A DNA stretch of 64,000 nucleotides, taken from the NCBI GenBank assembly GCA_964234715.1, contig OZ174275.1; one strand, written 5' to 3'. Below the pieces are notes generated by a model. It ran no database searches, had not been told where the DNA came from, and was given only the letters and a program-made list of their open reading frames with translations. Below are positions 1-64,000 of the stretch, piece after piece. The DNA comes from Podarcis melisellensis. Its lineage: Eukaryota. A program made the translations under genes and the position numbers. The number at the start of each line of letters is the position of its first letter. Positions within the stretch are counted from its first letter, which is position 1.

Positions 1-832
1 TGATATACAGCAGTCTGTTCTGTAATGAAATGTGCATGCTGAGATCTGTTGATATGAAAGCTTTCTATAATGAATGGCCTGCTGCATGCAACAATTCTGT
101 CCCAGATGAACAGCAGTGTGTGGAATGTCAGCCTGAAGAAAGTTCGCTATTGGAGCAAATGTAGTACCAGCTGACCTTGCTACCTGATCCACTGGTTTTT
201 TCAAATAATTTCGAAAGAGGTGATTTTTGTCTTCAGGGACTTTAAAAGAAACTTTGAAAATTAATAAGTGCAGGAACGAAAGTTTTGCACTGCATATGTG
301 TTCTGTATTTTAATCAGGCATACTATAGAAAGTTTAAAGTATAACAACTTTAAAGAAACTTCCACATGCTAAAACAAGTGTGTAGTCTGCTTTCCCATTC
401 AATCAGAAGTTTTAGGGTTCTATTTAAATGTGTCTCTGCTAACACACGGTTTTTTGATCCAGTGGAAGATGCTATAAATGGAAAGTGTGAGGTGGAAATA
501 ATTTTCACAGATATTTTCCCCCTTCCATCTGTCTGACCCACACGTGACCTCCCCCCATCTGTTTCAGAGTTGGGGGCCCTTTTTTGGAATAGTGTAGTGT
601 GTAGCATAGGGAGCTGCAAAAGAAAAAGGGACATTTGCGGGGGTTAATCCCTCCCCCCATTTCCCCACTTGCAGAATGCTCCAGTGGGTTAGAGTTATTT
701 CAGCAGCGGAGCACAATTGGCTACAAGCATTAGGGTGAAATCCAACAGTGGAAATCTACCAGTGGAACGGATAAGTTTGAAAAAGCAAAATAGCTTCCTT
801 TAATGTTTGTTCTCTGATATTTTCTCTTTCAG

Positions 833-1827
833 GTTGTGAAAATGAGGAGTAATCTGGAAAGATTTCAAGTTACTAAACTGTGTCCATTCCAAGACAAAAT
901 TCGAAGACAGTATTTAAGCATAAATGTAAGAGGGAAAAGCAACCTACGAATATGAAATAATAAGGGTAGCATAATGCATTGTTCATATAAATTGCTGATT
1001 GCTAGAAAAAATGGCAAAAGTGATTTGGCGTATATGAAACAGGTACCATTAGCTTCAGAAATAAGGAGACTTTCAGTTTTTTCTAGAGTGGGCAGTGAAC
1101 ACCGGGAAAGTATTTCCTGTAACCCAGCCCCCTTCCTTCTTAAATGTCAACTTCGAAAATGACCACTATGCCCACCTGTTCCTCCCATGTCGTAAAATGC
1201 ACAGCATCTCAATCAACTTTTTAACAGCAGGGACATCACATTAACTGAAGGTACCTTGTGGTCACTATCCTGCTTCAAAGCTTTATCATGATCATGACTC
1301 AAGCGCCCAAACTCTTATTTTCCTATGGGTGGTCTTACTGAATCCATTGCCACAACCTGTATAAGATAAGGCTAAAGGTGATTTTTTTGTGTGAGTTGTT
1401 TAAACTTCCCTTCAAGTTGCTAGCTATATATTGCCAGTATGTACTGTTGTGCAATAGAGGACCAGTAAAAAAAAAGTTCTGACTCATGAAATGAGGTCTT
1501 CTCGTTTACCGTCACTGATCTGTGTGTGATTCTGCTTTTTTTTGCACTCAGAGAAGATGAATACTTGGTGTTCTATACAACTCAGTTCTCCTCAGAGTAG
1601 ACTCAATCAAAATTAACAGTCCAGACTTAAGTCACTCTCATTAACTTCATTGGGTCCACTCTTAATAGGACTAACATTGAATGTAGCCCTTGGCTTAGTA
1701 ATATTTTTGTACTAATTTTTGCAAACCTTGTTTTTTTCAGCTGATAAATCACATAGAAGAAATGCTGCAAACAGCCTACAATAAATTCCACACATGGCAG
1801 TCTCGGCGTATGTTGAAGAAAACGTGA
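833..1827 (+). CDS. GTF2H1: General transcription factor IIH subunit 1 (p62), last two coding exons (gene enters from left of window)
   Basis: Exon 833-925 (tttcAG|...|GTaag) reads [31 protein letters not shown]. Exon 1741-1827 reads [28 protein letters not shown]. Matches the vertebrate TFIIH p62 C-terminus and its known position upstream of LDHA. AATAAA at 2137, 2163 and 2352. Confidence 0.95.
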
Positions 1828-4800
1828 AGACCCAGTGATGCCAGATTTTTTGAGTGGGAAGCATTTGCAATAGCTGTAGGAATGCAGCTACCCAGTGGGG
1901 TATATCTTACAGACAATGCTGGAAAGTCAGCATCATACGGACTCCTGAAAACGATGCTAACTGAACTTGCACACTTTCTGGAAAGAAACAAGAGGTCAAA
2001 CTTGAAAACTAGGAAGTTAAAAGGAACCAAACCAGAAGAGCTAAGTGGCAAATATCTATATCTATAAATGTAAAGACACTGTTTACTGCAGTTACTCAGG
2101 AACTGCTTTTGATTTTCATAAAGAGCTGCTTTCAGAAATAAAAACTTTAAAAAGGGTGTATTAATAAAATCCAAGATTGTTTGTCTAGTTTTTTAAAAGT
2201 GTATGGTACAGGGTAGAAGCTAAACAGTTATTTCTTCACTGTATCCTGGCATTATATTGAATTCTGTTTGTATTTCTAGAAACAGGTTTAACATTTTAAA
2301 TATTATTGAGAGACTTTTTTGCCTCAAATTCCTAAGCAGCTTAGATGCTAAAATAAACAAGTTTTGGTTTTTTTCGCCATGTTTTGCTACAAATCAACAG
2401 CCAATGCACTGATGAAGTTTGGTGTTTAAAGGAGGTACCTTTGGCAGAAAGAGTGCAAAGTTTTATGCAGGATTTTTACCAGCCATCGTTTACATGTTTT
2501 CTTTTTACTGCTAGAGTGTGCTGCTGCAGTTTTTTAAAGTCTGACTTTTGTTTGGAGGTGAAACAAAATCATTTTTAAAGTGAGTTTAAGAAGCTTACAG
2601 AAGTAATAACTTTTTATACTATTGAGGGGAAAAACAATCTTACATGTGCTTTTTTCAGTTCTCTCCTGATGACTGTTAGCGCTGTATCTGGCGACTAGAT
2701 AATCATTGAAGAGTGAAAATACGGTATCTTTAGCTATATGTGGAATCTGTTCCATGTTATGGTCCAAACAGGAAGCATTTCACTCTTACCTAAGATGTAC
2801 CTGCCATGTATTAAATACTTGACTTATAAAAACAAAGTAAACTTGTTTTATATAGTCCATGGAGTCAGACTCCTTATATTTTGTTGTCTTAATGTCTTCC
2901 TCATTAGAAGTCTATTCTAGGACCAAGCAAATGGCTTTGATTATGTGTGTGATGAGATCTATTGAGATATTTTAGAAACCAGTGGTTTATGACTCCCATA
3001 AACCATTATTTTTAGTGGCAACTATTGGAATTCATTGGTAAGTTAGAAACTTTATCCTATTTTCAGAACTGTTCATGCCCAGAAAGAATTATTAGTATTA
3101 CTGATTTACAGTGTATTGGCATGAAGGATCCATGTCTTGAGCCATGTCTATGAACTAGCAGTTTGAGAGCCACAAGAATTTCTCCTCATGCAAGAGTATG
3201 TGATTCTTTACATGCTAACGCAGTGTTCTCCAGTGAATTGATATTCTACAACAACCCAGACTTGATAAGCAGACCACTGTATCTATACTGAAATACTATG
3301 AAGTAGATGTAAGGCATTATCCTTAAACTTGCCACTGCTTGCCTTTAAAGAGGGGCTGCATGTTATGTGTTGCAAAATGATTCTGCTTCTAAATGAAAAG
3401 GAGCTTTCTCTTTGATTGGACGCAGCGAAATGTGAAAAGCTGGAATTAATCATGAATAATAAAAGCTGCTGCTGCTGTGGTAATGTCAACTTACTGAAAC
3501 ATGGCTCTGGTAATACGTCACTGTGTCTTTTGGGTGAGCCCCTCAAGCAAGCGTAATTCTGACGACCTTGTCGGCAGTGTACCAATGACACATACATATC
3601 TTCAAGTACCATCTGTGCAACAAAGAGCGTACTACAGGCGGCAGGCTGAAACAGCTTTTTCATTGTGAAATGCTTCGGTCAGGCTCAAGTGCAGGATTCA
3701 TGTGCACACATTCTACTTGATCCTGTCGCTGTGAAGGCATGAAGGTATACATTTGCACTGATATTTCTGAGCAATAATTAGCTGATACAAACCATAAAGG
3801 TGGGCTTTATCAAAACTTATTCAGACAGATAACCAGATTGACGGTAATTTAACAAAATATTTTTTCTGTCTTCTCTTCCTTTAATTTTAAAGTTTCCATA
3901 GTTATGTCAGGCTTTGGGACAAAAAAGTCTGTAATTGCAGAAATATCCCCAAATAGAGAATCTAAACACCGTGAATGGTTTTTATCAATTCTTTGACTTG
4001 AGAAGTACCATGAGACTCTCCTACCAGAAGATGGCAATAGCACTATCATGCCTACATCATGCCTACTTTCCTTACATAGCTCTTTTGTGCTCCTGCTGTT
4101 TGACCTTTGTTGATTCCAGTACTACTTAAGCATGGTCCAAAACAGATGAGTGGTATTAACTGTGAATTGATGTTTTGCTAACCATGCAGTTATTGGAATC
4201 TGAAGATAGAACTTGTATTGAATGGAAACTCATGCAACTTGTATCACTGGCATTGATCCAAAATTGTAGAATAAATCTGAATTCTGTAGTCAAGTGGTTT
4301 TTCTATGCTTTAGGGTGTCTATCTTGTGACTTCTCTCAAATCAAGAGGAAATATCAACTCGAGAATCTGATAATCATGCTTGTGTAACTGAGTATTTTAA
4401 AGGTTCTTTTGTTTTTGACACACTGAACTGTAATTCATTTCAACATTTTACTTGCAAATATTCTAGGCTGCTGCGGCTGTCCTTCAGTTGAAAGCAAAAT
4501 ATCCTTTCCATCTTTTAAATGGGAGCCTCAGCTGTGTGTGTTACTACTGCTCAGGCATTGCATGTTGGGTAATGGCACACATGCACATCAATGCTCACCC
4601 AACCACACAGTCTGCACATTCAGCAAAAGGTCTAGGAGATCAAAGAAGAACAGAGTGTACAGCTGCAGGAGGCTCTGGTTAGGCACACAAAGAACATTTT
4701 CAGTGATGAATATAATGAAACAATTGATCAAATCTTTTGTTAAAAAAATCATTTACATTTTTACTTGCAAAAAATAGAATACCAAGCATTTTAATCAAAT

Positions 4801-4929
4801 ATTTTTTGAAAAGAAATGCAAAAGTGTGCATGCAGCTCATAATGTCATTAAAATGTGGTGATTATGTATTTCCTAAATATAAGGAGTTCCATAAGTGTAT
4901 TTTTTCCTGGGCTTTATTAATCTAATCCA

Positions 4930-5125
4930 GAGCCAGAGTGTGGGGTAGTGGTTAGAGCCCTGGAATAGGACATGGAAGACCAGCATTCAAATCCCCACTT
5001 GGCCATAGAACTCAGTGGATGACCTCAAGCTGGTAACTGCCTCAACATAACCTACCTTGCAGGCTTGCAGGGACTAAGTGAGGAGAAAGATAACCATGTT
5101 ATGCCACCTTGTGCTCCTTGGATGT
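4930..5125 (+). mobile_element. Degenerate tRNA-derived SINE (MIR/L2-related squamate SINE)
   Basis: A-box-like GTAGTGGTTAGAG and B-box-like ATTCAAATCCC, followed by the typical body ...gatgacct...aacctacctt.caggctt. Confidence 0.55.
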
Positions 5126-5440
5126 AGTCAATCTGCCCCAGAGGGTTGGTGGAACCCTCAGGTTTGGGGAGGGGAAGTTGCATTGCACGTAATGAAACCT
5201 TGCCCCAATTTTCTAGTTTTGTAACTCCGGAGTTAAATTCTTCCTCCACTTGTAAGCTGATTGTGTGTTGTCCAGTCTACCACTGACATTGTACTATAGG
5301 GCTTAGGCTAGGAGTTACTGCCCCACTTCATCACATCCTATGCTTGTTATTTGGCAAAAACAAATCAACGAGATCAGTGGCAAAGAGAAATTGCCTCTTT
5401 CCATGTTATGCAGTACCTGTGGTTCAGTATATATCTCTAG

Positions 5441-5769
5441 TAAAAGGTAAACGGACCCCGGTCCGGTTGTGACTGACTCTGGGGTTGCGGCACTCATCTT
5501 GTTTTATTGGCCAAGGCAGCCAGGGTCATGTGGCCAGCATGACTAAGCGGATTCTGGCGAAGCAGAGCAGCGCACAGAAATGTTTACCTTCCCACCTATT
5601 TAACTACTTGCACTTTGACGTGCTTTCAAATTGCTAGGTTGGCAGGAGAAGAGACTGAGCAACGGGAGCTCACCCCATCGCGGGGATTCGAACCACGGGG
5701 ATTTGAACCGCCGACCTTCTGATCGGCAAGTCCTAGGCTCTGTGGTTTAACCCACAGTGCCACCCGTAC
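5441..5769 (-). mobile_element. Sauria SINE, near full length
   Basis: Reverse complement of the copy at 13522-13880 (shared aaaggtaaa tail, gtcatgtggccagcatgactaagc, gctcacccc, ggtttaacccacag). Possible TSD ctctag at 5435-5440 and 5770-5775. Confidence 0.9.
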
Positions 5770-6741
5770 CTCTAGAATGGGTGCTGTAATGGGGATCTAC
5801 ATTCCATGAGAAAAGGCCTAGTTTTATGCAGGACCGGACTGGCCTTGACATGTACTGGATTATCCTCTGGGGCAGGAAATTTGTTCCTACTGATGTTAAT
5901 TAGGCAATAAGAGAAATGCTGTGGGCCTTAAAAGGTGGAGAATGTCTTACTGTGTCTGCATAATCAGCCACATACTTGTGTCCAACCCCATCCTAGGTGG
6001 CAAATGGTCCATTAAGAGAGATTAGTGGTCTTTTGTCAATGTCAGCCCCTTAAATTGCCTAACAATACCTGAGTTTTTGAGGCTTTGTTCATCCTGGTTC
6101 CCTGTTTCATTCTTAACTAAAGTGGGGAAAAAGGAATTAGATGGTGACATTGCTAGCATTGGCACACACCAATTCTGGTCTCAGTGGGGCTCTGTTGCCT
6201 TTTGTTTTTCTGGGCTCTTGGTTGGTAAGCTGGCCTCAAAACCCAAGGAGAAAACAACCCTTTTGCAAACTGGATTTTTATGGCTAGGAAGCCCAATGAA
6301 TCATGCAAGAGAGATGACAATTTTACTTTTGACTTCTACCCAGCCCCAAACTTCCATGTAAAACTACTCAGTAAGCCTGTTGATCTGCTCCCTTTTCTTT
6401 CTCAGCAGCTCTGGACTGAGGCTGCTTCTGTAGTGGCTCCAGGAATCTGAATGGTGTTTTCCTTTTCAGAGCAGTCTGGGTAATTCTGTAGCACAATTTG
6501 CTTCCTTGATGATTTCCTGGCCATTAATGTCATTACCAGGTCCTCGCTCTGGCAGAGAGACCACTTCACCTTAAGCAAACATTGTTAACAAGCCATTTAC
6601 TCTGAGTCAGATACAATGAGGCAATTGAAACAAAGCAACAGTGTGTCTGAGCTGAACTGTACAACCTTTCAACCTTCTGCTTAGTGAGTATACATTTTGC
6701 CACTGAGCTGCTACAAGCCCTCTCCCTAATACAGTACTGTA

Positions 6742-6877
6742 CAGGCATCCCCAAGCTCGGCCCTCCAGATGTTTTGGGACTACAATTCCCATCATCCCTG
6801 ACCACTGGTCCTGTTAGCTAGGGATGATGGGAGTTGTAGTCCCAAAACATATAGAGGGTCGAGTTTGGGGATGCCTG
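6742..6877. mobile_element. hAT-type palindromic MITE (ctacaattcccatcatccctgaccactggtcctg core)
   Basis: Termini CAGGCATCCCCAA / TTGGGGATGCCTG; whole element is an imperfect palindrome. 8-mer ccctaata on both sides (6724-6731, 6878-6885). Confidence 0.85.
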
Positions 6878-6990
6878 CCCTAATATATTCTTCGTTTGCC
6901 TCTGGCTTAAGCATCATGCTCAATGCAGCAGAAATAGTACATTCTGAGATTGCTGAAGCAATGAGCACCTTTAGATTCTCTACCTCATCA

Positions 6991-7124
6991 CAGAGAATTG
7001 TAGAATTTGTAGAGCTGGAAGGGACCAAAAGGGTCATCTAGTCCAGACCCCTGCATTGCAGGAATATTTGCCCAGCATGGGTTAGTAGAGTCTCATGCTC
7101 TTACTAACCGAGCTATCCCAGCTA
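6991..7124 (-). mobile_element. tRNA-headed SINE with CR1-like 3' tail
   Basis: Minus strand reads agctgggatagctcggttagtaagagcatgag...ggactagatgaccc...cccttccagctctac...attct. Confidence 0.65.
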
Positions 7125-9272
7125 TCATAAAAAAAGAGCAATGGCAGATTGAGCAGTTATAACAGTTGCCTTTGAAGAGTTTGACTAGTTAATCTGAAAT
7201 CTGATGAAGCGGGCTCTGTGCCTTACCCAAAGCTGGATATAACATCCTGGTTATCTACCTGGGTGTACACATCTGGCACATCCAGCAAAACACTGTCTTT
7301 GCCATCTGTGGCTGTCATCTAAGTCAACCATCCTGGTCTCTTCTGTCTCCCCTCACTCCTTTAGATGCTTAGTTAATGGGTGTGGCTTAATTCCTATATG
7401 AAATGCAATAAAGGAAAGTTGAAAGTTGCTAGCTGGACTATACTGGAGAAATGTAAAATACATATTACGTCTTTAAACGTTAATCTGAGTTAGCACAGGC
7501 GGTGGGAAGCTTCTCCTAAACTAGGCTGCCTGGTTCCCATGCCAATGTCCGAGTCCTAGTTCTCATAGAGATGGTAATCCTGTGTTCCCTAGGCTGTGCA
7601 TGACTGAATGAGCCTCCATGCAAAAAGAAATTTAAATAACATCCTGAAGGCTATGCTAGAATCTTTCTCTCTGGCATCATTTTAAAAAGTTGGCAGCAGC
7701 TAGATGTCCATTTGGACCGTTGACTGTAATAGTAATTAGTTCTCTCTCCCCACCCCCACCCCAAGTCTTTGTTATTTTTAATCAAAGATGAAATGTGGGC
7801 TTGTTACACGTAGAACCATTAGTAAAGTCACTGGCCCTACCAAAATTGCTCATTAGCAACAATTAATATTTTGTTTATAAGCAGCCAGCCCTAGAAGGGA
7901 GCAATATGAGCATTTACCTAATTGAAGAAGTTACACTGCAGAACAGCTTATTTTTAAGATTTTGCTGACAATGGGGGTATGATGATGTTCTGGGTAAGGC
8001 CAGTTTTCCTGCTCCCTCTTTGTGTTCAGTGTACGCAGGGAGGGAAACATTGAAAAGGATAAATGAGTTAGGGAACTTGTTTCCACACCCCATCACTTGC
8101 AGATCCTAAAATGCCTGCATTGTTCTGACAGGTCCGTAATTTAACTTAGCACAAGTCAGTCTGAGAGGTATGTTGGAAAAGTTTGTACCTATGCGTCAAA
8201 GAGAGAATTTCGCTCTGAGCTTGCAAACTGGCCTTTGGCAAGAAGTCCTAAACAATTTAAGTAGATAATTGGATGAAAATGCCATCAAACAAGTGCAGTC
8301 GTTGGAACCTGTTACATGAGTTACTTTCCTAGTAAAGTTACACATCACACAGTTGCAAAGCTAGCCATTTCTAGATCTGCACATGTAAATTTCCCTTTCT
8401 CCTGTGAGAACTGGGGAGCTGGAGGAAGCCTTATAGGCCATCTATCTTGTTGCAGTATATCTAGAGATCAAGGGAGGAAGGGAGATTCATTCTGGTTTGG
8501 ACATTTTTTGGGAGAAAGGAGTCAGACATTATTTCTATTTGACCAGGATGTTAAATCTATTGCTATACTTTGTCAAGATCATGACTTAGTACAAACCCAT
8601 CTATGCTAGAGTACTTTCAATATTATAATAACCCTGTTAGTTCTTCCCTGGATTTTATTTTCTGGCATGAAATGTTTTTTGCTATTAACATTTGGTTTTA
8701 AGATATATTTAAAAAAACGAAACGCCTGACTGTCAAGGCTGTAAGAGGTTCACTTTACTGGCAGGACACTGAAAAATGAGTTTCTAAATAATGCATGTGT
8801 TTCAACTGCATCAGTGATGTAACTATATTTGCCATGCAGTACAAAAACAAGCCAGGCTCATGCGCTCTGCTCTGCAGCCACAGCCAGAAAGTGCTCTCAA
8901 CTCTGAATGAACCAGTATAGGTACCTGGAGGCAAGGCAAAAGCAAACAACAATTGTGTCAGGCCGTAGTCCCATGCACGCTTATTTGGAGGTAAATCTGA
9001 CTGAACTTAGCTTGTCTTTATTCTGAGTAAACATACACACAACTGAACTGCATGACTCACAACCAAAGCAACAGGCAAATATTTATTCAGAACTCTGAGG
9101 CAGTGTTTAAAAACAAAAACAAAAAAACTTAATTTCCAGGGCCTAGTCTTCAGAGAGACACTGCCTCCAACACTTTGGCTAGCAGTCACTGATAGCCCTA
9201 TCATCCAATATTTTATCTCATCCTCTTGGGAAGCTATCCAGATTGGTGGCCATCACTTTCCTTTGTCTATCT

Positions 9273-9408
9273 CAATGTTTCCCAAACTTGGGTCCCCAGC
9301 TGTTTTTGAACTACAATTCCCATCATCCCTGACCACTGGTCCTGCTAGCTAGGGATGATGGGAGTTGTAGTCCAAAAACAGCTGGGGACCCAAGTTTGGG
9401 AAACACTG
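9273..9408. mobile_element. hAT-type palindromic MITE, same core family as 6742-6877
   Basis: Termini caatgtttcccaaacttggg / cccaagtttgggaaacactg around the same core. Confidence 0.85.
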
Positions 9409-9656
9409 GACGAATCTTCCAACATTCAGCATCAATGGATGTCTTTGGATTCTTGTCCACCTTCCTCACACTATGATAAATTTATATTGGAGTTTCTAAA
9501 AGGAAGCTTTTCATTATTTGGTCTGGAAGTGACCACTATTTTTACACAAATTTAGCACTTTCTCCCCCTTCATTTTGCCCTAACTTTCCAGCTTCTGCCA
9601 ACATAGTGCTCCTTTTGTGAAATTGAGTACACGTAATATTGTTAGCCAAGTGGAAT

Positions 9657-9785
9657 AAAGGGTAAGGTAAAGGTAAAGAACCCCTGGATGGTTAAGTCCA
9701 GTCAAAGGCAACTATGGGGTGTGGTGCTCATCTTGCGTTTCAGGCCAAGGGAGCTGGCGTTTGTCCACAGACAGCTTTCTGGGTG
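9657..9785 (-). mobile_element. Sauria SINE 3' fragment
   Basis: (aaggta)n tail, then gtggtgctcatct...ggccaagggagc as in the full copies. Confidence 0.7.
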
Positions 9786-10755
9786 CTCCCTTGCCCTGAA
9801 AATGCTGAAAAGCAAATTTAGCAGACTGAAATATTTTTTAAAAACCTGCCCCTTACAATTGTTAATTTTATGTGTATACTGGCTAGATTCTGTTGCTAAG
9901 ACCTCTAAATTCCTATCACAATGCATAATATATCTTGTCTGTCTGTGTCTGTTTGTTTCACTCTGAATAAGGGATGTGTCCCAAATCGTAACTCGTATCT
10001 AGTTCATGTCAATACTGAAGCAGAGATGGCAGCATGACAAACAGAAATGCGATTGCTCCCAGGGACTTGGATGTTAGCAGCAACCTTGAATAACCTGCAT
10101 GCAGATTTTCAGTTCCAACGAGATTCTGGACGCATCCTAAGCATTAAAGGCTCTGTGCCAGAATCCAGCCAACACCCCTAATAACCTTACCATATAATTC
10201 TCTCTCTCTTTCACTGAAGAAGCAGCAAAGCAGATGGACAGATTCACTGGATAGGGTGGGGGAGGTAATTATGCAAAGCTGTTTGCAATAATATTAAAAC
10301 ATCCTCTTCTCTCTTTTTAAAAAGAAGTAGGTTTTTGTGCCATTTGTTGCTAAGCCCTCAGAAACGCAGAAGTAAATCCCATTGTTCAAATATATGTGTA
10401 CAGGACTGCAACGTTATTGCTCCGGCAGAGTGAGTAGCCACAAAAGACCCTCCATGTAAGTTAAAACGCCAGAGCTTTTTATACTGGGGGCAGAGAAAGA
10501 GCCTTACATGACCTTCCAAAAATCTATTTTAGGAAACTCATATATGCCCAATATCCCTTACAGAGGTTACAAGCCAGATGAAATGTCCTCAAGCAAGCTT
10601 ACTGAGAATGGTGCTGAAAAGTATTTTTCAAAGTAGGAGAAATGGTTGAAAGGATATGAAGAAACAGAAAAGGGGTGTGCAGCAGTTGCCTGCCCCACCT
10701 CTCTCTCACACACTGCCAGTCTCTCTGAGTATGAATGGAACAAAGCCTCTAGTGA

Positions 10756-10891
10756 AAGGCTTCCTCAAACTTGGCCCTCCATATGTGTTTGGCCTACAAC
10801 TCCCATGATCCCTAGCTAGCAGGACCAGTGGTCAGGGATGATGGGAATTGTAGTCTCAAAACATCTGGTGGACCAAGGTTGAGGAAGCCTG
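10756..10891. mobile_element. hAT-type palindromic MITE, same core family (reverse orientation)
   Basis: Termini aggcttcctcaa / ttgaggaagcctg; 8-bp TSD ctctagtg at 10747-10754 and 10892-10899. Confidence 0.85.
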
Positions 10892-12332
10892 CTCTAGTGT
10901 TATGGTGCTGAGGCTCAGGTGGGGTAGCCTGTCTGGCTAAGGAGAATATAGACCTGTTATTGTGATAAGTTCCATCCTTCTAGCGGTAAAGTTAAGGCCT
11001 ATCTCATCCTGAAGCAAAATCAGATGATAGAAGCTTTCCCCACACCGTCTGCACTCTGCAAGAAGTCCACCATTAAAAAATATCCATACCAGGAAAAAGT
11101 ACAAACTAATCTGGAGTGCAAACAGTAGAGTAGGTGCAATAAAATGCAATAAAGATCAGCAGATCAGCACACAGACTAGTAGATTCCAATAGGTGTAGGG
11201 CATCCACTGATCACGCTGAGATCACAACTTAACATACATTTATGCCTGCAATTAGTACCAACTGCACAGCAAATGAGGTAGTTTTCAACAGGGACATTCA
11301 ATAAACCTATTGGCCCCAGAGGATAAAAAATATGAAATATGTAAAATCTGCTTTACCAGTGTCTGCTTGTGTAATAATATGCTTCTAAAATTATTATTTA
11401 AAGAGTTCTTTTTAATTATAGCTCTACCAGCAGTTCTCAATCTACCCACCCTGCTCACCATTAAATTCATGTGTGTTTTTTTAACATAGGTGGAAATATG
11501 TAATTTTTATTCCAATACGTAATGCTGTCAGATACTGTGACTATTTTTTCCTTCAATAGCCTAGTCTACTGTCTGTAAATATTCAAACTGAAGTGATATT
11601 TAACCATTAATAAACTTTATAACTTTCTCCTATAGATTTCACTTCATGTTGTATACTAGAATTATGCATGTGTAGGAATTATATTTTATATCATTCAAAG
11701 TATCTTTTGGGAGTGGAGTCTAGACTGTAAATCACTGCAGCAATTGGTGATGTTAGCAAAACTCAACCTGCTGATGATATTCATCCCATATGATAAGTGA
11801 TCAGATGTTACATAATAGGGTTCTTTTCCCCATTGTTTACATTTTGTTCTCCATGTCTGCAAGTTGAAGGGATGTTCTGTTTGTGATATCCTTAAGCACA
11901 CGGACTGAGGAGTTAGTGCCAACCATCCAACTCAGCGGAATGTCCCTCTAGATAAACATATTCTTAGGATCCAGCTGCATGCATTTATGTTAACTTGACA
12001 GCCCAATCCTGAGCATGTTTACTTGAAAGTAAATTTGTTCAGTAGGGATTACTTGCCAATAAGTGTCTTGTCTACAGGATGGCAACTTGGGAGTCAAATG
12101 ACATATTTTTTTTTAGGTATGCTCAATGCTGGTCGCCCCTTTTATTTTACTTCTTTATTTTTTTAAATGCATTTTTATTAAAGATTTATTGGTTTACAAA
12201 AGTATGTGCAATGTCTCTTCTTCAAGTTACATTTTCTGCAGATCAGTTTCATTTGTTGTGAGACATTAGTGTTACGTTAAGGAAAAAAAGGGGGAAAGAG
12301 GTGGAGTAGCAATGCTTCTATTTTCCTTAGCG

Positions 12333-12495
12333 CAGGGGTACCCAAACGTTTTTCAAAGAGGGCCAGATTTTATGAAGTGAACATGTGTGAGAGCTGACCA
12401 AAGTTGTTAAGTTTTTTTTTTTACAATTTTACCCCATGGCATATACTACCACAGGGGCTGGATTAGGCCCCCCAAATGGACTTTGGACATGCCTG
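12333..12495. mobile_element. Non-autonomous hAT element
   Basis: Termini CAGGGGTACCCAAA / TTTGGACATGCCTG; 8-bp TSD ccttagcg (12325-12332) / ccttagtg (12496-12503). Confidence 0.7.
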
Positions 12496-13521
12496 CCTTA
12501 GTGTACGTGTGGGGTTTTGTGTCAGCATCATTACTCATTTTATTTTGTGGCCTAAAGTAGCTGATCAGCAGCTGTTGCTGGGGAAGAGAGATGATCAGAC
12601 AGTGCATTGTAACCTGCCCTGCAGCAGCTGAGGCTGGAAAAGGGAGAAGAGACCCAGGACTACCAGTAAGCCTTCCTGGAAACATTCTTCACTGCATCAT
12701 TGCTCTGAAATATGCTGCTTAGCATGGAGACAGTGAACAGAGAACAGGAGAAAAAGTACAATAAGTAGTCATTTATTTTCTCTCTCTCTCTTTCTCTCTC
12801 TCTCTCTCACACACCATTTTATCTCTGGGTGATAAAGAGCTGGTAATGGAGAAACAGGTAATTATTCAGTATTTCTCTCTGGGTGGGGGACTGGGGCCAA
12901 ATGAGCTCTAGTTCTCTGTGCCATATTACTCAGGCATAGGTGGTGGCTTACTCCTCTAATGGACAGTGACTACAGCTTAGTAGCAGAGCACCACAGTCAG
13001 GGGGTTTCAGAATCAATCCCCAGCAGGCCTGGAAAAGCCTGTGATCTGAAAGTTGCTGATCAGTCTTTAACAACACTGGGCTAGGGACAAAAAACCACAA
13101 CTGTCTTATATGATTGGCAACAGCTCTCCAAGGTTCCAGGCAGGGGTTGTTCCCAGCCCTACCTGGAGATGCTCAGAACTGAACCTAGGACCTTTTGCCT
13201 GCAAAACAGATGCTTTGCTGCCCAGCCAGGATACTGATGGCTAGAGAGGCTAATCTTCTGACTCAGTCTGTGAGCTGCCTACAGTCACTGGCCACCTGCC
13301 TCCTTGCTTGGCTCTGCTGGCCCTCCTCCTCCCTCTGTACTGTCTGCATGAACAGGAAGTGCCTGCAGAGGGAGAGGGCATCTCAGAAATGAGAAGCAGC
13401 AGCCATCACTTGCTCAAAACTTTCTGCAGAGCAGAAGGTGAGCAATCATGCAGAGGGAGGCAGCTGCCTTCTCCCCATTCTCTCTCTCTGGGAGGATTGG
13501 GAGCCTCCACCACTGTGCCAA

Positions 13522-13880
13522 GGGACGCGGGTGGCGCTGTGGGTTAAACCACAGAGCCTAGGACTTGCTGATCAGAAGGTCGGCGGTTTGAATCCCCGAG
13601 ATGGGGTGAGCTCCCGTTGCTCGGTCCCTGCTCCTGCCAACCTAGCAGTTTGAAAGCACATCAAAGTGCAAGTAGATAAATAGGTACCGCTCTGGCGGGA
13701 AGGTAAACGGCGTTTCCGTGAACTGCTCTGGTTTCGCCAGTAACGGCTTAGTCATGCTGGCCACATGACCCAGAAGCTGTACACCGGCTCCCTTGGCCAA
13801 TAAAGCAAGATGAGCGCCACAACCCCAGAGTCAGTCACGACTGGACCTAATGGTCAGGGGTCCCTTTACCTTTACCTCTA
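13522..13880 (+). mobile_element. Full-length Sauria SINE with target-site duplication
   Basis: tRNA-like head gggacgcgggtggcgctgtgggttaaacc, B-box-like ggtttgaatcc, (tttacc)n tail. TSD cctc(c/t)accactgtgccaa at 13504-13521 and 13881-13898. Confidence 0.93.
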
Positions 13881-14199
13881 CCTCTACCACTGTGCCAACA
13901 GAGGGCCAACTCAGACCAGGAAGTGACAGGACGAGGGCAGCTGCCCCTTCTATGCTCTTTGCTTCCTATTTGCTGCACTGCCCAGAGAGAGGAAGAAAGT
14001 GACGGTAGGCAGAGGCCATTGCTCGCGTTTTCTCTGTGTGCAGCACCACCACCAGCCCGGTCCTCCCCACTGAGGCGCCCAGAGGAAGAAACAAAATGGC
14101 TTTGCTGCTGGTTTGCCTCTCCACACCAGCAATGCTAGTCGACCGGCTGCTTTTCCTACAAAAACTAACAAGTGGCATCCATGTTGTGAGTTGACCCCA

Positions 14200-15250
14200 G
14201 TGACTCCGCAACGCTGGTTCTCCGGCCTTGTGCCGCAGGGCATCGGACTGATGGTTTTGCAGGTCCCTTCAGAGTGCGCTCTCGCAGCCTTCCTGAGATC
14301 TGGGTGCCCTCCAGCCTGTTTGGGGCTGCCACCCGCCTCCGCTCCGGCCACCACGTCGCCGGGTTTTTCCTTCCTCCGTCGGATCTCCCGGCCTCTGACT
14401 TGACCGGGAGGAAGCGAGTAGGGACGCCACGTGCTTCGATCCCCAGGGAGCCTAACTCTTCGCGCCTGTGCGCTGCGGAGTGACTGCGCCGGCCTGAGTC
14501 AGAACCGCCCCGCCGCCGCCGAAGCCCGGCTCCCCTCGACGTGTGGGCCGGCACGTCCCGCGGTGGCCAACCCCGCCAGACAAGCGGCGGCGACCGCCCC
14601 CTCCGACGTCACGCGCGGGATTCCTACTTAAGCGCCCGCCGCCTCCCCCCGCCTCGCGGTACTGCAGCGGCAATCGGAGGGCCCGGTCATTGCGCGCACG
14701 CTTTGCTAGACTTACCCAGGTAAGGAAGTGCTCGTGGGAACGAGGCGGGCTGGGCGAGGCGTGCAAAGAGCCCCGCGCCACCTTTCTCCACTTGCACCCT
14801 CGGGGTAAAGCAAGCCATCCAAAGAGGATCCAAGAGACGGGGCGTTTGGCGCGCAAGGAAGGAGAGGCAGAGTCGGTAGGAGGGCAACCCTCTAGGTCGG
14901 GGTAAAGCAACTCCGGACGTTGTGGGACCACATCTCCCAGCATCCCAGGCTGTTGGCCACGCCAGCTTGGGCTGATGCGAGAGTTGTGCGTCTGGAGGGC
15001 ACCACGTTGGCTACCCGTGAGAAGGTGTGAGAGGAGGAAATTGGAATCTCTCCCCGCTTCCCCCGTGTGTCCCCTGAAATGGTTTTGTAAGACGTGCCCG
15101 GGGTGGGGAGAGAAGCAGGCTGTTGTGGTCCTTTTTTTGGCCCACTGGTCATTATGTAACGCGAGGGGCGGAGGGAGGCGGCTGCAGAAAGGGATGCTCT
15201 GTACAGGTCAGAGAGTCCACTTTGGAGCGGAAAACGCCGACCCCTGGACC
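14200..15250 (+). promoter_or_regulatory. LDHA: LDHA CpG-island promoter
   Basis: CpG-dense, GC-rich. E-box CACGTG 14428-14433; AP-1 TGAGTCA 14495-14501; paired HRE GACGTG-N8-CACGTC 14538-14557; CRE-like GACGTCA 14605-14611; TATA-like TACTTAAG 14625-14632. Confidence 0.85.
14657..14719 (+). other. LDHA: LDHA non-coding exon 1 (start approximate)
   Basis: Begins about 25-30 nt after the TATA-like box and ends at a strong donor CCCAG|GTAAGG (GT 14720-14721). Next acceptor ccacAG at 19875-19876 lies 9 nt before the ATG. Confidence 0.7.
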
Positions 15251-15917
15251 CTCAATAAATTCGAGCTGTTTTAGGTATGGAATTTTTTAATGGATTTCCA
15301 ATGCCCCGAGGCTTTGGGTGTGTTGGGGTGGAGAGATGACTGTGCTGGAGTTACTTTGCGAGGACCTGTGGACGCGTCGTATTTCCCTGTCGCCTCCGCC
15401 CTCGGTTCTGCAATATCCGCTACAGAGAGGAGGGAAAACGTGGTTTCCGAAAACCGCTGGGTCATCGCACTGCCGGGAGGAAATTAAAAAAGGGAGGGGG
15501 GTGTCCGGGGAAGGTTGCGCTTTGGGGCCACTGGAACTTCTAGGTCGCTAGTCCATGGTGAGGTTTGCAGCTCAAGCGCAGCCGAGTTATTGCTCAGCCT
15601 GTTGCACCTTCTTAGCTCCTTTATTTCGTCCCGGGAGCGGGACTAGCACCCCAGGCGAAGATCGCGGTGGTATTCTGTCTCTGACTCGCGTAGTGCTCGT
15701 GCCTTTGAGCCGGGATTCCTCCTTGCCTTTTATCCCTGGCAACTAAATCAACCTGATTGCATTCGGCTCGCACGGAGGAGGAGGAAGTGTGGACAGTTCT
15801 CTCCATTCCCCGCCTGCATCGCCCCCCTGCCCGACCATTGGATATCTTGCACCGGGAAAACTGGTCAGCACTGAACTCAGTGCCTCACACGGCCCGCTTC
15901 CCGGAAATTTAATTGGG

Positions 15918-16192
15918 AGCTGTTTTAAGTGGAGAGAAGCAGTTTTGTTAGGGCAGCCTGAAACCCTCGGTGATCTAACGCAGATCCATCAGAGATCAGC
16001 AGATCCAGATCTACCTTCCTCCCACCCCTACATAAGCGGCACTATATTCCTAAGGGGATCACCGACTGCGAGCGCGATCCAGCTCGCTCCCAATTCATCT
16101 CGGCAGGAGCTGGATCTCTGATGGATCTGCGTTAGATCACCGAGGGTTTCAGGCTGCCCTAACAAAACTGCTTCTCTCCACTTAAAACAGCT
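15918..16192. repeat. Perfect 80-bp inverted repeat with 115-bp spacer
   Basis: 15918-15997 is the exact reverse complement of 16113-16192. Confidence 0.95.
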
Positions 16193-17107
16193 TAGGGTTT
16201 TTTTGTCGGGGGGGGGGTGCTAAACAGGAGAAGACTCCTGAGTTCAAGTACTGTGAGTTCAGTTTTGGTTCAGAGAACCAAATTCTAGACACCTTGTTTT
16301 TTTTAATTATAACTTGTTCGTGCATGGGCTTTGGCTGATTATATTTTGGTATTTGTGTGTGTGTGTTTTAAGTATATCCGCTAAGCCTGAAATCTGTCTA
16401 CCTCCCAAGGCTTAATACGCTTCCTGGTAAACAGTATTGCTACCTAGTTTAAGGGATGCCGGAAGAATCCCAGAGAAGATAACTTGTGTTAGTGAATCAC
16501 TTCACTCTTCAGTGAGAATAGGTGGAGCCAGGCATTGTGTTGTGGGGAAAATGCCCTTTCCCTCAATTTGTTGTGACTTCCCAGATTCTTGCAGATTTAT
16601 TACGGGTAATTCTTAGGACTGCAGGAATGCAAACTATAGGGCCCAAACTACATATGCTCAAGTGGGCCACATGCATAGTGGAATGCAGTTTTTGCCAGAT
16701 GTTCAGCCGGGAGCTTAGGGGAGCAAGCATAGTTGTGCCGCCTCCTTGCAATGGAAATAGGTTAAAATGAGACGCAATCTCAGCCAATTAGCTTCATTGG
16801 GGAGCTGAGATCTGAGCCCTGGTCAAAGCCCAGCACTCTTGGCTGCACAACAAGGCTGATCCTGTACATGGCTATGACTGTGTGCAGTTAGTTCCAGGCA
16901 GGGAGCTGGCAGAAGAACTTAATGTCTACAGACCCAGCAGTTGGGGCTAAATTAGGCTTGAATGTGGAGTGGCTCAGTTCACACAGGAAGTTGATGTAGT
17001 TGCTCCAGCACACAAACCAAATGGCTTGTAGCACAAGTGTGCATTTACCACGCTGTTACTGAAAATGCATTTGGCAGCATTGTGGTGATGGCACCAAGTT
17101 GTGAATT

Positions 17108-17110
<3 letters not shown>

Positions 17111-17187
<77 letters not shown>
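17111..17187. repeat. Compound microsatellite (TC)n(CA)n
   Basis: Directly visible. Confidence 0.98.
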
Positions 17188-17188
<1 letters not shown>

Positions 17189-17252
17189 CTTATGTGAATG
17201 CACATGGTTCAGTGTAAGAGTTTGATTTTGTGAATTGGACTCAAGGCCTCAT

Positions 17253-17477
17253 CTCACCTTTAAAGGCAGTATCATACCACTTCAAGCAGTCATGGCTTAT
17301 CTCAAATAACTCAGGGAACTAGTTTATTAAAGCTGCTGTGAGTTGTTTGGAGACCCCTATTCTCACACAGCCACAACTCCCAGAGTGAAGGGGACTCTCA
17401 GAACTCAAATTATGGTTCCTATGATTCTTTGGGGGAAGCCATGATTGCTTAAAGAGGTATGATACTTCTTTAAATGA
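17253..17477. mobile_element. Degenerate palindromic MITE
   Basis: tttaaaggcagtatcataccacttcaagcagtcatggctt and aagccatgattgcttaaagaggtatgatacttctttaaa are imperfect inverted arms. Confidence 0.6.
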
Positions 17478-19286
17478 CTCCAGAAGTGTGCCGCTGGTAC
17501 CAAGTTCTAATAATATTCCGCTTTTTGTCCTGTGTTTGGTCACAGGAACATGATTTACCAGATTTCCCCTTCCTTCTTCCAACATCTTGAATTTTGTAAA
17601 TCTAGGTGCATGTTAACCCCCCATGGCTTTCCTAGCATCACATATGCAGACTTCAGCTTCTTCATCAGATACCACCCACATGCCAGAGCCCTTTCATGTC
17701 AGAATGTGCCCTTGTGACCTTGGCCCCTACAGGGCAGTGGAATTAGGTTTCCATTTTGCTTGTTGAATTAGACATGCAAAAAATAGTAATCCTGTTTTGT
17801 TACACTCTGCATGACACATTTCTGCCTATAGAGATGTGTCTTTCAATTTCAGGAAAGGTATCTGATGCTGCAAAATTGCTGATCAGATAAAAAAAATACA
17901 ATTTCATTGGAACGATGTGGAGCTTAATGTACGTACTGCATATGAATCTTGCTTGTGCCTCACTCTGAACTGCACTGTTGTTAATTCACACTATTATTGG
18001 CAACTAATAAGCAGCTGTTTTTAGTCTATGGGGAAGTTGCTAGGTCATTCACTTGCTACTGCTTCAGAAGTTGTGGCTTTGTTTTGTTGCAAAACTCGCT
18101 CATTGTCACAAATGTCTCCAAATACTTACTGATCACCAAACTGGAGTGCTGATGGTCACGGTGGAGAGAGAGTGCTTGCCTTGATTTGCTCTTTAACCAC
18201 CAAGTGAACAGCTGCATATAGTAGCAACAAAAAGACCTACAGTAACTCTGATTCAATACATTCAGTAGAGACACTCAGTATTTCCACATTTGCAGTAGCA
18301 TCATTTCTGCAAAGAGCATAACTGAGCAGAGTGCTGCATACCAGATGACACTGAAGTGATGCACCCAGGAGAGATCAGACTTTTTGGTTCCCCCCCTTGC
18401 AGTTGTTCTACATGGGGCAGCTTTGAATGCAGGAATTGTCATAATTTTGGACTACAGGTGTATGGCTGACTATCCCATGAGCTTTGGAAGCCCATCTTTT
18501 AATGACTGGTTCTGAGATGTGTCATCCTAGCACCTTGCTGTCAGTGGTCCAGAATCTACATTCCACATTCTTCTCTCGCCAATATAACCCTTCAATGTGC
18601 CCTCCCTCCTCAGTCCTGTTGGGCATCCTTCCTCCTCTTCACCAGCCTTCTCCCACCAAGCAGATGTGCCTTTGTGCCACTCTACATTACACACTTGCTT
18701 GCGCCATACTCCCTCCCCCAGGTTGGTTCACCAACTTTAAATTGAGATGGCAATGGCTTGTTGCTGATTTTGATTCAGAACTGCCTGACACTCTTAATTC
18801 CAAAGTTTAACATCATGAAATGCCCCTTCATTCCAGCAACACTGACCACTAATCTGCTATATTGACCCCTTTATTTTCACTTTTGTGCTCTTGCATTGGC
18901 AGGCATGCATCCCCACCCCTTGTTGGTACTACCCAAGTTTTTTATTTTCCTGACTTGCTACTAGCTTCTGGCTCTGGACTCTGGCCCAACATGATATCCA
19001 GAATCAACCTTTGTCCTCCTGGGGATTTTCACCTGCCATGCTGCCAGTTTTCAGTCCAAGTCTCATTGTCTCTTGTCACCTACACCATTTCCAGAGCTGT
19101 TGTGGCCACAACATCAGAGTATGGCATAATATTTTATTGTTTTTATATGCTGTTCTCTCCCAAGACAGCTTTTAACATTAAACTAAACAAAACAAAACAT
19201 GCATATTTAAGAAATAAAATAAAAACTTTAAGACAAGCATATAGAACCAAGAGCAAAGTGTTTCACTACTTCCGAGTGAGTTAGTT

Positions 19287-19331
19287 AGTCAGTCAGTCAG
19301 TCAGTCAGTCAGTCAGTCAGTCAGTCAGTCA
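19287..19331. repeat. (AGTC)n tetranucleotide microsatellite
   Basis: Directly visible. Confidence 0.98.
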
Positions 19332-19885
19332 CATCTTTTAGTTCTCAATCACACCCTGGGTAGACTTTGTGCCTGAAAGCATACTGATCAAACAGACAAG
19401 ATGTTTTGTTGCACAATGCACTGAGCTTGCAAGATCCTTTGATAAGATACTGTGTGGTTTTGTGTTGCCTGTGTACATTAGCATTCCACTTCTTGAAAAC
19501 CTCTGTCTCTCACCTGCAATGACCCTGTCAAATTTTCTAACGTCTATTTGGGGGGGAAATGATACATATGTGCCAACAGTGGGTTGCATCCACACTAAAA
19601 TTAGTTGATTGAACTTGGATCCCATGTAAATCAATGGGCAATTTACTCATGACTTTGTTCCCATTGTGAAAACAGAAGAATCTGCTAAAATTCAAATACT
19701 GCAATAACAATTCAAGCAAAATCAAGGTTCTTGCAAATTTGCAAACTCTTTGGTGTTTGTACAGTATCTTAGTGATGGGATCCATATTTGAAATGGACTG
19801 TGTTAACTTATCATCACAGCACAATTCAACAAGTGATGAAAATGAGTTGATTGTATTCTTATGTTTCCTCCCACAGAGCTACAAG

Positions 19886-28782
<8,897 letters not shown>

Positions 28783-29391
28783 GCCTGATGTCCTATCACT
28801 TCACCGCTTAACTAGTGTTTAATGGGTCTTAGTGGATTGTCTTGTTGCACTTTTCAGATAGATCAACTCCCTTTACGATGTGTGGCAACTACCAACACAA
28901 TGCAGAGCTAAATTTGCAAATGAAATGCCTATTTTATCCAGTAGGAAACTTGCAGCTCCTGTTTACCACAACCCCGGTCTGTGGCCAGAACTGGAAGAAC
29001 CTAGTCTCTTGTTAAGTGGTGTAAAAGTAGATCCAGCATGCTCTGAAACAACACTGCCAAATGGAAGCTTCCTGCCTTTCCTCAGCTAAACTTTAGTCAC
29101 TCAGAAGAGAAGAGCTCAATTGGTCTTCCAAAAGCTGTAGAAAACCAAAGAATATTTTGTGATCAAAAAGGATTGGCAGATTCACTGACCAATATTCTCT
29201 GCTTAACAGATGACTTAAATCTCCAGTATTGAGCAGTTCTAAATGTCCTTTTTCCTTAGTCTTTGTGCATACTTTTCAAGAGAACCATGTGTACTCTAGA
29301 AGAGTGTCTTAAATGTTATGTAAAAAACCCTCTGTATGCAACAATTACAACTGATGCAATTGTCTAACTGTAGTACCAGCCCAAGCAACAA

Positions 29392-29397
29392 AATAAA
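29392..29397 (+). terminator. LDHA: LDHA polyadenylation signal
   Basis: AATAAA ~610 nt after the stop codon, followed by GT/T-rich sequence. Confidence 0.7.
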
Positions 29398-30014
29398 CAG
29401 TTAACTGCTACTTCTCCGTGTCTATATGGTTGGCCGTAAACATGACTAATCTTCAACCTCCAGGTTTTGTACAGCAGTTAATAGACACATGCACCCTTTA
29501 TTGCCATGTAAGCCAGGGTGGGCAGAGAATAGATCTGTGTTATTTAAAGTAAATCAACAAGGATTAATGACTCCCTCCCGCTCCCAAATACAGCTAAAAT
29601 GAAAGTCAGAGGGTGCAGGTTAACCAACAGAACATTATTGTAATTAATTCCATAATGGTCCCCAAGACTAAATTTGATCAAATGGACAATGTGCCCTATA
29701 ACTGACTAAACTAGCAAGGTTATTGTGAATAGGGGGGCTGGTAACTGATCTGCAATTCTAAGCATACATAGTCCCCCTGAACAAAATGGGCCTTATTTCT
29801 TCTGTGTAAGTATGCAGAGGATGAGACTAGAAAACAAACACACATTTTATCCCAACCTGCTACTAACTTCTACGCTTTTATTATAAATTAATCTTGAAAG
29901 TACACGTATGAAGTTTCCAGCTACATTCTACATTAGACAAACTTGAGACTACAGCAGTGGCATTCGTTACACAAATGTCTGTAGCACCCCCAAAAAAGTG
30001 TTAACACAACAAAT

Positions 30015-30020
30015 TTTATT
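30015..30020 (-). terminator. TSG101: TSG101 polyadenylation signal
   Basis: tttatt on + (AATAAA on -) ~220 nt past the stop; alternatives at 29877-29882 and 29497-29502. Confidence 0.65.
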
Positions 30021-30236
30021 TCGCCATCAGCCCACAAATGCAAAAAGTTTACAGAGAATAGAAAGTGCATTAATAAAGCTAGTCCTTAAAAGAAAAAAAG
30101 AAAATATATTATCCATTCAAAATATTTTACAAGTTGAATGATGTAATAACTTATTCTGGCCACTTACTGATTAAAAGGAAAAAAATAAATGAGGATATGA
30201 CCACTTGGACTACACCACTCTTCCCTAAGCCATGGG

Positions 30237-33200
30237 TCAGTAGAGATCACTGAGTCCTGCCGTTTTTCTTGCTTTCTGCATGAGTGCCCGCAGCTGAAAC
30301 TGCTTGCGAGACAAGAGGCGGACGTGCTGAAAAGAAAAAACAGGCCAGGGTAAATCATCTGAGCATGATCCGCCAGAAGTTATAACATTTTAATTTGATC
30401 AACTTCAATGGGACATCTTTGTAATAAATGAATATTTAGGTCCAGATTTTGAATTTAAAGACAACTTGAAAAGTAAGATACCATTTTGATTGGCATTTTC
30501 TCTTTGACTGTATGTCCCAATAATTTCAATGGTGTAAATTTTGACATTTTTCGATTCTTATAAAATAACTTTGTGTAATGGTGCATGTAACATATACCAG
30601 TGTTTCTCAAACTTGGGTCCCCAGCTGTTGTTGGACTACAACTCCCATAATCCCTGATAACTGGTACTGCTAGCTAGGGATGATGGGAATTGTAGTCCAA
30701 CAACAGCTGAAGACCAAAGCTTCAGAAACCGTTTTCTAGACACGTGCAGTCACCCACACAATAACCTGAATCAGCCAAAATGGGAAAAGGTAAAGAGGGC
30801 ATTTGGTTGGCCATACAGCTACAAGCACATCCTCAAGACCCAAAAGCTGAAACTGATCCCACAAAACCTGACCAGACAGTGCATTAAATGCCTCACTCAG
30901 ACCTGTTACAACAAGAATATATACACAGTGGTCCAACTCATCATGGGAAGACAAGTTATTCTGTTCTACAGGCTTATATCTTCCTGGCTGTCCAGTGTGT
31001 AAGGTTCTAAACTACAGTTTTGATGATGTGTGTGAGAGATAACAACACTCTGGTACCATCCAATGCACTTGAAAAACCCTCCCCTCTTCCCTACATTTGA
31101 AGAGGCATTAGAGATAAGAACTAGGAACACAACTATTGGTTTCAGTGGACCAGAAAAACTGTACATGAACGTACCTTTGAATATTTACTCAAACCTACCT
31201 TTAGAAAGATATCAAGATCAATAACTCCACGCCTCAATGCTTCACCCAGGTAAAAGATGGTATCTTCAATGGCATTTTCCTCAGCATACAAGTTCAGAAT
31301 TTGTTTGTAAAGTGGCGCTGTAGGAACAATAACTTCGTCTATGTCATTATTTTCTGACTGACTCTCCATTTTTTCCAAGGCAGAACTCAGCTCTTCATCT
31401 TTCTTTTTCAGGAGGTCAATGTTCTTGTCAACTTCAGCCTAAAATAATAAAAAAAAATTATAGGTTTGTTTTAAGATGCCGTGAAACCTATTTAATCAAC
31501 ACCCTAAATTCCCTTTTAAAGTCCATGGAAGGGAGTCCCAGGTACCACAGGAAAGAGGTTTCCCTCCTGCCTTCAAACACCTCCCATTGCATGTGAAGAA
31601 ATTGCCCCCCCCCCCACTGCTCTGAGGGCAATAATGGCAAAAGAGGTTTCTGCCTGGGGAAACTTGGGACCCACTGAATCCCAAACTCTCCTGTTCCCAT
31701 AACATACCTCTGGAACGGGGGGGGGGGGAGTACATGGTACTGAAGCTGGTGTACTCAGTTTCCTGTCCTTTTGGCACTAGACGGGAAAACGTGGTGGTAG
31801 GCAGAGTGGGCAAAGGACAGGGTAGTTGCAAAAGGAAAAAAACCAGGATGGGTGCTACAACACCACCTTTTGCCCTGCCAGCATAAGGCCGGCAGGACTT
31901 TGGGTGTGGCAGTTTCTTTGCCTCAGTAGGATTGCTCCGTAAGACTTTAAGAGTATTTATGTATGAGAACAGCATTTAACTGCTTATTTGGATGTTCTCA
32001 AAATTTCACCATTACTGTGCTATCGACCTTGTAAATAAGTATAGACACAGGACAAATAATTGTAATGTCCCTGCAGTTTTATGACCACTATCCTCACCTG
32101 CAAATAATGAATCAGTGGTGAGGAATATATGGCTAGAAAGAAAAGGGCTACATTTTTCATTTCCTATAACTGCCTTACCTACCACACAATGGATGCCAAG
32201 AGCTACAGGCAACAGAATCTACTGCAAGGAAGGAAATGTTCCAGCTGCTTTGAGCAACGAAAAAGGCTTTGTTGTTTGAAAAGACATGGGAAGTCATGAG
32301 CCCAATGCTTTTAATTGCTTAAAAGGAAAAAAAACAAGGTATATGGCAAGCCTTTTCGTTTGCTTACCACTTCCTGGTCTAGGCGAGTTACCATCTCTTC
32401 AAGCTTTTGGTGACCTTTTTTCAAGTCTTCCTCTGTGCGCTTCAAGGCATTGAGCTCTGCCTGGGCACGGTCCATTTCTTCTTTCATTCTCCATCTCAAC
32501 TTATCACTGACTGCTGAAATAAGCGAAGCTCGAATGGTATCTTCGCTAATGGTGCCATCTCTGCTGGGACCTGTACAATAAGATTCAGTCACAGAATCAA
32601 CCCCTTCTACTTCTGAGGAGATTTGTAGGTCATGACAATCTGTTTGGCAAAGGTATTTGAGGCTAAAAAAACTAGAGTATGTTAAAACAGATTAATTTTC
32701 AGACATAACATTCCGAAAGGTGTACCCATGAACTTCTAAGTTGCTTAATAATCTATTGTACTTTCCCAACTTAAGGAGGTTCTGCCCATCTTCTCACAGA
32801 GTGCAACTGTGAACTTGAACCAGCAAATATTTTAAAAGCAACCATAGAGCTTTCAAGTGTTAGCTAACTAACACATTAGCTAACTATCACAATGAAAAAA
32901 CATTGTCCTTGAACACAGGTTTAGCTCTCAGCCACTCAAACTTTACTTTAGATACACCCCCAAATTCAAAATGTTTTAATGAAAACACATAATGCTTCTG
33001 TCAGATTACTTGCTCTGGTTATTGCTTGAGGAGCACTGAGTTGAGCTACAAACAATGAAACACTAGTTTATTTTTTATACAAATATTTCTTTTGCTTTTG
33101 CATCAACCATCATATAAAATATCTACAGTCATTTTTTATCACCAAGTTCACATGAAACCCCAAATGTTTGCCATGCACAAGATGGTCTTTCCTTATTAAA

Positions 33201-36200
33201 ACCTTTCCTTCCAAACACTCACATCCACAAATTCACATTGCACATTCAAATCTACAAGTTTTTCACTTGTCTCCTCACAGACAACACTGTCTGAAGAGTT
33301 TCCTTACATTGAGGACTTGAAATTTTATAAAAATGAATGCCCTGTCTTAATCACTACCGTTACTAATCTACAAATATATTTTAGAAAGTATTCAATAAAC
33401 TGTGTAGGTTCCAAACATCACAATTATATCAAACCTAGCAAGAATTAGCAACAGCACTCTAGTATAAAAATTGTATTTTACCTTAACACACCAACTCAAA
33501 GAGCCCCACAGGTTTCATATGCAGCTTGAATTTGCCGCCATCCATGTGTTCTCTTAACATTAAAACTCTTCTTCTTACAGTCTCTTTCACAATTATCAGT
33601 CCATTCTTTTTGCTTTTGAGGTGTTCCCACTGTCCCCAATAGCACTTAGTATGTAGAAAGTATGGTATGGGTCCATTCCAGCAGTTTCCTGACCAGCCCA
33701 CCTGCAGCAATTTTGTCCACTCAGCAAAAGTAAGCAAAGTACGGAAAACGTCTGTTCATGCTGTCCTTTCTGAATCCGCTCTGTCTTGCTGCTGCTTCAT
33801 TCACACTGGGGGATCTTCACGCCAAAACAACTTTATGGAATCACAGTCTCTGATTGGAGTTTCCGACTGCAGACTTGGGATTTCACTTTATGAGGATACG
33901 TTGTTAATTCATTTTCAGTATTTCATTCTTCCTGCTTTCATTTTCTTTTCGTTAAATGGATATAAGCTTCTTATCTTCAGGAAAAAATTAATGACGGATG
34001 AGTATCACAATTTCATTTCTTCAATGCTTTTAAAGTCCAATTACCAATTTCAGTGAACACCAGATTATTTTCATTTGCTCTCATTTCCATTCTTGTCTTG
34101 GGTTCATGTCCAACAAAGTTCAAAGTCTGACGCTAATGTCCGTTATGTTGATCATTGCTCCCTAAAGTCTTTCTGCTCTTCTCTTGAGTATGGATAGGCG
34201 TGGTATCATACGTAAGGAACACTGAAAACTGGTGTCAGATGAATAAACCCTTCTGCATAACAAATGTTGAGCAATTTAAACCAAAAATTATTTGAACACA
34301 AAACATTATTACAGCTCAGAGTTCTGCACATTGCTGATTCTAAACATTTGCGTACCACCTGAGTTCCCCCCATGAAGCTTTTATCCCCCAAACAAAACAA
34401 AAACACCTCTCCAAACATTGGCATTATTAATTTTATATTATATTAAAAGTATAATAATAATACAGATTTTAATAAGACATTCTTATGGGACAAGGGGCCC
34501 CAAAACATCCTGGAAAATCTCCACATACCAACACCTCCAAAAATGCTTCCCACCTTTACATAATTACTGGTATTTAACTTTTAACAGTTTCAACTTGAAT
34601 TATATGCATATTTCTGAAGAATGAACAGGCATACAGACAGTTACGCTGATACATGCTGCTAGATGCATACAATTTGTAAGGCGAGCCCAAATAAAGACAT
34701 CAAAACTCATGTTAACAAATTCCCGCAGGTTCCAAAATGACAGCTAAGAAATAAGCAAAGGCCAGAGCCAACATCCTTAGAACAAACTGTTGTTGTGTTG
34801 CTTTTAAAACAAGCCATATTCTCATTAAATATAAAAACATAGCTTGTTGTTAAAACATTTATTCAAATACTTGTGCAACAAGAAAACAAGTATAATTCAA
34901 GCTAAAACAGAAATGGAAGCCAGGATATTGTTTGATATTCTTTTAGCTTTAGAGGGGCACCATGGAATGTGTTGTATCATCAAGTGCTGTCCCAACTACT
35001 GAAAAGACCCAAGGCAAAACAGTATGTAGTAGACGTTCTATAATATAATCTGAAATGATCTGAGTGAACTGCAAATATTCAGACGTTTTAACTAGACAAA
35101 CATAGGAGTGTAACTTAAGTGATCTAAGCAAATATGTTTATGTACATCAAAAGATGTGACCCTCTAATCCCTCTCAACTGATTTAAGAATTCATCAAAGT
35201 TTGCCTTTAAAAGATTAAGACCAGACTAGCTATGTGGCAGGACAAATGAAAACAAGTATTCTGGCAGACTTAAGGTAGGTTTGCAGTGATGTCAGCATGT
35301 GATTGTCTGCACTGCCAAATTCCAAGGAAGCCTGGTAGATTGGGCAGATGAAAATGTGTAGAGCCCATTTCCATAACATAGTGATAATAAAAGCTTTTGA
35401 CAGGTGATTTGTATTATTTGGGAACTATACAGCACCAAGTGCCTGAAGACTACTTTTCATATTTTGCCCCCTTATCCATCAAGTAAAAACACACTTGCTC
35501 CTAATAATAACAGCAAGGGCTATTTTTGGTTGAATTTGAAGCACCATGTCAAATCACTAAAGAGGTTCTCTTAAGTGTCTTTCCCATTCACCCTGTGTTG
35601 CATATTCTTGTACCTGAAGACGGCTGCATGCAAGAGTTTACTGCAGAAACTGGTCCTAAATTGCAACATGTTGCATCGTTTTCTTCTGAATGATCTAGAT
35701 AACAGTTTCAACAAAATAAATGAAGGTTCTGTTCTGAAACTATCCATTTCTGTGTTTTCCGCACCAAGTTTTATCTTCTTCTACTACTGTCTAGACTTGT
35801 CCTGTTTAAAACGAATTATTCAGAGTAAGAAAATCATGAAGGCAGTTTCAAAAAGTAACTTAACCTTATTTTGCTAATCCCCTGCTTCAGAAACTGTATT
35901 AAAATTGGGCAACAGCAAAAAAAAGAAAAAAAAAAAGAGAAAACCTCAAAAAAGAAAAACCTGAACAAAACAAACAAATCACTTGGCTCAACTGAGTAAG
36001 TTACTCATTCAGAAGTAGACCCATTTAGATGGACTTAAGCCCACTTATTTCAGTGGGTCTACTCAATGCTAATTTAGGATTATCAGCCTATATGGTCATC
36101 CAGAAAATGATCTTGAAAAAGCCAGCAAAACAAAATCCTATTCAAGTGCTAGACCCATTTTTCCATCTCTCTCTGCCCCAGGTTTCTTTCCACCATAAGC

Positions 36201-39200
36201 ATATATCATATAAATATATCTTAGAACCAGTTAGAACTTTTTAGTCAAAGCTGTTTATTTATGAAGCTTTTGTCTAGAGCTTAAATAAAGTCAGAGAAAT
36301 AAGTCTGCATGTACAAATATATGGTTTTAGATGTACAGAGAATAAGACAGGCTACCACCATATACCAATTCATACCAGGAGCACTTGATTTAAAGAGCAC
36401 CTTCAAGAACATGAACCCTTAACATTTTCAATCACTTCCATAATTAGCCACCCTTAGAGAAGAGTTACTGGCATGCAGCCATACGTCCAAGGGAAAACTC
36501 AGACATTTAACCTTTGCTATACAGAGTCTAGTTTCAGAGCTGACCTTATGGTACTGACCTTACAGTACTGCAGACTAGCAGTTGACTCAGACAGAAAAGA
36601 AACAGCCAAATATCAACTTGGCAATGGAAGAAACTGATGTTTAATTTAATTTAATAATGATGACTATATATCACCACCACCAGGACAATGTGAAATGTAG
36701 CATAAACAAAGTAATAATGGTGTATTCCTCAATTATTAACTAGAGAAGAATTTTAATTATCTTTTCAGTTGACTTTTCAGGAGGGGTATGATGTCAAACA
36801 AAATATTAACACTGAAAGATGGAAGTGCAAGATTAAACAGACTAAATTGCTTTAGCTGTATCAGAACTGCCAGAGTAGACAGTCCATTTAAAAGGATTAA
36901 TAGATTGTGGAAGTCCATCAGCTGGGGGCCCTATAACCAGTTTGAATGACTTCCAGAAAATATTGCCTTACTAGGCCTCTGTTTAGTTGAACTTCAGGTA
37001 AGATATTTCTTCAGATAAGGTAGTAACCCCCACCCCCACCCCACAAATTAAGTACCTTAAGATTAACACCGACATAAACCCTTAATATGCAGCTTATATT
37101 CTTGAGCAAAAAATGCATTCTCTGAGAATAAAAAATGAAAGGAAATATATCATTGATATCAGCCTGGGGTCAATCTTTACTGAACCTTTTACCAGGCAAT
37201 GCCAGGAATTTAACCTGACACATCTTCAGCAGACAAAATATCTGCTCATTGAGCTATGGTCTCTTCTTTCTCAGACCCTGCTTCTAGTGGCACAACATAA
37301 AAGGTTGGAGAGCCCTCCATAATGGCCCCCATGAGCTGCAAGGAATTTCCAGCAGAAGGAAATTCCACCTCTTGCCCAGTGGAAGTGGTTTTCACTTGTG
37401 CATTGGGATCCTACTCCATGATAACATAAGGGAGCTCTGAACATCTGAATGTTAATATATCTACGGAAAGAAATCTTAGAAGAATGAACCCTGATATCCA
37501 TCTCTACTAGTCTTTTTAGGGGATTCCATTCTAATTATATAACTGCTACTTACCCCCCAAAGCTTAATTAAGTCTGCAAATCAAAGAGACCCTGTGGAAG
37601 ATGTTGCTCTGCTCACTGCTATATTCCAGTTTCCCAAGAAACTGGAGTATTCCAACAAGAACAAAGATTTCTGAAAGGCTACCTTGTTCGTACAGATGTG
37701 CGAGCAAGGGAGACGCTGTGAGCTAACATGAAAATATAAGAGCAAACTTAATATTTGTTGCTCATTCATAAACATGCAACATACTTGAAATACTTAATAC
37801 CAACCATAAGTAAACCATATATAGTACTCAACAGCAGTGATAACTGAATTTTAACAGCCCCAACAAAATGAATACCATGGATCCAAAAAGCAACACTGTT
37901 TTGCCTGAAAGCTTTCCCTTGCATTCTCCCAAAAAACCACCCTTGAGAGTAGAGGGAACCTCAAGAACAGTATGGGATGGGTGGTGCGGAAATGCAGTTG
38001 AAGGGGGAGATCGGTAAGCTGCCTTGTGCAAGTAGAAGTCCTTTCAACTTATGTAAGACAAAGTCTGGATCCAAAGCTTTACTTTTATCTCATGCTGATA
38101 ATGGTCACCAATTACTGGTAGCAACAGCTCTTGAAAGTTTTGCTTTAATAAAATTATGAGTAGTAGTAGCTTACTTAAACACACTATTTTTATACAACCT
38201 AAATATAGCTGAGGAAAGTATCACCATTTCTGGGATGTTTGACTGAATCAAGAAGTGTTTCAAAAAGTACAATTAGCAACCCAAAGTACATCTTTCCTCA
38301 ATCGTCTTTATAAAAATAATTCACATCATTCAGTACTAAGTGTTCACTAACAAAGAATGTAAGGACTAAGAAATAAATACTAGTATTTTATTGTTAGAAC
38401 ACAAATCTCCAAGTTATACAAATTAGATGGATCAAACAGCATTGCCCAACATCAAAAAGGTAGAAAAGATAGGCCCAGATCCATACTGGAACTTAACGTC
38501 CCTACTACAAGCAAGTATTCAAAATGAAGACTATAGTCAGTTGTAAGCACCAGTAAGCGCCTGCCATGTCCTTAAGGGAATGAGCTGGATTGCACTATAA
38601 ACATGTAGAATTCTGCTCCTGTCCCTCCCAAAGGCTATATAGTTCTCCCCCAATCTAGTGGGAAATTTCCAGAGTGGTATGCAAAGAGAGGTTATGTAAA
38701 AAAATATAAATGTAATCCAAGCATTCATCTTAAACTGCAGTAAAGTTCAATTCTAGTCTGCTACATTCTATTCCTGTTGCCCTTGCATTCCAGAATCACA
38801 TTTGTGCTACTTTTTAGCTCCCAACATCAACCTACAAGATTGATATCATATTTGGAAGTACTGACCATTTAAAACCACAATACTAACAAATCCAGAATTC
38901 GTCTGGATATTGTCCTGATTTCAGAGAAGCTGGGAAGGTGAAGTAAGCCACTGAAGTTAAGCTCTCTCTTGTTTGTGAAAGGCACATTACATCATAAAAG
39001 CAATTTACATAAAATGTGCTACCGAAACACTGAAGGATATTGTCTCATGTGGCTTCAATCACAACCAACTCTCCTTAAGAATAATCAAGTTCACGGCAGG
39101 GTTCTTTTAAAATAAAAAAGCATATGCTTCCCTGTAATTTGTTTCCTAGTAAATACTAACGGTGATTGTGAAAAATGGTCGTTCTATTAGATTATATTTT

Positions 39201-42200
39201 AAAAGCAAATTCTGATGCAGATGATCTGCCTTTTTTCCAGGAAAGGTAACACAGTAATGCCAAAGCAAAAGATGGCAAAACTGCCATACAGTCACTTTCA
39301 GACAGTTCAACAAGCTTCAAGGTAACCAGAAAATGTACCTTCACACAGTTTTAACAAGTGCCATAATAGCTATGAGCAGTCATGATCTTTTGCAATGAAT
39401 GTCTTGCAGAGTAACATTTAAAACTTTCAGCGTCTAAAACTTATATAGGATTTTGGATTTGACATTCCTGGTTGAATAAGCCATGAAGGAGCATCTGGTG
39501 CAAGTATCTGGTGTTTATGCTGGTTTTAGTACTTTGAGCCCAGGCTCTTTAACTCAGTTTCCCATTATGTCTGAAATTGGGAGCACTGGTTTAATGTTGA
39601 TTACTAACCAGCATCTGAAATCTGATTTGCAAACTTGTATTAAACCTCAATTCCCCATTTCAGAGGAAAGTGTGACTTAAAAGCAGCTTGGGCTGAACCT
39701 GGCACACATGGGGAGGCAGGAATAAGCTTGATGCTTATTCTTGCTTAATGAACTATGGTTTATTAAGAATTTTACCTCTGAGCCTGCCATATGTTAATAA
39801 ACACTCATTAAGCATAAGTGATTAACATATAACTAGAGTAACATGTGAGTCCATGTATAATGAAGCCCTAATGCTTCAGTTTGTTTTCCTGCTCTAGTCA
39901 GACTCACCTTTTCCAAAGTTACATATTTTTTATGATGTTTTTTCCTGATCTACCCACATAAAATAGCTTTGTAAGCTATTACTGCACCCATATTTTAGGT
40001 AGCTATCACCTCATGCTATTCACTGAGCATTTTTCGGATGGGAATATCAATCAGGGAAACTAAACTGCTTGGCAGTGTCTCTAAGCACACTGTAGAAGCA
40101 AACTGAATTCAGTGGGGTGGGGAAGTAAACAGAATTTAAAAAAAACAACAGTTAAATATATCAGCAAATGTCTTACTGCAGTGGTTGCAGAACAATGCCA
40201 CTAGCAATTACATTACTAAATTAATACCCACCACCATATTAACAGTGCAATTCCACTGCCTGAAAATTCAAATTACCAGCGTTCACAACCTTCTAATAAT
40301 CTCTGTCTGTAGAGACCTTCCATACTTGCTTAAACTGAAATCTATTATTCTTTCTCCAAAGAAAAAGTTAGATCAAAGTCTCCAAAACACTTAATAAATC
40401 CAGGTTGAAGACATCTGTGCCACTTTCAGACAAGAGAACACCATCTAGATGGAACAATCCTGGAGACTCTGGGACAAGTGAATCGTGTTTGATTATAATC
40501 CCTCCAATACGTTCCATAAAACTGCAGATTTCCCGATTTACTCTCTTCCTGCTTTTCTCCATAAATTCATGGGACATATCTTGGTTCCATGCTTTGCGGG
40601 GTACAATATTAGACCAGACAAGGATGCTGTTCTTGAATGTTATCTTAATATGTATTATATCTTTCTTCATTTGTCTTATGATATCATAATCTGCGTATGT
40701 CCCAAGGTCATTTCCTCCTAGATGGATCACCAATATATCAGGATCTGTTAGACGCCGCCGTGTGTGCAATAGGCTGGGTATCAACTGATCCCACGTCATG
40801 CCACTCTTTCCTAGCCAATGTAGTTTGGCATCCTCCAGTCGAATGCCCAACTGTGGGCCAAAGCTTCTTTCAAGTGCTCTTTTTTCTGCCCAGAAAACGT
40901 AAGAATGACCACATATCCATACCTGTTTCTGCTTTCTTCTGCCATCTGCTATTAAGAGAACAAACATACATTAATGCTTCATAAATTTTGTGGCCCAAGC
41001 ACCTCCTGAAAACTTTATTCAGTGTTGTCTGAATTATTCCATGTAAAAATCAAAACATGAGACACCTCTATCTTAAAATACATGGCATAATAATCCATAA
41101 AGTCAACTCTTTATTTGAAGATTGGTGTGTAAAGTTTACAGGTAAAAATGCCTGCATTCAAGTTATAAGATCAATGGAAAGGAATGCATGCTCATGTACC
41201 CTTTTGATCAATCTTACAAGAGTAAGTGAAAATATCTTTTCTAAATAAAGTTGCTAACAATCCATTTAGATCTTGATAAAGTATATAGGTTTGATAGATG
41301 TGCTCTACTCAGAATGAAGTTCTTCCAGATTTTTTTCCAAAATTAACAAAAGGTCAGGAGCAGAAGTCCATACCTTTCAAGCAGACCAAGAAGAGAAAGC
41401 TTCGACTGTTAAGAAAGCCCAGGGAGCAGAGTTATACTTCTCTATTAAATCTTATGTAGAAATTTATGTAACCATTTCCACGCTTTGCCTGACAGGATTA
41501 ATTTTTGTTGCCACATCACACCTCCATTTCTAAAAATTCATTTTCTGAACAAAACGCTAGAAAGCTTGCACTAGGGATAGATTTTCTATTACTGCCCTGA
41601 AAAAATAGTAATTTGATCTCTTCTAAACAATGTAGACCTCCATTATTAAACTACTGAAAATTATCAGTTTTACATTTCCCCTGCAATTTTCAACTTGTTT
41701 TTGTTCCTGACATGCAATCCAGTCAATTTTCTAATTGTAAAAATGGTTTTATTGTTTTTAGAGTTTGCATCTTTTGTATTTGATCTTATTGTACATAGCT
41801 TCAATAGCATATGGCTCTGAAGCAGTCCATAGACCTGTAAAATAACAATAACGATAATAGTAATAGCTCAACAAAAGTGATGATAATTTTTGGAGTTCAA
41901 ATATATTCTATGTGACATTGGACAAGAAAATAGTGGATGATGTGGCCAGGGATCTTGCAGTCTTTGTGCTAAATAATAATGTGCTTTCTAAATTATACTC
42001 TTTTGAGGGTTTCAAGTTTTTGCTTATCACTAGAGGCAACAATACGTTCAGATTCTTAGGACTTCTCTCCTGAACAGGTCTGGTAGTTCTGGGCTAAGCA
42101 GTAAAACAGGTGAGCAAGCATTTCAGCACCCAAGAATTACACTGAATGTGAAACAGAAGAAAGCTGTTGATTGGCACCTTTAGCTTACAGATCAACAAAC

Positions 42201-45200
42201 TTCACAAGATGAAGATCTGGTGATGGTAGCTGGGCTACTTCATGAACGGCACTTCTACATTTGCATCACACACAAAAAGAGTGGGGGGAAATTGCAGTTT
42301 GGGAGTGTACTGGAAAACACGATGGGGGTCAAGGATAGCTTGGCTTGCTTCCAGTTAAGCACGGAACTCAACTGTATTTTCAGTGCTGACTCGACAACAA
42401 TCAAGGCTTCTTCACATCATCCTTAGGTACTGTTCTCCATCCTTGGCTGACATAGCAAAAGGCTTGTAAATAGGCTGTAGTACTGCATCTTGGCTGCAGT
42501 TACTCCACACTGGCTACAGGCCTCTTCATTCTTGTGCCCAAATGATGCTGCTGTTCAAGTTCCTGGTACATTCAGTGGTGTGATCAAATGAAACCCACCC
42601 CTTTCTCATCATTGAAAAGTTCATGACTACAAGATCATTCCCCCAGTTAATAAGAACATAATAAATATGTAGGCTTAAAAAAAGAGAGGCTTCGGGCTTT
42701 AATTTATCTTGGACCTGCAAACATAATATTTTCAAACACATGTGAACTTCATTACATAAAACAGTTCAATAAAAAAGAAGTTTGTTGAACAGAGAAAAGA
42801 GTTAATGATTGTTCCATCAATCAAACAATGGAGAAAAAAATGAACATCTAGCATGGTTAAAGTGCAACGTAACTGATGTTTTTGCCACGAGGCACTTAAT
42901 GCCCATCTCAGAAATAGGTGTATTTGGATTTGCTTTATGCTGTATATTTAGAATGAGCAATCTCATTGCATTCGGAAAAAGACACTTTCAAAGCTACTCA
43001 CCCACAGTAGTTACAGGAGGTTGAGAAGGGTAGTGTTGTGTGCTAGTTGTTGGTGGAAATGATCCGCTAGGGGGAGGGTAAGGATAGCTTGGGTAACCAC
43101 TTGAAAGGGGAGGGGGAGAAAGACACAGTGTTATGCATTCTTTAGTTAATATTTCCATCCATAAGCATTTTTTTTTTTTACGTTTAAAAAATTTATAATA
43201 GACAAACAGAATTTTAAAAAGAGCCACTGATGCAGATATAAACGGTCAGAGTAATATTCAAGACCATGAGAAATTTGTCGTCATCCATAGATTTCAGAGG
43301 TATCAATGTTTTAATCAATGTTATTCAGATATGTATAAATAAATTTCAAGTTCCCTGATCAAAGTTTCTTCACATTTGTGGATTAAAGCTGAAGACAGGT
43401 AGAGGCACTCAGACTAATTATTCACAAGAACTAACTTAGTTGGTCTTTAAGGTGCTACTGGAAGGAATTTTTTGTTTTGTTTTGACTATGGCAGACCAAC
43501 ACGGCTACCTATCTGTAACTGTAATTATTCATGGTTCATTCTGTTAGCAGTTAACAGGTTTGTACTTTGTTGCATTATTTTCATTTGAAAAGGTCTATGT
43601 TGCCTTGGTGGTTTCATTTACAGAGGGGAGACTGAGCAGGCTTCTCCAACTGCCAGAGCATGTACACATTTTAGAGTTTCTGCATGCTACGTTACTTTCC
43701 TCAAAAGTTAGTGCCCTCTATTTCCACTCAGTTGGTGTCATACACTCCATTTTCAGAATCAGTTATATAATGCATATAGTGATGGCAGAGCTAATAAGCC
43801 ATCAATAGTAGGAAACTAGAGACAATAATACCACAGGATATGAAAAAGGGAGATACAATACAGTACATGTGGGATTTCTACACTCAGAACTGTGTCTATT
43901 GTGAACAAGCCTTACTGTTTAATTCATTGTACTAACACTAGCCAACAACTAAAGGGAGAAAATGAGCCGATGTGTAGAAATAAAGCAGTCCTCAGTCCTC
44001 TTCTGTCTCCATACATTAAAAGAACATGTGCAAAAGGTAGCAGTGTGTTATATCAAGGTTGGTGTTAGACTTTAGTAGACTCTCAGACTGGGCCTCTCTC
44101 AGTTCCCCTGCCCAACAATGTGTCTTCCCTTGGGCACTCTGCCCACCAATTCTGCTGCCACCAGTCATTTCTCACTCCCTCCGGTTGTGCTTATCCAGCA
44201 GATGGCAGCGGTGTTTTTGATGGAAAACTCAGCTCCGATCTTCAGCAGCAGATGGCTGCCATCTCAGAGACCCCAAATGCAATGCCCGTTTGTGAGCACT
44301 GCATTTTGGGGGTCCTGAGATGGTGGCCACCCACCACGGACTGGAGTTTGAGTGGTGGTTTGGCTCCCATATGAAAATGGCACCTGCTGGTGGAGGGTAG
44401 TGATTGGTGCATTGGACAGAGATCCCAACAGTGGTGGAAATGCCAGGCAGGGTGTCAATGGGGGTGATAGCAAGACTGGCATCAGCTCCAATGGGGCCCT
44501 GCCAGAACACATGGGCTGTAGCAGTTGCTCCAGTACGTTGGGTTCTAATCCTGGGTCTGTTTTGGAGTTGCTCCACCACCAGTGCCCACACTGTCTATTG
44601 CTGGCTCCACCCTCAGACTTATACGTATTGGGCAGAAAGTCTGAAGGGGAAACTTACACACGTTCAGCAGAAGGTACACAGGCTCCTCCATGTAACTAGG
44701 AGTCCTGTGGATGTGTGGATGCAAATTTTGTGGAGGAGCCTGTGTGCATGAAGCTGAACTTACATACATTCTCCCAACAGATCTTCTGCCCAGTGCACAA
44801 AGGTCTGGGGGATGAGCTGGAGGGAACAGAGACATCAGAGACAGAAAAAAAACATGCATAGCTGTGCACCCCCCTACATGTGTTCTTTTAACATGGGAGG
44901 CCTAGGTTTTTTATATATAAAAGTCCTCTCATAAGGAGAGGATGCAGCCAAATAATGTTAAGAATGCAAGAAACAAGCTGAAAAGTTTTATAAAAAGGCA
45001 AGAACGTAAGTCATTTTAGAAGTATAGGTTTACAATGACACCAATTTTGCTCACTATACACTTAATCATTGCTTTACCCAAATGAAGGGGCCTTAAATGC
45101 AACCAGGGTTTTTGATGACTGTATTTAAATAACAACATATAAAAGACCCTGACAACACCTAGACAAAACTGAACTCAAGATGAATGGAATACAAATCTAA

Positions 45201-48200
45201 TGCTTTTAAAGTCCATCACTCTCAACTTCAGAAATGGGCACAACATCACATTGTCCAATATTGCCAGTGTAGTCTATTGGATCAGCAGATTCAGAAAAAC
45301 TATAGCTTACCTTGGGTTAGGTGGTGGTCCAGGAGGGAAATGAGGCATTCCACTTGGCATTCCTGGCATATAGGAAGCTGTGCACAACAACGTCAAACAT
45401 TTTAACAATTTAGGATAGTGTTGTTCAATTATATAAAATTATCTTTACAAATAAGTAGTTAAAAATTAATTGGGTTGCCTCTACTCAAGGTAAATCCACC
45501 AAATGAATGGAAATAATGAACTTAGGTCTATTTCTTTCAATGGGTTGAGTAGAACTTAGTTGAATACATCGCACTAGGTTCGATCCAGACTTCCTGTGAG
45601 CAGAAACCTTCTGGGGGGAAAGGAAGATGCAATGTTTCCCTATTCCTTCCTGATATTTCTAACCCCTGAAAGTTGTTCTGGAGGACAAGGGGAGAGGGGC
45701 ATTCTATGGAAGACCATGGAAGTTGGTGCTGAGACAAGAGGCAACAATCACTTTCCCCAGTCTCCACTGAACCTCAGTCCACTTTTGGAACAGAAGCAAC
45801 TGTTTTATTAATAGAATGACAACTATTGATGCAGCCCATTTGTAATTTCTACAGTTGTAAAAGTTATTTTTTAATAGCCCAATTGAAGAAAATGCAGAAG
45901 GAAAGAAAAGAAAAAAGAAGTCTTCTTGACCCCTGCCCCACCTTCAGAATAAGCAAACAGCAGCCCAGGAAACCATTCCTGTTCCTAGTCTTCCCTGTTG
46001 TGCTTGCACTTATTATGCATTTCAGTTACTTTACTCTTGCTGCATAAGCCAATTCAGAGTGTTCAATTATCCCAATTTTTCCTTACACATATTCAAATCC
46101 ATAGGTGGAATTCAACATCACATTATTTCAATTGTTCCCTTGGTGCAAGTGTTTTTGCTTGCTTGGCAGAACAATCTCCCCTCTTCTCCTCCTGCAGTCT
46201 GGGGATTTTTCCTCCCAAAGTGGATAGTGTGGGGAGACCCCGCCGTGCTACTGGGAGTCCTTCCACTGGCTCCTGCTAGTACAATTGTTTAGTACTTTAA
46301 TTGAATCCAGTCCTATATAACCAGGGAGTCCTTACAAACAAGTCATTATTAAAATGAAGCAATTAATCTAATAATAAAGATTACAATGTTCATACTAAGA
46401 GCTGGATCTATAGAGTTGGTTCCAGAATTGTGAGGGGAAAGGTCCACTTGCCCCTTCCTCCCTGCTGCAGCTCACGACACCCCTTCCAAAAAATCACTTG
46501 AAATTTGGGGAGTTTCTGCAGTGGTCCAAGATGGGACATGAGGAAGAAATCAATTAGATGTGATGTGTGCTTTGCATTCATTAAGTATAAGTAACACATC
46601 CCACACTCCAATTTAAGACAACTTAGACTGCACTTTGGGGCTTTCTCCATTATGTTATATCTCTCACTGCACCAACTCTACATGCAGTGCAATGAAGTGT
46701 TCTGGAGAATCTGAAAACTTGCTCACTATTAATATTACATTTCCAAGGGTCCTAATGAAGCTATTTCCCAACTGTGGTTTTGCACACCTCCACCCCCACT
46801 GAAGACCAGGACAGCTACCTATGATTTTTAAAGTGATGGTGTCAAAGCATTAGTGTTACTTTCAAGCTGGCAATATATAGCTTTACTAGTTCTGAAGTCG
46901 AACTCCTGGCTATTCTATATTTGGCTGACACCTACTGGCAGAGATGATATTCTCTGGTGGTAAAAAGTACTGTACAATGAGAAGGCTTTTTGCAATGCTA
47001 AAATGGCAGAAAAGAAAGCAAATTTAACTTTCCTCGAGTGTTCAGCATTGGTACATCTAACAATGGCAGGTTTTTGTTCTATAAAATGAATTTCCCTACA
47101 ATAATACCTGTTTTCAAACTGGTATAAGTATACATTTCAAATAAATGCCCTACACATCTTGTAAAATAGCACAGTAAATTCTTGTAAAATAATTAACAGT
47201 TGTAGGAACATGTTTTTCTCAGAAGTTGAGAGCAATGGAACATAAAAGATACCAAAGTGAGTTTTTAATTTGATTTGCAATTAAAAGAAAAATAGTATAA
47301 ATAGTATAACTCTGCTAGCATTATAAAATAAATAAGTTTCAAAAACAATGTCATAAGAGGATAAAGGTACTGATAATGGCAAAATATTAGCATGAATAAT
47401 GTTTGAAAATAGATCAAGGATCAAATGAATTGTAGCAATGTTGTTGATGCTAAAAAACAACATCTTTCATGGAAATTTATTTATAATCAAAACAGTTATT
47501 AGGCAGCATGTTCAAAATATCTAGCCTAATTCTCTACATTTAAATAAACCAAACTCTGAGCTGCTGGTAGCTGAAAAAGATTACACAGAATGAATATTGG
47601 CTATACAACTTGTGCTCTGGATTGGGCAATTGGCAGCAGGGATACTTTATGTTTAAACCAACAACATAACTACATATTTAGAAACCAATACTACAATAAC
47701 TAGATCCTTTCAACAATACACCGTGCCATTATTCTACTTGTTTTCATTGCAATTTGCAAGTATATGGGGTACAAGGTACTTACAGTTTGGTGGTCCTGTT
47801 GCCTGGTAAGGTGGGTAGGCTGCTGAAATGGTAGGCCGAGAGAAGACTGGAGGTTCTTCTCCAAACACCACAATCATCACTTGAATCAAGCCAATCAAAT
47901 CTGATTGTGGCTAAGGGGAAAGCATATAAAAATCTCTTTGCTTTTTTAATCCCACAAAGATAAACAATGACAATGCATCTATCACCTTGTCAGTTATAGG
48001 TGGTCATTTGGTTACTCTATTTGTAGGTTTTGGTCAAGTATATTCCAATTCAGGTTCAATGACTAACTGATAAAAATTAAAGTGTAGCATATCACTGAGA
48101 AAGTACTGATGAGAATATGAACCCTAACCCCATATTAATTATCGGCAGCAATTAAGACATTTTATGGCAGGCCACATTTCAATTGCAGGTCTCATGAATG

Positions 48201-51200
48201 GAGATCAAATATGACAAAAGCAGTAACACAATTAGTACTATGTAAGAGTGCTAAGATTTTACTCAATAGAGACCCCAGTTTCCCAGTGTCACATCTTTCT
48301 GCTATAACAAATGACCAAAGGAGAAAGAAGAATATTAAACAAAACTGCTACTTAAATGGTGAAATAATTTAGGACTAATGATTAAGAATTTTATAATTGT
48401 ACTTACATGTTTCCATTCATGTAGATATGGAAGGTATATCTTGCCATTTGCATCCACGTGCTTCCCAGTTTTAATTGTCATTGAACTAGTTGGCTTAACA
48501 AAACAGATTGGTGGATTGTATGGATATGTATCCAACAGCCACAGACATATTGGGATATTGTATGTGTTACCTGAAGAAGTTATTTAAAAAAAAAGATGAA
48601 TGCATTATTATTTTCTCCTTCTGACAATATATTTTAATGCTGTGAAATAGGAATGATTACAAAAGCTGCCCTTGTAGTGATGGAAGGCCATCTAACCTCC
48701 ACTAACAGAAGCAGGCTGCCCTCCAGTCCACTGTTCTAGAAGTCTCCTTGAGCCCCTCTCCCAGGGTACATGCAGGGAAGGGGAAATTCCATTGGACACA
48801 TTGTGCTAATGAAAAAACTTTGCTGGACACTGCACAAAGAATAGGAAAATCTCCTGTATGTGGCAACACAAGACAGTTGTACAAAGGTCCAAAACTAAGA
48901 ACAAAGCATTCAGAACAAGTTAGTGACCAAGCTGATCAAAGTAAATGATGTAAGCTTTCAAGTAATGTACTGGCAATCTACCCAAGACAAATACATACCT
49001 TTGTAATTTACAGGAATGGTTCCTGTGAGGCTCATCAGTTCTCTTGATGAACCATCATTAAAAACTGAAAAGAAGAAAAAAAAGTGTTATGCAACCTGTT
49101 CATTTTATAGTCAGATAACAAAAGTTGCATGCATGCTTAACAAAACAGAGACTACTTTTCTTCAAACACTTCTCTATATACAAGCAAGCATCTTCTAGGA
49201 AAATGAACTAATAACACCACACAATATTAGAAATGGCGAGCAAATTATTGTGTGACATAGGCAGATCTGCTCCATACAATTCTAGCATCTATAAAAAATA
49301 AAATTGCTATTGTAGCCTTCAAAGCAAAGCCTAAAAATGAGCAATACTATTTTCAAGTCAAGTGGGCAGTGGTACTTCAGATGTTGCTGGACTACAATCC
49401 CATCACCCCTGATGGAAGAAAAGGTTTCCCTATTACCATTTTGCCAAAAAGCATGTCTCAAATAATTAGCACAGTACAGGGGTGGCCAACCTTTGGTCCT
49501 CCCTATGATCCTTAACTATAATTCAAATCTTCTCTGACTGTTGGGTTTGCTAGCTAAGGCTGACTGCAGTCTAACAAGATCTGGAGAACACCAGGTTAGC
49601 TACCCTGGTCTATTAACTTATCTTATTTCTTCTTTGTCATAAAATTTATTACACAAAATATGATATACTGATAGGGAACTGACATAGGCTAGCTAACAAA
49701 AAATACTGTACAAAAAAGAAAAGCATAACATAAAACTCACCATATCCATCCATTACAGGCTTGAGGTCTTTGTACTGGGTAATAACACTGACAGTTTCCT
49801 GAACAGTCAAGTCTCTGTACTTGTACTAGGGGGAAATAGATTTTGAAAATCTTAAAGCTCCACTAAAGACAACTTCCACTGAAAACATTTAGACTTCTTT
49901 CAACACAACTATAGTGACTAGAGAACAAGATCTGCACAGTCTTCCACAGCAGGTAAGATACTACACAGTCATACCTGTTACGTTTGCTTCATGTAACATT
50001 GTTTCAGGTTGCGTCCCATGGCAACCCGGAAGTACCGGAAATGGTTACTTCCAGGTTTAGCCATGTGTGCATGCACAGACACGCAAAATGACGTCACGCA
50101 CATGCACAGAAGCAGTGAATCGCAACCCACGCATGCGAAGACGCACCGCTGCAGGTTGCGTTCCTTTCATATTGCAAATGGGCCTCTGGAACGGATCCCG
50201 TTCGCAACCAGAGGTACCACTGTAACTACTTTTGTATATAGAACCACTTTGCTGAATTACAGCCAGAGATTATAGAGTAAACCTGACCTGCCAGGATCAA
50301 GTATAAGTGGTATGTGATGATGCAAAGTGAATCAAACTCAATTCTACAATTAGGATGCTCTAGTGAAATGAGACTGTCCACAATCCAACATGTTCTTTGT
50401 CTTGTGGTAAGCCGACACAGTTCTACAAAGAAAATGAACACACTTATGAATTAATGTAGACCACTGAACAGATTTTTAAAATTGTTGATGGCAATGAAAT
50501 AAGTAGAGGATTGTGTCTCTATGACAGAGGCACATATTTAGTCCAACATCTCTGCAAAAGCCATCTTTCTCTACCTCAGCCATCCACACACAGCGCCAAC
50601 TGATCCAGAGCACTCTCATGCCCCACTCTTATCTCTGTAGCCTCCCACTCTCCACTGGACAGCAAGAAAACTGATCCCTTCAAGCTCCTCTATCAACTTT
50701 GCTCATCTACTTGAGCAATCTCAGTTCACAACTCCCTGGTCTTAAGGTCTCCTTCTATGGGAAATGCATCCAGAAGACAAAAATGTATCAAGGAATTAGT
50801 GATCTGTTCCTTCGCCCCTCCCTTGCTCTTGTTAAGTTTTTTGATGGTGTGAGAACGGTCTGCTTTAATCAGCTGCATTAATCAGTTGGAAGCATAGTAC
50901 TGGGAACCTTCTTTGACATTGGACATTGTTTTGAGAAGGTGAAGCACTGGGAGAGGGTGGCTAATGGATGATCTGCACATAGCCAGTCTGGAAAACCATA
51001 CCTGCTACCTATGGTTTGGGCAGAGTTTCTTTGAAGCTCCTGCACAGACTGATCGGCTGCAGGGCTGTGCAAAGTGAGGCTACCTGGGGGAGTTGCTTTG
51101 CCACTTCTTGAGGGCTTCCAAATGGCAGGTTGAAGTGCTTGCTTGGTATGTATACATTGCTTGCTGTTTGAGAATAAAATCTGTAATCTTCTCGTTCACT

Positions 51201-54020
51201 TGTGTTTTTTGTATTGCTTCTGAATCTCATTTTAAAAGAACCACCTTGCCTTTGGTTTTAAGACCAACAGCAGTCAACTTCTGTGGCCACACTGCTCAGA
51301 AAGCAGTACCAGAGTTTGCACTGCTGCCACCACCTGCCTTTATGCATTATAATACAGATTTACTCTGATCTGCTAACATGACCAAGTAAAATCAGCTGTG
51401 CAGAGCCAGCTAGCAATGTACTAGTGACTTTCTACCTTTAAGACAGTCACCAACATTCACGTCCAATTAATTACCAATATATTTGTTTATCTGAAGACAA
51501 TGAGAGTTATGCAGCCACGAAAAAAGGGAATAATGCAAGAATTAATATTTTAAGAATTATGAATAGTATCCATGTTCTATACCACACTAGCTCAACATTT
51601 AGAATGCTCTTGAACAAGTTTCAAATATTCAATCCTATGGTTTATCACTAATTTGATAAAACCAGTCTAATTCAGTGTCGCACTAGCACAAACATCAGTG
51701 CAAGCATTTCTACAGAATAATCTCCCCTCCCCCCTCCCAGTTCTGGGGGTTCTCCTGATCCCCCAGCAGGATAGGAGAGAGAAAATCCCATTGCACTAGT
51801 GGAAGCCCTTGTGCTAGCTCCCGCTAATGCACCCACTTAGTTGAATCTGGCCCAAAATAGCATAGTGCTAGCTAAGAAGCAAAGATGATATGCAAATTTC
51901 TACTCATAATCTTTAACAACAAAAAGCTGACAAAATACTGTCCCCACCCTGTTAGAAATGTATGTTAAAGGTTAAAATCACAGGTGTCTAATCAGGCAAT
52001 GATGCATTCTTACATTCTACTTCCTCCTCTTCATTCAACTTGTTACAAAGTAATAAGGTGGTTTTGCAACTTACTTGCCAATTAAGTATAGAATGGATCA
52101 GAAAATGACTCAGGGGAGAATATGCACATTAAACCTGCTGACTACTTAAATTAGCTTCATCCAACTAAAGGATCAGCTGGATGAGTAAGGCTGCTGTCCT
52201 ACACACATTTACTTGGGAGTAAGTCCCACTGAACTCAACTGAACATGAGATGTAAGGCTGCAAATTTAAGCACGCTTACAGCTCAATTCCTATATGTTTA
52301 CTCAGAAGTCAAAACCAGGCAGATAGCCTTCTCAGTGGTGGTGCCTGCCCTGTGGAACGCCCTCCCATCAGATGTCAAGGAAATAAACAACTATCTGATT
52401 GTTAGAATACATCTGAAGACAGCCCTGTGTAGGGAAGCTTTTAATGTCTGACGTTTTACTCTGTTTAATATTCTGTTGGGAGCTGCCCAGAGCGCCCAGT
52501 CAGATGGGCGGGGTATAAATAATAAATAATAATAATAATTACTACTACTGAATTCAATGAAGCTTACTCACAATCAAGAATAAATTAAAATTAAATGGCA
52601 CTCACTATTTAGGTTATTCTTTAAGTACTATGCATTAATAATTATTAAAGAAGGAATAAGAGTTTGTGTTTTCAATAAACTTAATTCCACTGTAGCACAG
52701 CAAATAAAAATACAGTACAAACAGCTTCATTTATTAACAATTTAACAACAAACCTACACTGAACTTTGCAATTCAACTGAACTTTGGTTTGATACTGATA
52801 CCAGTTTGGCATTCTCATCCAGGTTTTATCATGAATCTAGTCACCTTTCATCAATGTTCAGAGCCTTTATGTTCTACTGATTTCAGCAGAAGAATAAAGA
52901 ACATTAACAACCTTCTCCAAATGAAATTCCCAGCACAAAAATGTTGCTTATACAAGGAATTAGTGAAATAAGCTGCTGGGTGGCATCCTTTTCTTTGTAA
53001 TTGACAGACCGGTATTCCTATAACCTGGTAAATTTAACCCTATAGTAAATTTCTTACTTTTTAGTGTTTTAAAATTAAATGTTTTAACACAAAGTACCTT
53101 AGAGTCATTAAAGCTCCCAAGTAACTGTACCCAGCTGCTGTTAACAGATGCCACACTAGGTCAACTTGTGTTAATTCACAATTTGGGCCCAAAGTACCTT
53201 TATACTCAACCTTGATCACTGAGATTCTTTGATGGTAACTAACCAACTCCTTCACCAACCTGAATGATCTCTGCTCACTTGCTGAGTTACATACGTATTT
53301 TTAAAATGTAGTAGTAGTAGTAACAACACCATAATCAAATTTGTGTTTATTTAGACTTTAAAAACTCCTAAAGAACTTGCTTACTAGTTTCCATGATTCC
53401 TTTAGCGACTAAAAGCTTAGTCGTACCCATGTCCCTCATTTCAGAACGGAACTTAGCTTTAAATAGGCCACAAAGGGCAGCAAATGACTCTGGAAACCCA
53501 CAAAAACAAAACACCCAACTGAAAACTTGGGAGAGATCGCAACACGCCCATTATTTTCCTGTAATAACTAGGGAGGCCTCAAAGAGTTAGCAAAAGGCGT
53601 TGGGCGCTAAGGGTGATCCCTTTTTGGACTGGGCAGACCAGGGACTATTTCGGCTCGCTCTTTCCCTTTGCGGACTCCCAGGAGGATCATTCTCGCCACC
53701 CACGAAATTAGAGACCCTTCCCATTCCTGCTGCCAGAAAGCCGGCCTCGTTTATTCGCGTCTGGCTAGGATATTTTTGTGGGGTTTTTTCCCCTCTGGCA
53801 GCAGGAAGAAGGGAAAGATAATGACTCAGGAGGAAGTTTCGCTCGGGAAGCGGCGTGAGGTGAGGGGAGAGGGGCGGCCTGGAGGCCCCGCCGGGTGGGC
53901 GAGCGCGGAGGAAGCCCCGAGGCTGTTCCCCCGGCAGAAGCCCGCTGGGAGGGGCTCCCCGGCCGGCCTCGCCGTTACCTTGCCAAGCATCTTCTTCAGC
54001 TGGCTCTCCGACACGGCCAT
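30237..54020 (-). CDS. TSG101: Tumor susceptibility gene 101 protein (ESCRT-I subunit), 393 aa, 10 exons
   Basis: Minus-strand exons 53979-54020, 49741-49825, 48999-49064, 48407-48570, 47784-47910, 45311-45377, 43002-43099, 32368-32570, 31199-31438, 30237-30326 (1182 nt), all [18 protein letters not shown] start, UEV domain ([15 protein letters not shown]), Pro-rich region, coiled coil, PTAP motif, steadiness box, ends KTAGLSDLY*. Confidence 0.98.
30598..30731. mobile_element. hAT-type palindromic MITE, same core family
   Basis: cagtgtttctcaaacttgggtccccagctgttgttggactacaactccc...gggaattgtagtccaacaacagctg. Confidence 0.8.
33480..34200 (-). mobile_element. Possible highly decayed L1/Tx1-type LINE remnant
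   Basis: Purine-rich minus strand; [10 protein letters not shown]...W..PIPYFL loosely resembles the ORF2 C-terminal end of squamate L1-like elements. No intact ORF. Confidence 0.3.
40368..40948 (-). CDS. SGNH/GDSL hydrolase-fold domain exon (DIRS/Ngaro-type); predicted alternative terminal exon of TSG101
   Basis: Uninterrupted ORF with block [13 protein letters not shown], block [11 protein letters not shown], block [17 protein letters not shown] and block [10 protein letters not shown]. Preceded by tgtttgttctcttaatAG|CAG| acceptors (exon start 40948 or 40945), both in phase 1 like the TSG101 exon 7 donor. Stop TAA at 40368-40370; AATAAA (minus) at 39759-39764. Confidence 0.75.
43425..43521 (+). 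mobile_element. Penelope-like element terminal fragment with TSD
   Basis: aacttagttggtctttaaggtgctactggaagg...cagaccaacacggctacctatctg resembles lizard Penelope pLTR ends; flanked by taattattca at 43415-43424 and 43522-43531. Confidence 0.65.
44600..44825. repeat. Imperfect palindrome (MITE-like) in TSG101 intron 6
   Basis: Perfect 15-bp arms acacaggctcctcca (44676-44690) / tggaggagcctgtgt (44731-44745), extended by degenerate outer arms. Confidence 0.6.
49966..50222. mobile_element. Tc1/mariner (Tigger-like) MITE
   Basis: Termini cagtcatacct / gaggtaccactg followed by TA (50223-50224); internal gcaacccggaagt and gcatgcgca-like motifs. Confidence 0.75.
52311..52548 (+). mobile_element. L2 LINE 3' end
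   Basis: [14 protein letters not shown]-type ORF2 terminus, then gatgggcggggtataaat and a (taa)n tail; inserted into an older ttactcagaagt...actgaattcaatgaagcttactc repeat. Confidence 0.85.
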
Positions 54021-54280
54021 GGCGGCGGCGGCAGCGGCAGCGGGCCCTGCCGGCCGCCGGTGGTCGTCGTTCCGCGCCCCTCCTGCCGCTCCTCCGACTC
54101 CCCGCGCGAACGAGGAAACCTGCCCCGGCCTCCCTTCCGGTGCTTCCTTTCCACCCGTTTCCGCTCGGCGGCGCGACCTCACTTCCGGCGGCCAGGTGCC
54201 GCATGCGCGTGAGCGTAGACTGCGGTCACTGACGGGCCCATAGAGATAGCAACGTGGAGAGGCGCCGCCTAGTTTTTCTT
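53600..54280 (-). promoter_or_regulatory. TSG101: TSG101 CpG-island promoter and exon 1
   Basis: CpG-dense, no TATA box. ETS/GABP site CCGGAAGT (54181-54188, minus), NRF1-like gccgcatgcgcg 54198-54209, Kozak gccgccATGg at 54020. Confidence 0.85.
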
Positions 54281-54484
54281 TATTCCCATATGGAATCTCA
54301 GTTCTATAAAAGCACCGAAAGTGAATGGAGCATAAAATGTAACCATTCGGTTGAGCGCTGGGTTGGGATGGCGGGGGGGGGGGTAATTTAATTAGACTTT
54401 CACCTTTTCCTTTTTCTTGTTTTTCTACACAACTGGGAGCGTTTTGTCTATATGGTTTGTTTTGTGCAGAGAGAAAAGGAAGTA

Positions 54485-54620
54485 CTGCATTTTTCTGTGT
54501 ATAACACGCCCTCTATTTTAAGGGCTCAAAATTAAGAAAATACCCGTTTATAAGACGATCCCAATTTTAAAACATTATTTTCAAGTAAAAAATCCTCGTC
54601 TTATGCACGGGAAAGTATGG
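54485..54620. mobile_element. Tc1/mariner MITE
   Basis: Imperfect TIRs ctgcatttttctgtgtataacacg / cgtcttatgcacgggaaagtatgg, flanked by TA on both sides (54483-54484, 54621-54622). Confidence 0.75.
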
Positions 54621-54828
54621 TAAGTCCTCTGTACAGGAAATGATAGTGGTTGATTGTAACATCTGCTCCATTCAATATAACATTGGGACCACTGACTGCT
54701 ATATGGAAAGGAGGGTAGTTCATTGGGAGAGCAAATGTTTTGCATGCAAAAGGTCCCAAGCCAATCCCCAGCACCTCTATGTAAGGCTGGCAAAGAACTC
54801 TGCAGGGTTGCTGCCAGTCACCATAGAC

Positions 54829-55438
54829 CAGGGGTCAGGATCGTTTGCCCCTCCAGATGTTGCTGAACATGAGACCAATGGTGGGTCTGATAGTCAAGAA
54901 GCTGTTTTTTGCACATGCTGTACACGGAAGTGAGGGGCAGATGGGGCTTGTCGACTTGGGAAGGTAGCCCGTCTAGGAGAAGAAAAACTCTGGTCCTAAG
55001 CCTCCGCTGTCTTGCGGGATATTTTCAGGAAAAGAAAAGGCTAAAGAGTAAACCCTACACAAATCTGGAGTGGAGTCCCTGAGACGGTTGCATGGCTCCT
55101 TGTATGCCTCCTCCTGGCAACTCCTGCAGCCAAGCTGGTGCCAAATGTATTGCTCCGCTTTCATTTGGACCACGTCAGCAAAGCTGAGAGGAGGGTCTTG
55201 TCATCTGGGCAGCCCAGGACCTCCATGCACACTGCAAAGCTTGCACCCCGGGGAGGTCACTTTGGTGCTGCAAATGCAGCAGTTCAACTTCACCAACAGA
55301 GGTCCACTTCATTGTCTCTCGAGACAGATGTATGCCAACAACATATCCCATCAACCCCAGACTGCATGGCTAATAGTCAAGGAAGATGGGTACTGTAGTC
55401 CAAGAATACCTGGAGGGCCAAAGGTTCACCCTCCCTTG
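54829..55438. mobile_element. hAT MITE interrupted by a ~465-bp RTE-like insertion, itself inside a tRNA SINE
   Basis: MITE left part caggggtcagg...cctccagatgttgctgaac (54829-54869) and right part cccatca...tgtagtcc...tggagggcc...ccttg (~55345-55438). Insert carries gggaaggtagcccgtctaggagaagaaaaactctg and ends gccaacaac. Confidence 0.65.
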
Positions 55439-56235
55439 GTGTAGACAACACTTCAGGTTTGATGGACCAAGGGTTTGAGACAGACAAAATGAAATCTTCA
55501 CACAGCACATAGCAACACTCTGGATTTCACTCCTACAAAATGTATACATTGGAGACAAAACTAAATGGTACCCAGGAATCCTGGCTACAGTCACTGAAAT
55601 TGTCAGTGTTATTTTAAAAAGCCTACGTACAATGGAAAGGATTGTGTATAGATGGAGCAGATTAATGCATAAAATATAGAGAGGTTATTTAATGGTTTGA
55701 AGGATTTGAATGTGCATGCATTCTGTAAACTACTTTATTCTGAAGTGGTGTACAATAGGGTCAAACAATAAAATAGTTCACAAAATACATGCATATTAAA
55801 ATCCATCAAACTACTAAATAAAATTGTCTGTAAAACAACCATCAACCATGCAGCCAAAAGTCCTGTACATCCTTTTAAATTTAGATTTGGAGACCTTTTG
55901 GTAACAACCAACAAATCTAATAAATAATAATTTAAGTTTTGCTGTCATGATTCAAGATAATATTTTGTACCAGCTAGATAGTGCACCACACCAACTCATG
56001 AATTCCTCATCTGACCTACCAATAGATGTGCTTCATATATTAGTATATATTAGCAAATTCTTTCATTAATCTGTTGCATTTATGTACTGCTAAATATTTC
56101 AAAAACCTCTAAGCCATGTATGGTCTAACCCCCACACCCATAATATATTGTTAAAGCATTAGCACATAAACACAACCTAAAACCAATAAAACAGTAATAA
56201 AAAAACACATCAAGCTTTTAAAAGCTAATAAATGT

Positions 56236-56241
56236 TTTATT
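56236..56241 (-). terminator. UEVLD: Candidate UEVLD polyadenylation signal
   Basis: tttatt on + strand in the AT-rich 3' region; alternatives at 57726-57731 and 55734-55739. Confidence 0.4.
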
Positions 56242-57902
56242 AACATTACACATCACAGTGTTTTTCCATATAGCACTTGCTTAAATATATAATGCAAAGA
56301 AAAAGACAAAAATTCATTGCAATCATACCTGAGTACAAAATCTATATATACTATCATTAGACTGTTTATATATTTGGTAGTGCTTAAAGCTTGTTGCAGT
56401 GTTACAACTGATGACACCAAACATACTAAGCCTTATCAGTGCATAACATTGAGCAGTGCATTCATTCAGTTTTTCTTCCCATCCTGTCCTAAAGACTCAG
56501 GCCAAGTCACAATTATTTTAACAAAAGACCAAATAAAAACAGATTACTTCATTAGATAGAAATAAAAATTTACCTCCTCTTTACCCTAAGTTCATAAATC
56601 ATCATTTAGATCCTGGGAATAGTATTGGCTAACACTATCCAATAACTATTTTCTCATCTATTATATTTTAAAGCATGGTAGAGTGGAAAGGGAGAAGAAT
56701 CACCTTTTAAAAAATATATTCTGAATAAAGGAAGCATTTCATTTAAACCATGGTGACTAGCTGTGCCTTACTGTATTCTATAATGTCCTCCCCATACAAA
56801 GTGCCTATATAATTCAATTTATAAATCTTGTACAGAATCCAGTATGCCCTCCCATGTGAGCCAAAAGCACTAATGTGTGCACATGGGAAACAAAACATTT
56901 CCTGCTCCACCCAGCTGCTTCATTCACAAGCTGCACTGGAGGGTACTCCAACATTCAGGGTGGCTTTACAGGGGCTACGAGAACCTTAAGCAGGAAGGAT
57001 GTGAACACACAGAACCTCAAGGCCTCTTGGATTTTGGCCAAGTGCCTTTAAGAAGACAATACAACTATGCACATTTTATATACTGCCGCAATGTAACAGC
57101 GCTGGGTTGTTTTTTTTTATATCCCCACCCCCAGCAATATCTAAATCTTTGGGTGATTCATACAAAAAGTTCAGAAAAATATTTTCAGGCACATTAAGGA
57201 TAAGCAAATAGAATTCATCTGCAATGCCAAAAAATTCAGCTTCAAATGAATTACTGCAATGATTTGCTGGTGGAAACATTTTGTTATAAATTGTCTGAAT
57301 CATTGGCTGAAACATGGACCCTTAATTTTAGGCAATACCTTGCTGCCAGGCCATCTATGTTTAGACTTTAGCAATGTGTAATATATATACAAGACTGGTT
57401 CTCTATAGTAAATACACGATGGCAATGCTGTATCACCTATGGCAAAACAATAGTCACTCTGATTGAAAAGATACCTCTTGTCAACAAATTTACAGCAACC
57501 TAGAAAAGGAAGTGGGCTGGTGGTGATTATAGTGATGGCTCTGATATAGTGTTGTGCATTCAATATAGGAAAAAGAAGAGATCCTATTTTTTCTTATTAA
57601 TACAGATAGTAATTAAATAACCAAGAGTACAAAATCCAGCAAAAAGGCAACCCATGATCTAGAAAGTTTGGGAAATTACGGTAAGTTTCATGTTACATAT
57701 TTCCATCCTATTTTGCCTAATCATTTTTATTATAAGAATGTCATTGACAGATGGTCTTTAGCATGCCCTATAATTAAATATACACCAAATTTAGCAAAGC
57801 TTCAACATTTTGAGGTATTCTTTTTTTAGTAGCCACCTAGGCAATAGTGTCTTTTCTGCAACTCTCAAATACCTTAGAGGCCAAGTTATGCCTAGCTGGT
57901 AT

Positions 57903-60900
57903 TCAGAGTTTCAGCTGCTGTTGAAGATCATGAATCGAGGCAGCCGTGGACTGAAGCTCCTGTGCCACAGTACCTTTATCCAACAGTTTGATGACTTCAG
58001 TTACTCCACTGATTCCAAGCACACAAGGCACACTTAAAAATACTTCAGAGTTTATATTGTAACATCCCTAGAAAAGGCAAAACATAGTATTGGGTATATT
58101 AGAATTCCTGGGGCCCACAGGTTAATGTTTCCTCTATTCTAAAAAAGCAAAATCAGATCAGATCCTGTGCTTACCTTCACCATCGTTGATATGGAATGTA
58201 CTTTCCTTTTATCATTCAATATACTGTCTGCCAGATCAGCTATTGACAGACCAACAGACCAGGATTTTTGGCCTCTTCCTTTCAGAACTTCCATGGCTCT
58301 ATATAATAGCAAAAGAATCAGGATTTACAATGCACTTTTTTAGCAAGCAATATGCCCCCTTTATAATCTCCATACGTCACGCTTGTATATCAACAAGCGT
58401 GGTACACATTTTTGTAGTAGCCTTGTTCACATGTTGTGCTACCCAAACTGTCTAAATGTGAACAAGCAAGCGTGAGGGTACTTGTAGTAAAAAAATGCAG
58501 CTGCTTTTCTCCTCCCATGATTGCCCTACTTCCACACTAGCTATGCCATGCAAAACCATGGTTTGTTTGGCTTCATACTGCATCTGAACCCAGACTCATG
58601 GTTTGTCTGCCTCAGACAAAACACAAATGGTAAGCCAAGAACAAACCATCAGAATGCATGTGATGGCTTTCGACCAATCAAAAGGTTACAGCAAAATGGT
58701 TACGTATAGATTACATTTTCATGTCAACAGGTCTTGAGCCAAGCAGAGGCTGACTACATTACTTGTTGCTAATTTTATGACTAGCAGCAAAGCGTGTGTA
58801 AGGAATTTGCCACTCTTGTGTCTGCCCCCTCCCTTATTCATTACTTCAAGGTTTATGAGGTGTTAGCTGTCTAGAGTGGGCTACTTTCTTAGGTACAAGA
58901 CCCTGAGTAAAGTATACGTATTTTAAGAATAGCACTGCTGACAGATAAGACTTCAACTAGAATTTGAGGCCTTTTATACGTAGCCTGATCAAAACGTGTT
59001 CAAGTAAAAATGGGGTTTAATAGGTACGTCATGAAGGTTTCCCTTTCATATCATGTTACTAGGGTGTAAATTAAAATTAAGAATTAGGCTGCACTCCTAT
59101 ATCAATCTATATTGGAATATGTCCCAGTTAACTCAGTGGGACTTACTTCTGATTGCGCTGCCACATGTCTAAGTGCTTTACCTGTTAGCTAAGAGATGCT
59201 GGGCATTTTGATTTGCTATATCTTCATCCTGATGACTTGTCACTGAATTAGAAGCACTCCATGCTGCCACTGAATAGGATAAAATTACAATCCAAGTTTT
59301 TTAAAAAACATTTGCATTTTTATCTCAGGAATAATTTCTCTGTAGAGTGTGTGCTTTCCATTTTGCTTTTTAAGAGACCAATTGTAGGAATTCTATTCAG
59401 AGGAATACATAACTCACAGATGTACAGAAAACACAGAATACGCAATAACCCGTCAGACAAAGAAACTGCATGAGAAGTCAGTGACAAAGCAACCACCACC
59501 GCAATGTAGTGTAAGCATAAAATATAGAATTGGAGAAGCTGTCTCTGGAACAGAACCACAAACTTCTTGTCATGGCTATCCATTAAATAAGTAACAGTAA
59601 TTTAAACTGAAATATCTCCATATACAGTACTTCTATTAAAAAATAATCACAATGTTTTCTGAAATTATCTCCTGATATAAAGTACACATGTGGTACCCTA
59701 AACTGCATAGTAAGCTAAGTAGTAAGTCATCATTTTACCTTTGTTTTCCCCTTGTTCACCAATAATCCAATTATCTTTGCCTCTGATTTGAGCTTTTAAT
59801 AGGTTTGCAATAATGTATTGGAATCTTGCAGAGTCTAGATTACAACCAATCCCGATAACCCGACTTTTAGGAAATCCACTCATCTTCCATGATACATAGG
59901 TCATTATTTCCACTGTACATTTGACAAAAACACATTGAAAAGGGCAAATTAATTTGTATTCAGGTCAAAAAGACATGTTTCCAATCAAGTTATCATTCAT
60001 CTCTTTGGCAGTGGGGTTGATTGGATATCAGTAAATTATTCATTTTAAAAACAACAGCAACATCTCCGACAAATATCATGAAGGATGTTTTAGTAAATTT
60101 GTAATCTTAACCCCACTTTCCTGGAAGTAAGCCCATTTAATATAACAGTACTTATTTCTGAGGAGACATGGTTTTGACTGTGCATTATTTTGCACAGCTT
60201 AAATATAATTAAATATATCACTAAACTTGGTTAACAGAATCACACTCTACAACATTTGGTTCTGGTAAAGTGAATTTCTGCTGGTTATTATTCGTTTCCA
60301 ACAAAACATGATGAGAAGCTTTTGAAGGAATGGGTTTCCAAAACCCAAAAACTGACTGTGCAGGCAGTTTTTAAACTGCACCAAAATCCCCATTTCTCCT
60401 TAGCTAAAATGCATAAACTTCAGCCATTGAGCAAATGCAAAACAAGAACACAGCTCTCTCTCTTATCAGTTTGACGGCAAGACTGGCCTTGACTCTACCA
60501 GTAGAACAGACACAGACATATCTTATGTTCTGACCACAAATGATGCAGAGACCCAAGTCTGGGACTAACGCCAGAGCATGTTCTCGGAAGTAGTGACCTC
60601 TTGTTCCAAGATAGGAGTAGGAACAGGAATATCCTTTTATGGTCAGGAGTGCAGGAAGGAAATCCCTTTTAAGGTTAAGAGTGCCAGAGCAGGAACATAT
60701 GTGATGTCAACCCGCGTACATAGGCTGATGTGGTTGGGCTCTGAGGGGAGGAGGGAGAGGGTGCCTGGAGGATATAAATACTGCATGAAACTTGTCATTT
60801 CTTTGGACTTGCTGTGGACTTGATCACGCAAGTGCCTTCTGCTATCCGGAGAGCAGAATAAACTCTTTCTTTGAACCAACTCATTTTGAGTTCCTTCCTC

Positions 60901-63686
60901 CTGTCCTGGAGCAACGCAGACCCAATCGGTGAACTCCAATAAGGCTACACTTTGATCTTTCAGAATCACTGGTTTCTTCACCGGCACCTCTCAGAATTTA
61001 TGTCCCAAGAAGCATGTTTGCTCAAAAGGAAGACCTACTGATTTTGTGAGACTTTTCCTGGTGCTTTGGGGTTAAGTAATGAGATTAACTATGCCGCATC
61101 AAAACATGCTTGTATACAAATATTTGCAATCACAAAACCATAGAACTGTAGAGTTGGAAGTGACCCTGAGGGTCATCTAGTCGACACCCCCCTGCAAATC
61201 TCAACTAGATCATACATTACAGGTGGCCACCCAACCTCTGCTTAAAAACCTCCAAGGAAGGAGAGTTGACCACCTCTCATAGGAGTGTGTTCCACTGTCG
61301 GACAGCGTTTACTGTCATAAAGGTCTTCCTGATGTTCAGTCAGAATCTCATTTCTTGAAGCTTGAATCATGGAAGTACTAGTTTTCCTGTTACTCACTTC
61401 TCTAAAGGAAAATGTCAAAAGACTTATTCCATATGTGTGTCAAGATATACACAACACACAAAAGGAAACTTTCTGGCCCAGTTTTCTACATTGTCACAAT
61501 ACTTGACCACAAGAGAGCAAACAGAGAACACCCTGAAGTCTCTGCAAAGAAATAGGTTTATTAAGTATGAGAATATTCCTGACAAAGCATGTTATATCCA
61601 GGGAGCAATAAATCATAAAAAGGTAAGCGCTGCCATACCTGGTTGAGAAGCCACAAGCAGTACACTTTGTTGGCTATAATGTGCTACTGAAGGAATGATG
61701 CCTCTGAACAGTTCAACATTGCTCTGTACAACATCCAGATAGGATTGAGCGTTGCCTAAAGAATTCACTGTTAGCACCACCAGCTTTGAGCCTGCTGAGG
61801 CGGAAAAATCTAAGAACACAAAGAAAGAATTTCTGCACACGTCAAGGTGAGAGTATAAGACCTATTTCATTATTATTTTGTAAGTCCATGAACTGGACAG
61901 GTAAACTTTTGTTTTATTTAAAGATACAGGGTCGTATCCAACGCTGTGCATGTGGAGTTCAACTTGTGCAATGGGACTCCCCCTTCCTTTTCCTTTCCTT
62001 TCCTTTCCTTTCCTTTCCTCTCCTCTCCTCTCCTCTCCTCACATGCCCTCAGAACCTGCTCCAAAGGTTCTTCCGACCCAGAGGATGCAAGAGGTGCTGC
62101 AGAGGAGAAGACAGGAAAGTTCTAGTGTGCAAGCAGAAGTCTGCTGTGTTAGCAGAACAGAAGCGTTGGATACGACCCATACGAGTGTAAAAGGTGTCGC
62201 TAATTAAGCACTGTGCCACAACTTTCTCAGGCATATAGTGTGTGTATACACACACACCTACATATATACACACATGTACATCTCCTGCCTTTCTTTCATC
62301 ATGGAACCCATCTGTACACATGGTCTCCCCATCCAGGCTCTGGCTACACTCAAACTTCCTTAGCTTCATCACATGGTGCCTTCATGTGCTTTCAGAGGTT
62401 ATTGCTACGGGTGAAATGCCCTTACCAACGATTCCAAGAATTACTTAGAAAATTCACTTGAAGTATATTGGGGGGGGGGGGGGACGACCACCACACACAT
62501 CTCAGAAGCCAACACAATACCTCTGCTGATTTCCACATTAGGCAAGGCAAAGATTTCCAGGTCCATAGCTGCTCCTTTCATTGTACCTTCTGAGCAGTCC
62601 AAGACAACCACTCTGTCAGCAACACCCTGGTACAAATTGAAAGCAAAGAAGTAATTATTCAGTGGAGAGAAGATAGTATGGCATTCTGAAAGGGTTTAAT
62701 ACAACTCTGATTTATTTCTTTAAATGCTGACATACAATCCTATTTTCTACATAAGCTGCTGTTAAATGTGAGACAACAGCTATTCTCTCCCATCACACCA
62801 GTCATCTGTTTGAATCAAGCTGCCACCACTAGAGACAATGTGCCTCTGAATCCCAATTGCTGGGAATCAAAAGTGGGAAGAGTGCTGCTCCGCTTCGATC
62901 CTGCTTTCAGGTTTCCCATAGTCATGGGCCTTTGGCTTTATCCAGCAGCCAGACTCTCCTGAAGATGGTCAGGCATAATTCGGCAGGCATTAAACATGCA
63001 CTGAAATCCCTTCCATAGAAATCAGTAGGATGCCAGGATCATGACAAAATACCTGGAGATTCACAGAGCGATCTAAACCTCACCAGGGCAGCCGGTGAGT
63101 GGCAGATCCATGCTGAAAGCAACTGTGCTAGTAGCTTTCCAGCTGCTTATATTAGCCTGCTAAAAATCCATACAGGCTGCATTCTGTTGGTGCTATTGGA
63201 AAATACACAGTTTAAGACAGCATGTGCCAACTAAAAGCTATGGTTACCATGTGCTGAGAAGTTATGCAAATAGACCCTCAATGCACAGTCCTTTGCAAGC
63301 TTACTCAGAAATGCATCCCACTCTGTTCAACAGGCCTGCTCTAAAGTAAATGCGTATGGCACCTACTTCAGAATAAAGACACACAAGATAGCACCATGTA
63401 ATTGCTTAGGCAATCCATCGGTTCCAATCCTAATTTAAACCTACTTCATGGGGAAGAGAGCACTAGTTGTTTGTTCCTAGTTATTTTCAATAATAATTAT
63501 TTTATCTCAGTTTGGAATCACTACAGAAGCAATCACAGTGGTCATTTCACGTAAACTATATATATACCTTTGCTGTAATAGCCAGTGCACAAGCAAGGCC
63601 CAGATCGCCTGCTCCAATCACTGTAACTTTGTTAAATCCTCCATCATTTTTCTTTCCCTCTCCCTTGGACTGAATGTTGTCTTCAC
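57903..63686 (-). CDS. UEVLD: UEV and lactate/malate dehydrogenase domain-containing protein, LDH-like C-terminal seven exons (5' part lies right of window)
   Basis: Minus-strand exons 63568-63686, 62521-62626, 61639-61809, 59739-59912, 59182-59269, 58175-58298, 57903-58067, all GT-AG and in frame. Motifs [65 protein letters not shown], ends [10 protein letters not shown]. Confidence 0.95.
60323..60949 (+). mobile_element. Solo LTR of an endogenous retrovirus (ERV1-like), antisense within a UEVLD intron
   Basis: TG...CA ends (TGAAGG...CTACA), 4-bp TSD CTTT at 60319-60322 and 60950-60953, TATAAA 60773-60778, AATAAA 60857-60862. Confidence 0.7.
61140..61368 (-). mobile_element. CR1 LINE 3' end
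   Basis: catagaactgtagagttggaag...ggtcatctagtc...aacctctgcttaaaaacctccaaggaaggagag...gttccactgtc...ttcctgatgttcagtcagaatctc. Confidence 0.85.
61929..62178. mobile_element. MITE with 17-bp perfect TIRs (PIF/Harbinger-like), containing a (CCTTT)n(CCTCT)n microsatellite
   Basis: GGGTCGTATCCAACGCT / AGCGTTGGATACGACCC; flanks aca / ata; pyrimidine repeat at 61981-62040. Confidence 0.75.
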
Positions 63687-64000
63687 CTAAAATAACAGAT
63701 AGTCATTAATATAAACAAATGCGCTCAACTTGGGAAGTTGCATGGAAAATGACTGGATCTAATGGAACAAACTAACCAAAAAAGGTTTAACTGGAAACTA
63801 TGGTGGTCTGTGGAGGACAAAGACATATTGTACAGCCTTCTTCATATGAATGCTAACTTCAAACCGAAGAAGAGCCCTGTTGCATCAGACCAAAAGTTCA
63901 GCCATTTCTCACAATAGCCAGCCAGATGCTTCAGGGATAATGGGAGGATGATAGCCATCTCTTGCTATTGTTCCTCAATGACGGCTGTTTATCAATGACT

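Follow-up and report, generated by a model that had tools for sequence, protein, structure and literature searches.

TSG101 of amniotes has a conserved alternative last exon that encodes an SGNH-fold domain of likely retrotransposon origin

The closest described parallel is Lyosin, an L1 ORF1p-MYL4 fusion isoform in which a conserved host gene likewise gained an alternative coding exon from an ancient retrotransposon ORF (Kitao et al. 2025, PMC12129022). Like the TSG101 fusion reported here, Lyosin is under purifying selection, no longer has the native activity and was lost in particular lineages; TSG101 is not mentioned in that paper (PMC12129022). In contrast to Lyosin, the donor at TSG101 would be the SGNH ORF of a tyrosine-recombinase (Ngaro-like) element and not L1 ORF1, the exon is terminal and takes the place of the protein's C-terminal half, it appears older (amniote, mammals included), and the host is a core ESCRT-I gene. 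The SGNH ORFs of Ngaro-like elements (DIRS order, e.g. DIRS-53_XT, bioRxiv 10.1101/2021.08.05.455354) share with the TSG101 domain the GHS of block I, the GGND of block III and 35-43% identity, and the closest relative checked follows gag-RT-RH-YR in a caecilian element. Unlike these, the TSG101 domain is a single orthologous copy that has lost the catalytic His, and RT, RNase H, recombinase and repeats are all missing at its locus. The SGNH fold is also shared with the ZfL2-1 ORF1p esterase (4c1b; PMC3905857), which is however an active enzyme with its triad intact and comes from a non-LTR element. Among animals, the OSK domain of Oskar already offers an example of an SGNH domain that is not an enzyme; it binds RNA and has no Ser, while in the TSG101 domain the Ser is kept and the His is gone. 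Finally, the TSG-5' fragment and splice variants such as TSG-delta154-1054 are truncated forms of TSG101 without the parts for ESCRT-I assembly and can act in trans. They are engineered or aberrant, in contrast to the SGNH isoform, which is conserved and natural and carries an extra folded domain. Reviews of TSG101 mention no alternative product that is conserved and functional, and the first-pass annotation knew of no description of such an isoform. No paper describing it was found in a literature search that left most subscription papers out of reach, but the isoform already exists, unnamed and undiscussed, in automated NCBI/UniRef annotations.

The window analysed here is a 64-kb stretch of Podarcis melisellensis DNA with TSG101 on the minus strand, on which all features below are located. 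The exons common to both products are exon 1 (coding part, 42 nt, 53979..54020), exon 2 (85 nt, 49741..49825), exon 3 (66 nt, 48999..49064), exon 4 (164 nt, 48407..48570), exon 5 (127 nt, 47784..47910), exon 6 (67 nt, 45311..45377, in agreement with loose RNA read ends at 43103) and exon 7 (98 nt, 43002..43099). Exon 7 ends in phase 1, and its donor serves both exon 8 and the SGNH exon. The coding part of the alternative last exon (40368..40948) encodes a 192-residue SGNH-fold domain and a stop. The predicted lengths and phase were correct: exons 1-7 amount to 649 nt and the exon CDS to 581 nt, giving 1230 nt and 409 amino acids, with GT-AG at all splice sites of the fusion model. Also present as proposed are a branch-point-like CATTAAT (40970..40976) and a pyrimidine tract with a tandem TAG-CAG (NAGNAG) acceptor (40946..40969), TTAATAGCAGAT. 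These signals are kept in seven other amniote loci; the former reads (C/G/A)ATTAA(T/C) in all orthologues and the latter is the same in lizard, snakes, turtle, crocodilians and manatee. The second acceptor, at 40945, was not seen in reads, where it is either absent or under the threshold for listing; databases nevertheless contain, for several species, 408-aa isoforms with the corresponding junction (VTTVDGRRK or VTTVDARRK). The canonical exons 8-10 (30237..32570), coding for the coiled coil, PTAP and steadiness box, are absent from the SGNH isoform.

The joint between exon 7 (43002) and 40948 was detected in RNA of close relatives. It is covered by a small set of four raw reads with four different starts on the expected strand, compared with 80 reads for exon 7-exon 8. 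The same joint is present in one contig from a second organism, at a depth of 10.9 versus 172. The SGNH exon takes roughly 5-10% of the flow out of exon 7. RNA depth falls at 40948, and one RNA run showed unspliced intron 7 in place of the SGNH joint. The 3' end differs from the initial proposal of an AATAAA about 600 nt past the stop and 3' ends near 39740. This proximal signal does exist (39759..39764), but RNA continues past it and the bulk RNA gives no support for a main end there; it is no more than a minor or conditional end. RNA depth is unbroken to 39200, and one contig extends to about 38387, where a distal AATAAA (38387..38392), set in sequence also conserved in a snake, is likely the main poly(A) signal. 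RNA depth and the contig thus define a 3' UTR of about 2 kb (38370..40367, end approximate). Given a small pile-up of single-cell reads at 39623-39763, a proximal 3' end may also be in use.

An intact exon was found in orthologous positions from lizards to manatee. It lies in TSG101 intron 7 of Sceloporus, cobra, turtle, crocodile and manatee with an identical acceptor, the same-intron placement being based on the six loci where exon 7 is also in view. Automated annotations (NCBI/UniRef) include the 408/409-aa fusion in more than 40 species, covering squamates, turtles, crocodilians, echidna, marsupials and Afrotheria (tenrec included). The shared intron and the breadth of these annotations date the exon to the amniote ancestor. 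Its origin is before the mammal-reptile split; the exon is amniote-ancient and not squamate-specific, and it may even predate amniotes. The isoform would have been kept for about 320 million years. No amphibian or fish orthologues of the fusion were found in database sequence searches, and the TSG101 loci compared were all from non-human amniotes. In sperm whale the exon survives as a frameshifted remnant. Neither tblastn nor nhmmer detected an exon remnant in ostrich intron 7, and the fusion was not found among annotated bird proteins. Since a 72-N gap sits where the exon could be in ostrich, the loss in birds leans also on these annotated proteins. At least sperm whale, and apparently birds as well, can do without the exon.

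Codon analysis indicated purifying selection, with pairwise dN/dS values of 0.17-0.37 and an overall omega of 0.31 (log-likelihood -2501.3 versus -2553.8 at omega 1), so that omega=1 was rejected. By segment, omega was 0.17 for residues 1-80, 0.54 for residues 81-155 and 0.09 for residues 156-192, the pocket-lining segments being the most constrained part of the domain. An assembly artefact or a chance ORF was ruled out by RNA and orthologues. That the SGNH isoform is real and selected can be held with high confidence.

The domain is predicted to adopt an SGNH (flavodoxin-like) fold, with an AlphaFold pLDDT of 95 and Foldseek TM scores of about 0.7 to GDSL lipases, TesA and PAF-AH; Pfam Lipase_GDSL_2 matches it only below its cut-off. 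All four SGNH blocks had been claimed. Blocks I, II and III are indeed present, and Ser15 (block I, 40904-40902), Gly46 (block II), Gly49 and Asn79 of GGND (block III, 40712-40710) are invariant in orthologues. Block V, however, reads FHLDGVLLS where relatives have LYRxDGVHLS. The site of the catalytic His is occupied by Leu171 (40436-40434), Leu being present in 47 of 47 distinct orthologues, whereas the block V His is found in 109 of 119 matches from relatives. Asp168 (40445-40443) is replaced by Asn in 11 orthologues, and the change at 40445 was observed in RNA of one close lizard relative. The best PDB sequence match was the ZfL2-1 retrotransposon esterase 4c1b (E 4e-10), whose D279 and H282 align with Asp168 and Leu171. 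An active canonical hydrolase is not supported, and the missing His makes the domain probably a non-catalytic pseudo-esterase.

Similarity suggests a Ngaro-like element as donor. The domain shares 42% identity (E 2e-55) with the SGNH ORF of the caecilian gag-RT-RH-YR (Ngaro-like) element, which has 235-nt terminal direct repeats (element context of this single relative, with one repeat pair). As initially noted, recombinase, RT and repeats are missing from the TSG101 locus itself, and so is RNase H; RT, RH and YR gave no tblastn matches in the window or in the orthologous loci. Even the nearest dispersed copies reach only about 35-44% identity, and the 64-kb window holds no second copy of the SGNH ORF. 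In the tree, the TSG101 clade has a support of 1.0 on a long stem, neighbouring nodes reaching only 0.22-0.75. A young dispersed transposon copy was ruled out by the orthologous position, the omega of 0.31, the lack of a second copy in the window and an identity of at most 44% to non-orthologues. The claim of a domesticated transposon domain captured as an alternative terminal exon is supported by the joint in RNA, the intact exons of the orthologous intron, the dN/dS and the low identity to dispersed copies.

The UEV domain of TSG101 binds ubiquitin and PT/SAP motifs, while the coiled coil and steadiness box serve ESCRT-I assembly and the control of TSG101 turnover. The UEV domain is recognised in a database fusion protein (PF05743), exons 1-5 being common to both products, and the coiled coil and steadiness box (Vps23_core, PF09454) are absent from fusion proteins, exons 8-10 being left out. 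Exon content and established TSG101 biology show that the isoform lacks the parts that build ESCRT-I; it would be a UEV-PRR adaptor unable to join that complex. The following course of events is proposed. The SGNH ORF of a Ngaro-like tyrosine-recombinase retrotransposon would have landed in sense in TSG101 intron 7 before the mammal-reptile split. It would then have been captured as an alternative last exon, whose splicing, shared position and purifying selection are observed and whose Ngaro donor we infer. In a minority of transcripts, exon 7 is joined to the SGNH exon and the RNA ends at the exon's own poly(A) site; as no exon junction lies downstream, these transcripts should be translated. 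The resulting protein would retain the UEV and proline-rich region and lose the coiled coil and steadiness box. The loss of the His, the tolerated Asp-to-Asn change and the constraint on the pocket segments make it most likely that the SGNH domain would act as a non-catalytic binding module for a lipid, membrane or partner. Binding of the ZfL2-1 esterase to acidic membranes or liposomes persists after active-site mutation (PMC3905857), and the Gag-Tsg101 interaction is blocked by N-terminal TSG101 fragments (PMC3766686). In its most likely role, the isoform would act independently of ESCRT-I, as an adaptor or competitor: it would tether proteins that are ubiquitinated or carry PT/SAP to a membrane or ligand, and in this way tune ESCRT-I recruitment. 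Unless it is stabilised or enriched in some tissue, an isoform at 5-10% of transcripts would make a weak pure competitor. The whole course, from capture to this predicted function, is judged slightly better than an even bet.

An unlikely alternative is a restriction factor that sequesters PT/SAP late domains of enveloped viruses or, by means of the transposon-derived domain, binds Ngaro/LINE particles, and that was lost where its target vanished. The layout resembles the TSG-5' inhibitor of late-domain budding, residues 81-155 evolve faster, and the patchy loss (whale remnant, no bird match) recalls L1TD1/Lyosin patterns (PMC12129022). Against it, no segment had an omega above 1 (eight sequences, at segment level and without a site model), and expression was low in the RNA runs examined. 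Moreover, the exon is kept in marsupials, echidna and Afrotheria, where to our knowledge Ngaro elements are not active. A shade less likely is a persisting enzyme with a rearranged active site, an acyl-hydrolase or deacylase with Ser15 and His166 (or His14) as base, brought by the UEV to ubiquitinated cargo. Invariant Ser15, Gly46/Gly49 and GGND would suit it, as would the low omega of residues 156-192; His166 is fixed in all orthologues where transposon copies have Arg and could be a relocated base, and non-canonical triads are known among SGNH proteins (PMC10792757). In the alignment with 4c1b, however, His166 stands two residues ahead of the acid Asp168 and not at the base position, and Asp168 changes to Asn repeatedly, even among close lizards. 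It is very improbable that the exon is a regulatory intronic-polyadenylation device lowering full-length TSG101 with an incidental peptide. The very conserved splice signals, the long 3' UTR, the unspliced intron 7 RNA of one run and the tight control of TSG101 dosage (PMC7073217) agree with it, but an incidental peptide would not preserve 192 codons without a stop or frameshift between lizard and manatee at the overall omega given above. The dN/dS largely refutes this reading, and the whale frame broke quickly where constraint ended. That the intron hosts a small gene of its own, with a separate promoter and start and with the TSG101 junction as a by-product, deserves the least credence: NCBI gives the exon its own LOC in Carettochelys and Mauremys mutica and the ORF in the window has an upstream in-frame ATG (40967), but this ATG lies within the pyrimidine tract and is missing in crocodilians and turtle, RNA depth falls at the acceptor with reads joining exon 7, and most annotations have TSG101-joined models.

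TSG101 is an essential and much-studied ESCRT-I subunit with uses in endosomal sorting, cytokinesis and enveloped-virus budding. The exon would give it a second isoform, made with a retrotransposon domain and lost from the lineages that most laboratories work on, and transposon domestication would be widened to DIRS/Ngaro hydrolase domains. Tentatively, and with some doubt about the picture as a whole, amniotes except birds and boreoeutherian mammals may make a transposon-tailed TSG101 that would be an ESCRT-I decoy or membrane adaptor, possibly limiting the budding of late-domain-dependent viruses or retroelements. It would be the first vertebrate domestication of a tyrosine-recombinase retrotransposon hydrolase domain and one case among several (fish CSDE1-like fusions, gecko multi-SGNH proteins), overlooked since the exon would be gone from mouse, chicken and probably most model mammals.

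The window contains no N letters. In it LDHA (about 19800-26000, plus strand) and TSG101 (minus strand, end of exon 10 near 30237, exon 1 at 54020) lie tail to tail, an arrangement also seen in the manatee, crocodile and ostrich loci. TSG101 exons 1-7 measure 42, 85, 66, 164, 127, 67 and 98 nt, and every splice site is GT-AG. Recomputation confirmed the fusion frame of the first-pass annotation: the seven exons sum to 649 nt, ending in phase 1 at 43002, and with the 581 nt of the SGNH frame in intron 7 (40948-40368, minus strand) they encode 409 codons and a stop. The CATTAAT, pyrimidine tract and tandem TAG-CAG acceptor it had described are all present. The same intron carries a conserved non-coding stretch (36397-36548) that aligns to turtle, crocodile, Sceloporus and ostrich; it is kept in the latter, whose intron 7 shows no SGNH exon.

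The predicted splicing of exon 7 to the SGNH exon was found in RNA of two relatives. About an eighth of run X23, which is raw stranded RNA-seq from a close relative, yielded four reads across the joint 43002-40948, each with its own start position, against 80 for exon 7-exon 8. Exon 7 was covered to a depth of about 100, the SGNH coding part to about 8-12 and the intron between them to 0-4. First mates were all on the plus strand, as a minus-strand transcript predicts. The same joint occurs in a contig from a second organism (X13; depth 10.9 versus 172). From these reads and depths, the SGNH isoform represents roughly 5-10% of the exon-7 flow in both samples. Of the two proposed acceptors, 40948 is used in reads and contig, while 40945 was absent among the joints listed, as was the exon 7-SGNH joint among those of a single-cell run. 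In run X1, the joint is replaced by a 9257-nt contig (window 39200-43029) that carries intron 7 unspliced at a depth of 25 versus 441 for exon 7, reflecting intron retention or pre-mRNA in the sample.

The 3' end had been placed near the AATAAA at 39764. Depth does not fall there and the RNA goes on to the 39200 edge; an X13 contig extends 815 nt further, to about 38387, and a distal AATAAA lies at 38392 inside a stretch alignable to a snake locus. The latter signal is taken as the main 3' end. A small single-cell pile-up at about 39645-39760 makes a proximal end possible as well.

Protein searches were done with the SGNH exon by itself and with a database fusion protein (P0014). The domain is 97.9% identical to proteins of Podarcis lilfordi, raffonei and muralis. 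Fusions of 406-409 aa, automatically annotated as TSG101 isoform X1/X2, occur in more than 40 species (lizards, snakes, geckos, an amphisbaenian, turtles, alligator, crocodile, echidna, six marsupials, manatees and tenrec), with both junction types, with and without Ala. No amphibian or fish orthologue was among the protein matches. Intact frames lie 1.9-5.3 kb past exon 7 in Sceloporus, king cobra, pig-nosed turtle, crocodile and manatee; all these loci share the same acceptor, TTAATAGCAGAT. Domestication had been expected to leave dN/dS well below 1 in such orthologues; pairwise values are 0.17-0.37, and the codon model gave an omega of 0.31 (log-likelihood -2501.3 versus -2553.8 with omega 1), with 0.17 for residues 1-80, 0.54 for 81-155 and 0.09 for 156-192. 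As the exon is present in mammals and reptiles alike, it was gained at or before the amniote ancestor. Gene models make the turtle exon (L001 10001-10957) a gene of its own with a different first exon, and in Lerista and Chelonia predictions (P0166, P0231) SGNH continues into exon 8; both kinds of model are probably prediction artefacts.

The SGNH remnant in sperm whale intron 7 is clear (nhmmer E 8e-87) and broken by frameshifts, stops and a 384-nt insertion; the second AG of its acceptor is altered. This pseudo-exon (L010 41861-42766) is 80-90% identical to the manatee exon. Ostrich intron 7 showed no SGNH trace, with a 72-N gap in the relevant part. Many canonical TSG101 of birds and Boreoeutheria were among the matches, though no fusion protein of either group. 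One genome per group, together with annotation, thus suggests group-wide loss in both.

The exon is not one of many near-identical dispersed copies, a possibility raised at first pass, since its closest non-orthologues are only 35-44% identical. At the P0025 locus of the caecilian Rhinatrema, a gag-like frame, RT, RNase H, a broken tyrosine recombinase retaining HSFRIGAA and an SGNH ORF (42% identical to the TSG101 exon) follow each other between 235-nt direct repeats, the gene order of amphibian Ngaro-like elements (bioRxiv 10.1101/2021.08.05.455354). The caecilian element also holds a 159-nt internal inverted repeat and is flanked by two 4.7-kb blocks of 97% identity (L008 1438-6154 and 13872-18570). 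No RT, RNase H or recombinase remnants were found at any examined TSG101 locus. In a tree of about 190 domains the TSG101 set is fully supported on a long stem. As the tree names no sister group, direct donation by a Ngaro element is likely rather than proven, and the domain may have reached TSG101 through another domesticated copy.

Among related proteins, 21 fish sequences form one clade (support 0.93; including the teleost P0021, P0024, P0029, P0031 and P0249). Many have 1300-2000 aa with CSDE1-type cold-shock domains, and the proteins end in a related SGNH domain that mostly retains the catalytic His; they are likely a second, independent domestication. Large uncharacterised proteins with 3-7 tandem SGNH-like domains of the same family and without the usual block V motif, from geckos (P0013, P0015, P0019) and clupeiform fishes (P0017, P0110), are candidates for further domestications. 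In two caecilian proteins (P0059, P0033) the SGNH domain is C-terminal, its block I is altered to GDS and block V lacks the standard His.

The Pfam Lipase_GDSL_2 match of the TSG101 domain is sub-threshold. Its AlphaFold model (pLDDT 95) resembles SGNH structures (TM about 0.7), and when the family profile is compared with PDB sequences, the ZfL2-1 retrotransposon esterase (4c1b) matches best. Of the four SGNH blocks initially reported, Ser15 and the oxyanion residues are kept and the catalytic His of block V is lost. Block V is LYRxDGVHLS in relatives (109 of 119 matches have the His). It is LFHL(D/N)GVLLS, with Leu replacing that His, in every one of the 47 distinct TSG101 domains. Asn replaces Asp in 11 of the 47 (Anolis, Pogona, geckos, one Podarcis, crocodilians, Afrotheria), and this change, at 40445, also appears in reads mapped from a relative. 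Because SGNH catalysis requires the block V Asp-x-x-His (PMC10792757), D279/H282 in ZfL2-1 (PMC3905857), the domain is probably not an enzyme. The strong constraint on Ser15, the oxyanion residues and the entire block V segment is what a pocket or surface maintained for binding would show.

The TSG101-SGNH exon is judged a genuine alternative last exon, conserved, spliced and of transposon origin. The fusion already stands, without comment, in public automated annotations, and no description of it was found in the open-access literature searched. The closest described case is Lyosin (PMC12129022), in which an L1 ORF1 exon is spliced into MYL4 in sauropsids. Here, the donor class differs, the distribution includes mammals, and the exon is a last one, whose use deprives an essential protein of the half that forms its complex.

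The fusion retains the UEV domain and the proline-rich region and is devoid of the coiled coil, internal PTAP and steadiness box. From this content and established TSG101 biology, the isoform should bind ubiquitin and PT/SAP motifs and should neither assemble into ESCRT-I nor undergo steadiness-box clearance. A role as restriction factor is unlikely. Slightly less likely still is a rearranged, non-canonical enzyme, for which the fixed His166 of the orthologues leaves room despite the lost block V His. Very improbable are a function of the exon in RNA-level regulation and, marginally more so, a nested gene. A non-catalytic SGNH anchor on an ESCRT-I-independent TSG101 protein is the reading somewhat favoured here. 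The ZfL2-1 esterase binds liposomes independently of active-site mutations (PMC3905857) and the TSG101-SGNH orthologues are net basic, so that the dead esterase domain would most plausibly provide a new anchor that holds the protein to an acidic membrane or to an acyl ligand. N-terminal TSG101 fragments block late-domain interactions (PMC3766686), and the product would act as an adaptor or competitor independent of ESCRT-I.
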